Numbered from the stretch's first letter, positions 1 through 64,000 are shown. The stretch is 64,000 nt of DNA from an uncultured Planctomycetota bacterium (GCA_963841915.1 CAWJEN010000005.1:960001-1024000); one strand, 5' to 3'. A program made the numbers and translations. The notes: generated by a model from the letters alone, not told the origin.

Positions 1-415
1 CGCCGAACAGCAGCATGCTCAACGGCAGGTACCGAACCATCGCCTTGCGCTCCTTGGGGTACAACCCGCTGGCGACGAACCGCCACGTCTGGTAGATGAC
101 CCACGGGCCGCCCAACACAAACGCGCCGATCATACTGACCCGCAAAAACACCATGAACGGGTCCGAGACGCTTGTAAAGTGCAGCTGTGGGCTGACGTCT
201 GCGTCGCGAAGCGCCTGGATCAACGGCCCGGCGATAAACGGCAGCAAAAATCCCTTGGCCACGACGAGGCACCCGACGAAGGCGATCACGAGGCCGACGA
301 GCGCGAGAATCAGGTGTCGTCGCAGGTCTTCGAGATGATCGCCGACGCTCATGCGGAAGTCGTCGGGGTCGAAGTCCGACCGGCGGTAGCTCAGAGGCTT
401 GACGGTGCCGGACAC
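1..415 (-). CDS. tatC: Twin-arginine translocase subunit TatC (5' part; truncated by window edge)
   Basis: Manual translation from GTG 415: ...RMSVGDHLEDLRRHLILAL...SDPFMVFLRVSMIGAFVLGGPWVIYQTWRFVASGLYPKERK. The HLEDLR and W.FV.GL..ER motifs are TatC hallmarks. Not in the ORF track. Confidence 0.93.
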   Translation of the reverse strand, partial: MSGTVKPLSYRRSDFDPDDFRMSVGDHLEDLRRHLILALVGLVIAFVGCLVVAKGFLLPFIAGPLIQALRDADVSPQLHFTSVSDPFMVFLRVSMIGAFVLGGPWVIYQTWRFVASGLYPKERKAMVRYLPLSMLLFG

Positions 416-469
416 GTCATCAGCTTAGCGTTCTCGGCCTCCTGCCGAACGCGCGGATATGCTGCCGGC

Positions 470-1009
470 GTGAACCGCGACCAGCTCATCGACGCGATCA
501 AGCGTACCAGCGTCCTGCACGGCACCTTCACGCTCCGCAGCGGACGCACCAGCAGCTACTACGTCGACAAATACAAATTTGCCACACGCCCCGACATCCT
601 GCGGGAGGTCGGCATTCTCATGGCCGCCCAGGCGATGGAGACCGAGGCCGACCGCATCGCCGGTGCCGAACTCGGCGGCGTGCCCCTTGCCGCCAGTGCT
701 GCCCTCGCCAGCGAAAAGCCGTACATCCTGATCCGCAACGCCAAGAAGGATTACGGCACCGCCAACCAGATGGAAGGCGAGCTCGAAGCAGGCGACCGCG
801 TGTTGCTCGTCGAAGACGTGCTTACTACAGGCGGTCAGGTGCTCGAAGCGGCCAAGGTGCTCACCGACGCCGGTGCGGTCGTGACCCGCATCGTCGCCGT
901 TATCGATCGGCTCGAAGGTGCCCGCGAAAACATCGAAGCGGCCGGCTTCGAGATGAAGAGCCTTGTCACGACCAAAGACCTCGGCCTCAGCGTCGGAACC
1001 GACCACTGA
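470..1009 (+). CDS. pyrE: Orotate phosphoribosyltransferase
   Basis: GTFTLRSGRTSSYYVD, RNAKKDYGT, PRPP loop VEDVLTTGG; GTG start preceded by TATGCT. Confidence 0.95.
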   Translation: MNRDQLIDAIKRTSVLHGTFTLRSGRTSSYYVDKYKFATRPDILREVGILMAAQAMETEADRIAGAELGGVPLAASAALASEKPYILIRNAKKDYGTANQMEGELEAGDRVLLVEDVLTTGGQVLEAAKVLTDAGAVVTRIVAVIDRLEGARENIEAAGFEMKSLVTTKDLGLSVGTDH

Positions 1010-1182
1010 GGGAAAAGATCAATCTTTCGCGGCGGGAACCGGCAGCGTTGAGCAACAGGTCAGGTGGTGCCTGCCGCTTCGCCATCTTCTGCCGGTCCTC
1101 GCGCATGTCTGCTCGCTCAAGCCCGCACCGGCGGATAAGCCGACCTCGGAAAACGATTCAGCGGGCTCCGACGACGCCGGCG

Positions 1183-1221
1183 GCGTCCACAAGCTGGCGA
1201 GCCTCGGCAGCTTGTGGACGC
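1183..1221. terminator. Strong hairpin (perfect 14-bp stem); terminator- or REP-like
   Basis: gcgtccacaagctg-N11-cagcttgtggacgc followed by tctct. Confidence 0.5.
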
Positions 1222-1343
1222 TCTCTGTCGGTTACACTGACAGCGGTATGGCCAGCGGCCCCAACCACTCCCGACTGACGTCGATAACCGACCCCGACGA
1301 GTGGACGCTCAACTACGGCTATGGCGTGGGGGGAACGAGCGAC
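1218..1343 (+). pseudogene. Probable RHS/YD-repeat gene fragment
   Basis: TLSVGYTDSGMASGPNHSRLTSITDPDEWTLNYGY resembles the ...NHSRLTSITYPxGxxLxYxY segment I recall from planctomycete RHS proteins; no full gene around it. Confidence 0.5.
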
Positions 1344-1407
1344 CCCATGCCGTTGCCCGATCTACACGTCGCCCCGCCCGAACTGGTGTCACAACTACTC
1401 TTTAAGG

Positions 1408-1458
1408 CTCGCGACCCCTCTTACTGTACCCAGAGCACTCGCGACCCCTTTTACTGTA
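1408..1458 (+). repeat. 21-bp direct repeat x2, 30-bp period
   Basis: ctcgcgacccctcttactgta (1408-1428) and ctcgcgaccccttttactgta (1438-1458), one mismatch. Confidence 0.8.
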
Positions 1459-1638
1459 ATGGGATCAAGGAGGAGAATGTGAGCGATTTCCTGATTCCCA
1501 TCAGGTTTGATTCTGTTGAGGTGTTCAAGACGAGGCGAGCATTCTGAAGCCAAGGCAGGGGGCCGTGGATTTAAGGCTTTGTGCGCACGTGCACTGACGG
1601 TGCAGAAGCTGAAGTTCGACGCGCTCCTACGCTTGAAC

Positions 1639-2763
1639 TTGCCTGAAATGCTCACGATCGCCGGACATGATGTGCCGCGTGGAACGGATGCCGACCTTCG
1701 GCTGCCGATCACGCAGACGTTCACGGGCGACACGCTCGGCCTGCCGGTGCGGGTGTTGCGGGCCAAGGAACCGGGGCCGACGTTGTTTGTCACCGCAGCG
1801 GTTCACGGCGACGAGATCAACGGCACGGGCATTGTCCACGAGCTCATGTTCGCCCAGCACCCGACCTTGCTGCGGGGCACGCTGATCCTCGTGCCGGTCG
1901 TGGATCTGTTCGGCTTCGAAACGCAAAGCCGTTACATGCCCGACGGCCGCGACCTGAATCGCTGCTTCCCCGGCGGGGCCAACGGTTCGCTGGCACGGCG
2001 GGCGGCCCACGTGCTGTTCAACGAGATCATCACCAAGTGCGACTACGGCCTCGACCTGCACTCGGCGGCGTCGGGGCGGACGAACTTTCCCAACGTTCGC
2101 GCCGATCTGGCCAACGTCGGATGTCGCAAGCTGGCAGAGGCGTTCGGGTGCGAACTCATCGTCAACGGCACCGGACCTGACGGCTCGCTGCGCAAGGCGG
2201 CGGTCAAGGCGGGCGTGCCGACGATCATCCTCGAGGCCGGTGAGCCGAGCAAGATCGAGCCGACCGTGCTCGAGATCGGCGTGCGTGGCGTGCACAACGT
2301 CCTGGCGACGCTGGGCATGACCGACAACGAACCGCGAAAGCCGCCGTATCAGGCGAAGGTCAGTCGGACGCTGTGGCTGCGTGCCCAGGCCGGTGGGTTG
2401 CTGCGATTCCACGTGGCCCCGGGCGACATCGTCGACGAAGGCCAGCCGATCAGTACGAACGTCGGCGTGTTCGGCGACTCGCAGAACGTGATCACCTCAC
2501 CGGCGGCGGGCATAGTGCTGGGCATGACGACGCTGCCGATCGTCAAGCCGGGCGAGCCGGTGTGTCACATCGCGGTGCCGACCGAGCCGATCCGCGAGCT
2601 GCGCGAGAAGCTGGCCGACGCGTCGACGCGGAGTCTGGACCATCGCGTGCGTCGGGATTTGGCGACGAACGTGACGGTGACGGAGCACGGGCTGACCGAT
2701 GCCGAGCTGTACCCGCCGGAGCAGGGCGGAGTGGTCGACGGTGGCGAGTCGGAAGAGAAGTAG
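1639..2763 (+). CDS. Succinylglutamate desuccinylase/aspartoacylase family (M14-like)
   Basis: AVHGDEING, RDLNRCFPG, LDLHS, ILEAG, C-terminal biotinyl-like domain; start TTG 1639 or ATG 1648. Confidence 0.88.
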   Translation: MPEMLTIAGHDVPRGTDADLRLPITQTFTGDTLGLPVRVLRAKEPGPTLFVTAAVHGDEINGTGIVHELMFAQHPTLLRGTLILVPVVDLFGFETQSRYMPDGRDLNRCFPGGANGSLARRAAHVLFNEIITKCDYGLDLHSAASGRTNFPNVRADLANVGCRKLAEAFGCELIVNGTGPDGSLRKAAVKAGVPTIILEAGEPSKIEPTVLEIGVRGVHNVLATLGMTDNEPRKPPYQAKVSRTLWLRAQAGGLLRFHVAPGDIVDEGQPISTNVGVFGDSQNVITSPAAGIVLGMTTLPIVKPGEPVCHIAVPTEPIRELREKLADASTRSLDHRVRRDLATNVTVTEHGLTDAELYPPEQGGVVDGGESEEK

Positions 2764-2917
2764 CGCAAAGGCGGCCGCGGCGGCGCAGTCGTAGCACGTC
2801 GCACCCCTACGCGGCGGCGGACGTTCTGCACGTGAAATTTTCAGTGACTACGCACGAATGCTGACGCACATCACATCGCAGCCGACGACCCGCGTCCGTA
2901 GCGGCGAACGTTTTTGG

Positions 2918-2933
2918 AGTTCCACGTGGAACA
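2918..2933. promoter_or_regulatory. parS site (ParB-binding palindrome)
   Basis: aGTTCCACGTGGAACa matches the parS consensus TGTTNCACGTGNAACA. Confidence 0.88.
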
Positions 2934-2991
2934 TTCTGTGACCGGCGAAGACATGAAAACCGGCTCAGAACGCCCGGCGGGGCTTGGCCAT

Positions 2992-3007
2992 TGTTCCACG
3001 TGGAACA
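2992..3007. promoter_or_regulatory. parS site
   Basis: Perfect TGTTCCACGTGGAACA. Confidence 0.92.
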
Positions 3008-3094
3008 TTTCGCAGATCGGCACGTCGCCAAGGCTCAATTGGCCGCCGCGGCGCAACAGTCGAAGCCGAACAGCACGAACCGACTCGAGGCGAC

Positions 3095-3121
3095 AGGTAG
3101 CTGCGGGTCTGCGACCCGCAG
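3095..3121 (+). repeat. REP-like palindrome (GTAG foot + hairpin), copy 1
   Basis: aggtagctgcgggtctgcgacccgcag; 25/27 identical to 38634-38660. Confidence 0.7.
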
Positions 3122-3153
3122 TCGGACGCCGGGCAATTAGACGGAGGTCTCCC

Positions 3154-4107
3154 TCACACGTCGTTGTACTTGGGCGTCTTGGCCCAGTGCAGCTTGCCGG
3201 CGAGGGCGTCCCAGCGGCGACTGGTCGGGTTTTCGACGAGCGTCAGGTTTTGATTCGCGCGGCGGATGACGACGCGGTCGCCGCGCTTGAGCCGTGTGCA
3301 ATCCTGGCCGTCGCAGACAAGCGTCGTGCCCTTGTTGACCTCGGCGGCGACGACCATGACGCGGCTGTCGCTGGGGACGATGACGGGGCGAAAGCTCAGG
3401 CTGTGCGGCGCGATGGGTGTGAGGCAAAATCCCTCGAGCGGCGGGTTGAGGATCGGGCCGCCGGCGCTGACGTTGTAGGCGGTCGAGCCGCTGGGTGTGG
3501 CCACGATCATGCCGTCGCCGTGGACCTTGACGCCGAAGTCGCCGTTGGTGCCGAGGTCGAGTTCGATCATATGGAACGGCGGCCCGGCATTGACGACGGC
3601 GTCGTTCAGGCTCAGCACGTGGAACCGGGCCGCTGATGCAACGGCCTCGTCGTTCATCAGGTCCAGGTCGACCGCCTGATCCTGGCTGACGACACACACG
3701 TCGAGCATCAGCCGGCTGCTCGTCGGGAGCGTCCCGGCAAGCAGCTCTGGGAAGTGGCCCAGCAGTTCATCGGGCCTGAAGTCGGAGAGAAAGCCCAAGC
3801 GGCCGTAATTGACGCCCATGACCGGGATCTGGCGTCCTTGGAGTCGTCGGGCGACGCTGAGCAGCGTGCCATCCCCGCCGAGGACGAGGATGGCGTCGGC
3901 TTCGACAGTGCTGAGGTCGAACCGCTCGACAGGCAAATCAACCTGCGGCAGATCCTTGGGGTCGAGCGGCTGCTTGAGGTTGCCGTCCGGGTCGAGGCCG
4001 ACGAGGGTGACGTCGCTGGCGTGGTGCTTGCGGATCCAGTCGATGAGTTCGCCCGCGGCGGGACGAACCCGCATCTTCTTGAGGTTGGCAACGATGAGCA
4101 GGCGCAT
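3154..4107 (-). CDS. nadK: NAD(+) kinase
   Basis: LGGDGTLL, GRLGFL, LND, DGMIVATPSGSTAYNVSAGGP motifs. Confidence 0.95.
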   Translation of the reverse strand: MRLLIVANLKKMRVRPAAGELIDWIRKHHASDVTLVGLDPDGNLKQPLDPKDLPQVDLPVERFDLSTVEADAILVLGGDGTLLSVARRLQGRQIPVMGVNYGRLGFLSDFRPDELLGHFPELLAGTLPTSSRLMLDVCVVSQDQAVDLDLMNDEAVASAARFHVLSLNDAVVNAGPPFHMIELDLGTNGDFGVKVHGDGMIVATPSGSTAYNVSAGGPILNPPLEGFCLTPIAPHSLSFRPVIVPSDSRVMVVAAEVNKGTTLVCDGQDCTRLKRGDRVVIRRANQNLTLVENPTSRRWDALAGKLHWAKTPKYNDV

Positions 4108-4236
4108 AGCAAGGGTTCGCCCCGGAAGACATGGGCGGCGCGGCGACTGTAACAGCGTTGCGACGCAGCGATAGCGACAGCGTGAAAACGATTACTTCAT
4201 GTCGGGTTCGGCGATCGATCGACGCACGAACGTGAG

Positions 4237-4358
4237 TCGCCGGCAGAGGTGGCCGGGGGGCGAGGGCACAGAGCTGGTGTCACTTAGGGCTGCTTCCTCT
4301 CGGATCTGACCCGGTTCGCGTCCAACCCTTGCCTCGGCCCGGCCACCCCTGCCGGCGA
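4237..4358 (-). ncRNA. ffs: Signal recognition particle RNA (4.5S)
   Basis: Minus strand reads GAACCGGGTCAGATCCGAGAGGAAGCAGCCCTAAG (SRP domain IV with GAGA tetraloop) inside a long closing stem (tcgccggcag.ggtggccggg / cccggccacc.ctgccggcga); ends approximate. Confidence 0.9.
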
Positions 4359-4458
4359 GGCGCGGCGTGGCGGGGGTCAGCCTAGGCGCGGCGTCGGCCG
4401 TACGCTTTTGACCGATTTGCCGAACCCTTGCAACGGCCTCAGGTCGACCTTGTCGCGC

Positions 4459-4492
4459 AAGAAAAGGCCCGGCAGGTTGAAGCTGCCGGGCC
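4459..4492 (-). terminator. Rho-independent terminator
   Basis: ggcccggcag/ctgccgggcc 10-bp stem with U-tail on the minus strand, just past the stop at 4518. Confidence 0.75.
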
Positions 4493-4517
4493 GATGGATG
4501 GTAGTTTTGGGGTCGGC

Positions 4518-7382
4518 TCAAGCCTCGACAGCACCCGCTGCACGGCTGCCGTTGCCGTCACGCCAATTGCCGTAGTAGTCGGTAAAGACGCCCTTGTAGC
4601 TCTTGCCGGCCGTGGTCGCCACACCGCCGTTGGGACGGTACTGGCTGTTGAGGCTGGTGTTGCTGAACTTGTCGTTCTTGACCTGCGAGTAGTTGAGCCA
4701 CTCGTTCTCGCTGCGGAACCCGCTGTTGCCGCTGCCCGTGCCGACCCAGATGACGCCGTCAGCCCACTGGAGGTAGTCGGCGTCGGCCCAGACGTTGTTC
4801 TCGATGGTCGAGAACCCGTTGAGGTTGTCGGCGTTGACCTGCAGTAGGGCGGTGCCGTTCGGACCGGCGTAGAGGTCAGGGGCGACGAAGAGGTTGTTGG
4901 CGAGCGAGACGTTCTGCGTGCCGCTCCAGGCCCGGGCGAAGTGGCCGCGGTCGCCGTAGTTGATGACCGTGTTGTTGACGATGTGAACGTCTTTGACGGT
5001 GCGGTTGTAGCTGGCGTCGAAGCCCTCGATCTTGAACGGCGAGCCGTTGTCTTCGCGGATGACGTTGGAGCGGATATGGGCGTCTTCCGTGCCGTGCTCG
5101 ATGATGTAGCCGCCCTTGACGTTGTTGGCCTCGAAGACGCTGTGCTTGAAGCGGGCCCAGGTGTGGTTGAGGCCGTCGCCGTCGCCGAGCGGGCCGACGC
5201 CGCTGACACCGTCGATGTCGTTGTCCCAGGCGTAAGCGTACTCGCCACGCTGGATGTTGAGCACGCCCTTGGCCGTGTCGTACGGGTCGCCGTTGTTGCG
5301 ACGGTCGATGTTGGCCAAGTCGTTGCGGCCGATGTTGATGCGGTCTGCACCGTGAACACGGATGATGTGCTCGCGGGTCGAGTTGGCGACTTGGTTGCCC
5401 AGGACGGTCCAGTCGCTGCCCTGCATCCAGGCGAAGTAGCGACGCAGGTCACCGCTGCTCGGAACGTCGTTTTCGAGGAGCAGGACGCCCTGTGGCTCGG
5501 CACTTCCGAGGATGGCGTCGCCGACGTCCTTGAAGGTGGTGTTGTAGACGGTGACGTTGTCGCCGCCGGGCTGGATGGCCGACGGGACGCCGTAGCCGTT
5601 GCCGTCGTTGTCGTGGGGCGAATCAAAGACCACGTCGCGGATGGTCATGCCGGTGCGGCCGAAGTCGAACCACAGGATCTGTTTGTTGTTCCAGTGATTG
5701 CGATCATTGGTCCACATGATCGTCGGCTTGGAGCCTTGGCCGTAGGCACCGAGCACGACGTTGTTGCGTGCGAACTTGAGGGAGGTGCTCGTGCCGAAGG
5801 TCTGGCCACGCTGCAGCAGGATGGCGGCGTTGTCGCCCACCTGGTCGAGCCGTTGCATGGCACGATCAAGGGTGCGAACGGGCTTGCTGGTCGTTAGGCC
5901 GTTGTTGCTGTCGCTGCCCCACGACGCCACATAGATGCGGGTGCGGGTGTCGGGCGTGACCGTGACGGTCTTGGTGGTCGTGTTGCTGCCGCCGGCCTCG
6001 TTGTAGACCTTGAGCTTGACGGTGTAGGTGCCGGGCTGCTCGTAGAGGTGGGCGGCGTTGAAGCCGATGACCTTGTTCTGCTTGCCCGACGAGTCGCCGA
6101 AGTCCCACTCGTAGCGGGCCGTCGTCGCCTTGCCGGCCCGCAGGTCGGTGTCGAGGCCGTGGGCGTGGTAGCTGCTGCCGGCCATCAGGGTCGACGAGCT
6201 GGTCGACGTGATGCGGGCGACCGGTTGGGTGCTCCCCGTCGGCGGCTGCGGATTGGACGGAGGCTGCGGGTTCGAAGGCGGCTGGGGATTCGACGGCGGC
6301 TGGGGGTTCGTCGGCGGCTGGGGGTTGGTCGGCGGCTGGGGGTTGGTCGGCGGCGGGTTCGAGCCGTTCCGACGGAACTCCAGGTAGTCGAAGCGGCCTG
6401 CACCACCGCTGCCGGACCGGTTGAAGGTCACGCGAACCGTCTGCTCGCCGGCCGGAAGGTAAAGGTCGCCGACCTTGTGGCTGCGGAAGTTGAACCAGCC
6501 GTCGTTGGGCAGGGTCGTGTTGACCGACTGGCCGCCGGCGGTGGAGACCGTGATCTTGCCGTCGCTGATGCCGGTCGAGGCGTTGGCGTAGACGCCGAAC
6601 GTACCCGACGAGTCGACGTCAACGGTGTATTCGAGCCACTCACCGTTGCTGGCCCAGCCGACGTTTTTGACCGGCGTCAGGTCGATATCGACCTGGTCGC
6701 TTGGCCTGAGGACGCTGGAGCCGTAGCGCTGGCTGGTGGAGTCGCTGTACGCGACGCCGGGCCCGCCTTCGTCGAAGTGCTCGAACTGGACGACACCCGG
6801 CAGGTTGTGCGGGTCGTTCTGGTAGGCACGCTGGGTGCCGTTGTTGTTGTTGCTACCGCCGCCGCCGCCGCCACCACCATTGTTGTTGCTGATGGTGTAG
6901 TCGCGGCCGGAGTGGGACTCGACGCTGTCGGTACCGTCGTTGCCACCGCGGAGGGTGGCTGAGTCGTTACCTGATCCGCCGTAGACCTTGTCGTTGCCTT
7001 GGCCGGTGCGGAAGATGTCGTTGCCGTCGTTGCCGTAAGCGACGACGTCTTTGTAGATCTGCTCGGAGACGCCGAAGTTGTCGACGCCGCTGCCGCCGTT
7101 GTAACGGATCGAGCTGATCCGGTTTTCGTCGACGTAGTGGTTCTGGCCGTTGAAGATGACCAGGTAGTCCTGACCAACGTCAAGCACGCTGACGCGGTTG
7201 TCGCCCCAGGTGTTGGCGTCGATCGTCAGGACGCTGCCTTGAAGACTGACGCCAGCCAGGAGTTTGCGACCTTCCAATGTTTCGACAGCCGCCTTTGAGA
7301 CGAGGCTGCGAAGCTTACGGTTGTTGTGCTTGTTCGTAACGGCGGTAAAACGGCCGTTCGAGGGCATCGTCGGTGATTGCAT
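4518..7382 (-). CDS. Large extracellular multidomain protein: LEPR-xLL-like motif, RTX-like Ca repeats, CBM6-like, Pro-rich linker, PKD, right-handed beta-helix (lyase-like)
   Basis: ETLEGRKLLA; GNDGND/GGSGND repeats; EHFDEGG...GEWLEYTVDV; (PP[TS]NPQ)x6; YEWDFGD...HLYEQPGTYTVKL; IYVASWGSDSNNGL; NNT/NNL repeats. Confidence 0.8.
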   Translation of the reverse strand: MQSPTMPSNGRFTAVTNKHNNRKLRSLVSKAAVETLEGRKLLAGVSLQGSVLTIDANTWGDNRVSVLDVGQDYLVIFNGQNHYVDENRISSIRYNGGSGVDNFGVSEQIYKDVVAYGNDGNDIFRTGQGNDKVYGGSGNDSATLRGGNDGTDSVESHSGRDYTISNNNGGGGGGGGSNNNNGTQRAYQNDPHNLPGVVQFEHFDEGGPGVAYSDSTSQRYGSSVLRPSDQVDIDLTPVKNVGWASNGEWLEYTVDVDSSGTFGVYANASTGISDGKITVSTAGGQSVNTTLPNDGWFNFRSHKVGDLYLPAGEQTVRVTFNRSGSGGAGRFDYLEFRRNGSNPPPTNPQPPTNPQPPTNPQPPSNPQPPSNPQPPSNPQPPTGSTQPVARITSTSSSTLMAGSSYHAHGLDTDLRAGKATTARYEWDFGDSSGKQNKVIGFNAAHLYEQPGTYTVKLKVYNEAGGSNTTTKTVTVTPDTRTRIYVASWGSDSNNGLTTSKPVRTLDRAMQRLDQVGDNAAILLQRGQTFGTSTSLKFARNNVVLGAYGQGSKPTIMWTNDRNHWNNKQILWFDFGRTGMTIRDVVFDSPHDNDGNGYGVPSAIQPGGDNVTVYNTTFKDVGDAILGSAEPQGVLLLENDVPSSGDLRRYFAWMQGSDWTVLGNQVANSTREHIIRVHGADRINIGRNDLANIDRRNNGDPYDTAKGVLNIQRGEYAYAWDNDIDGVSGVGPLGDGDGLNHTWARFKHSVFEANNVKGGYIIEHGTEDAHIRSNVIREDNGSPFKIEGFDASYNRTVKDVHIVNNTVINYGDRGHFARAWSGTQNVSLANNLFVAPDLYAGPNGTALLQVNADNLNGFSTIENNVWADADYLQWADGVIWVGTGSGNSGFRSENEWLNYSQVKNDKFSNTSLNSQYRPNGGVATTAGKSYKGVFTDYYGNWRDGNGSRAAGAVEA
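6238..6354 (-). repeat. 18-bp coding tandem repeat (PP[T/S]NPQ x6)
   Basis: Visible in the translation and as ggcggctgggggttggtc-type units. Confidence 0.9.
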
Positions 7383-7731
7383 CGGCGGTGCTATAGGGTG
7401 ATCGGGGTGGTGCCGGTTTCATCCGGGCATCGGTGTCGTTTGCTTCAGCCGCTTTTGAATCGGATCGTTGAGGCGACAGCGGGTAGCTGGAGGCTCAGTT
7501 GGTCCGACATCGCCAGGTCACGCAGGGGCGTGGCCCGAAGCGGAAGTCGCCGACAACGATGTCGGCGCAAGTGGAGGAGGGCGGTTTTGGCGGCGGAACG
7601 GAAATCGATCCGCCGTCCTGACCTGCATTCTCATCTCCCAGGCACGCGGTTCTCCCGAACCCGTGATTCTCTCGAATCACCTGTGCCCAACGCATCTTCG
7701 CCCGCATCTCTCTTCGACCGCCGGCCGAAGG

Positions 7732-7761
7732 CGGGTTAGTTGAGCAAGCTCATTTAACCCG
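7732..7761. promoter_or_regulatory. 30-bp imperfect palindrome, candidate operator
   Basis: cgggtta-gt-tgagc-aa-gctca-tt-taacccg in the long intergenic region upstream of the 954-aa gene. Confidence 0.45.
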
Positions 7762-8068
7762 TGGGCGACAAAGCCGAAGCTGCGTCCGTGGCAGTGACAC
7801 GCCCGCCGGTAAACCGGTTAGGCAGGAGCCCGATATTTTGGCCGACCAGGCATGACGAAACGGCCTGCTGCTGGATGCCAGCGGAACATATGGAAAGGGT
7901 TTGCCGCTTAGCCGCCCACACGACAACAACTTAGGGTCATCTGACTCAGCCTGCTCTGCCAGTCACGCCCGCCGCAGAGAGATGACGCTGCGACATGGTG
8001 ACACAGGCGGGGAGCGGCAGTGGGCACGTGACAGACTGCTTGAAACGCTCTTGCCGCGCAGCAAAGTA

Positions 8069-8090
8069 TGGCAGCTTATAGAAGCTGCCA
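8069..8090 (-). terminator. Hairpin downstream of rpmH
   Basis: tggcagctt-atag-aagctgcca 9-bp stem, followed by tacttt on the minus strand. Confidence 0.55.
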
Positions 8091-8118
8091 AACGCGTCAC
8101 TCGATTGTCGCCGGCCTG

Positions 8119-8253
8119 CTACACCGCCTGAGCGCTCTGCCCGCGGCGGCGCTTGTTGTTGATGATCTTGCGACCATTCTTCGTCCTCATGCGGGCGCGG
8201 AAGCCGAGCTTCCGGGCACGCTTGACCTTGCTGATACGGTGCGGGTAATGCAT
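8119..8253 (-). CDS. rpmH: 50S ribosomal protein L34
   Basis: MHYPHRISKVKRARKLGFRARMRTKNGRKIINNKRRRGQSAQAV (44 aa) with GFRARM.T..GR signature; below the ORF-track cutoff. Confidence 0.92.
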   Translation of the reverse strand: MHYPHRISKVKRARKLGFRARMRTKNGRKIINNKRRRGQSAQAV

Positions 8254-8502
8254 GGCGTGGCGGTAAAGCTGCTTCGAAACCGGCGGGCGTCATCGCCCGT
8301 TCGGGTGGGGAACCTAGGACCGGCTGGTGCTTTTGTCCACCGGTCGCTTCAATGTCCGTACTCCGATCCGGGCCGACGGATTATTGCAATGTTGCTACAG
8401 TTACGCTGTCAGGCGAACCATCTGTCTGATCGGGGGTCACACCGGTGGGTGACTCCGCCGTTGCGGAAGTCGCACGCTACATTGACTGCACCTTTTTCTA
8501 TA

Positions 8503-9279
8503 ATGGCCGAGCTACTGGACACAACGCGAACTCGAGCCGAAGCTTTGCTTGGTCACGTGTTCGATCGTCCGGCGCTCTTACTTGAGGCGTTGACACACAC
8601 CAGTGCTGCCGCCGACCGAATGGCCAGTAACGAGCGGCTCGAATTTCTTGGCGATGCCGTCCTCGAGCTTGTCGTCTGTGACCTGCTCTACACCGACTTC
8701 CCAGAGAGCCGCGAAGGCGACATGACGACCATGAAGTCGGCTGTCGTCAGTCGCCGCACCTGTGCGGCCATCGCCCGGGCGACGGGATTGGCCGATTTGC
8801 TGCTCGTCGGCAAAGGCATTCTGAACCGCCGACAGATCCCGGCGTCGCTGGCGGCAGGGGTATACGAAAGCGTTGTCGCTGCTCTTTATCTCGATGGTGG
8901 CTACGAGTCGGCCAGGCTTTTTGTTACCCGCACCATGCGACCGCACATTGAGGCGCTCCGCCAGAGCGAGCACGGCGAGCATGGGCACAACTTCAAGGCC
9001 ATGTTGCAGCAGCACGTACAGCGTGAGCTCAATGACGCTCCGCGGTACGAACTGCTCGATGAGAAGGGGCCTGATCACAGCCGCTGTTTTGAGGTGTGTG
9101 TCATCATCGACAACGACCGCTTCGAGGGTGCGTGGGGCCCGAGCAAAAAGACGGCTGAGCAAAAGGCGGCCCTCGTGGCGTTGCTGAAGCTCAATGCCAT
9201 CTCGCCCGACGAGTACGCCTCGGCCATCACCACCGTTGATCAGTTGGCCCCGCAGCCACTTTCACACGAGACCGACTGA
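8503..9279 (+). CDS. rnc: Ribonuclease III
   Basis: ALTHTS, NERLEFLGDAVL, C-terminal dsRBD (GPDH, SKKTAEQKAA). Confidence 0.95.
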   Translation: MAELLDTTRTRAEALLGHVFDRPALLLEALTHTSAAADRMASNERLEFLGDAVLELVVCDLLYTDFPESREGDMTTMKSAVVSRRTCAAIARATGLADLLLVGKGILNRRQIPASLAAGVYESVVAALYLDGGYESARLFVTRTMRPHIEALRQSEHGEHGHNFKAMLQQHVQRELNDAPRYELLDEKGPDHSRCFEVCVIIDNDRFEGAWGPSKKTAEQKAALVALLKLNAISPDEYASAITTVDQLAPQPLSHETD

Positions 9280-9286
9280 AGTTCAC

Positions 9287-10237
9287 TCAGCCGACGCGCT
9301 GCATCACCTCGTCGACGGCCAGATCATCCAGGTCGGGCGTTGTCAGCAATTCGACGCGAGGCCCGATAGGCCGCCACGCGGCTGGTTTGGAATGCGGGCC
9401 GTACAACGCGATCGTCCGCAGTCCCGCCACGGCCGCCAGGTGCGTCGGGCCTGTGTCGTGACCGACATACAAGCCGATGCCGCGAAGCAGGAACCAAAGC
9501 TCTGACAAGTCCTTGGGCACCTGCACGTCGCCGGCTGCTTCGAGCGCCTGACGATCCTGCGACGACAACGCTTCTAGTTCTGCCTCACCCAGCACGAATC
9601 TCACGCGACGCCCTTGCTGTTTGAGCCGGCCTGCGAGCTCGAGCCAGTTCGAGAGGGGCCAGTTCTTCTTAGCCGAGCCGCTGCCGACGTGCAGCAACGC
9701 CGGGCCACTGGCGTCGTGGAGCTTGGACGCAAGACCGGTCTTAGCGATGGAGTCGACGATGCCCGCCGCCCCGGCTTGCAAGGGCGGATGGTCGCTCAGC
9801 TGCTCGATGAGGTGCTCCATCGCATGGCGGTCGACGAGTTCCGCAGGTGGCGGCGTCAGGCGAACCTTTGCCGCGTCCGGAGCTACCTCGGCCACGCGAT
9901 CGGCCCACGCATCCGTTGCCACGAGCGAGATAACGTGACTCGCGCCGGCCAGGAGCTTTCGCGGCCGATCGGGTAGCGGGGCCGACCCGAACAACGTCTG
10001 CCAACCGCCTTCGACGTCGCGATGCTCGATCCGCAGCACACTCTCTGCCAGCCTGCCGCGATCGCCTCCGACAACGGCAATGACGCGCGATTGCGCCAGT
10101 ACCCGGGCCGCCCCCAGCAGGATGGGCCACGTCATGATGAAGTCACCGAGCCCGCCGCTGTGGAACAGCAAGACGTTCCGCCCACCGCCCGGGCGTTGTC
10201 CAGGTTCGGGAAGTCGAGGCAGTCGCGTCGCCGGCAC
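9287..10237 (-). CDS. Glycosyltransferase family 9 (heptosyltransferase-like)
   Basis: GGLGDFI, HVGSGSAKKNWP, GHDTGPTHLAA, ALYGP motifs. Confidence 0.88.
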   Translation of the reverse strand: MPATRLPRLPEPGQRPGGGRNVLLFHSGGLGDFIMTWPILLGAARVLAQSRVIAVVGGDRGRLAESVLRIEHRDVEGGWQTLFGSAPLPDRPRKLLAGASHVISLVATDAWADRVAEVAPDAAKVRLTPPPAELVDRHAMEHLIEQLSDHPPLQAGAAGIVDSIAKTGLASKLHDASGPALLHVGSGSAKKNWPLSNWLELAGRLKQQGRRVRFVLGEAELEALSSQDRQALEAAGDVQVPKDLSELWFLLRGIGLYVGHDTGPTHLAAVAGLRTIALYGPHSKPAAWRPIGPRVELLTTPDLDDLAVDEVMQRVG

Positions 10238-10279
10238 GTTTGAAGCGTAGAGGCGGTCGCTTAAGGACCAAGGTCGACG

Positions 10280-10627
10280 TTAATCGGCGTCGCGGGCCGC
10301 TTGCTTCTTCTCGGCAACGGCCTCACGGCGACGCTCCCGCTCGAGCTCCGGTAACCGCTCCCGCTGCTGAGGTGTCAGCACGGCCATCACCTGCTCCTTC
10401 TCCTGAACACGCAACGCCCGCATCTGCCGAAGAATCTCCGTCCGCACCGCGATGATCTCTTGCTCCTGTCCGGGCGTCAGATCATCGAGCAACGAGTAAG
10501 GCAACGTTACCCGCACGTTCGGCCGCGTCGCCGGCTTCGTCGCCGGCTCGTCCTCCGCAATAGCCACTCCTGTCGCGGCAGCGGCCAGGGCGAGGACAAC
10601 GATCACGACGCGAAGCGGATGACGCAT
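10280..10627 (-). CDS. Small exported protein with two LTxxQ motifs (Spy/CpxP-like)
   Basis: Signal peptide MRHPLRVVIVVLALAAAATGVAIA, ATKPATRP linker, LTPGQ and LTPQQ. Confidence 0.65.
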   Translation of the reverse strand: MRHPLRVVIVVLALAAAATGVAIAEDEPATKPATRPNVRVTLPYSLLDDLTPGQEQEIIAVRTEILRQMRALRVQEKEQVMAVLTPQQRERLPELERERRREAVAEKKQAARDAD

Positions 10628-10725
10628 GGATCGTCTTGTACCCACTAGCGAGTAGCCTGCACAAGAATGAAGCGAAAACGCAACAGACGGCAAGCCAGCA
10701 TGCTCGGCGTCCGATTCAACCAGCG

Positions 10726-11784
10726 TTAGAACAGAGACCGGTCGCCGTTGTTGCTCGTCGACGGTTGTACGTTCGCGTCGGCCTCGGCCACCACGTCGGG
10801 CTTGAGCAGCCGCGTGTTGAGCGACTTCATGTGGGCTGTCCACCGCGACGGATCGTTGGCCGCGTCACCTGTGCGGCTGGCGGCGAGGGCCATCGTCATC
10901 TTGGCGTCGAGGTTCTCGACCATGTGCACGAAGATCGCCTCGGGCGTGGCAGGCGTCTTGGCGCTGCCAAAGCCCAGCTCGTGGTCGCCGTGATGGCTCA
11001 GCACGATGTGCTGCAGGACATCGATCAGCTCGCGTGGCACATCCACACTTGCCTGCTGGGCCTTCTCTTCGACCCACATCGCGCCTTTGACGAGGTGCCC
11101 GATCAGCCGTCCCTCCGACGTGTAGTCGAAGCCGGTTTCGTACGACAGTTCCCAGGTCTTTGCGAGGTCGTGGATGAAGACACCCAGCACGCACAACTCG
11201 CGGTTCAGGCCGTCGTACAGGCGGGCCAGCGTGTCGGCGGCGCGCATGGCGTTGGTGGTGTGCTCGAGCAGGCCGCCCAGAAACGCGTGGTGCATCGCCA
11301 TCGCTGCCGGTGCCTTGCGGAAGTTGCTCATGAGCTCCTCGTCCGCCAGGTAGGCCGCGGCTATCGCCCGCAGCGTCGGTGACTTGAAACCTTCGAGCAT
11401 CGCCTTCACCTCGGCGAACATGGCGTCGACGTCCTTGTCCGTCTTGGCCAGCAGTTCGCCGTAGTCGACGCTGTCCGGGTCGCGAAGCTGCAGGATTTTC
11501 TCGACCTTGAGCTGCGGGCGGCCGTTGAACTCTTCGACGACCGCCTTGAGTCGCACCACGCCCGGATTGGGCAAACGGCGGAACATGGCCTCGCCCTGAT
11601 CCCACCAGTTGGCCGGGACGCTGCGGGTTCGGTCGCTGACCTGCATCGACAGGAATGGGTCGCCGCGCTTGTTCGTGCGCAACTGCACACCGCTGATGAC
11701 GTAGGCCTCGTCTGTCCGTTCGCCGGGCGAGAGGTCGCTGAGGAAGCGCCGCGGTGCGGGTCCTGCGTTGCTGTCGTCGCTCAT
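10726..11784 (-). CDS. yhaM: 3'-5' exoribonuclease YhaM family (OB + HD)
   Basis: OB fold (PFLSMQVSDRT), PAAMAMHHAFLGGLLEHT, IHDLAK, GRLIGH, HIVLSHHG, TPEA. Confidence 0.88.
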   Translation of the reverse strand: MSDDSNAGPAPRRFLSDLSPGERTDEAYVISGVQLRTNKRGDPFLSMQVSDRTRSVPANWWDQGEAMFRRLPNPGVVRLKAVVEEFNGRPQLKVEKILQLRDPDSVDYGELLAKTDKDVDAMFAEVKAMLEGFKSPTLRAIAAAYLADEELMSNFRKAPAAMAMHHAFLGGLLEHTTNAMRAADTLARLYDGLNRELCVLGVFIHDLAKTWELSYETGFDYTSEGRLIGHLVKGAMWVEEKAQQASVDVPRELIDVLQHIVLSHHGDHELGFGSAKTPATPEAIFVHMVENLDAKMTMALAASRTGDAANDPSRWTAHMKSLNTRLLKPDVVAEADANVQPSTSNNGDRSLF

Positions 11785-11814
11785 GGTTGGTTGTAGGGCC
11801 GGCTAGAACATGGC

Positions 11815-12780
11815 ATGCAACTCGACCAGGTTCGCTGGGGCATCCTCGGCTGCGGAGACGTGACGGAAGTCAAGGGCGGGCCTTCGGCAATGAACCGCGA
11901 CGACGGGTCGAGTCGTGTCGTCGCCTGCATGCGGCGTGATGGAGACAAGGCCGCTGACTATGCGAAGCGACACGACGTCGCCCGCTCGTACGACAGCGCC
12001 GACGCGCTCCTGGCCGACGAGAAGGTAAATGCAATCTACGTTGCGACACCACCGAACGGTCATATGGAGCTGGCCATCAGGGCCGCGGCGGCGGGTAAGC
12101 CGTGCTACGTCGAGAAGCCGATGGCGCGGTCATTTGCCGAGTGCCAGCGGATGAACGTTGCGTTTGCCGACGCGAAATTACCGCTGTTCGTCGCCTACTA
12201 CCGCCGCCGGTTGCCGCGCTTTGTCGAGGCCAAGCGTCTTATCGAGTCCGGCAAACTCGGCGACGTGACGGGCATTCGTTACGACTTTGCCCGGCCGTTC
12301 CAGCCCGATCGCGACCACGGCTGGCGGGCGACGCCCGAGGTCTCCGGTGGGGGCCTGTTCCTCGACCTTGCCAGTCACCTGTTGGACCTCTTCGACGAAC
12401 TGCTCGGCCCGCTGTCAAACGTCGGAGGCACGGCATTTGGTCAGCCCGGTGACGACCGTGTGGCCATGAGCTTCGGCCAGCCGGGCGACATCATCGGCGG
12501 TGCGACGTGGAACTTCGCCGCCTCGCGTCGTGCAGACACGATCCAAATCGACGGCACCGAGGCGACGCTGACAATGTCGTGTTTCGGGAACGAGCCGCTT
12601 GTGCTGACGCCACTCGACGGCGAGCCAGAGTCGGTTCATTGTCCGCACCACAGACATGTGCAGCGGTACCTCATGGATGACATCATCGCCGAACTGCTGG
12701 GTCGCGGCAGTTGTCCGAGCACAGGCATTTCTGCGGCCAGGACCAGCCGAGTTATGGACGAGGCGCTGGGCCTGCTCTGA
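11815..12780 (+). CDS. Gfo/Idh/MocA family oxidoreductase
   Basis: WGILGCG, YVATPP, YVEKPMA, SGGGLFLDLASH. Confidence 0.92.
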   Translation: MQLDQVRWGILGCGDVTEVKGGPSAMNRDDGSSRVVACMRRDGDKAADYAKRHDVARSYDSADALLADEKVNAIYVATPPNGHMELAIRAAAAGKPCYVEKPMARSFAECQRMNVAFADAKLPLFVAYYRRRLPRFVEAKRLIESGKLGDVTGIRYDFARPFQPDRDHGWRATPEVSGGGLFLDLASHLLDLFDELLGPLSNVGGTAFGQPGDDRVAMSFGQPGDIIGGATWNFAASRRADTIQIDGTEATLTMSCFGNEPLVLTPLDGEPESVHCPHHRHVQRYLMDDIIAELLGRGSCPSTGISAARTSRVMDEALGLL

Positions 12781-12843
12781 GGCTTGTTTGCCTGCGGCGT
12801 CATCGCTACTTGAAGCCGGCCGGTTGCCGCTCAACCCTTGTAA

Positions 12844-13734
12844 ATGCTCGAATCGCCTGCACGTTTAGTCCTCGGTCTTGGCGAAGTGCTCTGGGATCTG
12901 CAGCCGCACGGCAAACAGCTGGGTGGGGCACCGGCCAACTTTGCCTACCACGTTAACGCCCAGGGCATTGCCGCGGCACCAGTGTCGGCCGTCGGTGAAG
13001 ACAAACTCGGCCGCGAGCTCCTTGCGGAGCTTTCGTCGCGCGGGGTCGACACAGCATTCGTCCAAACTGCGGCGGGCATGCCGACCAGCACCGTTGATGT
13101 TGAGCTTGACGATGGCAAGCCCACCTACACGATCCACGAGGGCGTCGCCTGGGACCGCATCAACTTCACAGAGGCACTCGAGACGGCGGCGAAGTCGGCA
13201 CGTGCTGTCTGCTACGGCACGCTCGCTCAACGCGGCACCGTCAGCCGAGAGACGATCACCCGCATCCTTAGAGCGACGCCGGACGATTGCCTACGCGTCT
13301 TCGATGTGAATCTGCGGCAAAGCTTCTGGGACAAGGCGATCATCACGAACGGCCTGACGTACGCGACGGTGTTCAAGCTGAGTGACGAAGAAGTTGACGA
13401 CGTGGCGAGCGCGCTCGACCTGCCGAGCGATCCGCAGCGCTTCACTGAGGAGCTGCTCGTGCGTTTCGAAAATCTGGACCTGCTCATCATCACCCGCGGC
13501 GGCGACGGCAGCACGCTGCGGCGGCGTTCAGGTGAGACGAGCCAGCATGGAACGGAGAAGGCCGATGTCGTTAGCACCGTCGGTGCGGGTGACAGCTTTA
13601 CTGCGGGCGTGGTGGCCGGCTTGCTTAAGGGGCAGCCGCTGGGCCTGACGCACGCATTTGCCTCGAAGCTGGCCGCCTACGTCGTGAGTCGGTCCGGTGC
13701 GATGCCGACATTGCCCGACGATCTGCGGTTGTAG
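12844..13734 (+). CDS. PfkB family carbohydrate kinase (fructokinase-like)
   Basis: GEVLWD, GGAPANFA, FDVNLR, STVGAGDSF. Confidence 0.92.
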   Translation: MLESPARLVLGLGEVLWDLQPHGKQLGGAPANFAYHVNAQGIAAAPVSAVGEDKLGRELLAELSSRGVDTAFVQTAAGMPTSTVDVELDDGKPTYTIHEGVAWDRINFTEALETAAKSARAVCYGTLAQRGTVSRETITRILRATPDDCLRVFDVNLRQSFWDKAIITNGLTYATVFKLSDEEVDDVASALDLPSDPQRFTEELLVRFENLDLLIITRGGDGSTLRRRSGETSQHGTEKADVVSTVGAGDSFTAGVVAGLLKGQPLGLTHAFASKLAAYVVSRSGAMPTLPDDLRL

Positions 13735-13787
13735 GGACGCTTGCTGCCTCGCATTTGAGCACGCTGCCTCTCCTACGGTCACCGCCC

Positions 13788-15155
13788 ATGTCATCAGGCG
13801 ATGCCGACTTTCTCGTTCATCAGCTCGACAACGGCCTCGTTGTTCTGGCCGAGCACATGCCGGGTATGCGATCGGCGGCGATGGAGTTGCACGTCCCGGC
13901 CGGTGGCGCGACCGATCCCGTCGAGCGGTGCGGCAGCGCCAACGTGCTGTCGGAGATGGTCCTCCGCGGTGCAGGCGGCCGCGATGCTCGACAACTGACC
14001 GAATACCTCGACGGCCTTGGCTTGTGGCGTAGCAGCGGCACCGGAACCTTGTCGACCCGCTTCAGCGCAAGCGGACTTGCATCGCACGTGATGCACGGAT
14101 TGAAAGCCCACGCCGACATCGTGAGAAGGCCACATCTGCACGAAGACGCCTTCGGCCCGAGCGTTGATTTGGCCCTTCAGTCGCTCGAAGGCCTTGCCGA
14201 CAATCCACAGGGCCTTGCAATGGTCAAGCTCCGCGAGTGGGCATGGCCCGGTCCATTCAGCCGCAACCCTGCCGGTGAGCTCGATCACCTCGAGAAGCTC
14301 ACGGCGGAAGGGCTCAAAGACGATTTCGTCGCACGGTTCAGACCCGACGGGGCGGTGCTGTCCATCGCGGGTGACATCGACCAGAACAACGTGCGGGACG
14401 ATGCCGAGCGTTTCTTTGGTGACTGGCAAGGCCCGAAGCGGCCGGTCGTGGATGTGACGCCGTCGGCCGGTGACTTCCTGTTCATCGAGCAGGACGTCCA
14501 GCAGACGCACATCGCCCTTGCTTATCCGACGCCTGCCGAGTCGAGGCGAGATTACTATTTGTCACGCCTGGCCGTCGAGTGCCTTAGCGGCGGCATGAGT
14601 GGCCGGCTGTTCGACCGCATCCGCGAACGGCAGGGGTTGTGCTACAGCATATTTGCCAGCTACGCGAGCTTGGCCGCCGTCGAGACGGGGCCGAGCGACG
14701 ACGACGACTTTGCGAGCATCTTCTGCTACGCGGGCACGAGCAACGAGCGGGCCCAGGAGACGCTCGACGCGCTTGTCCGCGAACTCGTCATAATGCGTGA
14801 AGGTGTGACGGCTGACGAGTTGCGACGGGCGAAGATCGGTCTGAAGGCGGGCACGGTCACGAGCGGCGAAAGCACCTCCGCCCGGGCCGGCGCGTTGGCC
14901 CGCGACTGGCAGGTCCGCCGCCGACTGCGCTCGCTCGATGAGATCGTTGCCGCCATTGATGCGATCACGCTCGACGACGTCAACGCTTGGCTCGCGGCCA
15001 ACCCGGCCGGGCCGTTCACGGTTGTGTTGATCGGGCCCAAGCCGCTGGACGTGCCTGACGACGGTGGAACGCGAAGGGGCCAAGGAGGCAAAGGCCCGCG
15101 GAGATCGGACGGCGGTGCGGGTGAGGCGTCAATCGACTCGCTGCACACGCCTTAA
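13788..15155 (+). CDS. M16 family peptidase, non-catalytic subunit
   Basis: LDNGL start, GGMSGRLFDRIRERQGLCY; HXXEH replaced by NVLSE. Confidence 0.85.
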   Translation: MSSGDADFLVHQLDNGLVVLAEHMPGMRSAAMELHVPAGGATDPVERCGSANVLSEMVLRGAGGRDARQLTEYLDGLGLWRSSGTGTLSTRFSASGLASHVMHGLKAHADIVRRPHLHEDAFGPSVDLALQSLEGLADNPQGLAMVKLREWAWPGPFSRNPAGELDHLEKLTAEGLKDDFVARFRPDGAVLSIAGDIDQNNVRDDAERFFGDWQGPKRPVVDVTPSAGDFLFIEQDVQQTHIALAYPTPAESRRDYYLSRLAVECLSGGMSGRLFDRIRERQGLCYSIFASYASLAAVETGPSDDDDFASIFCYAGTSNERAQETLDALVRELVIMREGVTADELRRAKIGLKAGTVTSGESTSARAGALARDWQVRRRLRSLDEIVAAIDAITLDDVNAWLAANPAGPFTVVLIGPKPLDVPDDGGTRRGQGGKGPRRSDGGAGEASIDSLHTP

Positions 15156-15211
15156 CCTTCGGCTTGCTTCCTTGTTCTGCAAACTTCGGCTCCTTCGCTC
15201 CTTCGAGAATT

Positions 15212-16426
15212 ATGCCTGACCACTTCGAACACAAGCTCGACAACGGCCTGACGATCCTCGCCGAGCCGACGCCGACGGCGCGATCGTTTGCGTGTGGTCT
15301 CTTCGTCCGGACCGGTACGCGGGACGAGCCGGTGCGGCTCAACGGCGTCAGTCACTTTCTCGAACACATGATGTTCAAAGGCAGCGAGCAACGCGACGCG
15401 GCCGAGATGAACCGCGTGTTCGACGACCTCGGAGCCAACTACAACGCGTTCACAACGCAGGAGATGACCGCGTACTACGCGTCGGTGCTGCCGGAATACA
15501 CGGCAGACGTGATGGAGCACATGGGTCACTTGTTCCGTCCGGCACTGCGGGAGGCCGACTTCGAGACGGAAAAGCAGGTAATACTGGAAGAGATCGCCAT
15601 GTACGCCGACGATCCGGGGCACCGCGTGCTCGAGGAGCTGACGGCAAAGCATTACGCGGGTCACCCTTTGGAGATGAGCATCCTCGGTCCTGCTGCGACG
15701 ATCGAGGGGATGGCCCGGGACGACATGGCTGCCTACCTGAGTGAGCATTATGGCCCGCGCAACACGGTGCTGAGCGTGACGGGGCAGTTTGACTTCGATC
15801 AGGTCGTGAAGCTGGCCGAGCGGCACTACGGCCATTGGGAGCCGGTCGGCTTCGAGCGCGAGCACCCGCCCGTCAAGCAGGCGAGCGGTCGCTTCGACAT
15901 GACCGACCCCAAGCTCAGCCGACGATACGTAACGGCGTTGTGTCCCGGGCCAGACGCCACGGATAACGCCCGCTACACGGCCAAAGTGCTGTGCGACCTC
16001 ATCGGCGACGGTGACGGCAGCCGGCTGTATTGGGCGCTGGTCGATAACGCCATCTGCGAAGAGGCCGACTTCTCGCATTGGCCTAGCGATGGCGTCGGCA
16101 GCTACGCCTTGTCGCTCACGTGCGACCCTAAGCGGGGCGAACAGGCGCTGGTTATTGCGCTGGCTGAGCTGAAGCGGGTGGTAAGTGATTTGGACGACTC
16201 GGAACTCGAACGGGCCAAGAACAAGATCGCCGGTGGCAGCGTGATCCACGGCGAAAGCCCGCTTGGCCGCATGCGGGCGATCGGCGGCGGTTGGGTCTAC
16301 GACGGCAGGTACCGCCGACTAGACGACGAGCTCAACGCGATTCTGGCCGTCACGCGGAGCGACGTGTTGGCGCTGCTGGAGCGGTTCCCATTCGAGCCGA
16401 TGACGGTCGTCACGCTCGGCCCGTAG
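15212..16426 (+). CDS. M16 family zinc peptidase, catalytic subunit
   Basis: GVSHFLEHMMFKG, NAFT, EKQVILEEI. Confidence 0.92.
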   Translation: MPDHFEHKLDNGLTILAEPTPTARSFACGLFVRTGTRDEPVRLNGVSHFLEHMMFKGSEQRDAAEMNRVFDDLGANYNAFTTQEMTAYYASVLPEYTADVMEHMGHLFRPALREADFETEKQVILEEIAMYADDPGHRVLEELTAKHYAGHPLEMSILGPAATIEGMARDDMAAYLSEHYGPRNTVLSVTGQFDFDQVVKLAERHYGHWEPVGFEREHPPVKQASGRFDMTDPKLSRRYVTALCPGPDATDNARYTAKVLCDLIGDGDGSRLYWALVDNAICEEADFSHWPSDGVGSYALSLTCDPKRGEQALVIALAELKRVVSDLDDSELERAKNKIAGGSVIHGESPLGRMRAIGGGWVYDGRYRRLDDELNAILAVTRSDVLALLERFPFEPMTVVTLGP

Positions 16427-16434
16427 CGTCTTTC

Positions 16435-16686
16435 ATGCCGATCGAACGCAACGACGGTGCCGACGCTTTCTTTGGTGGCGACATGTTCGGTCTCTTCGCA
16501 GCCGACCACGAGGTCTCGCGGTTGCAACGCGTGATGGCCTTCTGTGAAGCGAGCATGGACGACGTACTCATCTGCCCGGTGACGCGAGAGCGGGTGCGGT
16601 TCTACCTCGACGTCGATGCTGAGGTAACGCGTCGGGCCGACGTGCTGGAGCTCGAAAAGCAGTGGAACCCTCTGCGTCGGATGTGA
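16435..16686 (+). CDS. Hypothetical protein (83 aa)
   Basis: ATG 9 nt after the M16 stop; fills the gap before NUDIX; plausible composition. Confidence 0.55.
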   Translation: MPIERNDGADAFFGGDMFGLFAADHEVSRLQRVMAFCEASMDDVLICPVTRERVRFYLDVDAEVTRRADVLELEKQWNPLRRM

Positions 16687-16721
16687 TCGCTTGGCCGTCG
16701 TCACTTTCGTAAGCTGCCGGC

Positions 16722-17252
16722 TTGGACCTCGACCGCTTCAGACGACAGATCAGCGACAGCAATGACGAGGCGTCAGCTCGGATGGTGCAGTTGCTGGACG
16801 ATGCCGGGCTGGTGGCGTTCGAGCGGTCGCACTTTGACCCCGGTCATTTCACCGCCAGTGCCTTCGTGTTGTCGCCCGACAAGGCGTCGCTGCTGCTGAT
16901 TCGGCACGCCAAGCTCAACCGCTGGCTCCAACCGGGCGGGCACATCGACACCACCGACGCGTCGCCACTTCACGCGGCCCGGCGCGAACTGCTCGAAGAG
17001 ACCGGCCTGCATCGCGTGACGGGTGACCGTGAGATTTTCGACCTCGACATTCATCCGATCCCGGCCAACTCGAAGAAGAACGAGCCGCCGCACGAGCACT
17101 TTGACGTGCGGTTCCTGTTCCACGCGGCGAGCGAGGGCCTGGTCGCCGGCGACGATGCGCTGGCCGCCAAGTGGGTGCCGTTGGGTGACGTCGCATCGAC
17201 GGTCGACGACGCCAGTCTCCGCCGCGTCGCCCAGCGACTGCTGCGTTCATGA
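16722..17252 (+). CDS. NUDIX hydrolase
   Basis: HFTASAFV, WLQPGGH...AARRELLEETGL Nudix box, HEHFDVRF. Confidence 0.92.
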   Translation: MDLDRFRRQISDSNDEASARMVQLLDDAGLVAFERSHFDPGHFTASAFVLSPDKASLLLIRHAKLNRWLQPGGHIDTTDASPLHAARRELLEETGLHRVTGDREIFDLDIHPIPANSKKNEPPHEHFDVRFLFHAASEGLVAGDDALAAKWVPLGDVASTVDDASLRRVAQRLLRS

Positions 17253-17294
17253 ACTCTGCGGCCGACCCGAACCGATGCCGACTATCCTCGCGGC

Positions 17295-20219
17295 ATGGCA
17301 GGCGCGGCAGACGGCAAGTTCATCAAGATCACCGGTGCCCGCGAGCACAATCTCAAGGACATTTCCCTCGAGATCCCGCGCGACAAGCTCACCGTCGTCA
17401 CCGGCCTGTCAGGTAGCGGCAAGAGCACGCTCGCGTTCGACACCGTCTATGCCGAGGGCCAGCGGAAGTACATGGAATCGCTGTCGGCCTATGCCCGGCA
17501 GTTCCTCGATCAGCTGCAGAAGCCCGACCTCGACGACATCGAAGGGTTGCCACCGACAATCGCGATCGAGCAGCGTGGCAGTTCGTCGAACCCGCGATCA
17601 ACGGTCGCAACGACGACGGAGATTTATGACTACCTGCGGTTGCTGTTCGCCCGTGCCGGGACGCCGCACTGCTGGGAGTGCGGCCGCGTGATCCGCGGGC
17701 AGTCGGCGTCGCAGATCGTCGACGACGTCATGACGCTGCCGGAGAAGACAAAGCTGATGATCCTGGCGCCGCTCGTCCGTGGGCAAAAGGGCGAGCACCG
17801 CGAAACCTTTGGGGCGATCGTGAAGCAGGGTTTCGTCCGCGCCCGCGTCGACGGCGACATAATGGACGTCAAAGCCGACGACCCGCCGACGCTGAAGAAG
17901 ACGTTCAAGCACGACGTCGAAGCCGTCGTCGACCGCATCATGCTCAAGCCCGACGCTCGCGGCCGCGTTGCAGAGAGCATCGAGGCGGCGCTACGGCTGA
18001 CGGACGGCAGCGTGATCGTGACCGTTGCCGACGGGGACACCTGGACGGACCGGCTTTACAGCGAGAAGTTTGCCTGCCCCGTCCACCCGCACGTGTCGCT
18101 GAGCGAGCTCGAGCCGCGGCTGTTCAGCTTCAACTCGCCGCACGGTGCGTGCCCCGATTGTCACGGCCTCGGCACGGTGCAGGAGTTCGACGGCGACCTT
18201 GTCATTGCTGATCCTGAGCTGTCGCTTGAAAATGGGGCGATCGAGCCGTGGCGGAAGAACGGCAAGCGGATGAACATCTACTACAGCCGTGTGCTGCGGA
18301 CGTTCTGTCGCGACTTCAAGGCTGATTACTACAAGCCGGTCGGCAAGATCGATAAGAAGGTGCTGACGGTGCTCCTGCAAGGCACCGCCGCGGCAGGTGA
18401 CCTTGGGACGGGCACGTACTTCGAAGGCGTGCTGCCGAACCTGCAGCGCAGGTTCGAAGATACCGAAAGCGACTGGGTCAAGCACCGCCTGGCCAGCTAC
18501 ATGAGCGAGACGGCCTGCCCGACGTGCCAAGGCAAGCGGCTTCGCCCCGAGGCATTGGCCGTGCGGATCGAAACCGGCGACGGCCGCAAGGACGGCAACC
18601 TCGTCGGCTACTCCATCCACGACGTGACGACCATGAACGTCACCGACGGCCTCAAGTTCTTCGGAGACCTGACGCTATCGAGCGAAGGCGAAGCTATCGC
18701 AGGCCCCATCCGTCGCGAGGTCACCAACCGCCTCGGCTTCCTGCACGACGTCGGCCTGGGCTATCTCGATCTCAATCGAAAGACCGGCTCGCTCTCAGGC
18801 GGTGAAGCGCAACGCATCCGCCTGGCCACCCAGGTCGGCTCCAAACTCGTCGGCGTCTGCTACGTCCTCGACGAACCGACCATCGGCCTGCACCAACGCG
18901 ACAATGACCGCCTCATCAAGACACTCCTCAAGCTTCGCGACATCGGCAACACCGTGCTCATGGTCGAGCACGACGAAGATTGCATCCGCGCCGCCGATCA
19001 CCTCATCGACATCGGCCCCGGTGCCGGTAGTCACGGCGGCAACGTCATCGCCCAGGGTGACATGCCGGCCGTTCTCAAGCAGAACAAGTCGCTCACGATC
19101 CAGTTTCTCAACGGCCGCGAGACGATCGACACCCCCGAGCAGCGTCGCAAGCTCGACAAGAAAAACTGCATCGAGCTCAAAGGCGCTGGCGCAAACAACC
19201 TGAGCGACGTGAGCGTCAAGTTCCCGCTGGGCGGGTTCGTCTGTGTCACCGGCGTCTCGGGCAGCGGAAAGTCAACGCTCGTCAACCAGACGCTGCTGCC
19301 GGCCATGAAGCGGAAGATCTACGGCAGTCGCACCAAACCCGGTCAGCACAAGAGCATCGCCGGCTGCTCGAAGATCGACAAGATTATCGAGATCGACCAG
19401 TCCCCGATCGGCCGCACGCCACGCTCCAACGCTGCAACGTATACCGGCTGCTTCGACGAGATCCGCAAGCTCTTCAGCCAGACCCGCGAGAGCAAGCTCC
19501 GCGGCTACAAGCCCGGCCGATTCAGCTTCAACGTCAAAGGCGGTCGGTGCGAGTCGTGTCAGGGCCAGGGCACCAAGCTCATCGAGATGCACTTCCTGCC
19601 TGATGTCTACGTCGAGTGCGAAGCCTGTCGCGGCAAGCGGTATAACCCTGAGACGCTCACCGTCCACTATCGCGGCAAGACCGTCGCAGATGTCCTGGCG
19701 ATGACGGTCGAAGAGGCCAAGGACTTCTTTGCCAACATCCCGGGCGTCTGGCGGATGACCAAAGCGCTCTACGACGTCGGCCTCGGTTACGTCAAGCTCG
19801 GTCAGCCCTCGACCCAGCTCTCCGGCGGCGAGGCACAACGCGTCAAGCTCGCCAGCGAACTCGGCAAGAATGCCACCGGCCACACGTTCTACGTCCTCGA
19901 CGAACCGACCACCGGCTTGCACTTCGAAGACATCCGCAAGCTCCTTGGCGTCCTGCAGCGCCTCTGTGACCACGGCAACACAGTGCTCGTCATCGAGCAC
20001 AACCTGGACGTCATCAAATGCGCCGACTGGCTCATCGACATGGGCCCAGAAGGCGGCAGTGGCGGCGGCACCGTTGTCGCCCAGGGCACACCCGAAGACG
20101 TCGCCAAGGTTCAAGGCAGTCACACCGCCGAGTACCTCGCGCCGAAGCTGGCGCCGAAGCCACCCCCGACGGTGAGGCCGGTTAAGCCGAAGCGATCGAA
20201 GGCAAAAGTTGCCGCTTGA
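17295..20219 (+). CDS. uvrA: Excinuclease ABC subunit A
   Basis: GAREHNLK, two Walker A motifs ([16 protein letters not shown]), LSGGEAQR x2, Zn fingers. Confidence 0.98.
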
Positions 20220-20236
20220 AGCTTAGAGTGAGACTG

Positions 20237-20452
20237 ATGCCCTACGTCAACATCAAGATCACCAAGTCGAACGTCTCGCGTGAGCAGAAGGCCAAGCTCG
20301 TTAGCGGTGTCACGGACCTGCTCGTCGACACGCTCGGCAAGAAGCCGGAGCACATCCACGTGGTCCTCGACCTCGTGGAGGAAGAAGATTGGGGCTTTGC
20401 GGGTCAATTGACCGATGATCTGCGACGATCTGCGGCTAAAGTCGATGCATGA
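20237..20452 (+). CDS. 4-oxalocrotonate tautomerase family protein
   Basis: Catalytic Pro1 (MPYVNIKI), EQKAKLV, WGFAG. Confidence 0.9.
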   Translation: MPYVNIKITKSNVSREQKAKLVSGVTDLLVDTLGKKPEHIHVVLDLVEEEDWGFAGQLTDDLRRSAAKVDA

Positions 20453-21093
20453 ACATCGCTTTTATCGGCTACGGCTCCATGACCAAGGCCCTTGCCCCAC
20501 GCTTCAAGACGGCGGGACATGATGTCTTCCTCGGCGGTCACAATCCGGGTAAGGCCAAGGCTGCGGCGGATGTCATCGGGGCGAGCGGGTCGGGTGATAC
20601 GAAGGACGCGGTCGCATTCGGAAAGGTGATCGTCTTGGCGACGCCGCACGACAAGGTGGACGACGCCATCGGCGATGCAGGCGGGCCGTCGGCGTTTGCG
20701 GGCAAGGTGGTGGTCGACATCAACAACCCCGTACCCGGCTACGCCGACCGAGATTTCACCGTCGTCACCTACGACGGCAAGAGCCTCGCCGAAGCCATTG
20801 CCGACAAGCTGCCGGATGCTGAAGTGTGTAAGGCGTTCAATTGCTGTCAGGCAGATGTGTGGACGATGGATCCGCCTCTGTTCGACGGCCGAAAGCTCGT
20901 GACGATGACGTGTGCGAATGGCGAGCGGGCTCGCAGCGTGGCAAAGCAACTGGTCGAAGCCACCGGCGGTGAGCCTCTCGACCTCGGCGACCTCAAGTAC
21001 GCCCGCAAGCTCGAAGCGATGGCCGGCATTGTCATCCAGCTGCTCTTCAGCGGGCGCGACACCAAGACCGTGCTCAACCTCGTAACTGCGTGA
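20449..21093 (+). CDS. NADPH-dependent F420 reductase-like oxidoreductase
   Basis: IGYGSM, GKVVVDINNP, KAFN, DLGDLKYARKLE; ATGA overlap with the tautomerase. Confidence 0.85.
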   Translation: MNIAFIGYGSMTKALAPRFKTAGHDVFLGGHNPGKAKAAADVIGASGSGDTKDAVAFGKVIVLATPHDKVDDAIGDAGGPSAFAGKVVVDINNPVPGYADRDFTVVTYDGKSLAEAIADKLPDAEVCKAFNCCQADVWTMDPPLFDGRKLVTMTCANGERARSVAKQLVEATGGEPLDLGDLKYARKLEAMAGIVIQLLFSGRDTKTVLNLVTA

Positions 21094-21109
21094 GGTTCCA
21101 CGTGGAACT
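21094..21109. promoter_or_regulatory. parS site
   Basis: gGTTCCACGTGGAACt immediately after the stop at 21093. Confidence 0.85.
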
Positions 21110-21151
21110 TTGAGTCTTCTGGAGGAGCGACGCGTCGTAGGCTGCTCCGCC

Positions 21152-22978
21152 GTGAAACCTCCGCCCATTCCTTCGACCCACGACGACCGCCCGAGCTCTG
21201 CCTTCGGCCTCGACTTCCGCCCGCGAGGCGAGGTCCACGCATCGCCCCACGACTGGCGAGACCTCGTCTGCTACCAAGTCGTTCTCGACCGCTTCGACGA
21301 CGGACAGGATCACCCAAGCTACAACGTCGAGACGACGAAAACGGGTCGCGACGAAGATCAGAGCTGGCACTTCCAGGGCGGCACCATCAAGGGGCTGCAC
21401 CGTCGGCTCGACTACATCCGCGGGCTCGGAGCAACGGCCATCTGGCTCAGCTGCCCGCTCAAGCAACGGGCCGGTGAGCAGACTTACCACGGCTACGCGA
21501 TTCAGGACTTTCTGGACATCGACCCGCGATTCGGGACAACGGCGGAGCTTGCTGATCTGGTCAAGGCCGCCCACGAGCTTGGCATGTACGTCATCCTCGA
21601 TGTGGTCATCGACCACGCGGCCGACGTCTTCAGCTACGAAGAAGGGCACGACGTCATGTACGACGGCGGCAAGCTCTACACGATGTCGAGCTTCTACGAT
21701 GGCGGTGACAAGGACCCGGGCGATTTCGGGCGTGATGATGCGGTTTGGCCGGTCGAGTTTCAGCAGGAGCGGGCGTGGGTCAGGCAGGGGCCGATGGACC
21801 CGATGAGTGCGACCGCTGCCGAGGCCAAGGACGGCGACTTCATGTCGCTCAAGAAGATCAACCTTCAGGACCCGCAGACATTGGCGGCCGTCGTCGCCTG
21901 CTACAAGTACTGGATCGCCGTCGCCGACGTCGACGGCTTTCGCATCGACGCGCTGCGTCATGTGCGACACCCGGCGGCGAGCGACTTCGTGCACGCCATC
22001 CGGGAGTTTGCCCTATCCATCGGCAAGGTCAACTTCCTGCAGGTCGGCGAAGTGGCCGACACCGACGAAGAAATGCGTCGCTACATCGGCACGAACGTCG
22101 AACTCATCGTCGCCGGTGACCACGACCTGTCCAGCGACCCTGACGAGACCGGTGACTACCCGCGCCTCGACGCCGTCATCGACTTCGAGCTGCACCGTCA
22201 GCTCATCCCGGTGCTGCTGGGCGAGCGACCGGCAACCGACTACGGCGGGTTGCTCAAGCGACGCGACCACTACTACCGCGACTACGGCAGAAGCGGCCGG
22301 TACTACCTCAGCTACCTCGAGAATCACGACGAAGGTGCCCGCGACCGGCACCGCCTGCTGGCAGGCAGCTACGACCAGACGCAACCCGGCTACGAGCGGC
22401 CTGGCGGTGACCCGCGACTGGGCGTGATGGCCAGCACCGTTCTGCTGTGCAGCATGGGCATTCCGTGCTTGTACTACGGCACCGAGCAGGGCTTTGACGG
22501 CGGGTCGAGTGAGCGCGACACGCACGTCCGCGAAGCCATGTTCGGCGGCCAGTGGGGGCCGTTCGACACGACCGGTGCCAGCTTCTTCGACGAGACGCAC
22601 CCGATCTACCAAGGCATCGCTAAGGCGTGCCAGGTGCGGGCCAGTGAGCCGACCCTGCGATATGGCCGGGCGTACCTCAGGCCCATCAGCGGCGACGGCA
22701 AGTCGTTCGGCATCCCGAAGCACAAGGGCGCTTTTGCCTTTGCCCGCGTGCTCGACGTGACCGAGATCGTCATTGCCGCCAACCCGTCGCTGGGTGATGC
22801 GGTCGGTCTCTGCGTCGGGGTCGATGCCAATCTCAATCCGCCCGGCTGGAAGATGCGCGACACGCTGCACCCGGACGGCAAGCGTTACACGATCGAGCAG
22901 AACAAGAAGGGGCAGGCCTTTGTCCGCCTCGACCTTGAGGCCCGCGGCGTCGCGGTGCTGCGGCTGAGCCTGAATTGA
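21152..22978 (+). CDS. GH13 alpha-amylase family glycoside hydrolase
   Basis: YQVVLDRF, YHGY, DVVIDH, DGFRIDALRH, GEV, ENHD, YYGTEQ; start uncertain (GTG 21152). Confidence 0.9.
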   Translation: MKPPPIPSTHDDRPSSAFGLDFRPRGEVHASPHDWRDLVCYQVVLDRFDDGQDHPSYNVETTKTGRDEDQSWHFQGGTIKGLHRRLDYIRGLGATAIWLSCPLKQRAGEQTYHGYAIQDFLDIDPRFGTTAELADLVKAAHELGMYVILDVVIDHAADVFSYEEGHDVMYDGGKLYTMSSFYDGGDKDPGDFGRDDAVWPVEFQQERAWVRQGPMDPMSATAAEAKDGDFMSLKKINLQDPQTLAAVVACYKYWIAVADVDGFRIDALRHVRHPAASDFVHAIREFALSIGKVNFLQVGEVADTDEEMRRYIGTNVELIVAGDHDLSSDPDETGDYPRLDAVIDFELHRQLIPVLLGERPATDYGGLLKRRDHYYRDYGRSGRYYLSYLENHDEGARDRHRLLAGSYDQTQPGYERPGGDPRLGVMASTVLLCSMGIPCLYYGTEQGFDGGSSERDTHVREAMFGGQWGPFDTTGASFFDETHPIYQGIAKACQVRASEPTLRYGRAYLRPISGDGKSFGIPKHKGAFAFARVLDVTEIVIAANPSLGDAVGLCVGVDANLNPPGWKMRDTLHPDGKRYTIEQNKKGQAFVRLDLEARGVAVLRLSLN

Positions 22979-23047
22979 CGTCAACGCGCTGCGCCGCGGC
23001 GGCCAAGCGGGCTCGGCGGTGGTGGCGGGGTCGTCGGCGGGCTCAAT

Positions 23048-23063
23048 TGTTCCACGTGGAACA
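23048..23063. promoter_or_regulatory. parS site
   Basis: Perfect TGTTCCACGTGGAACA. Confidence 0.92.
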
Positions 23064-23113
23064 TCGCCAACCGTCGCCGCGGGCTCTCAGCGACGGTCGG
23101 CAACGTCGGCAAA

Positions 23114-23129
23114 TGTTCCACGTGGAACA
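23114..23129. promoter_or_regulatory. parS site
   Basis: Perfect TGTTCCACGTGGAACA within the 22-bp palindrome aaatgttccacgtggaacattt. Confidence 0.92.
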
Positions 23130-23369
23130 TTTTGCCTCCGCCGCTGCGTCGGCGGGTCGTCCATACTGCTGAAGGGGTACGGGCGGATTTACGGATCGAG
23201 TGCTGACGTCTGCGCTTGGTGTCGTGCCGGCAGCGAGCCGATGCGCATTGCGCCGCCGCGGCCGCCTTTGCGCTTCAAACCAGGTTGCACGTTCCTTGTC
23301 GTCATCCCTCGGCTGCGCTGGGGATAACGGCCCGGTCTGGTCCGAATGTTGCGTAGGAAGCAGGCTGCT

Positions 23370-24935
23370 TTATTTCGGGTCGAGCCGCGGGAACAGCGGC
23401 TCGCCGCCACCGAGCTGGTGGCCGGGCGTCGGCGGGGACTGCATCAAATCGTCAAGCGTCCTGCCGCCGACGTCGACACCCATCTGCGTCAGTCCCGCCG
23501 TCGCCTTCTCCGGCAGGATCGGCAAGAGCGCCACGAGCGCGCGGTAGGCCATCGTCGTCGCCGTCGCCAGCACCGCATCGAGCCGGGCCGCCTGCTGCTC
23601 GTCCTTGGCGAGCTTGAACGGCTCGGTCTGATCGATGTAAACGTTCATCGCTCGCGCCAGCTCGATCGGCAGCGTGGCCGCGTCCTGAAGACGAAGCTCT
23701 GCCCACGCCCTTGCCATGTCATCGGCGATCGCGTGACTCGCGGCCAGCGCGTCATCGTCCTGCTGCGTCGCCCCGGGCGTGCGGTCTGGCACAAGGCCGT
23801 CGCGGTATTTGCCGGTCATCTTGATGACGCGGTTGAGCCCGTTACCCAGCACGTTGGCCAGCTCGGCGTAGCTCTTCTTGAGTCCGTCGTCGGTCCAGTC
23901 GAGGTCGCTGCCGAATGGTGCTGCCCGGAGCATGTGGAACCGAATGGCGTCCCAGCCGATCTCGTCTGCCGCGGTGTCGAGTGTGGCCGTGTCGATGAAG
24001 TTACCAAGCGTTTTGCTCATCTTCTTACCGCCGCTCGTCCACCAGCCGTGCGCGTAGACGCACGTCGGTGGCCGCTCGCCCAGCGCCATCAGCAGGCAAG
24101 GCCAGTAGACCGTGTGGAACCACAGAATGTCCTTACCGATCAGGTGCACGTCGCAAGGCCAGAACGTCTTGTACTTGCTGTCGTCGTCGCTCTTGAAGCC
24201 GAGGGCACTTGCGTAGTTCGTCAGTGCGTCGACCCACACGTAGGCCACGTGCTTCGGATCGTTCGGCAGCGGCACGCCCCAGTCGAAGGTGCTTCGGCTG
24301 ATCGACAAGTCGCCGATCGTCTCGTCTTTGAGCCCCATCCGCAGTTTGCTCAGCACCTCGTTGTACCGAGCCTCCGGGCGGATCGCCCCGGGGTTCTGCT
24401 CGTAGTACTCGACGAGCTTGGGCAGGTACTTCGAGAGGCGGAAGAAGTAGCTGGCCTCTTCGTACTTCTCGAGGTCGCGGCCGCTGACGGGGCTCTTGAA
24501 GTCGCTGGCCTTGGCGTCGGTTTCGCTGACAAAGGCCTCTTCGCCTGCGTCGTACCAGCCGCTGTAGCTGCCGAGGTAGATGTCGTCGGAGGCGAGTAGT
24601 TGCTCGAGCACGCGGGTAACCGCCTGCTTGTGCCGCGGCTGTGTCGTGCGGATGAAGTCGTCGTTCGTGAGGTTGAGCTTGTCGTCGAAATAGGCCTGGA
24701 ACGCACCGGCCATGTCGTCGACGAGCTGTTGCGGCGTGATACCGCGGGCTTCTGCTTCGCGAGCGATCTTCTGGCCATGCTCGTCGGTGCCGGTGAGGAA
24801 GAACGTGTCGTCGCCTGCGAGCCGGTGGAAGCGTGCGACACTGTCTGCCGCCAGTGACGTGTAGACGTGCCCGATGTGCGGCTCGCCGTTGGTGTAGTAG
24901 ATCGGGGTCGTGATATAAAACGTGCCGTCAGCCAT
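23370..24935 (-). CDS. metG: Methionine--tRNA ligase (short form)
   Basis: FYITTPIYY, HIGH, GTDEHG, YVWVDAL, IGKDI, KMSKT, ends LFPRL. Confidence 0.97.
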   Translation of the reverse strand: MADGTFYITTPIYYTNGEPHIGHVYTSLAADSVARFHRLAGDDTFFLTGTDEHGQKIAREAEARGITPQQLVDDMAGAFQAYFDDKLNLTNDDFIRTTQPRHKQAVTRVLEQLLASDDIYLGSYSGWYDAGEEAFVSETDAKASDFKSPVSGRDLEKYEEASYFFRLSKYLPKLVEYYEQNPGAIRPEARYNEVLSKLRMGLKDETIGDLSISRSTFDWGVPLPNDPKHVAYVWVDALTNYASALGFKSDDDSKYKTFWPCDVHLIGKDILWFHTVYWPCLLMALGERPPTCVYAHGWWTSGGKKMSKTLGNFIDTATLDTAADEIGWDAIRFHMLRAAPFGSDLDWTDDGLKKSYAELANVLGNGLNRVIKMTGKYRDGLVPDRTPGATQQDDDALAASHAIADDMARAWAELRLQDAATLPIELARAMNVYIDQTEPFKLAKDEQQAARLDAVLATATTMAYRALVALLPILPEKATAGLTQMGVDVGGRTLDDLMQSPPTPGHQLGGGEPLFPRLDPK

Positions 24936-25052
24936 CGCGAGGCGAGGGTAGCCGACCGGCGGCCTCGGGTGAGGCCCGGGGTGCTCGTCAAGCGGAGAGG
25001 GCACTCAACATGCCGCGGCCGTGGGTGAAGCGGGGAGCCGCTATTGTGCGAT

Positions 25053-27056
25053 GTGCTGGCAGCATGGCCGCTTGTGTTCGAGACGCCTTGGGTCGGCAGC
25101 CTGGCGGGAGCGGTGGCTTTGGGCTTGCTCGTCTATCGCCTGTGGCGGTTCGCCATCGTCGCAAGTTGTTTTGCCATCGCGGCGGCGTCACCGGTGTGGC
25201 TCGACGCGGCACCGCCGCGGATCGCGGTTTACGTCGATCTGTCGCCCAGCACGCGAACCGCCTTCTGGCGGGACCCGCAGACGCTGAGCCGGGTGCTTGC
25301 TGCATTTCCCGGTGAGCCGGAGCTGTTCGTCTTTGGCGAGGTGGCGATGCGGACCGGCATCGAGGTGTACGACGGTGGCGACCTGATGGCGGAGCAAACG
25401 AAGCTCGACATCAACGTCGACGCCGACGCGGCCGTCGTGCTGACAGACGGTCGTCTCGACCTGACGACGGTGCTGCCGACAAGCTTCCTCATTGATCCCG
25501 CGCTCGACGCACCCGGCGATGCGGCGGCGATGTCGCTGGAGCGAGACGGCCGTCGCGTCCTGCGGACGTGGCGAGAGAACGGCCGCGAGCTCATGCAGGT
25601 CACCGAAAGCGATGACCCACTCGCGGTCGGCGGCGATGACGCCTGGCCGGAGAACGATCGGCTGCAACTACCACCGCCACCACCAGACGGCGGACGACGC
25701 GTCATCTTCGGCAGCACGCTGCCCAGCTTCGTCACGTTGTCTTCAGCAACGTTTCCCGACCTGGCATCGGCTGACGTGGTCGTGCTGACCACCGGCGAGC
25801 TGGACCGCCAGACGGCGCAGGCGATCCGGCGATACGTGACCGATCTCGGCGGAAGCCTGGTGTTGGCGACGACGGACCTGCCGCCGACGGCGTTGGAAGC
25901 TTTGCTGCCGTTGTCGTTCGTGCCACCGGGCCCGTCGGGCCGTTGGGCGTTTTTGCTTGACGCGAGCGGGAGCATGCGTGACACGTGGCCGGCGGTGCGG
26001 CGGGCGACGCTGGCCGCCGCCGAGGCATTGCCGAAGAACGCACGCGTCGACTTGGCGATGTTCTCGGCCGACGTGACGTGGCTGGCGCGGGACGCGCAGG
26101 CGACGGAGCTGCCGACGTTGCCTGATGCGACGGGCGGGCCAACCAACTTGGCGGCGGCGGTCGATGCGGTGGCCGGGCCAAGGCAGGTGCTCGTGGTGAC
26201 CGACGCCGCCGCAGAGGTCGCTCAGGAGGTGATCGATCGGGCGGTCAACGCGGCGGTGCTCGTCCACGTGCTCCACACGGGCGACGCGGTGTCGCCATCG
26301 GTGCGAAGGCTCGTAGAGCAGACCGGCGGCACGCTCACCATTGAACCCGACGAGGCGGCGTGGCGTGACGCGGCTCGACGCCTGACACGCAACGCCTCGG
26401 CCGGCGCGATACGCGACACACCCGCGACGTTGACCCTCGACGATGTCGCGATCGAGGTCACCCGCTGGCGACAGGCGTGGGCGACGACGCGGGCGACGGT
26501 GCTGTGCGACGAACCCGCTGCGGCGTCGGTGCGGGTCGGTGCCGGCAGCGTGGTCGCGGTCGCGGCATCGCTGCCGACCGATGCGCTGCAACGCATCGCC
26601 GACGCCAATGCGTCGCAACCGGCCGGGGAGTACGACGTCCGCTGGTCAGATACGGGCGTGCTAACGGTCGAAGTCTTCGACGGCCCGGGCCGGTTCGTGC
26701 TCGTGCACGGCGACGAGCGGATCGACGCCGAGCAGGTTTCGCTGACGCATTGGCGTGCCACGCTTGCCGGCCGTCGGGAGGCGACCATTGCGGCGGTGCT
26801 GTACGGCGACGAGGTGCTGAGTCGTCAGCCGACGGCCGACCGCTATGCGAGCGAATTCGACGTGATCGGCAATGCCAGGGAGCGGCTTGCTGGGCTTGCA
26901 GACGCGGCCGGTGGCGCGGTGGTTGCCGATGTGTCACAACTGCGACACGAAGGCAGGCCGCGACGACGTCCGTTGGGGTGGCTGTTTTTGTTGCTGGCAG
27001 GTGTGTCGGCCGTTGCGTTGGCAGAACAACTTCGCCGTGGCGGCCGAGTGACCTGA
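25053..27056 (+). CDS. Membrane-anchored vWA domain protein
   Basis: N-terminal TM segments, MIDAS-like VDLSPS and LLDASGSM, GPTNL, VVTD, C-terminal TM; start uncertain. Confidence 0.75.
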   Translation: MLAAWPLVFETPWVGSLAGAVALGLLVYRLWRFAIVASCFAIAAASPVWLDAAPPRIAVYVDLSPSTRTAFWRDPQTLSRVLAAFPGEPELFVFGEVAMRTGIEVYDGGDLMAEQTKLDINVDADAAVVLTDGRLDLTTVLPTSFLIDPALDAPGDAAAMSLERDGRRVLRTWRENGRELMQVTESDDPLAVGGDDAWPENDRLQLPPPPPDGGRRVIFGSTLPSFVTLSSATFPDLASADVVVLTTGELDRQTAQAIRRYVTDLGGSLVLATTDLPPTALEALLPLSFVPPGPSGRWAFLLDASGSMRDTWPAVRRATLAAAEALPKNARVDLAMFSADVTWLARDAQATELPTLPDATGGPTNLAAAVDAVAGPRQVLVVTDAAAEVAQEVIDRAVNAAVLVHVLHTGDAVSPSVRRLVEQTGGTLTIEPDEAAWRDAARRLTRNASAGAIRDTPATLTLDDVAIEVTRWRQAWATTRATVLCDEPAAASVRVGAGSVVAVAASLPTDALQRIADANASQPAGEYDVRWSDTGVLTVEVFDGPGRFVLVHGDERIDAEQVSLTHWRATLAGRREATIAAVLYGDEVLSRQPTADRYASEFDVIGNARERLAGLADAAGGAVVADVSQLRHEGRPRRRPLGWLFLLLAGVSAVALAEQLRRGGRVT

Positions 27057-27129
27057 TGGACCCATCCGGGATCGAACCGGAAACCTCTGCCTTGCAAAAG
27101 CAGCGCTCTCCCAATTGAGCTATGGGCCC
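27057..27129 (-). tRNA. tRNA-Ala(TGC)
   Basis: GGGCCCATAGCTCAATTGGGAGAGCGCTGCTTTTGCAAGGCAGAGGTTTCCGGTTCGATCCCGGATGGGTCCA; G3:U70 pair; no CCA. Confidence 0.96.
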
Positions 27130-27250
27130 GCGTCGCCGTCCGAGGTCGGTGGCGGGGCGGGCAGTCTACCCGCGCCAAGTGGCCGCGTCAGCAGGGCGTA
27201 TGGCGCGCGCCTGTTGCGACTTCTTGGCGACCTCATTTTCTTGCAACGAG

Positions 27251-27266
27251 TGGCCACGCGATTGCT
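27251..27266 (+). promoter_or_regulatory. Candidate sigma-54 (-24/-12) promoter
   Basis: TGGCCACGCGATTGCT has exact GG-N10-GC spacing with TGGC and TTGCW, 85 nt upstream of ATG 27351. Confidence 0.5.
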
Positions 27267-27350
27267 CTACCGCTATCGCCTGCCTCTTCGGCCTGACCAG
27301 CCGCATCTCGCACCGCTGACCTGCCCGCACTGAGTTTATCGACCGCCGCC

Positions 27351-28208
27351 ATGACTGTTGCTGTTCAACCACCCGTTCGACCGCTGGATCGTGCTCTTGT
27401 ACCGCTGAGTCCGTTCACGAGCACGCTCGGCGGTTGTTACGTTCGCCAAGGCGGCAAGCTCGTCAAACTCAGCGGTGGGGCGGACAACGCTGTCGGCCTG
27501 CGGGCGGCGGCAGTCGATGGGGCGTTTCGCGGCATCGCCGGTGACCCGGCGTTTCCGTGCGTCGGGGCCAAGTCTGCCGTGAATCTGGCGTCCTATCGCG
27601 TCGGGGTCTACGACACGCTCGGCTCAGAAGATGCGACGCAAGGACTTTGCCGGGATCTGTGGCAGTTCGGCCAGGAGTTCGACCAGGTCGACGGCAACTT
27701 CGCGACGTTCCTGGCGACGTTCGACGGGCCGGCCGCGCTGGACGAGCAGACGTTCGAGGACCTGTTTTGGCAGCAACTTCAACGTCTTCACGATGCTGAC
27801 GCGCAGCTACACGCGTGGGACGCGGCCGTCAGCAGCGACCCGGCTGATGATCACTTTTCATTCAGCTTCGGCGGAAGGGCGTTCTTTTTGGTCGGCCTGC
27901 ACCCGTCGGCCAGCCGCATCGCCAGGCGATTTCCCTACCCGGCCATCGCCTTTAATGTGCACGAGCAATTCGAACGCCTGCGTGAAGAGGGCAAGATGGA
28001 CCGCATGAAGCAGGTTATTCGGCAAAAGGACAAGCAGCTTCAGGGCGAGGTCAATCCGGTGCTCCGTGACTTTGGCGACGGAAGTGAGGCCCGCCAGTAC
28101 AGCGGCCGGGCGGTGGAAGATGACTGGACGGCTCCCTTCACATCGCATCCAAAGCCGGCCGGTTCGAGATGCCCGTTCCAACGACTGATGAAGTGGGGCC
28201 GTTCTTGA
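27351..28208 (+). CDS. YqcI/YcgG family (GntA/DcsA-like) heme-dependent guanidino N-hydroxylase
   Basis: FPCVGA, LWQQLQRLH-like segment, SSDP..HFSFSFGG.AFF.VGLHP..SR.ARRF, AFN.HEQFE.LR, SEARQYSGR. Confidence 0.85.
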   Translation: MTVAVQPPVRPLDRALVPLSPFTSTLGGCYVRQGGKLVKLSGGADNAVGLRAAAVDGAFRGIAGDPAFPCVGAKSAVNLASYRVGVYDTLGSEDATQGLCRDLWQFGQEFDQVDGNFATFLATFDGPAALDEQTFEDLFWQQLQRLHDADAQLHAWDAAVSSDPADDHFSFSFGGRAFFLVGLHPSASRIARRFPYPAIAFNVHEQFERLREEGKMDRMKQVIRQKDKQLQGEVNPVLRDFGDGSEARQYSGRAVEDDWTAPFTSHPKPAGSRCPFQRLMKWGRS

Positions 28209-28825
28209 ATCTTCAGCATCGCATACCACCGGCAAGCGGGCGGGCGTTCCTTGTTCGTCGGGGTCAGACGCTTCGCATCTGCGACCCATTCGGGAGCCAG
28301 GTGGCGGATCTGCTCTGCTACGGCCTCGAAGGCGACAAGGCGACGGCGGAGTACGTCAGTGGTGGCAGAAGCATCGACTACGCCAGCAAGCTCTACCTCA
28401 CGACGAACGACACGCTTTACAGCAACCGCAGCCGCCCGATGCTGAAGATCGGTCGCGACGACTGTGGGCGTCATGATTTCACGCTAACGCCTTGTTCTGC
28501 GGAGATGTATCGACTTTTGTATCAGGACGACGGCAGCCACCCGTCGTGCTTTGCCAATCTCCGCGACAGCCTGAGCGACTACGGCGTGACGCCGGACCAG
28601 ATCCCGACGACGTTCAATGTCTTTATGAACGTGACGTACGCCTCGGCAGAGGCGGCAGTGCCGGGAGCGATGACGATCGGGCCGCCGCTGAGCAAGGCCG
28701 GTGATGTAATAGAGTTTGCCGCAGTGATGGATCTTGTGGTCGGCTTGACTAGTTGTCCGAGCGAGACGACCAATCATGTTGAGAACGCCTCTGACTTGAA
28801 GCCGATTGACTATGAAGTGATTTGA
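28205..28825 (+). CDS. DUF1989 (urea carboxylase-associated/CgdA-B-like) protein
   Basis: GQTLRICDPFGSQVADL, LYSNRSRPML, DDCGRHD...PCS, HPSCFANL, FNVFMNV, PPLSKAGD, MDLVVGLTSCP; TTG start overlaps the upstream TGA. Confidence 0.88.
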   Translation: MNLQHRIPPASGRAFLVRRGQTLRICDPFGSQVADLLCYGLEGDKATAEYVSGGRSIDYASKLYLTTNDTLYSNRSRPMLKIGRDDCGRHDFTLTPCSAEMYRLLYQDDGSHPSCFANLRDSLSDYGVTPDQIPTTFNVFMNVTYASAEAAVPGAMTIGPPLSKAGDVIEFAAVMDLVVGLTSCPSETTNHVENASDLKPIDYEVI

Positions 28826-28909
28826 TCGCCATAGTTAGATCTGCCTAGGGTTTAGCGTCCGTTCGCATGGGGTGGCCGGACGTCGTATACTCATTACGGC
28901 GGAGGCCAC

Positions 28910-29476
28910 TTGAGTCTGGAAGACGACAACGACAGCGACCACGAGTCAGAAGAACCGCAGCGGCCGACACCTGACGACGATGCGGTGCTCGGCATGGACC
29001 AGCCCGATGGCGGCCCCGGTGGCATCGGCAACGAATTGGGCAGAAAGCGTCCGTACGACCATCGCGAGCAGGAGGCGTTTCTAAACATCCTCAGGACCGC
29101 CAGCCATATCAAGCGGCCGTTCGATCGGCTGTTCCGGGCCCACGACATCAGCCACACGCTGTACAACGTGCTACGCATCATCGCCGGGCACGCACCCAAA
29201 GGAGTGACGCGTCAGGTCATCGGACAACAGCTCATCAGCCAGATGCCCGATGTCACACGGCTCATTATCAGCCTGCACCGGCAAGGTTTGGTGTACGAGG
29301 TCGATTGCACCGATGACGCCAGGCGGTCGTTCTTGCACCTGACGGATGCTGGAACCGATCGCCTGGCCGTGCTTGACCCGCTCGTGGTGGATCTGCACAG
29401 TCGGCAACTCGGTCACATCGAGGCGAAGGATCTGCAGCGCCTCTGCGCACTGCTGGACCGTTGCCGAATGACGTGA
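28910..29476 (+). CDS. MarR family transcriptional regulator
   Basis: QEAFLNILRTA, YNVLRII, PDVTRLI, DARR...LTDAG; GGAGG before TTG. Confidence 0.88.
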   Translation: MSLEDDNDSDHESEEPQRPTPDDDAVLGMDQPDGGPGGIGNELGRKRPYDHREQEAFLNILRTASHIKRPFDRLFRAHDISHTLYNVLRIIAGHAPKGVTRQVIGQQLISQMPDVTRLIISLHRQGLVYEVDCTDDARRSFLHLTDAGTDRLAVLDPLVVDLHSRQLGHIEAKDLQRLCALLDRCRMT

Positions 29477-29668
29477 GCCTTGACCAATGTCCACTGCGTC
29501 AGCCTGTCGCGGAACATTTCGCCCCGCGACACCTCTTGCGGCGTCACACCCGATACCGATACCCTCTCATGCCGGCTGCGCATGGATGTGCTGCCCTCAA
29601 CGCCTGACGTTCGGCCTTTGGTCGAAGCTCCGGGCTGACCCCGCTCCCGCGATGGGAAGAAGGTTTCG

Positions 29669-30427
29669 ATGTTTCATGCCCGCCTTGGCGTCCTCGGACG
29701 GATCGCCAGCCCGCTCCTCATCACCCTCGCAACAGCTGCATTGACAGTCGGTTGCGCAACGTCGTCTCGTTTTGCCGACGGTCGCTCGGATGTGGTCGGT
29801 GACCCGATTGACCTGGACGCCGGCACCCGCTACGTGCGATCCAATGACGCGCCGGCATCCGTGTATGTGCCACCGGCGGCCGCGCTGGAGCAGGCGACGC
29901 TGGCCGGTCGTGTGCCGGCATCCTGGCAACCGCGGGTTCAGGCACGGCCTTGGCAGTTCGTCGTTGTCCACCATTCGGCCACACACACCGGCGGGGCCAA
30001 TCGATTCGACGGCATGCACCGTGGCAACGGTTGGGACGAGCTGGGGTACCACTTTGTCATCGGTAACGGCACCGACACCCCTGACGGTGCCGTCGAAGTC
30101 GGCCCCCGCTGGACCAAGCAAAAGCACGGCGCCCACGCGAAGACGGCCGACAACCGCTTTAACGAGCTGGGCGTCGGCATTTGCCTCGTCGGCAACTTCG
30201 ACCAGGAACAGCCGACTCGCAGACAGATGCACAGCCTGGCGGTCCTGACGGCTCACCTCATGCAGCAGTATCACATTCCCCCGGGCCGCGTGATCGGGCA
30301 CGGTGACACGAAGCCGACCGCCTGCCCGGGAATGAATCTGCACGGCCAGCTGGCGAATCTGCGTCGCACCGCCGCCGGCCTTGCCTCCACGGGTAACACG
30401 CCCTCCGGCCACGCCGCGGTACGCTGA
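29669..30427 (+). CDS. N-acetylmuramoyl-L-alanine amidase (Amidase_2/PGRP-like), probable lipoprotein
   Basis: VVVHHSAT, GWDELGYHFVIGNG, GAHA, GICLVGNF, IGHGD, TACPG; lipobox-like LTVGC. Confidence 0.9.
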   Translation: MFHARLGVLGRIASPLLITLATAALTVGCATSSRFADGRSDVVGDPIDLDAGTRYVRSNDAPASVYVPPAAALEQATLAGRVPASWQPRVQARPWQFVVVHHSATHTGGANRFDGMHRGNGWDELGYHFVIGNGTDTPDGAVEVGPRWTKQKHGAHAKTADNRFNELGVGICLVGNFDQEQPTRRQMHSLAVLTAHLMQQYHIPPGRVIGHGDTKPTACPGMNLHGQLANLRRTAAGLASTGNTPSGHAAVR

Positions 30428-30497
30428 TGGACGGTTGCCGTCCTGCCATACGATGGCTATCGTGTCGGCCCGCCACTCCCCGGAGGCGGAACGACTG

Positions 30498-30571
30498 CGG
30501 GATGTAGCTCAGCTTGGTAGAGCGCTGTCTTCGGGAGGCAGAGGTCGCAGGTTCGAATCCTGTCATCCCGA
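30498..30571 (+). tRNA. tRNA-Pro(CGG)
   Basis: CGGGATGTAGCTCAGCTTGGTAGAGCGCTGTCTTCGGGAGGCAGAGGTCGCAGGTTCGAATCCTGTCATCCCGA; no CCA. Confidence 0.96.
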
Positions 30572-30594
30572 TCAGGAAGCTTCAAAGTCTGCAG

Positions 30595-30623
30595 AGCCCA
30601 CGGCGTCGTCCGTGGGCTTTCTT
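30595..30623 (+). terminator. Rho-independent terminator after tRNA-Pro
   Basis: agcccacgg-cgtcgt-ccgtgggct-ttctt. Confidence 0.75.
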
Positions 30624-30690
30624 CGTGGTCGGGGAGTCGGGCTGAAAACGCGAATTAGCCGACGCTGCAAGCGAGTCACCACTCCGGCCT

Positions 30691-30713
30691 GGAACATGTT
30701 CCGGAACGTCCCG
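30691..30713. promoter_or_regulatory. Candidate LacI-family operator(s)
   Basis: Perfect palindrome ggaacatgttcc overlapping cggaacgtcccg; a third ggaac at 30723; directly upstream of the LacI gene. Confidence 0.5.
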
Positions 30714-30786
30714 TAGATTCTCGGAACAATTCGTGACATTCTCTCTGTGCTGCGGTATCTTCCATCTTCACGTATCTGGAGGAATC

Positions 30787-31821
30787 GTGGCATCCATTCG
30801 ATCGATAGCAGCCAAGACCAACACCTCGCCCGCCACCGTTAGTCGGGCGCTCAACAACCATCCAGAGGTGGAGCACGGCACTCGGCAGCGGGTTCTGGAA
30901 GCGGCACGCGAAGCAGGCTATCTCCCCAATGTTGCCCGCGGACCTGAGTCGATGACGGTCGCGGTCATGCAGACGTCGCCCAGCGGCTTCTACGAGTACG
31001 ACGCGATGCTCGTCCGCGGGCTCATCCGGTCGCTGGGGGACCACAAGCTCAGCATCGTCTGGCTGGACATGTTCCGGGACAAGATGAAACAGGAGTCTTT
31101 CGGTCAGTTCTTCCACCGCAGGGGCGTGCGAGGCGTGGTGCTGCGGGCCTTCGGTGATTCGCGGCAGATCGTCGAGCAGGTAGCCGACGCGGGTGTGAAA
31201 CTCATTGCCATCGGCGAAAAGTTTGATCGCCCCGAGATCAACTGGGTCCGCATCAACGCCCGCAAAGAAAGCCAGCGTGCCGTCGAGCATCTGATCGAGA
31301 TGGGACACAAGCGGCTGGCGATCGTGACGCACGAACGACCGACGAGCGATCATGCAGACCGCAAGCTGGGCTATCGCGAAGCACTCGACGCGGCGGGTAT
31401 TGCCTACGACGAACATCTGGTGGTCCGCTCGACACCCTCACCCGACGCGGGTGCGGCGGCGATGAACCGCTTGCTTTCGCTGCCCCAGCCCCCGACGGGC
31501 GTCTACATCACCGATCCACCGACGACGCTGGGCGCGATCTACCGCTGCCACGAGCTGGGGATCAGGATTCCGGCCGACCTGTCGATCATCGGCTTTGATG
31601 ATGACCGTGTGCGGCAGACGACGTGGCCCAAGTACTCGGCCGTCCTTCAGAACACGACGCAACTCGGTGCCGATGCCGGCACGTGGATGGCGCGTCACCT
31701 GGCGGGTCAGACCCAAGAGCCGCTGCAAATGGAGTTTCAAGCGTCCTTCGAAGTGCTCAATTCGACCGGTCGTCCGCCCCCAAAGGCCATACGCGTCCTG
31801 CCCGACGGCACCCGTACCTGA
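30787..31821 (+). CDS. LacI family transcriptional regulator
   Basis: SIRSIAAKTNTSPATVSRALN HTH, GHKRLA, IPADLSIIGFDD; GGAGG SD. Confidence 0.93.
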   Translation: MASIRSIAAKTNTSPATVSRALNNHPEVEHGTRQRVLEAAREAGYLPNVARGPESMTVAVMQTSPSGFYEYDAMLVRGLIRSLGDHKLSIVWLDMFRDKMKQESFGQFFHRRGVRGVVLRAFGDSRQIVEQVADAGVKLIAIGEKFDRPEINWVRINARKESQRAVEHLIEMGHKRLAIVTHERPTSDHADRKLGYREALDAAGIAYDEHLVVRSTPSPDAGAAAMNRLLSLPQPPTGVYITDPPTTLGAIYRCHELGIRIPADLSIIGFDDDRVRQTTWPKYSAVLQNTTQLGADAGTWMARHLAGQTQEPLQMEFQASFEVLNSTGRPPPKAIRVLPDGTRT

Positions 31822-31893
31822 ACCTGCCTTTGTGGCCGACGGACCCGCTGCTTCGACTGATCTACACATCCGACTTCTGCCTGAGGAGGCACC

Positions 31894-32808
31894 ATGACCC
31901 TGTTCAACTCTGCATCCCGTCGCGCCTTTACGCTCGTCGAGCTCCTGGTGGTCATTGGCATCATCGCGCTGCTGATCAGCATTCTGCTGCCGACACTGAA
32001 CCGGGCCAGAGGGTCGGCGACGAGCATCAAGTGCGCGTCGAATTTGCGGAGCGTCGGCCAGGGTCTGGCGATCTATGCCAATACCTACGGCGGTCAGTTG
32101 CCGTTCGGTTACTGGGACGGCACAGCGCCGGGCACCGGTGGTTACAACGCAGACGCAGCTTCCGACTGGACGCTCCTCGTCAACGGAGAGCTCGACGATT
32201 CGGACGGTTCCACCGTCGCAACAGCCACGCGGACCGGCAACATGCGCGAGTTCTTCCGCTGCCCCGTCGCACCGGTCGAAGCCACAGACGTCATCGCCCC
32301 TACATACTCGGCCCACCCGCGGCTCATGCCCGACTTGGACATGCGTGATGCTTACGCCGAGCAGAGCGCCGCGGGTCCGAAGTACCTCAAGCCGTACAAG
32401 CTTGCTCAGATCAAGGAGCCGACGGAGAAGGCCAACGTCTTCTGCGCCAGCATCCAGCCCGACGGCGGCGGTACGGGTCGCTACGCCGCCTCGCCGCACG
32501 CATACCGGCTCGACGCCAGTCGCATTTCGCCCGGTTACCCCGTCGGGATCACCACGTGGCTGACCGACAACTACAACGTCGCGACCGTCACGTACCTGCG
32601 GCCCGACGCGAACCTCGATATCTCAGCCGCCAACCCCGCGTCGCTCAACACCGATACGCCTGAGAACTGGGGCAACATCCGCTACCGCCACGGCGACGAC
32701 GACAAGACCAACGTCCTGTTCGTCGATGGCCACACCAGCTCGTTCACCTTCAAAGACGCGACCGAGGGTCAGCTCAAGCGCAACAACGTCAACGTCTCGG
32801 CCAACTAA
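31894..32808 (+). CDS. Prepilin-type N-methylation/DUF1559 protein with H-X9-DG-like motif
   Basis: RRA|FTLVELLVVIGIIALLISILLPTL, CASNLR, RYRH...NVLFVDGH. Confidence 0.92.
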   Translation: MTLFNSASRRAFTLVELLVVIGIIALLISILLPTLNRARGSATSIKCASNLRSVGQGLAIYANTYGGQLPFGYWDGTAPGTGGYNADAASDWTLLVNGELDDSDGSTVATATRTGNMREFFRCPVAPVEATDVIAPTYSAHPRLMPDLDMRDAYAEQSAAGPKYLKPYKLAQIKEPTEKANVFCASIQPDGGGTGRYAASPHAYRLDASRISPGYPVGITTWLTDNYNVATVTYLRPDANLDISAANPASLNTDTPENWGNIRYRHGDDDKTNVLFVDGHTSSFTFKDATEGQLKRNNVNVSAN

Positions 32809-32829
32809 CCCACGTTCGGAGGAGTCGAC

Positions 32830-34578
32830 ATGAAGTTCTTTTTAAGCACCTTGTGCCTCGCCGCCCTCGCGGCAGGAAGCACGGCCACCATTGCCGCTGA
32901 GGGCGAAACGCTCTACGCCGGCGTCGAAAACCTTCAGCGCAGCGGCACGTTGTCCGCCGATGAGGCGACCGTGGAGACCGTCGCTGTCGAGGGTGAATCA
33001 TTCACCACGGCTCGTCGCGTGACGACCCACGGCGCACCAAAGGAGCGGTGGGACATCGCGTTGGCCGAGGTCATTGATTTCGACGTCAAGCAGGGCGATG
33101 TCATCGCGCTGAGCTTCTCTGCCCGTACGGCAGAAGCGATGACCGAGCAGGGGCTGGTCTCGGTCGCGCTCGAGCAGAACTTCGAGCCGCACCGCAAGGT
33201 GGTCTCGGCCCAATTCGGCCCGCCCCGCGGGCAATGGCAGCAATATGACGTGCCGGTGGTCGCCCAGTACGACCTCGACGCCGGCGCTGCACAGGTGACG
33301 TTCCATCTTGGGTTCTCGCAGCAGACCGTTGATATCGCTGATCTGCGGATCGTCCGCTATGCGGCAGGGACCGACGTCACGACGCTGCCACGAACGCCCT
33401 TGTACTACCGCGGCATGGAAGACGATGCCGCCTGGCGAGTCGCGGCATTGGAACGGATCGAAGCTCATCGCAAGGCCGACCTGAAGATCGTCGTCATCAA
33501 CGCAGCCGGTAAGCCAATGGCGGATCAAGAGGTTCAGGTGACGATGGACCGGCTCGACTTCCAGCTCGGTGCCGCCGTGTCAGCCCGGGCGATCATCAGT
33601 TCTGGTGCGAAGGAAGACACGTACCGCAAGGTCATAGCTGATCATTTCAACACGATTGTCTTTGAAAACGACCTGAAGTGGCACGAAGACGCGGCGCGGC
33701 TCGACGACACGGAAGAGGCCATCGCATGGCTTGCCGAACGCGACATCGCCGTCCGCGGCCACGTGTTGTTGTGGCCGTCATATCGCTTCACGCCCAAGTT
33801 CCTCCAGGATCTTTCGCCTGAGGAAGTCCAGGCCGCGATCTACGACCGAATCGACACGCTCAGCGCCCGCTTCGCCGGCAGGCTCGTCGACTGGGACGTC
33901 ATCAACGAGCCGTACAACAACACGGACTACGAGAAACTGCTGGGCCGCGAGCTGTTCGTCGAGTGCTTCAAGCGGGCCCGCGCGGGCGATCCCCATGCCC
34001 GTCTGTTCCTCAACGACTGGGGCATCCTGTCGTCAGGCAACAAGACCGACACGGACCACCAGCAGCACTTCTACGACATGGTCCGCTACCTGCAGGACAA
34101 CGACGCCCCGATCGACGGTATCGGGTTTCAAGGCCACTTTGCGAGCACGCTGACGGAGCCGGAAAACCTGCTGGCGATCTATGACCGGTTTGCAGACTTG
34201 GGCCTGCCGATCGTGGTCTCGGAGTTCGACATCAGCATCGGCGACCGTGACGTGCAGGCGTCGTACATGCGGGACTTTCTGACGGCGGCGTTCAGCCACC
34301 GGTCCGTCGATGGCGTGCTGCAGTGGGGCTTCTACGAGAACCGCCACTGGCAGCCGCAGGCGGCGCTGTACGACAAGGACTGGAATCTGCTGCCGCACGG
34401 CAAGGTGTTCCTCGACCTGCTCGACGAATGGCGTACCGACGCCACGCTCACCACCGATAACGACGGCACCGCCACCCTGCGGGCTTACCGCGGCAACTAC
34501 ACGATCCAAATGGGACAACAGCGGGAAACGTTCACGCTGCCCGAGGAGGGTGCGACGCTCACGCTCACGATCCAGTGA
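32830..34578 (+). CDS. GH10 endo-1,4-beta-xylanase-like hydrolase with N-terminal CBM-like domain, secreted
   Basis: Signal peptide; FENDLKW, RGHVLLW, WDVINE, IDGIGFQGH, VSEFD. Confidence 0.9.
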   Translation: MKFFLSTLCLAALAAGSTATIAAEGETLYAGVENLQRSGTLSADEATVETVAVEGESFTTARRVTTHGAPKERWDIALAEVIDFDVKQGDVIALSFSARTAEAMTEQGLVSVALEQNFEPHRKVVSAQFGPPRGQWQQYDVPVVAQYDLDAGAAQVTFHLGFSQQTVDIADLRIVRYAAGTDVTTLPRTPLYYRGMEDDAAWRVAALERIEAHRKADLKIVVINAAGKPMADQEVQVTMDRLDFQLGAAVSARAIISSGAKEDTYRKVIADHFNTIVFENDLKWHEDAARLDDTEEAIAWLAERDIAVRGHVLLWPSYRFTPKFLQDLSPEEVQAAIYDRIDTLSARFAGRLVDWDVINEPYNNTDYEKLLGRELFVECFKRARAGDPHARLFLNDWGILSSGNKTDTDHQQHFYDMVRYLQDNDAPIDGIGFQGHFASTLTEPENLLAIYDRFADLGLPIVVSEFDISIGDRDVQASYMRDFLTAAFSHRSVDGVLQWGFYENRHWQPQAALYDKDWNLLPHGKVFLDLLDEWRTDATLTTDNDGTATLRAYRGNYTIQMGQQRETFTLPEEGATLTLTIQ

Positions 34579-34637
34579 GCGACGCACCGGCATCTATCTG
34601 TGGCCGATCCGTCGGCCGTTCAAAGGAGAAACGAACC

Positions 34638-35321
34638 ATGCGCAACACCATCCTGCTGACCCTCTCGCTCGCCACCGCGACGCTAACCCCGGCCGCTTCG
34701 GCTGACATCATTGCCGCCTACGACTTCGGCACGCCAAGCGCCAGCACCCTCGGCGCTACGACAATCGATGACGACGCGACCGCTACGTCCTTTACCGGCA
34801 GTCCCACGGTCAACGGCCAAGCCACCTCCGTCGTCGGCACGTCGCAGAACCAGGGCTACCCCGACGAGCCGTTTTTCATCATCAGCCGCGCCAGCACCAC
34901 GGAAGGGTCCGACCCGGCCAACGTCTACTTCGAGTTCACCGTTGCCGCCGATGCCGGCTTTGAGCTGGATCTGACGAGCCTCGACTTCGATGCCGCCCGT
35001 GGCGGCGGTGCAACGCCCCGGACCTACGACATCTTTACAAGCGTCGACGGCTTTGCGACCAGCGTCACAGGCGGCCCGGTTGAACTGGTAACTGCACGGC
35101 CCAACTTCACACCGATCAGCATCGACCTCACTGACGCGGCGTATCAGGATCTGTCGACGATTACGTTCCGCGTGAACATCTTCGCCCCGAACCCTGGCCA
35201 GAACATTGATTTTGACAACGTTGTCGTCAACGGCACGGTTGCCGCCGTTCCGGAGCCGGCCGCGATGTCGGCCGTCGGTGCCGGCCTCATGCTGGTTGGC
35301 CTGCGTCGCCGTGCTCACTGA
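34638..35321 (+). CDS. PEP-CTERM sorting domain protein
   Basis: Signal peptide; C-terminus VPEPAAMSAVGAGLMLVGLRRRAH; AAGGAG SD. Confidence 0.92.
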   Translation: MRNTILLTLSLATATLTPAASADIIAAYDFGTPSASTLGATTIDDDATATSFTGSPTVNGQATSVVGTSQNQGYPDEPFFIISRASTTEGSDPANVYFEFTVAADAGFELDLTSLDFDAARGGGATPRTYDIFTSVDGFATSVTGGPVELVTARPNFTPISIDLTDAAYQDLSTITFRVNIFAPNPGQNIDFDNVVVNGTVAAVPEPAAMSAVGAGLMLVGLRRRAH

Positions 35322-35343
35322 GCAAGGGTTTACCATTATCCTC

Positions 35344-35385
35344 AAAGAGGACGGCGTCCTTCGCGCGGGAAGGACGCCGTTCTTT
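35344..35385. terminator. Bidirectional terminator
   Basis: aaagaggacggcgtccttc-gcgcgg-gaaggacgccgttcttt between convergent genes. Confidence 0.8.
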
Positions 35386-35387
35386 GA

Positions 35388-36278
35388 TTACTGCCGTGGC
35401 AGCAGAATTGTGAACGTCGCTCCACCACCTGCCGAACTGTTGGCGGTGACGGTGCCGTCGTGGGCGTCGATGATGCGACGCGTGATGGCCAAGCCCAGTC
35501 CCGTGCCGCCTTTGCGACGGGTGTAGTACGGGTCGAACAAGCGGGGCAGATCATTGGCAGCGATGCCGGGGCCGGTGTCGCTGACGTCTATTCGAACGGC
35601 CGCTCGCGTGGGCGGTGACAGGCGGTCAGGCCGCACCGTCAGCGTCACGCTGCCACCCTCGGGCGTAAACTGGATCGCGTTGAGCAGCAGATTCAACAGC
35701 GCCTGCCGAATCAGATTCTCGTCGACCTTGGCCGTCAGACTTGAGGCGTCGCCGATTGTCTTGGCGGTGACGCGCACCCTGGCTGCCGACGCCTGCGGCT
35801 CGAGGAAGTCGATGAGATCCTCGGCCACCTCGGCCAGCGGCGTGGGCTTGCGCTCAGGCTCGATGCGGCCGGCGTAGCGGAGGAAGCCGTCGAGAATTTC
35901 GCGGAGTCGGCCTGCTTCTTTGGTGACACCGTCAAGCCGCCGCCTCATGCGGCCGAGCACCTTCTTGCGTTCCTCCAGCTCGTCCGATCGCGGGACTGCC
36001 AGTCGGTCCATGCGGTCGTCGAGCTGCTCGCTGAGCAACTGCAGGTTGAGCTGCAGTGTGCTGAGCGGGTTCTTGATTTCGTGGGCGAGGCCGGCCGTGA
36101 GCATGCCGAGCTCGCCGAGCCGTTCTGCCCGGGCGGTACGGCGTTCAAGCTGAACGAATTTGCAAACGACGAAGATCGCCCCGATGCCGGCCGCGGCGAG
36201 CGTGACGGCCGCACCGACAATAAGGCCGTACCCGAAGGCGGCGGCAAGAACGGGCTGACTCAGGAAAGGAAGCGACAA
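35388..36278 (-). CDS. Sensor histidine kinase (single TM, HisKA + HATPase)
   Basis: AGLAHEIKNPL, NLLLNA, DTGPGI, LFDPYYT, GTGLGL. Confidence 0.93.
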   Translation of the reverse strand: MSLPFLSQPVLAAAFGYGLIVGAAVTLAAAGIGAIFVVCKFVQLERRTARAERLGELGMLTAGLAHEIKNPLSTLQLNLQLLSEQLDDRMDRLAVPRSDELEERKKVLGRMRRRLDGVTKEAGRLREILDGFLRYAGRIEPERKPTPLAEVAEDLIDFLEPQASAARVRVTAKTIGDASSLTAKVDENLIRQALLNLLLNAIQFTPEGGSVTLTVRPDRLSPPTRAAVRIDVSDTGPGIAANDLPRLFDPYYTRRKGGTGLGLAITRRIIDAHDGTVTANSSAGGGATFTILLPRQ

Positions 36279-36307
36279 CGCGAGACGCTAGAAGGCAAGA
36301 GCCGGCT

Positions 36308-36937
36308 TTAACCGACGTAGCCGTCATCGTCGTCATCGACCGGCAGGCCGTGGTCGATCTGCGACCGACCGACGGAGCCGACGGTCGAGCGGGTGGGTGC
36401 GCTACGGCCGTGTTCTTCGGGCGGTGCTTCGATGGAGGGGCGACGGCCGTAGCCGTTGCCGCCACCGCTGTTGGCGTAGTTGCCGTTCCCACCGTCGTTG
36501 CGGCGGGGCTTGTCGCGATGGCCTCCTTGTTTAGAGGCGGACTTGAAGCCGCCGTGCTGCTTGGCCGGGCCTTGTTGTGGCTGCCGTTTTGCGGGGCGAT
36601 CGGACTCCTGCTGGGGCTTCTTTTCGGACGGTTCCGGCGGGTCGAGGCGGCGGACGTCGATCGCGTGAAACCCTTTGTCGCCGCGACTCATGGAGTAGCT
36701 GACGGGCTCGCCGTCTTTAAGGGTGCGAAAGCCGTTGCCCCCGATGGCCGAGAAGTGAACGAAGACGTCTTCACCTTCGGGCCCGCCGATAAAGCCGAAC
36801 CCTTTCTTGACGTCGAACCACTTTACTTCGCCTTCGACACGTTCCTCATCGCCTTGGCTGTCATTGCTGGCGTGGTCGGTGGTAACGGCTGCTTCGGCCG
36901 ACACGGCCGACGATTCGGTTGTTTCTTCTTGCGGCAT
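36308..36937 (-). CDS. Cold-shock domain protein with long disordered extensions
   Basis: GEVKWFDVKKGFGFI (RNP1), DVFVHFSAI (RNP2); acidic N-terminus and G/N/Q-rich C-terminus. Confidence 0.9.
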   Translation of the reverse strand: MPQEETTESSAVSAEAAVTTDHASNDSQGDEERVEGEVKWFDVKKGFGFIGGPEGEDVFVHFSAIGGNGFRTLKDGEPVSYSMSRGDKGFHAIDVRRLDPPEPSEKKPQQESDRPAKRQPQQGPAKQHGGFKSASKQGGHRDKPRRNDGGNGNYANSGGGNGYGRRPSIEAPPEEHGRSAPTRSTVGSVGRSQIDHGLPVDDDDDGYVG

Positions 36938-37145
36938 TTGGAAATCCTCGGGCAAAGCGCCCGCTTTTGCTACTGATGCTGACCGGTCCTTATAGCCCCA
37001 CGTCTCGGCCTCGTCTTGTCAGCGTAAGCCTTTGCTGCTGCGCCGCAAGGTCTTCACCACCTGGCACTGCAAGAAGCCGCCTCTGGATCATCGATCTCTT
37101 TGCCCGACCAGCACTTTGTCCCGCTCACCAGCTGCCTTCACCCGC

Positions 37146-37565
37146 GTGACCGATTTGCACCCGACCCATCCGTTAGTCCCGTCTGCTCCCACTCGGGGCC
37201 GGATCCTGCTTGTCGAGGACGAGCGGTCCACCCGCGACGCAATGACGCTTTTGCTGAGACGAAACGGCTGGACGACGGCTCCTGCCGAGGACGTGTCTCA
37301 AGCGTTGTCTGCTGTGTCCAACGGTGAGGAGTTTGAGGCGGTCATCATCGACGTGCATCTGCCCGACGGTGACGGCATTGAATTGGCCCGTAAGATCCGC
37401 AAGACCGTCGGCGACGGACCACGCATCGTCATACTCAGCGGTGACCACTCCGTCACGACCCTCGCTCGCCTTAATGACGTCGGCGTCGATCGCTTCATCG
37501 GCAAGCCGCTCAGTTTCGACGCCCTGCTGCATGCCCTCGACGGTGGCGGGCCAACGGACGAGTAA
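37146..37565 (+). CDS. Single-domain response regulator (REC)
   Basis: ILLVEDE, IDVHLPDGDGIEL, ILSG, GKP. Confidence 0.88.
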   Translation: MTDLHPTHPLVPSAPTRGRILLVEDERSTRDAMTLLLRRNGWTTAPAEDVSQALSAVSNGEEFEAVIIDVHLPDGDGIELARKIRKTVGDGPRIVILSGDHSVTTLARLNDVGVDRFIGKPLSFDALLHALDGGGPTDE

Positions 37566-37581
37566 GCCCTACGCTGACGCC

Positions 37582-38619
37582 ATGGCACGCGAGCGACTTG
37601 TTTCCGCTCAAGCGCAGGACAACGTCGAAAAGCGGGTCAATTTCGCCCTTCGGCCCGAGACGTTCGGCCAGTATGTCGGCCAGTCCGAACTGCTCCGCAA
37701 GCTCAAAATCGCCGTCCAGGCGGCCGAGGGGCGGGAAGAACCAGTCGACCACTGCCTTTTTCACGGTCCGCCGGGGTTGGGTAAGACCACGCTCGCACAC
37801 GTCATCGCCAACGAGATCGGCACCCGCGTTCACGTCACGACGGGTCCGGCCCTGACCAAGCCGGCAGACCTGGTGGGCGTGGTTTCCAATCTCGGGCATC
37901 GCGACGTTTTGTTCATCGACGAGATTCACCGCCTCAGCCGCGTGGTCGAGGAGTACCTGTACAGCGCGATGGAGGACTACAAGGTCGACATCACGCTCGA
38001 TGCCGGTGCGCACGCCCGGGTGATGACGATGAACGTCAAGCCGTTCACGCTGATCGGTGCGACGACGCGACTCGGGTTGCTGACAGCACCGATGCGGTCG
38101 CGCTTCGGACTGGTCGAGCACCTGGAGTTTTACCCGAAGGCCGACCTGGAGAAGATCTTGGCCGGGAGCGTCGAGAAGCTGAAGGTGGAGGCCGAGGCCG
38201 AAGCGTTGTCGGAACTGGCGGGGCGAAGCCGCGGGACGCCGCGGGTGGCGAATCGGCTGCTGAGGCGGGTCCGTGACTTTGCCGCCGTCGAGGCCGATGG
38301 CAGGCTGACGATCGACGTGACGAAGCGGTCGCTCGAGCTCGAAGGCATCGATGACCGCGGCCTCGACAATCAGGACCGGCAGATGCTGCTCTCGATCATC
38401 AACGTTTACGAGGGCGGCCCCGCAGGCGTCGATGCCATCGCCGCCACGCTGGGCGAAGAGCGTGACACGCTCGAAGATGTCGTCGAGCCGTTCCTGCTCC
38501 AGCAGGGATTGCTCACCCGCACCCGCCAAGGCAGGCGTGTCACCGCCAAGGCGTACGCGCACCTCGGCATCGCCTGCCCTTCACGCGACGACGAACAACC
38601 GTCGACCGACGCTGCGTGA
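37582..38619 (+). CDS. ruvB: Holliday junction branch migration helicase RuvB
   Basis: LRP, GPPGLGKTTLA, FIDEIHR, GATTR, SRGTPRVANRLLRRVRD, EPFL. Confidence 0.97.
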   Translation: MARERLVSAQAQDNVEKRVNFALRPETFGQYVGQSELLRKLKIAVQAAEGREEPVDHCLFHGPPGLGKTTLAHVIANEIGTRVHVTTGPALTKPADLVGVVSNLGHRDVLFIDEIHRLSRVVEEYLYSAMEDYKVDITLDAGAHARVMTMNVKPFTLIGATTRLGLLTAPMRSRFGLVEHLEFYPKADLEKILAGSVEKLKVEAEAEALSELAGRSRGTPRVANRLLRRVRDFAAVEADGRLTIDVTKRSLELEGIDDRGLDNQDRQMLLSIINVYEGGPAGVDAIAATLGEERDTLEDVVEPFLLQQGLLTRTRQGRRVTAKAYAHLGIACPSRDDEQPSTDAA

Positions 38620-38633
38620 GCTAGACGATGCAA

Positions 38634-38660
38634 AGGTGGCTGCGGATCTGCGACCCGCAG
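38634..38660 (+). repeat. REP-like palindrome (GTGG foot + hairpin), copy 2
   Basis: aggtggctgcggatctgcgacccgcag between convergent genes. Confidence 0.7.
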
Positions 38661-38700
38661 CCAGGCTTCGCCGACTTCCTGCGCTGACAGCAAACAGGTT

Positions 38701-38919
38701 TCAGCTCGCCTCTTCGACCTCTGCCATGGCGACGATGGCTTGGGCGATCTTGACGTACTTGAGCTTGGCCAGCTCTTCGATGCTGTCGACGCCGAAGGCG
38801 TCTTTGAGGTGCTTGGCGTCACCCTCGCTCACACCTTGGATGGCGTGAACCGGAGCCCTTGCGATCTCGCGGAAGCTCTTGTCCTCGTACGACTTCATCA
38901 CGGCGTTGTTGATGTTCAT
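38701..38919 (-). CDS. Small conserved hypothetical protein, helix-hairpin-helix-like
   Basis: MNINNAVMKSYEDKSFREIARAPVHAIQGVSEGDAKHLKDAFGVDSIEELAKLKYVKIAQAIVAMAE; AIQGVS..DA..L..AFG...I.EL pattern. Confidence 0.75.
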   Translation of the reverse strand: MNINNAVMKSYEDKSFREIARAPVHAIQGVSEGDAKHLKDAFGVDSIEELAKLKYVKIAQAIVAMAEVEEAS

Positions 38920-38951
38920 GGGGTTGCAAGATAACGACAAGGCGTTGACGG

Positions 38952-40130
38952 TCAACTTTCCATGCGGTCCAACTGGACGACGGCCAGTGGGCCGAAGATC
39001 AACACCGGCAGCCACGCCATCGTCGCCGGCCAACGCGACAGCAACGCGTCGGACAAGAACGGCGGTGGCTCTCGGGCGGCCATCTGGCACGCGAATGTCG
39101 CCCCCATGGCCAGGCCGACGACGATGAGTGTCCGCCTCGCCGCCAGGCGTAGTGCCCCGGGCTGCCGCGTCAGGACCGCAGGCACCGCCAGCAGGATGAG
39201 GACGAGGTTCATGAAGTGCCCGCTCAGCCGCGCGTGCTTGGCCCGCAGCAGGTCGGCCGACACGCCACCACCCGGGCGGCTCAGCAGATTGTGAATCTGT
39301 CGCGTGCTGAGCAGGTCGAAGTAGCTGCCACCGGCCCCGACGCTAAGGTCGGCGGCGTGGGCGAGCTCCAGATCGACAGGCCGTAGGGCCGTTTCCCAGA
39401 AGTCGAGCACCTGCGCGTCGGGCGGGCGGACGCCCGTCATGTCGCCTGCCCCGATGAGGTCGTCGACCCGGCGGCCGTTGGTAAGCTGCCATCCGCCGGC
39501 CGCCTCGTCGAAGAGCGCGATGTCTGCCGTCGTCAGCGACAACGTTCGGGCTTGCTCGTCTCGCCGAACGATCGTCACCAATTCTGCCTGCGGCACGACA
39601 TCCTCACCCGGCACGGCAGGCATGAATCGGCCTGCAAGAAAGACCTGACCATCACCGGCCTGCGTCGGCTCGATTGCGTACGCCTCCCGCTCCCCGGCGG
39701 CGGCCTCCCAACGCTCCAGTGTCAGCCAGCCGGCCAGACGTGGGATCACGAACTCCTGGTTGATCGGCTGAACAATCAGGTTGATCGCCAGCGACGCCAA
39801 CACCACCGGTGCCGCCACCCGCAGCAACGGAACACCGGCGGCCAGGAGCGCGGTGAGCTCGTTGAACCGACTCATCCGCATGAGCGTAAAGGCGGCGGCG
39901 ACGACCGGAATGACGCCCGCGAGCTGGCCGTAGATGAAGAGCGCCTGGGCGAGGTAGTAGCTGCCGATGCCCCGCATCCAGTCACCGAAGGTGGCGTCTT
40001 CGCCTCCACGGCCGAGCTCATCAAAGTTGAAGAACGCGTCCATCATCACGTAGAGCCCGATGAGAACCACGAGGGCAATGACGTAGTTCTTGAGGAACGA
40101 GCCGAGAATGTAGCGGTCGATCTGCGTCAA
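38952..40130 (-). CDS. LptF/LptG family LPS export permease
   Basis: IDRYI, multi-TM, RMSRFNELTALLAAGVPLLRV, AWLP; TTG start inferred. Confidence 0.88.
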   Translation of the reverse strand: MTQIDRYILGSFLKNYVIALVVLIGLYVMMDAFFNFDELGRGGEDATFGDWMRGIGSYYLAQALFIYGQLAGVIPVVAAAFTLMRMSRFNELTALLAAGVPLLRVAAPVVLASLAINLIVQPINQEFVIPRLAGWLTLERWEAAAGEREAYAIEPTQAGDGQVFLAGRFMPAVPGEDVVPQAELVTIVRRDEQARTLSLTTADIALFDEAAGGWQLTNGRRVDDLIGAGDMTGVRPPDAQVLDFWETALRPVDLELAHAADLSVGAGGSYFDLLSTRQIHNLLSRPGGGVSADLLRAKHARLSGHFMNLVLILLAVPAVLTRQPGALRLAARRTLIVVGLAMGATFACQMAAREPPPFLSDALLSRWPATMAWLPVLIFGPLAVVQLDRMES

Positions 40131-40157
40131 CAGGGCAAGCGTAAGCGCAACGAGAAC

Positions 40158-40181
40158 AGGCCGCACCCGAAGGCGCGGCCC
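40158..40181 (-). terminator. Terminator after PEP-CTERM gene
   Basis: Minus strand gggccgcgcc-TTCG-ggtgcggcct followed by gttct. Confidence 0.65.
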
Positions 40182-40214
40182 GTTGATTTGTGCGAAGCCG
40201 AAGCTTCAGCCGAT

Positions 40215-40829
40215 TCAGGCGCGACGACGACGCAGCATGGCGAGGCCGCCGAGACCGGCCATAGCGGCGGTGGTCGGCTCAGGGATGGCGATGAAGAAGT
40301 TCAGGACGTAATCGCCGCCAACATCGATGCCGCTGCTGACAGCGGTGTCGACGGTGGGTCCGAAGACGACTTGGAACTCACCGAGAACGGCCGTGTACTG
40401 GCCAGCGGCGAGGAAGGGGCCGTCTTCGCCGTCGGCGATGCCGTCGCCACCGAGGTTGAAGCTGTCGCCGAGCATCATGCCCGAACCGACACCAAAGCTC
40501 AGCGTGCTGTCGACGCCGATGCCGTCGTCGTCGTCGTTACCCACGAGCACGGTGGAGGCAGCATTAAAGATGCTGCCGGCGTAAAGACCGATTTCGGTGT
40601 CGAAGTCGGTGCCATTCGACGTGATGTCGAGGTAGTCACCCTCAGAGGCGTCGATCGACGTCGGCAGCGTGAACGTGACATAGACGAGCTCGTTGGGAGC
40701 AATGCTACCGGTGAGCGTGGTCGGAACGCGGCTCGGCGACGGCAGGACGCCGAGATCAATGACGACGGCCTGAGCCGTTGCGGTGGCTGCGGCAACGATG
40801 GCGCCGGCGGCAAGTAGTGTGGTCTTCAT
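40215..40829 (-). CDS. PEP-CTERM protein with PPC/DVUA0089-like domain
   Basis: Signal peptide, FDTEIGLY...NDDD, C-terminus IPEPTTAAMAGLGGLAMLRRRRA. Confidence 0.9.
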   Translation of the reverse strand: MKTTLLAAGAIVAAATATAQAVVIDLGVLPSPSRVPTTLTGSIAPNELVYVTFTLPTSIDASEGDYLDITSNGTDFDTEIGLYAGSIFNAASTVLVGNDDDDGIGVDSTLSFGVGSGMMLGDSFNLGGDGIADGEDGPFLAAGQYTAVLGEFQVVFGPTVDTAVSSGIDVGGDYVLNFFIAIPEPTTAAMAGLGGLAMLRRRRA

Positions 40830-41018
40830 GCGTGCTTCTTTCCCCTGAGGAATATGAAATTCGGTGTCTCTCCCGCTCCCGCACAAGCGGTGCCGCGGCT
40901 AAGGGCCGATCCCGGTTCGGGTATCAGCCTCGGCACCTTATCAGCCTTGGCCCTCCTGCTGCAAGCGCATATGCAAATTTTGCCACATCGCGCCAGGTGC
41001 AATCGTCTCCGGCCCGTT

Positions 41019-44000
41019 TCAGCGGGCCAAATCCAGCTCGCGGAGGCGAACGTTGCGGAACTCAACAGTCATCGGATCTGCACGTTCACCCACACCGTGA
41101 ACCTGCAGGGCGATGTGGCCGGCGTTGTCGACGGCGTCAAAGACGCTGGCTGCTGGGATGCCATTGATCCACGTCCGAATGACAGGGCCGCGGGCGACGA
41201 TGCGGACCTTGTTCCAGTCATCGGCCTTGTAAGCTCGGCGGGCGTAGGGTGCGTCTGAAAGCGGATAAAGCCACCCGCGGCGTCCTTCGTCGTAGAGCCC
41301 ACCCGACCAGCCACGGCTGCTCGGGTCCATCTCGACCTGGTAGCCGAACAGGCGGCCGTCCCGCTGGTCGATGCCGCCGCGGATGTCACTTCGGATCTGG
41401 ATGCCGCTGTTGAGCCCCGGGTGCTGCTTGACCTCGAGGAGCAGCTCGAAGTCGCCGTAGGTCTTCTTTGTCGTCAGGAACGTGTTGGGCGTGTTGGGGG
41501 CACTGGTGCCGGTGACGGTGCCGTTGTTCAGCTCGAAGGTGGCATTGCCGCCGCGGACGAGCCACGGGTCGAGCGAGTCATTCTCGAGCAGATCAACCCA
41601 ATGGCCCTCTGACGTGGTCGTCGGCTGCAGCGGGGCGATCCATATGTTGCGATACCGGACCGGTCCTTCTGCGTCCGTCGAGTGGTCCTGGAGCACGAGT
41701 GGCCCAACCTGCACCGGCTCACCGGTTGCGGCACGACTGCCGGTGGGCGTCTTCAGCTCGACATCGTCGTGAATCAGCGTGCCGTTGAGGTACGCGGTGA
41801 CGCGAGCGTTGGCGGTCTTCTTGCCGTTGTCGAACTCTGGGGCCTGGAACCAGATGTCGTACGCCTGCCAGGTGCCAGGCCCGGTCGACGCGTTGACATC
41901 GGCCGCCTTCTGCTTGTAGATCGCTCCGAGTTCGTCATCAGCGAGCTGTTCGTCGCCGGCAAGCGTGCCGAGCACTTGCAGCTCGTACAGGCCGTGCAGG
42001 TAGACGCCGCTGTTGCCTGCCTGTTGACCTTCGCCACCGGGCGGGCAGTAGAACTCGATGTGCAGGCGTGCATTGCCGAAGCTGTTCTTGCTGATGAAGT
42101 TACCGCCACCGACTTCGACGTAGCCGGGCAAGGCAAGCAGGTCGTCGCCTGTGCGATTGGCGGCTTTGCCGTCTGCGCCCTCATACTTGAAGGCGACGTC
42201 CGCCGACGCGCTGAGCAACGGCACCGCCTCGGCAGGCGGGAGAACGCCGACACCCACGCCTGTGGCCGGATCGACCGTTATCTCGCCCAGCGTTGCCGTT
42301 GCCGGGGCCACCTGGAGAGGCACTTCGTTAAGGGTGTACCAGGCCTCGGTCGACCAGATCTGCTCCCCGTCTGTGGCTGTCGGATCGGTACGAAGATAGA
42401 CGACGTTGCCGGCCTCGACGCCGTCGATGACGAGGCGAACACCCATGCCGTCTTCGTGCGGCGTAGCGGTCGATGCGGTCAGCGACACTTGGTCGATCTT
42501 CCTCCCGCCGTACGCCGCCGTGTGGACGTAGTGCCACTGCTTGAGCTGGTAATGGGTGGCATCGGCCAACCAATCCGGGTCGACAGGCTTGGTGAATCGC
42601 ACGTCGAAGCCGTCGGGCGTGGCTGACATCGAGTGGAACTCGAAGACGTCTGTGCCGTTAGGCGTGAGACGTTGCAGGCCGTATTTTGTGTCTCGCCACG
42701 CCCAGTTACCATTAGCTCCAATGCCGCCGGTGTAGAGCGAACCGTCGGGTCCCCATTCGAGGCGGTTGACGCCGCTTTCGAGGCCTTGCGTGAAGCGGAA
42801 GATCGCCCCTTGCCACTGGCCGTTGACGCGTTCGAGGAACAACCGCCGGATGCCGCCGTTCGTCAATTCGGCCATGTACATCTGCCCGGCAAAGGGTCCT
42901 TCTTCGATAAGCTGAACCTGCGTCGGTGAGTTGCTGACCTCGTTGTGCGGCAGATAGACCGCCGCCGGGCTGCGGGGCCGATCCGCAAAGACGCTTTCGT
43001 GTCCGCCTTCGGGGTAGTACTTCGCCAGTTTCGGCACGAAGCTCGTCACGTTGTAGTGCCCCAGAAAACGGCCGCTGACGACTTCCGCCATGAGACTCGT
43101 GCTCATCCACGAGCCCTGGTTGTCGAGGTACATCAGCGAACCTTCCGGCCCCCAGCCGAGTCCATTGGGCGTGCGGGTTCCACCGGCGATGACGCGGACG
43201 TCGTTCGTCTCGATGTCGATCTCCAGAATGCCGCCGCGCATGGGCCCGCTCGGCCCGGAATTGGTCGTCATGCCCTCCCAGGCCGGCGGTGCCATAGTGG
43301 TCGACAGCGCCGTGTAGAGCTTGCCGTCCCGGGCGAGCAGGCCGAAGACGAACTGGTGGTAGTTCCAACCTTCCCAGCCTTCTGCGACAACATCGTGCGT
43401 CTCGAAAAAGCCGTCGCCGTCCGTGTCGGTCAGCTTGATGATGCTTTTGCGGCTGGTGACATAAAGGTCGCCGTTGTAGACGCACATGCCGCTCGGCTCG
43501 TACAGGCCATCAGCGACGATTTCGACCGTCACGTCGGCCGGATCACCCGTCACGCCGGTCAGCGCGTGGAGCTTGTCGGATTCCTTTGCGTCGATGTCCG
43601 GCAGCGACGTTTCGGTCCGCTGCATGGGCGAGAACGTGCCGACGACAAGCCGCCCGTCCGGCAGAAACGCCATCGCGCCGACGAGCGGCTCGAACCCCTC
43701 GGGCCGGACCGTCGCCAGGTCCCACGCCGGGTGAACCGACGTCAGCGGCCGACCGTCACCGGGCCGCGTGTCATGGAGAATCTGCTTCTTGCCCGGCGAT
43801 GTGACGCGGGTCGGGTCGTCCTCGGTCAGCAACACCTCAGCGGGCACAAGTGCCCATTTCTCTGCACCGGGCACCTTCCATTCGAGCGTCAGTTGCCGCT
43901 GACCTCCGGAGTCGAAGTGATCGACCAGCAGCGGGACGAGCCCCGGCTGCAAGTCGATCGAGCCCGTCTGAACAGATCGACCCCGTTCGAGGCATTCGAT

Positions 44001-44369
44001 GACGACCTGACCGTTCAGCGTCAGCCGCCCGCCGTCGTCGATGGTCAGGCGGAAGTCGTACCGACCGGCTTCCTTGACATCGAGGAAGCCGGTCAGGGTC
44101 GAGATCGAGGAGCCGTCGACGTTGCTGAAGTCGCCACGGCTGCGGAAGTCGATGACGTCCCGCCGTTCGTCGATGTTGGGCGTCTGATCCTGAACGAGCC
44201 GGACCAACTTTGCCGGCTGATCGGCCACCTCGTATACGCGCAGCGTCACGCCTTGCACGAGACCTTCCCTGGTTGCCGCATCTTGGCCCAATGCCGGACG
44301 AGCGGCGAGCGACAGGATCACGGCCGAGAACGAGACGCTCAGCCACCGGAAGGTCCATCCATTCATCAC
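41019..44369 (-). CDS. Secreted PA14 + beta-propeller (sugar dehydrogenase-like) + two DUF1080 (3-keto-disaccharide hydrolase family) domains
   Basis: YDFRLTIDDGGRL (PA14); GTRTPNG, DNQGSW propeller; GNSGVY..YELQV...WQAYDI...LQDH...YRNIWI; NSGIQIR...GYQVE...IALQVH...EFRNVRLR. Confidence 0.85.
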   Translation of the reverse strand: MMNGWTFRWLSVSFSAVILSLAARPALGQDAATREGLVQGVTLRVYEVADQPAKLVRLVQDQTPNIDERRDVIDFRSRGDFSNVDGSSISTLTGFLDVKEAGRYDFRLTIDDGGRLTLNGQVVIECLERGRSVQTGSIDLQPGLVPLLVDHFDSGGQRQLTLEWKVPGAEKWALVPAEVLLTEDDPTRVTSPGKKQILHDTRPGDGRPLTSVHPAWDLATVRPEGFEPLVGAMAFLPDGRLVVGTFSPMQRTETSLPDIDAKESDKLHALTGVTGDPADVTVEIVADGLYEPSGMCVYNGDLYVTSRKSIIKLTDTDGDGFFETHDVVAEGWEGWNYHQFVFGLLARDGKLYTALSTTMAPPAWEGMTTNSGPSGPMRGGILEIDIETNDVRVIAGGTRTPNGLGWGPEGSLMYLDNQGSWMSTSLMAEVVSGRFLGHYNVTSFVPKLAKYYPEGGHESVFADRPRSPAAVYLPHNEVSNSPTQVQLIEEGPFAGQMYMAELTNGGIRRLFLERVNGQWQGAIFRFTQGLESGVNRLEWGPDGSLYTGGIGANGNWAWRDTKYGLQRLTPNGTDVFEFHSMSATPDGFDVRFTKPVDPDWLADATHYQLKQWHYVHTAAYGGRKIDQVSLTASTATPHEDGMGVRLVIDGVEAGNVVYLRTDPTATDGEQIWSTEAWYTLNEVPLQVAPATATLGEITVDPATGVGVGVLPPAEAVPLLSASADVAFKYEGADGKAANRTGDDLLALPGYVEVGGGNFISKNSFGNARLHIEFYCPPGGEGQQAGNSGVYLHGLYELQVLGTLAGDEQLADDELGAIYKQKAADVNASTGPGTWQAYDIWFQAPEFDNGKKTANARVTAYLNGTLIHDDVELKTPTGSRAATGEPVQVGPLVLQDHSTDAEGPVRYRNIWIAPLQPTTTSEGHWVDLLENDSLDPWLVRGGNATFELNNGTVTGTSAPNTPNTFLTTKKTYGDFELLLEVKQHPGLNSGIQIRSDIRGGIDQRDGRLFGYQVEMDPSSRGWSGGLYDEGRRGWLYPLSDAPYARRAYKADDWNKVRIVARGPVIRTWINGIPAASVFDAVDNAGHIALQVHGVGERADPMTVEFRNVRLRELDLAR

Positions 44370-44458
44370 GAGCCAAGCGTACTAAAAGCCACACCGTCGT
44401 GTCGGCAACACCGGTCTGCGGTAGACGTGGTGCTTTGGCAGCAAGAGAACCGACTGCA

Positions 44459-44531
<73 letters not shown>

Positions 44532-44610
44532 GAATAGCGGGCAACAGTGTAGCGCAAAGCCGCCCGCGGGCAACGGCCGCGGGCGGGTGAATTTTTATGC
44601 TTTGACCCTC

Positions 44611-47601
44611 TTAATCGTCGTCGGTGGCGAACAGGCTGGCAGACGGTGCGGCCAGCGTGCTGCCGAAGCTGCCGCGGAGCAGGGCGAAGTCGAGAATGCT
44701 CACCGTTCCATCGTAGTTGAAGTCGCCCTGACTGAACGTCCCGGCACTGCCAAAGTTGGACCGCAGGATCGCAAAGTCGAGGATCGAGACGGTGCGGTCT
44801 CGGTTGGCGTCACCGGCCAGCACGTAATCTGTGACGACGGCCGGAGCGGCCATGGCATCGGTCTGCAGCGTGAAGCGGTAATTGCCGTCGACGAGCAGCG
44901 TCGTGGCGGCGAAGGTGACGGTGTCGCTCGAAGCGTCGTAGGTCATCACGAACTCACCGGCGTCGATTACATCGTTTGTCGTCAGGTTCTCGACAAGCAG
45001 ATCATCAGTCGACATGCCGGCCGAAGCATCGCGATCAAAGGTAAATTGCACGGCAGCCATGTCGACGTCGAACAGGCTGGTCAAGACCGTCGGCGGCACC
45101 ACGCCGTCGGTGCTGCCGAGGTCGATTGTTACTACCTCACCACTGGGCGCGATGAGGTCGAGTCCGGCACCGTCGCCTGTGCCGATGCGGTCGCCCTCAA
45201 GGACTTGGCGGATGTTCTGCTGCGAGTCGGCGGGTACGACGAAGGCGTAGCGGCCGTCGGTATCGGTGGTGGTGCGGACGTCTCCGCCACCGTCGAGGGT
45301 GAGCGACCACTGCACGAGGTTGCCCTCGTCCACACCGGCATTGTCGGTCACGCGAAGCGTCCACACGCCGTTGATGGGCGAGCCGTTTAGGCCGCTGAGC
45401 GGCTCGTCTGGGCGGAACGCGCCGGTGTAGGGTGCGCTGCCGTCTGCGATTGCGGTGCTGGCACTGTCGCTGAAGGTGACGTCGGTCAGATCGTTGCCGC
45501 CCCCGCCGCGGCGGGCGAAGAGGTGCACCTCTTCGCCGTCGGGTGCCACCAGGAAGATGTCCAGGTCACCGACGAAGGTGTGTGTCAGGCTGAGGCCGAC
45601 GGTGACGTCTGTTACCGCACCCGACGCCTCGGCAAAGTCGAGGGTGCTGGTGGTGGTTGAGTTGTCGTTGATCGGGCTGCTGTCGAGTCTCGATTGCGAC
45701 ACTTCACCTTGACCGGGCTGGCCGTCGTTGTCGTTGTCGAGGTAGACGGACACGCCGGGCCGAACAGGCTCGGCAGCATCTTGCACGCCGTCACCGTCGA
45801 CATCGTCGAAGGCCACGCCGGTGAGGATGGTGCTCGTCGAGGAGGCGAAGACGACATTGGAGGCAAAGCCGGTCGGCCCGACCGTTACGACCGCCGACGC
45901 CGGCACGACCTGATCGGCTTGTGCGAGCACGCCGCTTGGGCCCGGCAGGGTTTGACGTCGCGTCTCGGTGTTCACCAGGCGAAGCGACTGAGTGCCCGGT
46001 TCGACACTCTCGATGGAGAAGCTGCCTTGTGCATCAGTGGTCGCCGAGGCCTCGCCGGTGTCAAACAGACTGTTGTCGTTAGCATCGTGGTAGATGATCG
46101 CACCTGCCAGGGCACCGTCATTGGCATCCCGCGTCCCGTTGCCGTTGACGTCATCAAAGGCGCTTCCATAGACGGCAGGGACGCCAGCAAGTTGCAACGC
46201 GTTGTTGGCGTTGAGACGACCGCCCGAAAGAATTGGTTTGTTACCCGTGGGGCTGTAGACGCTGACCGGGTCGGAGGTGTCGAGAATCGTCTGCTTGACC
46301 GCCTCGATCGACAGGCCCGGTGCGACGGAGTGGAGGAGTGCCACGACGCCACTGACGTGAGGCGTAGCCATGCTGGTTCCGGTCTTCGTGCCGTACCCGC
46401 CACCCGGAAGCGTGCTGAGTATTCCGACACCGGGAGCGGCAACGTCGACGCTGGTGAGCCCGTAGTTGGATGACGCGTACGCAGCGTCATTGCTGTCGGT
46501 TCCGGCGACGGCCAGGATGCCGGGCAGGTCGTAGCTGCTGGGGTAGTTAGGCGTGGCGTCGTTGTTGACGGGCGTGCCGAAGAAGCCAGACCCGTTACCG
46601 GCGGCCGCGGTGAAGAGCACGCCGGCGTTGTTATGAGCGAAAATGGCGTCTTCCAGCGCCTGATTGAACCCGCCACCGCCCCAGGAGTTGTTGCTGACGA
46701 CGATGTTCTCGCCGCGCTGTTTCATCATGGTGACGTAGTTGATCGCCTCGATGGCGTCTGCGGTGTCGCCGAAGCCGTCGTCGCCGAGGAACTTGAGCGC
46801 CATGATGCGGCTGTTCCACGACACACCGACGACGCCGATGCCGTTGTCACCGCGGGCGGCGATGGTGCCGGCGACGTGGGTGCCGTGACTCTCGCCGTCG
46901 AAGGGGTCGCTGTCGTCGTTGACAGTGTCGATGCCGTAGATGTCGTCGACGAAGCCGTTGTTGTCGTTGTCGATGCCGTCACCGGCGACTTCGCCCGGGT
47001 TGACCCACATGTTGGCCGCCAGGTCCGGGTGCGTGTAGTCGACGCCTGTGTCGATGACGGCTGTGATGACGCTGCTGCTGCCGGTTGAAATGTCCCAGGC
47101 CTCGGGCGCGTCGATGTCTGCGTCGTTGGCGTTGTTCAGGCCGTAAAGCTGGCCGTAGCTGGGATCGTTCGGCGTCGCTGCCGTGCTGTAGATGAAGTTC
47201 GGCTCGGCCGACAAGACGCCCGGTACGTTCTTCAGCGACGCCAGCAGGTCGCCCACGCTGATCGCGTTGCGGCCTGCGTTCTGCGGCACCTCGACAAGCA
47301 CCGCGCCACCGCCACCAAGGTGACTCGTCACCTGCGGTGCACCGGCGGCGTTACCAAAGTGATCGTCCAAAGCAGTCTCGACGACCTGGAGTTGCGTCGC
47401 ACGCTCATTCAGGTCCAGGTCACGATCGGCCGCATCAAAATGAACCTGTCGCCCTGGGCCGGCGGCGAGGTCGAATTGCACGATGGCCTCACCGGCCACC
47501 GCGTCGTAGGTGCTTCCGTGCCAAACGACCTGTTCGACGGCAAACTGAGCAGCCAAGAGGCGGCGGGCTTCAAGGACTTCGGGAGCAAAGGTTGGGGTCA
47601 T
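44611..47601 (-). CDS. S8 subtilase with SdrD-B-like repeats, P-proprotein domain and C-terminal dockerin-like repeat
   Basis: EVLEARRLLA; triad IDTG, HGTHVAG, GTSMATPH; HTFVGDLDI...GVWTLRVTD; GDANRD/GDFNYDGTVSILDF duplicate. Confidence 0.92.
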   Translation of the reverse strand: MTPTFAPEVLEARRLLAAQFAVEQVVWHGSTYDAVAGEAIVQFDLAAGPGRQVHFDAADRDLDLNERATQLQVVETALDDHFGNAAGAPQVTSHLGGGGAVLVEVPQNAGRNAISVGDLLASLKNVPGVLSAEPNFIYSTAATPNDPSYGQLYGLNNANDADIDAPEAWDISTGSSSVITAVIDTGVDYTHPDLAANMWVNPGEVAGDGIDNDNNGFVDDIYGIDTVNDDSDPFDGESHGTHVAGTIAARGDNGIGVVGVSWNSRIMALKFLGDDGFGDTADAIEAINYVTMMKQRGENIVVSNNSWGGGGFNQALEDAIFAHNNAGVLFTAAAGNGSGFFGTPVNNDATPNYPSSYDLPGILAVAGTDSNDAAYASSNYGLTSVDVAAPGVGILSTLPGGGYGTKTGTSMATPHVSGVVALLHSVAPGLSIEAVKQTILDTSDPVSVYSPTGNKPILSGGRLNANNALQLAGVPAVYGSAFDDVNGNGTRDANDGALAGAIIYHDANDNSLFDTGEASATTDAQGSFSIESVEPGTQSLRLVNTETRRQTLPGPSGVLAQADQVVPASAVVTVGPTGFASNVVFASSTSTILTGVAFDDVDGDGVQDAAEPVRPGVSVYLDNDNDGQPGQGEVSQSRLDSSPINDNSTTTSTLDFAEASGAVTDVTVGLSLTHTFVGDLDIFLVAPDGEEVHLFARRGGGGNDLTDVTFSDSASTAIADGSAPYTGAFRPDEPLSGLNGSPINGVWTLRVTDNAGVDEGNLVQWSLTLDGGGDVRTTTDTDGRYAFVVPADSQQNIRQVLEGDRIGTGDGAGLDLIAPSGEVVTIDLGSTDGVVPPTVLTSLFDVDMAAVQFTFDRDASAGMSTDDLLVENLTTNDVIDAGEFVMTYDASSDTVTFAATTLLVDGNYRFTLQTDAMAAPAVVTDYVLAGDANRDRTVSILDFAILRSNFGSAGTFSQGDFNYDGTVSILDFALLRGSFGSTLAAPSASLFATDDD

Positions 47602-47760
47602 CGTGTCGTTGGTCGGTAGGGTCGAGATGTCGCGTGGAAGGCGCGTTCTCGAACTTACTGATATTGAGGCAGGCTGCAACGGCCTTCGGCCAGACATTCT
47701 GACCGATCCATGCGAAGAGGGTGGTGGCGTTGAGGAACGCCGCTTCGGCTAGCGTGCTGC

Positions 47761-48549
47761 GTGATCCGCTTCTATCCGTTTCGGCGTGAACTGGCAGTCC
47801 CGCAGCCGGCGAAAGATGTGTACGTCAAGCGACCGACAGGACGCGGCTGGCCCGAGGAGTGTCCGCCGATTCGTGCCGCCAACGCAGCCGGCTTTGACCT
47901 TTTTGCCAACTTCGATGTCGCGTTCACGCGGCAAGGCGACGGCGACTGGCAGGTCGAGTCGAACACGGAGCTGTCGAGCGACTTCGACTGGACGCCCGAC
48001 GACGATGCGCCGGGTCGGCCGCTGACGCAGCGGTACGCGTGGCCTTGGGAGCGTGGCCAGACGCTGCCGCACGTCATCAGCGACGACGTGTACGAGGTCG
48101 TGCGACATCAAATGAAGGTCAGTACGTTCTTGTTCTTGGCAGCCGACGCCAACGAGACGGTCCTGTTCTGCGACCCGCCGAACGCGCCGCCGATGCACGA
48201 GCGTGGCTGGCGGGCGATGTCGGCGCTGGCGGAAATCGATTGGTATCCGGCAAGTTACCCGTGGCACGTCGTGCTCGAGCTCGATCCGCGTCGGGAGCGG
48301 GTCGAGATCAAGCAGGGCGAGGTGCTGTGCCGCCTGCTGCCGATGCGTCGCGACACATATTTTGCCCGGCCGATGAGCGACGGTGAGTTTGGCGACTTCT
48401 TCGACCGGGGCCAACGATGGCTGGCGACGCACGGCAAGGCCCACAACGCCGACGGTTGCCCGGCGACATCGTTGGGGGGCGACGCATTGGACATCACGCG
48501 CACCTACGTCAGGCAACAGGTTCGTAGCCGCTATGTCGTGCTTGACTGA
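47761..48549 (+). CDS. Hypothetical protein, DUF6065-like
   Basis: ECPPIRAANAAGFDL, PPN, IDWYP, GEVLCRLLP pattern; family assignment from memory. Confidence 0.55.
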   Translation: MIRFYPFRRELAVPQPAKDVYVKRPTGRGWPEECPPIRAANAAGFDLFANFDVAFTRQGDGDWQVESNTELSSDFDWTPDDDAPGRPLTQRYAWPWERGQTLPHVISDDVYEVVRHQMKVSTFLFLAADANETVLFCDPPNAPPMHERGWRAMSALAEIDWYPASYPWHVVLELDPRRERVEIKQGEVLCRLLPMRRDTYFARPMSDGEFGDFFDRGQRWLATHGKAHNADGCPATSLGGDALDITRTYVRQQVRSRYVVLD

Positions 48550-48892
48550 AAGCCGGTGCGGCACCGGGCTTGTCTTCATCGTCTGCTCACGCATTCCAAA
48601 CCGCCCGCACATCCGCGGGTGGCGGTGCTGCTCTAGGTTGCGACGTGTCAGCGAAGCAGGGCAGCCCGATCCTCCTGAGCAGGCGGCCGAGCGTCGACAA
48701 CGTCCGACAAAAGCTGATGTTTCAGCACTGGCCGTGTCGACGTAGTGGACAGGCAGCCCTGTACGTCACGCCCGGCGTCTCGCGTGAGACGCAGCGTCAC
48801 ACATCACGCAGGGCGTTTGCCCCCATCACCACTGAGTCGAGGCTGCGTCGGGAGCGTCCCGTTCGTGACTCGGCCGCGGAGACGAAACAATC

Positions 48893-50314
48893 ATGAATCA
48901 ACGCACCCACACGACGCGTCGCCTGCAGGGCGTCGCACTAGCCGGCGCCGTCGTCGGCAGCCTTGCCGCCACGCATACCACCCAGGCCGCCGAACCGACG
49001 AGCGACGAGCTGCTCGCCCAGGCCAAGAAGTTGATCGCCCAGGCCGAAGCCAAGAAGGCCGACGAGGCCGTGCAAGCTGAGACGAAGGAAGCCGCGCTGG
49101 ACCGTGTTCTCGCCGACGCCGACCGCCGTAGCAGCTCGAGCCTCCCGGCGCTGATGCAGGTTGACGATCCGGATCCGTTCACCGCCGGCCATAATGGAAA
49201 GTTTCTGCTCGCCAGTGAAGACGGCCGATTCACGCTGAACCCGAATTTTCAGCTGCAGGTCCGCTACGTCGCCAACTTCAACAGCGTTGACGGTGCGGGC
49301 GAAACCGGCTTTGCTGAAGAGATCAACGAAGGCCTCGAGCTCCGCCGCGTGAAGATCGGCTTCAAAGGCAACGCTTACAGCAAGGACCTGACGTACGACA
49401 TCAAATTCGCCTTCAACCGCAACGCGGCTGTGACGGATGACGACCTCGTGCTCGAGAACGGCTTCATCGACTACACGCCTGCCAGTGGCTTCTTCGGTAA
49501 CGAGAACCTCGGCATTCGCATCGGCCAGTACAAGGACCCGACCTTCTTCGAAGAGGCAGTCAGCTCGACCCGCCAGCTCGCAGCCGACCGGTCGTTGCTC
49601 AACGAAACCCTCGCCGGTGGCCAGACCGACTTCATCCAAGGCGTCGGCCTGATCTACAAGGGTGACAAGGTCAAGGGATTGCTGTCGATCAACGACGGCC
49701 TGAACAGCGACAACACGGACTTCGCAGACGCCGTCGGCGTCAACCGTGGCGGCCTGGCCGGTCGTGTCGACGTCACGCTCTCCGGCGACGAGTCAGCCTT
49801 TAAAGACTTCACCGCACTTACCACAGAAACCGACAGCTCCCGCATCGGTGGTGGCTTCTTCCTCGACCTGACCGAAGTCGACGACGACTACGGCTACACG
49901 CTGCTGGCCACCATCGATTACAGCTACGAGACGGCAAATGGGCTCGGCCTGTTCCTGGCAGGCGTGGCTGAGCTCGAAGACGCAAGCACCGACACCGACG
50001 ACGACGACACCGCCAACTTTGGCGCGATTGCAAAGGTCAGCCAGGTGCTTGACAAGGAGAACGGCTGGGAAGTCTTTGGTCAGTACAACTTCATTCTGTT
50101 TGACGAAGAAGACGCCTCGGGCGAGGATCTTTACCACGAGGTCGTCGGTGGCGTGAATAAGTACTGGGTCGACCACAAGGTCAAGATGACCATCGATGCC
50201 GGTGTGCTGCCCGTCGGCAACCCGGGCTCGAACAGCGGCATCGGCTACCAGAGCGATGGTGGCAACGACGACCCGCAGTTGACGATTCGCGGCCAGTTCC
50301 AGCTTCTGCTGTAA
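48893..50314 (+). CDS. Outer-membrane porin (OprO/OprP-like)
   Basis: Signal peptide, coiled N-terminus, ELRRVKIGFKG, IGQYKDP, RQLAADRS, C-terminal beta strand IRGQFQLLL. Confidence 0.8.
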   Translation: MNQRTHTTRRLQGVALAGAVVGSLAATHTTQAAEPTSDELLAQAKKLIAQAEAKKADEAVQAETKEAALDRVLADADRRSSSSLPALMQVDDPDPFTAGHNGKFLLASEDGRFTLNPNFQLQVRYVANFNSVDGAGETGFAEEINEGLELRRVKIGFKGNAYSKDLTYDIKFAFNRNAAVTDDDLVLENGFIDYTPASGFFGNENLGIRIGQYKDPTFFEEAVSSTRQLAADRSLLNETLAGGQTDFIQGVGLIYKGDKVKGLLSINDGLNSDNTDFADAVGVNRGGLAGRVDVTLSGDESAFKDFTALTTETDSSRIGGGFFLDLTEVDDDYGYTLLATIDYSYETANGLGLFLAGVAELEDASTDTDDDDTANFGAIAKVSQVLDKENGWEVFGQYNFILFDEEDASGEDLYHEVVGGVNKYWVDHKVKMTIDAGVLPVGNPGSNSGIGYQSDGGNDDPQLTIRGQFQLLL

Positions 50315-50348
50315 GCCGGCCGTCCGAGCGGAGAATTGCGAATTACCT

Positions 50349-50380
50349 GCGACGCCCGCGGCATCAGCCGCGGGCGTCGT
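50349..50380. terminator. Hairpin between convergent porin and nadB
   Basis: gcgacgcccgcggc-atca-gccgcgggcgtcgt. Confidence 0.7.
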
Positions 50381-50384
50381 GCGT

Positions 50385-52076
50385 TCAGGCGGACGTGGCG
50401 ACGGGCTCGGGCGTCGGTGTCGTCATCGGCCGACTCCAGCGCAGGTGCATCCGCCAGTGCGCATCTTCGCGCTCAGGGTGATCAAGCCGATAGTGGACGC
50501 CGCGACTCTCCGTCCGGGCATGAGCCGCACCGGCGAGCAACCAGCCGACGGTGAGCATGTTCTGTAATTCCCATCCGTTCTGCGAGGCCTCCGGGTTGCC
50601 GTTGAGGCCGATCGTCTTGTCCATGACGTATCGGCCCCAAAACTCGATGATCTCGCGAGTTTCGGCCAGTCGGTCCCCCGTCCGCTCGATGCCGGCGTTT
50701 CGCCACATGACGCTGCGGAGGCTGCCCCGTACGTCACCGATGTCAAGCTCCGTGCGGTCGCTGGTCGGTTGATCGTGCCGAAGTTTTTGCGGGAAGGTTT
50801 CGGGCACGTCCGCACACGCCGCCGCGGCATGAACACCGGCGCGGTAGCCGTAGGCAAGGCCCTCGAGCAGCGAATTGCTAGCGAGACGATTAGCCCCATG
50901 AAGCCCGGTGCTGCTGCACTCACCGACGGCGTAGAGGCCGTCGATGTTGGTCATGCCGTCGTCACCCGTCGCCACGCCACCGATGTAGTAGTGGGCCGAC
51001 GGATGCACCGGAATCGGCTCCTTCGCCGGGTCGATCTCGAACTGCCCGCACAGTCGCATGATCGTCGGGAACCGCTTCTGGAACTTTGCCGCATCGAGGT
51101 GGCGGACGTCGAGGTAGACGTGCGTGTGGCCGGTGTTGCGAATTTGTTCGACGATGCCACGGCTGACGACGTCGCGCGGCGCAAGCTCGCCGTCGGTGTG
51201 GTAGTCGGTCATGAACCGGTACCCGTTCTTATCGATCAGGTGTCCGCCTTCGCCGCGAACGGCTTCGGTGACAAGCGCTCTCGCCGAGCCGGCGACGTAC
51301 AGCGTCGTCGGGTGGAACTGCATCATCTCTGCGTCCCGAAGGACAGCCCCTGCCCGGTAGGCCATCGCGTGTCCGTCTGCGGTGGCGATTTTCGGGTTCG
51401 TCGACTCTCGGAACAGCGTTCCCGCGCCGCCTGTGGCCAAGATGGTGCGCCTGGCCCACACCACGGTCAGCCGGCCGTCGATCATGGCAATTGCGCCGCA
51501 CGCAGCAGCGTCACGCTCAGGATCGGTGAGCACGTCGATGGCAAACGCCCGCTCGACGACGCTGATGTTTTCGCGTTCGCGGACGGTCCGAACGAGCGTG
51601 TTTGAGAGTTCGCGGCCGGTTGCGTCGCCGAATGCGTGGAGAATGCGGGCGACCGAGTGGCCGGCTTCGAGGCCGAAGGCGAGGTCGTGAGGGTTGCCCT
51701 GGGCGGCGTCCTTGTCGAAGTTCGCACCCCACGACAGCAGCTCCAGCACGCGGGCCGGCCCTTCTTCGACGGCGAGACGGACGGCGTGCTCGTTGCATAG
51801 CCCGGCACCGACTGCAATGGTGTCGTCTACGTGCGACTCAATTGAATCGAGCGGTGACAGCACGGCTGCGATGCCGCCTTGGGCGTACCAGGTATTGCTC
51901 TCGGCGACCGTGTCCTTGGCCAGAAGAATAACGTCGCGCCCGGCCTCGGCGGCGGCGATGGCGCTGCGAAGACCCGCCACACCGCCTCCGATTACTAGAA
52001 CGTCGCACTGGCGTTGTGGCAACCGGCCCGCCTTGAACGGCACGAGATACCGGCGGCCGGTGATGAGGTCAGACAT
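50385..52076 (-). CDS. nadB: L-aspartate oxidase
   Basis: IGGGVAGL, SNTWYAQGGIAAV, QFHPT, TEAVRGEG, ELAPRDVV, TGLHGANRLASNSLLE, ESRGVHYR. Confidence 0.95.
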   Translation of the reverse strand: MSDLITGRRYLVPFKAGRLPQRQCDVLVIGGGVAGLRSAIAAAEAGRDVILLAKDTVAESNTWYAQGGIAAVLSPLDSIESHVDDTIAVGAGLCNEHAVRLAVEEGPARVLELLSWGANFDKDAAQGNPHDLAFGLEAGHSVARILHAFGDATGRELSNTLVRTVRERENISVVERAFAIDVLTDPERDAAACGAIAMIDGRLTVVWARRTILATGGAGTLFRESTNPKIATADGHAMAYRAGAVLRDAEMMQFHPTTLYVAGSARALVTEAVRGEGGHLIDKNGYRFMTDYHTDGELAPRDVVSRGIVEQIRNTGHTHVYLDVRHLDAAKFQKRFPTIMRLCGQFEIDPAKEPIPVHPSAHYYIGGVATGDDGMTNIDGLYAVGECSSTGLHGANRLASNSLLEGLAYGYRAGVHAAAACADVPETFPQKLRHDQPTSDRTELDIGDVRGSLRSVMWRNAGIERTGDRLAETREIIEFWGRYVMDKTIGLNGNPEASQNGWELQNMLTVGWLLAGAAHARTESRGVHYRLDHPEREDAHWRMHLRWSRPMTTPTPEPVATSA

Positions 52077-52137
52077 AGAGACGACGGTAGTTCCGGCAGC
52101 GACCCAATGTTTCACCTGGCGCCACTAGCCTGTGACG

Positions 52138-53232
52138 ATGCGTCGCGTCTGCTTTGTTACGGGAACACGGGCTGAGTACGGGCTGATGCGGACGACGCTC
52201 GCCGCCATCCGGTCGGAGGCGGCGTTGGAGCTTCAGCTCATCGCGACGGGCGTTCACCTTGACCCGAGCCGCGGGCACACGGTCGACCAGCTCGATCAGA
52301 TCGACGCGATCGTGCCATGGCCGGTGGCGACAAGGCCAACAAGCCTCGCGGCGGCGACGGGTCGGGCATCAGCCGACATGGCCGAGGCACTCGAACGCTT
52401 GTCGACGGATGTGGTGCTCCTCGTCGGTGATCGCGTCGAAGCCCTTGCCGCAGCCATGGCGGGTCACTTGTCGAATCGCATCGTTGCGCACGTCCACGGC
52501 GGCGACCGGGCGGCGGGACAGGCTGACGACGCCATGCGGCACGCGATCACAAAGCTCGCTCACCTCCACTTTCCGGCCACGCCCGCCAGTGCCGATCGGG
52601 TGCTGAAGCTCGGTGAAGATCGTTGGCGCATCCACCAATGCGGCACTCCGGGAATCGACGGGATCGCTGAAGAGGCCGAACCGGCGGCCATTGCGTCGCC
52701 GTTCGCTTTGCTTGTTCTGCACCCGACGCGAGACAACGAAACGGCGGAGTACAGAGCCGCGGGCACGTTGCTTGAAGCGGTGCTTGATGTCGGCGTGCCG
52801 CGTGTGGAGGTCGTCTGGCCCAACGGTGATCTTGGAGCCGGTGGCATCACGCGGCGGTGGGACGAAGCGGCCGACGACGAACGCGTCCAAGTTCATCGCG
52901 ACCTGCCGCGGCCAACCTTTTTACGACTTATGCGGGATGCGGCGTTTTTGGCCGGAAATTCGTCGTCGGGCATCATCGAGGCGGCGACCTTCGGCACGCC
53001 GGTGCTCGACATCGGCCCACGCCAGGCCGGCCGGGAACGGTCGGACAACGTGATTCACGCCAACGAGGCGGATGTTCCTGTCGCCTTAGCCAACCTGTGG
53101 AACAATGCTCATCCTCGACGCTTCACCGGCACCAACGTCTACGGCGGCGGTGACGCGGGACAACGCATTTGCCGTGTGCTGGCAAGCTTCGACGACACCG
53201 CCACACTGCGTCACAAGCTCATCGCGTATTGA
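52138..53232 (+). CDS. neuC: UDP-N-acetylglucosamine 2-epimerase (hydrolysing, NeuC-like)
   Basis: VTGTRAEYGL, GDRVE, HVHGGD, RHAITKLAHLHF, GNSSSGIIEA, RQAGR. Confidence 0.88.
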   Translation: MRRVCFVTGTRAEYGLMRTTLAAIRSEAALELQLIATGVHLDPSRGHTVDQLDQIDAIVPWPVATRPTSLAAATGRASADMAEALERLSTDVVLLVGDRVEALAAAMAGHLSNRIVAHVHGGDRAAGQADDAMRHAITKLAHLHFPATPASADRVLKLGEDRWRIHQCGTPGIDGIAEEAEPAAIASPFALLVLHPTRDNETAEYRAAGTLLEAVLDVGVPRVEVVWPNGDLGAGGITRRWDEAADDERVQVHRDLPRPTFLRLMRDAAFLAGNSSSGIIEAATFGTPVLDIGPRQAGRERSDNVIHANEADVPVALANLWNNAHPRRFTGTNVYGGGDAGQRICRVLASFDDTATLRHKLIAY

Positions 53233-53238
53233 GCGTCA

Positions 53239-53703
53239 TCAGTCGTTCACATTGCCAAGATCTGCGTCACCATCGAGGGCCTCGGAAGAGGTATCAGGGT
53301 CGACGACTCCGATGCGGTTGTCCTGAAGATCGCGGACGGCGTCTTCAGCGCCAAACATGTCGAAGAGGCACACCAGGAACAAGATAGACACGACGATGGT
53401 CGTCACCGCCGGCAGTACGTTGCCGGCCCGCTCGTCGCCGATTGCCATGACGAGCCCGATGCCGGCAGCAATGACGGCCGTGAGGGCAACCACCGTCCCG
53501 GCCACATCCCAATCGAGCGCAAAGCACAAGATGAGCCCGATGACCGCAACCACCGTGGCGATGGCCGACGTGATGGTGACGTTGTTGTCATCGGTCGGCA
53601 GGACCTTGTCGTCGTTGTCGACGACGGTCTCGCGGCGGACATTCGACGGATCGGCGGCAGTGTGCTCGGTCGTGTAGTCGAGGCTCGGGTCGCGTTGGCT
53701 CAT
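53239..53703 (-). CDS. Hypothetical membrane protein (3 TM)
   Basis: Three hydrophobic segments; ATGA overlap with the upstream gene. Confidence 0.75.
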   Translation of the reverse strand: MSQRDPSLDYTTEHTAADPSNVRRETVVDNDDKVLPTDDNNVTITSAIATVVAVIGLILCFALDWDVAGTVVALTAVIAAGIGLVMAIGDERAGNVLPAVTTIVVSILFLVCLFDMFGAEDAVRDLQDNRIGVVDPDTSSEALDGDADLGNVND

Positions 53704-54560
53704 GCGTTACGACTAGCAATGCCGGTGCCGTCGGGCTTGCCTGAGCGGGCCGAGGTGCGGGCTATCTCGAGTGCAGTGTCGGCCAGCCATTGATGGGCCT
53801 TCTCGCATGCATAGTCGACGTTTATCGTGCGGCGGTACTGCTCGAGGCGACGCATCGGGTCGCGTGTCTGCTTGGCGTCGTTCAGGAACGGCAGATGGAG
53901 CTGTTCCCAGAGATGCATCGTTTCGGCGAAAGTCGCCGCCGAGCCCGACCGCTCGCCGCGTGGTAGTTCGTCATCGGCCAGCACGAGCGAGAACGGTGGC
54001 AGCCGCTTGAGCAGCCCGCCGACCCCGAGGGATAGGGCCGTCTCTTGGGGCGGCAGCGCCACGTCGGCCGTCGGCACGACGGCGACGACTATGCGGCCGT
54101 CTTCGGTCAGCGGATAGGCGGCGGCGAGGTATGTTTCGACGAACAGGTTTTGATCGGCCGCGAGCTGTCGCACGGCTAGTGACGCCGCCAAGCTCGCCCG
54201 GCCGGCGACAAGCAACTGACCGTGCGGATACCGCCCGACAATGTCAGCGGCGTTGACGTCTTCTTCCTGTGTCGCCCACAGGTCGAGCCGCACGGTGCCC
54301 TCGCCGCAGATCTGTCGTCTCTGTCGACGGGCTTCCTGGAGCGGGAAGTAGAGCCGGCCAAGCGTGTCGAAGTCCTCGTGCTCGGCGGCAAGGGACTCTG
54401 CCGCCAGAAAGAGACGTTCGGCGTCGAGATATCGCGTTTCGATGAGCGCGGTTTGACCTTGCTCACAAGTTTCCTGAAGGTCGCTGGTCACAGCAAAACC
54501 TAGGGACGGCGGCGGCTTTGCGAACTCCAGGCGGCGGGCGTGGGATTTTGTGTTCGACAT
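53700..54560 (-). CDS. Hypothetical protein
   Basis: Long ORF filling the gap; N-terminal helical TPR-like segment, PLQEARRQRRQ. Confidence 0.7.
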   Translation of the reverse strand: MSNTKSHARRLEFAKPPPSLGFAVTSDLQETCEQGQTALIETRYLDAERLFLAAESLAAEHEDFDTLGRLYFPLQEARRQRRQICGEGTVRLDLWATQEEDVNAADIVGRYPHGQLLVAGRASLAASLAVRQLAADQNLFVETYLAAAYPLTEDGRIVVAVVPTADVALPPQETALSLGVGGLLKRLPPFSLVLADDELPRGERSGSAATFAETMHLWEQLHLPFLNDAKQTRDPMRRLEQYRRTINVDYACEKAHQWLADTALEIARTSARSGKPDGTGIASRNA

Positions 54561-54628
54561 GCTGCAGCTTTTGGGCTAGGCATTAGGCTTGGAGCGCGCG
54601 TCGCCTTTGTTGCGTCGCCAACCCTGTC

Positions 54629-56782
54629 ATGCAGCCTTTCGACACTGCCCCGACGCAGACCAAGCGGGCCGATACAAATGATCAACCGTCAGCCCGTGCC
54701 GAAATCGGCGGGGCATCAGCTGGTGGTGTGCCACCGGGCGACCAAGACGGAGCGTCATCCGCCGGCCAGAAGCCGCCTTTCGTCCCGGAGTATCTGCGGC
54801 GGTTCCTGGCGTACCTCAAGAGGTATCCGGTGCTGCTGTGTTTTGCCGTCCTGTCCGGCGTGTCGAAGCTAGTTCTGCAGTTTGCTTTTCCGGCAATCTT
54901 CGGCTTCATCGTCAACGAGGTCATCGTCACGGAGGGCGAAAGCGTCATGACCGACGCCGAGCGCGGCGAGTGGCTGTACAACCTGACGCTCATCACGCTG
55001 TTCGTGATCGTCCTCTACAGCATCGCGACGTTCTTCCGCAGCTACCTGACGGGGCAACTCGCCTTCCGCATCATCCGCGACATCCGCCAGGACCTGTTCG
55101 GCCACCTGCACCGACTCAGCCTGCACTTCTACTCGAAAGAGCGCACCGGCAGCATCGTCAGCCGCGTCATCACCGACATCTCCAATGCCGCCCAACTGGT
55201 TAATGGTGGCGTGGTGGCGGTGGTCATGGACCTCGGTGCGTTCGTCATCGGCGTCGGCCTGCTGCTGTGGATCAGCCCGCCGTTGACGCTGTTGGCGCTT
55301 GCGATCTTGCCGTTGTACGGCTTTCTCATCAACAAGCTCCGCCCACGCGTCCGCCACGCCGGTCGACTTGTGCAACGCTCGATCGGCAAGATCAGTGGCA
55401 ACGTGCAGGAACAGCTCGCGGGCATCGCTCTCGTCCAGTCCTCCGCCGCCGAGGAACGCGAGAGCGCTCGCTTCCAAAACGATACCGAGGAGCACTACGA
55501 CCGCGTCGTCCAGCAGAAGGTTCTGGCTTCCGTCACCGAAACCCTGGGTGAAACCCTCACCCGCGGCGGCACGGCTCTTGTCTTCCTGCTCGGTGGTTAC
55601 TTGTCGTACAAGCACGGGACCGTAAATGCGGGTGAATTAGTCATGTTCACCGGATGGCTCGGTGTGATGTACTTCCCGGTCCAGCGATTCGCCGAGATCA
55701 ACGTTGTCTTTCAGACGTGCATGGTGAGCATCGAACGCGTTTTCCGCGTCTTCGACATCACGCCCAAGATTCTCGAGCGACCAGACGCGTGGCCTCATCC
55801 GCCCGAGCGGGGAGAAGTTGAGTTTGAGAACGTCCGTTTCAGCTACGCCGACGATTCTGACGAGAGCCGTACCAGCCTCGGCCGTGAAGATGACAAGGGC
55901 GCACTCGACCCGCTGACGGGCAAAAGCGTCGACCCTGACCCACGTGGCAGGCCGCCTCTGATCGAGCTCGCCAGGAGCGAACGTCGCCGACTGGTACGCG
56001 AGGAATTGGCAAGGCAGATCAAGCTCGAGCGTCGCCGGGACAAGCTCAAGCGTGAAGGTCGTCTTCCGGGTCCGCCGCCTGTTCGGCGGCGTTGGGTGCT
56101 CGACGGCCTGTCGTTCCACGTCAAACAAGGCCAACGCGTCGCGCTCGTCGGCCCGTCAGGTAGCGGCAAGACCACGCTCGTCAGCCTGCTGCCACGTCTG
56201 TACGACGTCAGCGAAGGTGCCATCCGGATCGACGGCCGTGACGTGCGCGATTATCGGAAAAAGCCGCTCCGCGAATCGGTCGGCATCGTGCAGCAGGACA
56301 GCTTCTTGTTCAGCGGCACAGTGTATGACAACCTGCTCTACGGCCGCCCGGAGTCGAGCTACGACGAAGTGATCGACGCCGCCAAGGCCGCCAATGCAGA
56401 TGAATTTATTCGTGAGTTAGCCGACGGCTACGACACCATTCTCGGCGAGCGCGGCGTGAACCTGTCCGGCGGACAACGCCAGCGGCTCAGCATTGCCCGG
56501 GCAATTCTCAAGAACGCGCACATTCTGATCTTGGACGAAGCGACCAGTGCACTGGATGTCGAGAGTGAGCGGCTGGTGCAGGAAGCCTTGGAGCGACTGA
56601 TGCAGAATCGCACGAGCTTCATCATTGCCCACCGACTCAGCACGGTCCGGGACGCAGATCGCATCTTGGTCATCGACCGCGGCCGAGTGGCCGAGGACGG
56701 CACGCATGAGGAACTCGTTGCCGCCGACGGCCTGTACGCGATGCTCGCACGTCAGGCGTTCAAGGATCCGTCCGCAGGCTGA
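54629..56782 (+). CDS. ABC exporter (fused TMD + NBD, MsbA/Sav1866-like)
   Basis: 6-TM domain, GPSGSGKTT, LSGGQRQR, ILDEATSALD, IAHRLST. Confidence 0.93.
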   Translation: MQPFDTAPTQTKRADTNDQPSARAEIGGASAGGVPPGDQDGASSAGQKPPFVPEYLRRFLAYLKRYPVLLCFAVLSGVSKLVLQFAFPAIFGFIVNEVIVTEGESVMTDAERGEWLYNLTLITLFVIVLYSIATFFRSYLTGQLAFRIIRDIRQDLFGHLHRLSLHFYSKERTGSIVSRVITDISNAAQLVNGGVVAVVMDLGAFVIGVGLLLWISPPLTLLALAILPLYGFLINKLRPRVRHAGRLVQRSIGKISGNVQEQLAGIALVQSSAAEERESARFQNDTEEHYDRVVQQKVLASVTETLGETLTRGGTALVFLLGGYLSYKHGTVNAGELVMFTGWLGVMYFPVQRFAEINVVFQTCMVSIERVFRVFDITPKILERPDAWPHPPERGEVEFENVRFSYADDSDESRTSLGREDDKGALDPLTGKSVDPDPRGRPPLIELARSERRRLVREELARQIKLERRRDKLKREGRLPGPPPVRRRWVLDGLSFHVKQGQRVALVGPSGSGKTTLVSLLPRLYDVSEGAIRIDGRDVRDYRKKPLRESVGIVQQDSFLFSGTVYDNLLYGRPESSYDEVIDAAKAANADEFIRELADGYDTILGERGVNLSGGQRQRLSIARAILKNAHILILDEATSALDVESERLVQEALERLMQNRTSFIIAHRLSTVRDADRILVIDRGRVAEDGTHEELVAADGLYAMLARQAFKDPSAG

Positions 56783-56791
56783 CGCGGACGG

Positions 56792-57250
56792 TCACGCCGC
56801 CAGAGGTGTGGTGCTGCTGTCGAACTCAACGGCAATCTCGCAGCCGGGCTGGTGCTGCTCATTGAGCACGCGGATGACTCGGCCGTAGGCATCCCACCCG
56901 CGGCCGCGGTCGTTGCCTTGGGGCGGGAAGAAGACCGTGACGCGCTCACCGACGTTGAGGCGTGTCTGGCTCTTGGCCCGCAGGCCACCGACGCTGACAT
57001 CTTCGATGTTGAGGTTCAGGAACGGCTCGCTGCGGACGTCTTCACCAGCTTCAAGCCGTCGGCCGCGGACGCGAAGACTCAGTGCCTGACGCGGGAAGAT
57101 GCGGCGATCGGCACCGGCAAGACGGGGTGCACTGTGGCTGGTGACGTCGTCGGCAAAGCCGATGCGGCCGGCAACTTCCGGGGCGTCGAGCTCTTCGTAA
57201 ACGTCGAGGTCGGGGGAAACGAGACGAAGCGAGGGGTGTGCGGCAACCAT
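56792..57250 (-). CDS. PilZ domain protein
   Basis: RRIFPR (RxxxR) and DVSVGG (DxSxxG) c-di-GMP motifs. Confidence 0.85.
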   Translation of the reverse strand: MVAAHPSLRLVSPDLDVYEELDAPEVAGRIGFADDVTSHSAPRLAGADRRIFPRQALSLRVRGRRLEAGEDVRSEPFLNLNIEDVSVGGLRAKSQTRLNVGERVTVFFPPQGNDRGRGWDAYGRVIRVLNEQHQPGCEIAVEFDSSTTPLAA

Positions 57251-57472
57251 GATTCTTCCTTGAGCGTCGCCTTGTCTGCGTCGCGGCCGTCGTGGTCGCG
57301 GTGGTGTCAGCAGCGTGGCGTGTACCAACTTTTTCGTCGTATCAGTGCGACAGCCTTACCTCGCGATGCAAGTTTCCCGAGCGATTTGCGGCCGGGTCAA
57401 TAACATCGCCCGCCGCACCATCGGCAACGCCGGTGTGTCCGCTGGCCCGTTGCGTCACGTCCGATCATCACC

Positions 57473-59044
57473 ATGTCAAACCGCCACGCTGCGTCCGCTT
57501 TTGTGCCCGGCACCGTCACCCTTGTCGGTGCCGGGCCTGGTGACCCGGGCTTGCTCACGATTCACGGCCGCGACGCCCTGGCGGCGGCGGACGTGGTGGT
57601 CTACGACGCGCTGGCCAATCCGGCTCTGCTGGACTTCGCACCACAGGCTCGACACCGCTTTGCAGGTAAGCGGGCCGAGCACCACTCGATGTCGCAGGAA
57701 CAGATCAACGACCTGCTCGTCAGCGAGGCCAAGGCAGGCCACGTCGTCGTGCGGCTCAAAGGCGGTGACCCGTTTGTCTTCGGTCGCGGCGGAGAAGAGG
57801 CAGAGGCTTGCGTGGCGGCGCAGGTGCCATTCAGTGTCGTACCAGGCATCACCGCCGCCGTCGCCGCGGCGGCGTACGCGGGTATTCCCGTGACGCATCG
57901 AGATCTCAACACGTCACTCACGCTTGTTACCGGGCACGAAAAAGACCGTAGCAAGCAGACGCCCCAAGCCGCCGCCCGAGACGAGGCGGGCAGTGAAGCA
58001 ACGGACTGGTCAGCCCTGGCCAAGTTGCCGTTGCTGTGCTTCTACATGGGCGTCAAGAGCCTGCCGACCATCGCGGCAAAGCTGACGGCTGCAGGCATGA
58101 GCGGCGTTACGCCCGCCGCGAGCGTGCAGTGGGGCACGACGCCGTGGCAGAAGACCGTCGTTGCCACACTCGACACCATCGCCGACGCCAACGATGCCGC
58201 CGGCCTGTCGAGTCCGGCCATCACCTACGTTGGCGAGGTCGTGCGTCTTCGCGAGCAGCTTCAATGGTTCGACAAGAGGCCGCTGTTCGGTAAGACGGTT
58301 GTCGTGACCCGTAGCCGCACGCAGGCAAGTGAGCTGTCGGCCAGGTTGAGCGCCCTCGGGGCTGAGGTGGTTGAAGCACCGACCATTGCCATCCAGGAGA
58401 CGCCCGACGGGTCCAGCGTGCGGACGGAGCTCGCTCGTATTAAGGCGGCCAACTATGACTGGATTCTTTTCACGAGCGGAAATGGGGTTCGGGCGACACG
58501 CGAGATCATGCGCACCAACGGCTATGACGCACGCCTCTTTGCCGGCTCGAAGGTCGGAGCGGTTGGCCCCGCTACGGCACGGGCGGTGCGGGAACTGCTC
58601 TGCATCGAGCCGGACCTCACGCCTGATCGGTACGACGGCGATGCCCTTGCTGATGAGCTCGGTGACGTCGCCGGGCGGTCGATCCTGCTCTTGCGGGCGG
58701 ACATCGGGCGTAGGTCGCTGATCGATGCGCTGCGAGAGCGTGGGGCACGCGTGGAAGATGTGGCGGTCTACGAAACCAAGCCTGTCGATACGTTACCGGC
58801 CCACGTCCGGGACCGCTTAGCCGACGCCGATGCCATCACTTTCACCAGCGGCAGCACCGCCACCAACTTTGCAAAGCTCGCGACCGTCCCGCAGAACGTC
58901 AAGCTCGTCAGCATCGGCCCGACCACGTCGGCGGCGATGCGGGCGGCGGGGCTGCGGGTCGATGCCGAGGCTGATGAGGCGACGATCGAAGCACTGACGC
59001 AAGCCGCTCAGCAGTTGCTGGCGGAACCTTTGGACCAGTCGTGA
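57473..59044 (+). CDS. cobA: Uroporphyrinogen-III C-methyltransferase/synthase fusion (CobA-HemD)
   Basis: LVGAGPGDPGLLT, RLKGGDPFVFGRGGEE; then PLFGKTVVVTR, FTSGNGV, FTSGST, SIGPTT. Confidence 0.95.
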   Translation: MSNRHAASAFVPGTVTLVGAGPGDPGLLTIHGRDALAAADVVVYDALANPALLDFAPQARHRFAGKRAEHHSMSQEQINDLLVSEAKAGHVVVRLKGGDPFVFGRGGEEAEACVAAQVPFSVVPGITAAVAAAAYAGIPVTHRDLNTSLTLVTGHEKDRSKQTPQAAARDEAGSEATDWSALAKLPLLCFYMGVKSLPTIAAKLTAAGMSGVTPAASVQWGTTPWQKTVVATLDTIADANDAAGLSSPAITYVGEVVRLREQLQWFDKRPLFGKTVVVTRSRTQASELSARLSALGAEVVEAPTIAIQETPDGSSVRTELARIKAANYDWILFTSGNGVRATREIMRTNGYDARLFAGSKVGAVGPATARAVRELLCIEPDLTPDRYDGDALADELGDVAGRSILLLRADIGRRSLIDALRERGARVEDVAVYETKPVDTLPAHVRDRLADADAITFTSGSTATNFAKLATVPQNVKLVSIGPTTSAAMRAAGLRVDAEADEATIEALTQAAQQLLAEPLDQS

Positions 59045-59054
59045 GGCTTCCGGC

Positions 59055-59960
59055 TCAGGCTTCTTCGCCCGAGTCAGGAGCCTGGCCGTGGTCGAGCAGG
59101 AATTGGACGCGTTGCAGCCCGGCATCGTCGCCGCAGTACTTGCTCAGCAGCCGCTTGGCCCGCGAGATGCCCGTGCGACGGCTGACGTGCAGAACGACGA
59201 TTGCCTCGCAGTTCAGCCGTGGCAGATAACCGGCAAAGTCTGCGGCATGCAGGTGCCGGCCGGCCTTGGCCGTTCGCAGGTGGTCGTCTTCATAAAACGT
59301 GCACTCGGTCAGCAGAATCTGTGACTCGACGACATCCGGGTCCTTCCAGACCGGGCCCGGACCGGTGTCGCCAAGATAGGTCACGACCGGCACCTCGCGG
59401 ACGTACTGGATCTCGGTGCCGGCTTCCTTGAGCTTGCGGATGGCCTCGCCGTCGAGGTCGCGGTACTCGTCTTTGAGCTTGTGCCGGATCTGCAGGGCGG
59501 CGTAGCCGAGGCTCGGGCCGCCGTGGTGCGTGCGAACGGCCCGGATACCGAAATCTTTGCGGACGCGGTACATCTGACCGGGCCGCATCTCGATGAGGTC
59601 GTATGGCGTCTGCTGACGCTCTATGCGACGCCACGACAGCAGCATGTCGTCGACCGCGTCGGCAATTTCGTAGGGCACCAGGATGGTCGGCGGCTTGAGC
59701 CCCTGGAAGTGGCGCTGACTAATGTAGTAAGCCAAGCCCGCTACGTGGTCCATATGACCGTGGGAGATGCAAAGGATGTCACTGTTGAGCGAAAACTGCG
59801 GCGCTCGGCCGATGTCGAAACAGATATTGAGCTCAGGCACCTGGACGACCGTCTCTTCACCGGCCACGCTGTAGCCGCAGACCGTGAACGGCCCGAAGGT
59901 CAGCTTGGCGAACTTCTGCGTGACGAGCGAACGATCTGGAGTCTCGGGCAGGCTCGCCAT
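59055..59960 (-). CDS. TM-type ribonuclease Z (MBL fold)
   Basis: GYSVAGEET, SHGHMDH, exosite KLKDEYRDLDGEAIRKLK, YLGDT, TECTF, HLH, LHVSRR. Confidence 0.8.
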   Translation of the reverse strand: MASLPETPDRSLVTQKFAKLTFGPFTVCGYSVAGEETVVQVPELNICFDIGRAPQFSLNSDILCISHGHMDHVAGLAYYISQRHFQGLKPPTILVPYEIADAVDDMLLSWRRIERQQTPYDLIEMRPGQMYRVRKDFGIRAVRTHHGGPSLGYAALQIRHKLKDEYRDLDGEAIRKLKEAGTEIQYVREVPVVTYLGDTGPGPVWKDPDVVESQILLTECTFYEDDHLRTAKAGRHLHAADFAGYLPRLNCEAIVVLHVSRRTGISRAKRLLSKYCGDDAGLQRVQFLLDHGQAPDSGEEA

Positions 59961-60079
59961 GGGCGGCTGACACTAACCGGATGCATTCGGGCCGACAACG
60001 CGTGCACTGCCTGGTGCCTGCGTCAAATGTGATTCAGGACGTTCCGCGGTGCGATCGTGCGGGTTACGCTTGTTGCATC

Positions 60080-60676
60080 ATGGAGACGCAGAACCCACAG
60101 GCAGGCAGCACCAGCACCCCCGGCGTCGGGAAGACCAAGACGGAAGATCTTAAGGAAAAGGCTCAGGCCGTTGCGAGTCAGGCCGCCGACAAGGCCGGCG
60201 TTGCCGCCCAGGACGCCGCCGCCAAGCTCACAGCTGCAGCCAAAGAGCAGTTCCTGCTGCTTCGAGAGCGTGCGCCGGAAGTGCTCTACACGAGCGTCGA
60301 CGAAGCCGCAGCGAGCAACGCCCGCCGCACGGAAGCCAACCTTTCCTACTTCCGCGAGAACCCGTCGCTCATCTCTCGGCGGATCGCAGAACTCGACGAA
60401 GAATGGGACACGCGCCGCGTGCTGCAGGTTGCCACCTGCGGCCTGACGCTTGGTGGCTTCGTCCTGTCGCTGACCAAGAGCAGCCTCTGGCGTGTCCTGC
60501 CCGTCGCACTGGCAGCAGGCGGCTTGCACCACGGCATCACCGGCCAGAGCCCGGCAGAAGACCTCGTCCGCCGCCTCGGCTTCCGCACGCGTGACGAGAT
60601 CGAGTTCGAGCGCCGCGTGCTGATGAAGATTGAATTCCCGGGCGACGAGCTGCCACAGGTTCCGGTGACGATCTAA
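60080..60676 (+). CDS. Hypothetical protein (Ala/Lys-rich N-terminus; DUF2892-like membrane C-terminus)
   Basis: RIAELDEEWDTRRVLQ, two TM segments, RRLGFRTRDEIEFER. Confidence 0.7.
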   Translation: METQNPQAGSTSTPGVGKTKTEDLKEKAQAVASQAADKAGVAAQDAAAKLTAAAKEQFLLLRERAPEVLYTSVDEAAASNARRTEANLSYFRENPSLISRRIAELDEEWDTRRVLQVATCGLTLGGFVLSLTKSSLWRVLPVALAAGGLHHGITGQSPAEDLVRRLGFRTRDEIEFERRVLMKIEFPGDELPQVPVTI

Positions 60677-60730
60677 GGCCAGTCGTTCCGTGGTATTGGA
60701 GGTGGGAAGCGGCACCTATACAGTCGCTGC

Positions 60731-61333
60731 ATGACCGGCCAGCTCATCGTCCTTTGCGGCCCGAGCGGCGTCGGCAAAAGCACCCTCAGCAAACTCATCT
60801 CCAGCGAACTCGGCGTCGCTTATGTCCCGGCAGTCACCACCCGCGAGCGACGCCCGGGCGACGATCGTGGAAAGGCGTACGAGCACGTCGACGAAGACAA
60901 CTTCTTCGACCGACTCGACACCGGCGAGTTCCTCGAGTACGCGCAGAATTACGACGAGTATTACGCAACGCCGAAGCACCCGGCCTTGGACCTTTTGGCA
61001 GAGGGTCGTGACGTGCTGCTCGAGATCGACGTGCAGGGCGCGTTACAGGTGCGGTTTCATTACCCGCGGGCGTTGCTCGTGTTCATCCTGCCGCCGGACG
61101 AGTCGGTGTTGAAAGAGCGTCTGATCGAGCGTGGCCGCGATGACGTGAGGCAGATCAACAAGCGGTTTCGCGCTGCCCGACGCGAGATTCACATGGCCAA
61201 AGGCAGCCGGGCGTTCGACCACATGGTCGTCAACGATGATCTCGATGACGCGGCCGCCGAATTGTACAAGCTTGTCCGCCACCGTCGCGGCGAACGTCAG
61301 GACGAGGCGGCGTTTCACGAGGTAAAGGACTGA
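60731..61333 (+). CDS. gmk: Guanylate kinase
   Basis: GPSGVGKST, TTRERRPG, FLEYA, YYAT, LEIDVQGA, VFILPP, VNDDL. Confidence 0.95.
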   Translation: MTGQLIVLCGPSGVGKSTLSKLISSELGVAYVPAVTTRERRPGDDRGKAYEHVDEDNFFDRLDTGEFLEYAQNYDEYYATPKHPALDLLAEGRDVLLEIDVQGALQVRFHYPRALLVFILPPDESVLKERLIERGRDDVRQINKRFRAARREIHMAKGSRAFDHMVVNDDLDDAAAELYKLVRHRRGERQDEAAFHEVKD

Positions 61334-61347
61334 TGCCCCTACTAAGA

Positions 61348-61376
61348 ACCCCGCCACAGCTACGCTGTGACGGGGT
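61348..61376. terminator. Hairpin between convergent genes
   Basis: accccgccacagc-tac-gctgtgacggggt. Confidence 0.65.
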
Positions 61377-61401
61377 GGCGGAGGAGAAGGATCGGTTGCT
61401 C

Positions 61402-62958
61402 CTAATCCTTGGTAACCGTGGTAACCGAATAGGCGGGCAGCTCAATCGAGTCGCCGTCGAGCGTGGCGGTGTCGTGCTGCAGGTGCCTCATGCGGGCGAT
61501 CATTGTCGCCGGCTCGCCTTGCAGCATGTCGACCTTCATGCCCGAGTGGTCGCCGGAAAGCTTTACAGTTATCGGCTTGTCGCTGAAGTTCAGGAAGAGC
61601 ATGCCGTCGACAACTTCACCTTGAGAATCTTCAAACGCCCATCCGCTGACGGCGTCGTAGGTCGCGTCGCTGGCGGCGATGGTCGGGCTGTCGAGCTCGA
61701 GGTGGATGGCGGTGTCTCGGCCGTTCATCGCTTGACCGAACATGGACATGACCATGCCTGCAGCCGACAGCTCGCCGCGCTTGGTCGGCGACAGGTCGGG
61801 GTTGACGACCTGCTCCTGAAACCCGTCACTCTCGTTCCACATCGCCGGGTAGAGGTTGCCACCGGTGATGTTGTGGAAGTGAACCAACTCCACCCGCCCG
61901 CTGTCGAGGAAGGCGTCCATCGTTCCGGCAATGAGCAGCCCGTGAGCCCACGTGTTGCGGACAACGCCGACCCGATCATCGATGTTGAACTCGGTCAGCC
62001 AGATCGGCAGATCGTCGGGCAGATCAGCTTTCTTCATCAGCCGTTCCCACTCGATGTACGGCTGAGCCAGGACGGCGGCAACGCCTTGGGGCGTCTGGAG
62101 CTTGGCATAGATGGCCCTTTGATAGTCAGGGGTTCCCATCCGGTTGCCGCCCTCGCTCACGCCGCCGTTTTCGAAGTTGTTCGTGTCGAAGAATCCGTCG
62201 AGACCGTGGCCGACGTAGGTGTGCACGGTGATGGCGTCGATGACATTGCGGTCGAGCAGGTGAAGGGACTCCTTGTTCCAGAAGCGTCGCCTTTCGCTGT
62301 GGTGCGGCAGGCCACCGCTGCTGGCAACGGCTGCGACGCGAGCGTCGGGAAAGGCCTCTTTAAGCTGCTTCGCCCAATCGTTTGCGCCTTCGGCATACGC
62401 CGCCGGTGACGGGTATTTGTCTGTCACGAAGCTGTCGGCACCGGCACCAAAATACAGCTCGTTGCCCAGCTCGAGCAGTTTCACCGGTAGGCCCAGCGAC
62501 TCTGCCTTCTTCAGATGCTCGACGTGGACGCTCGGCTCGTAGTGAATCACGTTGAGCATGTAGACCGGCTCGAACCCGACCTTTCTAAATCCTTCTGCAA
62601 GATTCTCAAGGGAATAGCGGTTGCTCCCTTTGGATACGTTCCGCGTCCACTTGATCGTCTTGTCGTAGTCGATTGATCCCGGACCTTCGGCGGCAAACAC
62701 CCAGCCGCGGTCCCAGTCCCAAATATTTCCGAGGCTACCGGCCGGGAAGCGGACGGTGCCCGCGTTGAGCGCCTTCGTGCCTTCAACAAGATCGTCGTTG
62801 CTCCACGGCTCGCTGTAGCTCGTCAAGTTCCCGTTGAACCCGACAAAGGTGGGGGAAATGGTGTGAGATGCACCTGGCGACGCTTCGAGCGGGTCGGCGG
62901 CGAAGGTCGGGGTTGCCATGGCGGCGGCAGAAAGTAGAGCGGGAAGTAGGCGTTTCAT
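61402..62958 (-). CDS. Secreted clan GH-A glycoside hydrolase (GH51/GH79/GH44-like)
   Basis: Signal peptide, VRFPAGS...WDW, ELGNELY (acid/base), WLTEFN (nucleophile), C-terminal beta-sandwich ending ELPAYSVT. Confidence 0.8.
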   Translation of the reverse strand: MKRLLPALLSAAAMATPTFAADPLEASPGASHTISPTFVGFNGNLTSYSEPWSNDDLVEGTKALNAGTVRFPAGSLGNIWDWDRGWVFAAEGPGSIDYDKTIKWTRNVSKGSNRYSLENLAEGFRKVGFEPVYMLNVIHYEPSVHVEHLKKAESLGLPVKLLELGNELYFGAGADSFVTDKYPSPAAYAEGANDWAKQLKEAFPDARVAAVASSGGLPHHSERRRFWNKESLHLLDRNVIDAITVHTYVGHGLDGFFDTNNFENGGVSEGGNRMGTPDYQRAIYAKLQTPQGVAAVLAQPYIEWERLMKKADLPDDLPIWLTEFNIDDRVGVVRNTWAHGLLIAGTMDAFLDSGRVELVHFHNITGGNLYPAMWNESDGFQEQVVNPDLSPTKRGELSAAGMVMSMFGQAMNGRDTAIHLELDSPTIAASDATYDAVSGWAFEDSQGEVVDGMLFLNFSDKPITVKLSGDHSGMKVDMLQGEPATMIARMRHLQHDTATLDGDSIELPAYSVTTVTKD

Positions 62959-62980
62959 AGCAAGCTCGTTATTGAAGAAG

Positions 62981-64000
62981 TTACTCACCGTCAGTGGCAA
63001 TGCTGCGACGCCACAAGCCGTTGCCGCGAGTCATCATGTAGAGCTCGGGCTCGAACACATCGCCCGGGCCGTCTCGATCGATGACCTTGCTGCGGACCGG
63101 GTAAGGCCAAGGCATGTCGGCCGTCATGTCACGGACATTTGTGACCTTCAGTGACGCGTCGACCGTCGCGGCGAACGTGCCGTCGGCCCGGCGGCCGTCG
63201 GCGTGGGTACTTGGATACGAGAAGAAGACGTCGACGCTGCCGTCGTCACGCGGCCACGCGTCGAGTCCGCGGAACTCGAGCCGCTGACCTTCCTCGAGCC
63301 ATGCCGGCCTGTCACGTAGCGAGGCGACGTCGTCGTACGTCACGAGCGTCTTGAACGTCTTGCCGTCGTCGTTGCTGCCGACGAGTGGCGGACGGTCGCC
63401 CGTGCCACCGGTGAAGATCAGGCGTGTGTCACCCGCGGCGACGACGGCGAGTTGCCGGCGTCCGTCGTACTCGGCATCGGGCGTGTCGGCCACAATGTCC
63501 CAACGCCAGTTACCCTTGGCAGCGTCATCGGCCTCGCCACGCCAGATCCGGCGGCCGATGTGGTCGAGGCACCAGACGACGTCCGCCTTGAGCGGGTCGA
63601 CGCGAAGGCTGTTGCCCTCGCTCGGGATGTGCGTCGGCGTCGGGCCGTCGAAGTAGATCGTCATCGGCGTTGCCTTGGGCAGCGGCGTGCCGGCGCGGAC
63701 GGCCTCGATCATCGCCGGCACGTCATCGACACGCCAGACGCCTCGGCCGAACGTGCCGATGTAGGCCGCCTTCGGGTCGTGCGGGTCGGCCACGATCTGG
63801 TTGTAAAGCAGGTGAGGCAAACCGGCGAGGTAGTCCTCGCTTCCGCCGATCTTGACCCACCGGTCTTCGACGCCCATCGTTTCCAGCGGCTTTGCCCAGA
63901 GTTCGCCTGTCTCGGCGTCGGAGCCCCAGCCAACAGCAACGTGTGCCAGCACGATCGGCGGCGTGGCACCGTGCGGCGGAAGGACGTTTGACGCATTGCT
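62981..64000 (-). CDS. BNR/Asp-box beta-propeller protein (3' part; runs off window)
   Basis: DPHDPKAAYIGTFGRGVW, SNDDGKTF, MTRGNGLWR; frame open to 64000. Confidence 0.75.
   Translation of the reverse strand, partial: SNASNVLPPHGATPPIVLAHVAVGWGSDAETGELWAKPLETMGVEDRWVKIGGSEDYLAGLPHLLYNQIVADPHDPKAAYIGTFGRGVWRVDDVPAMIEAVRAGTPLPKATPMTIYFDGPTPTHIPSEGNSLRVDPLKADVVWCLDHIGRRIWRGEADDAAKGNWRWDIVADTPDAEYDGRRQLAVVAAGDTRLIFTGGTGDRPPLVGSNDDGKTFKTLVTYDDVASLRDRPAWLEEGQRLEFRGLDAWPRDDGSVDVFFSYPSTHADGRRADGTFAATVDASLKVTNVRDMTADMPWPYPVRSKVIDRDGPGDVFEPELYMMTRGNGLWRRSIATDGE

Follow-up and report, generated by a model that had tools for sequence, protein, structure and literature searches.

The window analysed here is the whole 64,000-nucleotide stretch G000:C5:960001-1024000 from the assembly of an uncultured Planctomycetota bacterium (G000; 3.63 Mb in 6 contigs, 93.8% complete, contamination 0.03%, no N). 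The named homologues of one window protein belong mainly to Planctomycetota. Five parS-like sites with at most 2 mismatches occur in it, against 0 in each of 100 shuffled windows. The initial annotation had described two inverted copies of a cassette with a common block order, and its blocks lie where it had placed them: an identical 26-mer (2762-2787 and 23274-23249), a block matching at 19 of 23 positions (2884-2906 and 23161-23139), a pair of parS sites with starts 74 bp apart in one copy (2918 and 2992) and 66 bp apart in the other (23114 and 23048), and an identical 17-mer (3039-3055 and 23006-22990). The 11-bp inverted match reported between the ends (2774-2784 and 3042-3052) is present too, but the ends are better described as a 15-bp direct repeat. 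Both copies lie between convergent genes, as had been observed; genome-wide such a location is favoured, not required, and holds for only 24 of 63 cassettes (11.3 expected). The features are listed below in window coordinates.

2762..3059 (genome G000:C5:962762-963059), plus strand: cassette 1, the whole oriented module, profile score 167 bits
2762..2787, plus strand: left box of cassette 1, a 26-bp imperfect palindrome with centre GCGGCCGC, likely site for a second protein; the 15 bp on its right side form a direct repeat with the right box
2788..2883, plus strand: variable arm of cassette 1, 9-10 helical turns of likely bent or wrapped DNA, with A/T dinucleotides and CG(C/T)A words at a 10.6-10.8-bp period
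2884..2900, plus strand: mid box of cassette 1, with 4 mismatches to the consensus GACGACCCGCCGACGCA; the consensus box also occurs in the native parS cluster behind parB
2918..2933, no strand assigned: parS1 of cassette 1, 1 mismatch; dispensable, missing from several copies
2934..2991, plus strand: spacer of cassette 1, with loose AACCC...GGGT inverted arms that show no within-copy covariation
2992..3007, no strand assigned: parS2 of cassette 1, perfect, in a helical phase shared with the mid box and the right box
3039..3059, plus strand: right box of cassette 1, TTGGCCGCCGCGGCGCA, with its 4-nt tail
22986..23274, minus strand: cassette 2, whole, profile score 174 bits
23274-23249, 23248-23162 and 23161-23145, minus strand: left box, phased arm and mid box of cassette 2
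23129-23114, 23063-23048 and 23006-22990, minus strand: parS1, parS2 and right box of cassette 2
21094..21109, no strand assigned: solo parS of cassette 2 (2 mismatches), 1.9 kb past its right end
25774..28774 (approximate), minus strand: left skew lobe of cassette 2, lying 2.5-5.5 kb past its left end, with an excess of C on the strand of the cassette (-0.064)

The window further contains a small SRP RNA (4247-4345, minus strand), a tRNA gene (27057-27129, minus strand) and, within the large gene 4518-7367, five repeats with an 18-bp period that encode a proline-rich linker (6237-6362).

Throughout G000 there are 175 parS-like 16-mers with at most 2 mismatches, 121 of them perfect. A cassette profile built on 45 clear copies and run against the assembly matches 64 loci: 63 cassettes, present on 5 of the 6 contigs, and a degenerate copy in the native parS cluster, where 8 sites surround the sole parB gene. 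This degenerate copy has the mid box, the parS pair and a right-box-like end, and lacks the left box. The cassettes contain 122 of the 175 sites, and the proposed linkage of the flanking boxes to parS is borne out across the genome (the left-box pattern has 59 matches in cassettes and 8 elsewhere, the mid box 40 and 3). Other genomes carry few perfect sites: 0-11 in 40 relatives, 0-2 in four congeners and a maximum of 22 among 400 other genomes of the phylum. Pairs of parS 44-72 bp apart number 51 in G000, 9 and 7 in the family members G083 and G048, one in each of 3 family genomes and zero in 135 others.

Conservation of the cassette in relatives, on which the initial annotation had made its case depend, was not found in 140 family genomes, GTDB representatives or JGI metagenomes, where the GTDB, JGI and viral-contig searches may omit records very near the window genome. 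Its absence from the relatives searched marks it as a lineage-specific element rather than a generic repeat. Among the GTDB representatives the exact pattern of mid box plus parS pair matches one locus (Archangium, L018), where the clustered parS sites lack end boxes. The JGI metagenomes give 0 matches to the right-end pattern and 18 loci to a looser one. End or mid boxes are correctly placed in none of the 18, and 9 adjoin a parB homologue. Nine pattern loci in viral contigs, the best at 24 bits, were judged to be chance matches. We found no description of such an element in the literature as represented by listings, the opening parts of abstracts and few subscription papers, supplements excluded. 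The cassettes, all from a single assembly, are a real, lineage-specific family, seemingly under selection and outside every family tested.

Each cassette has the order left box, variable arm, mid box, parS1, spacer, parS2, right box, and the distances between these landmarks are quantised. In the 57 of 64 loci where the mid box could be located, left and mid box are 87-89 or 96-99 bp apart, mid box and parS2 approximately 65, 75 or 85 bp, and parS2 and right box approximately 23, 33 or 43 bp. Among the 49 copies in which all five landmarks are located, these three distances have a phase coherence at 10.5 bp of 0.87-0.91, compared with 0.53-0.61 for distances involving parS1; copies with one site retain parS2. 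The end boxes of the 49 copies form the 15-bp direct repeat with a mean identity of 13.4/15, and the internal 11-bp inverted match is perfect in 20 of them. The arm itself is hardly conserved (32% identity between copies, 26% when shuffled, 57% in the best pair), and its A/T dinucleotides recur with a period of 10.8 bp (Rayleigh Z 82 vs 7 in flanks) and its CG(C/T)A words with one of 10.6 bp; ACCC/GACC words in the arm show no periodicity. Phasing together with a periodic arm would place a protein complex on one face of the duplex, and the 10-bp steps in length point to duplex DNA rather than RNA. The helical phasing strongly favours the suggestion that the cassette is a composite site whose boxes bind a second factor.

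The distribution of the cassettes along the chromosome is also regular. They occur about every 55 kb (mean gap 54 kb, range 11-130 kb) with a coefficient of variation of 0.52, or 0.54 without the native locus, compared with 0.96+-0.11 for random gene junctions, and 0 of 20,000 draws were equally even. Orientations are balanced (34 plus, 30 minus) and unlinked to long-range skew (P 0.5). Gap size depends on how the neighbours face: the mean gap is 42 kb between two right ends (n=18), 51 kb for mixed pairs (n=27) and 76 kb between two left ends (n=14), a rise with the number of facing left ends that gives a Spearman coefficient of 0.46 (permutation P 0.00065).

Comparison with a congener (G001, 80% complete; 2.8 of 3.3 Mb compared with a purpose-made gene caller; 1,802 reciprocal best hits of median identity 68%) reveals the empty orthologous sites that had been proposed as a check. 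At five junctions the same two neighbour genes adjoin in G001 with the cassette absent, and the intergenic lengths are 484, 371, 314, 308 and 293 bp in G000 vs 158, 3, 4, 20 and 0 bp in G001, a genome with zero profile matches and zero sites within 2 mismatches of parS. Junctions with a cassette are less often syntenic than others (12 of 48 testable vs 1,223 of 2,138, Fisher P 1e-5), and the deficit persists against gaps of at least 150 bp (P 0.001). Integration next to tRNA genes is not apparent, since one of 51 tRNA/tmRNA genes lies within 1 kb of a cassette. Four intergenic orphan boxes (G000:C5:586856, 615760 and 679553; C6:1187146) join the start of a left box to the tail of a right box, with no parS nearby and inconsistent skew lobes. 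Deletion between direct repeats would yield such boxes, which may therefore be excision scars.

Outside the cassettes and the native cluster, 45 parS-like sites occur, and they are one-sided: 41 lie within 3.5 kb of a cassette's right end (0.4-3.5 kb off), and none falls in the 3.5 kb beside a left end, against an expectation of 6%. At 2 mismatches or fewer, 24 of the 64 cassettes have no such solo site, and half-parS sequences are not enriched on the right side (23 vs 30). Solo sites are found in intergenic DNA and inside genes in all three frames, and none has cassette flanks. They keep the 14-bp core, while the outer bases are degenerate (T in 24 of 44 vs 115 of 122 in cassettes), which fits de novo evolution and not copying. 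At all 18 of the 48 solo sites that can be aligned to G001, the homologous DNA differs from parS by 5-13 mismatches; in the window, the solo site at 21094..21109 directly follows the stop codon of gene 20449-21093, and the aligned place in G001 has 8 mismatches. Where codons can be aligned, amino acids are altered at 6 of 7 sites within conserved surroundings (for example, VCHVEQVP vs VCDRDEVP). The polarity of these gains is set by one outgroup, G001, and no congener has more than 4 sites that match the core with one mismatch or fewer. We read the pattern as repeated positive selection for putative one-sided ParB loading.

The base composition beside the cassettes is asymmetric as well. With all cassettes read in the same direction, the GC skew has negative values between -5.5 and -2.5 kb, passes through zero at about -2 kb and has positive values between -1.2 and +1.5 kb, so that the flip has the sign typical of an origin (C-rich to G-rich). 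In skew windows picked after inspection of the profile, the right side exceeds the left in 59 of 62 cassettes (context-matched null mean 31, maximum 45). The difference is seen in both halves of the data and in every gene context, appears at 4-fold sites on both gene strands with extremes of -0.17 and +0.22, and is abolished by flipping the orientation. The left-side skew is missing in the G001 orthologues (-0.03, +0.003), and the right-side skew is mildly positive there too (0.08 vs 0.13). GC content is higher on the left in 47 of 63 cassettes (P 2.5e-5). The signal is limited to about -5.5 to +1.5 kb: positive skew is absent 5-30 kb to the right, and neither a long-range sawtooth nor a T/A step at 4-fold sites is present. 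One 8-mer, TGCGGACG, is strand-biased in the flanks between -5.5 and +1.5 kb (48 vs 6), a borderline result after 7,676 tests in post hoc windows.

G000 encodes one ParB with parS around its gene, SMC, ScpA and ParA-family ATPases, along with two dnaA genes, one GyrA/ParC homologue and two HU/IHF genes. The ParB scores above the TIGR00180 cut-off and has 198 bits vs the Noc cut-off of 315; it is the single ParB_N gene in G000, and a second paralogue is absent. Its LGRGL-type N-terminal peptide is presumably the ParA-stimulating motif. Behind parB, purH (G000:C5:831059-832679, adjoining L001) is called as two ORFs vs one in G001, possibly owing to a frameshift, and its 5' part encodes an in-frame parS-like site. 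In G001 (G001:C1:212149 and 213327), the helix-turn-helix region of ParB is altered and the parB gene is flanked by variants of the parS palindrome, an apparent shift of predicted specificity within one genus.

G000 also has a plasmid-type module composed of a winged-helix gene (a MarR_2 match) with five internal iterons, a small second gene, and a ParA with a partner carrying three 18-bp centromere-like palindromes; we call the first two genes Rep-like and RHH-like by what we take to be their resemblance. Its halves (G000:C6:368954-371100, L206, and C6:378342-379989, L207) are split around dnaA at the chromosome-scale skew minimum. The module is contiguous in another family genome, G060 (L208), and 24 of the 140 family genomes have a member of its Rep family. 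A tandem run of about 13-15 eight-base units lies upstream of the plasmid-type parA (G000:C6:380100-380250). We considered this Rep/ParA module as the source of the box-binding factor and reject it provisionally: the iterons and the centromere-like 18-mer occur only locally and not in the cassettes, and the module is also found in G060, which lacks the parS pair and has no parS in the 8 kb examined. As a speculation, the module may have assumed origin segregation and so freed ParB.

The lattice of cassettes, with its even and orientation-dependent spacing, helical phasing, solo sites on the right only, skew flip on the left and empty sites in the congener, is a matter of observation. The account of it that we prefer, a roughly even prospect judged by sequence patterns, is that the 63 inserted, oriented and phased parS modules would act as one-way ParB loading stations that recruit SMC condensin, the chromosome being folded as a chain of loops. 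The module would have been derived from the native parS cluster behind parB and then spread by recombination. At a station, the single chromosomal ParB would clamp at parS2 and parS1, and a second protein, bound along the phased left half of the module from left box to mid box, arm included, would block leftward sliding, so that ParB would spread to the right, where selection would have written additional parS even within coding sequence. SMC-ScpAB loaded at the station would act mostly leftward, making the left territory larger than the right. Loading of ParB and SMC alone leaves the mutational skew flip and the higher GC on the left unexplained; the flip could be the trace of a local strand-asymmetric DNA process acting approximately 2 kb to the left, for which priming of replication at that place would be the simplest candidate. 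Such an arrangement departs from experience elsewhere. In B. subtilis, dispersed strong parS sites lead to Smc collisions that clustering of parS avoids, according to the available sections of PMC8357415, and ectopic parS in two model species are tolerated only within ~600 kb of the origin, according to those of Jalal and Le (2020, PMC7333895). The cell studied here must therefore differ.

Chromosome-wide tolerance of parS would be resolved if each cassette were a unit of origin and centromere, with boxes that load an initiator or helicase, replication starting ~2 kb to the left and parS segregating the replicon; we consider this possible but rather unlikely. The origin-type sign of the flip in 59 of 62 cassettes agrees with it, as does the codon spectrum of the flip, which resembles the long-range replichore bias (r 0.72 for G001, 0.80 for G000) and is 1.5-2 times stronger. 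Chromosome-scale skew in G000 is weak and patchy, and clusters of 3 DnaA boxes within 600 bp are not found in the genome. However, G001 is equally without such a cluster and equally weak in skew, and any G/C bias would correlate with the codon spectrum. The signal is gone past ~5 kb, the flip point has no conserved word and its region is not AT-rich. Moreover, a skew minimum persists near dnaA and the Rep gene (C6:340-380 kb), and the iterons of that gene are absent from the cassettes. The corresponding picture of a holocentric, multi-origin chromosome, with 63 origin-plus-centromere units ~55 kb apart, replication ~2 kb to the left and ParB/condensin loading to the right, is tentative to the same degree. 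If true, it would mean that a eukaryote-like replicon and loop architecture evolved in one planctomycete genus.

The cassettes might instead be non-autonomous selfish elements with a captured parS, of no benefit to the host and evenly spaced by target immunity, which is known from Mu and Tn7. This is distinctly unlikely. The cassette is a discrete inserted unit with empty sites, is absent from congeners, is commoner at synteny breaks, ends in 15-bp direct repeats and has left four scar-like fusions of left box and right tail, all of which suit a mobile element. On the other hand, the boxes and their phasing are conserved while the DNA that separates them is only 32% identical between copies, young near-identical copies are lacking, and solo parS were gained in host genes at an amino-acid cost. 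Words shared between the two flanks of the 49 copies, as expected of target-site duplications, are at the between-copy null. Among the three enzyme families covered, no reverse transcriptase is found in G000, and Y1 transposases and tyrosine recombinases are not in excess over relatives. The earlier view of the cassette as a MITE or REP-like element accordingly loses its support, with target-site duplication, terminal inverted repeats and covariation all lacking and the inter-box DNA so diverged; as regards REP/BIME-RAYT elements, the left-box arms do not covary and the cassettes are over-dispersed.

A third alternative treats the cassettes as strong gyrase sites coupled to ParB, with gyrase wrapped by the periodic arm, on the model of BIME-2 and the strong gyrase site of Mu, and supercoil domains of ~55 kb; we regard it as quite improbable. 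The arm repeats every 10.6-10.8 bp, in agreement with the GC content of the E. coli gyrase motif, which is periodic at 10.75 bp and for which BIME-2 are strong sites, as reported in the accessible part of Sutormin et al. (2019, PMC6379681). Convergent genes are enriched around the cassettes, the genome has a single GyrA/ParC homologue, and the enrichment of breakpoints fits gyrase cleavage. The gyrase motif is, as far as that part of the source describes it, symmetric and degenerate, whereas the cassette is one-sided with invariant boxes, and gyrase leaves the one-sided solo sites and the flip 2 kb away unexplained. Wrapping by gyrase could be a component of the loading-station account and not an alternative to it.

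A structured RNA, or a single-strand hairpin held shut by pairing of the end boxes and of the two parS sites, is very improbable and largely refuted. Folding of both window copies gives -74 kcal/mol, with stems that join the two ends and the two parS sites, but such stems are a consequence of palindromy, the left and right ends of the 49 copies pair no better within a copy than when shuffled (9.92/11 vs 9.93, no covariation), the left-box arms pair less than shuffled ones, Rfam matches only the tRNA and SRP RNA in window positions 1-30000 and leaves the cassette unmatched, and lengths change in 10-bp steps, so that the structured-RNA reading of the initial annotation is left without support. 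An assembly or binning artefact, to be considered for an element found in one assembly and in none of the others searched, is scarcely credible when no two copies are the same, cassettes sit in the interior of N-free contigs of 1.3 and 1.7 Mb, contamination is 0.03%, solo sites are in frame in genes and the flanking genes are adjacent in G001.

Composite sites in which several protein boxes are set at whole-helical-turn spacing are familiar from P1 plasmid parS, res and iteron-type sites. The cassettes resemble them in having multiple boxes spaced in whole helical turns and differ in being 63 chromosomal copies with generic chromosomal parS, as opposed to a single copy on a plasmid with its own proteins; the sequences of the cassette boxes match none of those that could be tested. 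With chromosomal ParABS they share the 16-bp parS, one ParB with parS round its gene, ParA, SMC and ScpA. Known chromosomal parS number from 1 to ~23 sites near the origin in the available text of Jalal and Le (2020, PMC7333895), in contrast to the 175 sites here, with 63 oriented, phased composite modules tiling the chromosome and one-sided satellites. The Noc/NBS system of Firmicutes, which in the same text uses NBS and an amphipathic helix (PMC7333895), is alike in its ParB-family clamp and its many chromosome-dispersed sites; it is unlike the present system, which has parS and not NBS, no second ParB paralogue and composite oriented cassettes. BIME-2/REP elements with strong gyrase sites are, in the accessible part of PMC6379681, likewise dispersed intergenic mosaics of ~10.7-bp periodic, bendable DNA, often placed after genes, but the cassettes have no REP hairpins, clustering or RAYT neighbour, carry parS, and are even and directional.

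Bacterial centromeres are, in the portions of the literature available here, thought to be confined to the vicinity of the origin; the G000 chromosome breaks this rule 63 times, with a spacing law and a direction, and with signs of selection strong enough to rewrite host codons. The cassettes yield mapped predictions for one-sided ParB spreading, for a loop size encoded in DNA and for nucleoid organisation in planctomycetes, and the origin-type flip next to almost all modules hints that a bacterial chromosome might have many origins.

Other arrangements of parS, with flanks that differ from the cassette's, occur in the family: G083 (L165) has 71 core parS sites and G048 (L162) has 29, those of G083 being extended palindromes grouped in small clusters, which the first 50 sites listed place on 17 contigs or more. 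The dispersed parS of these two genomes suggest that confinement near the origin has been relaxed repeatedly in the family. G000 itself contains a separate REP-like family of 36 exact 16-mer matches, clustered at G000:C5:405-624 kb and C6:1459-1463 kb and densest beside a Y1-transposase match at C6:1463 kb. A metagenomic contig (L188:5344-6672) has 11 parS sites, ten of which form a regular array with alternating steps of 76 and 81 bp.
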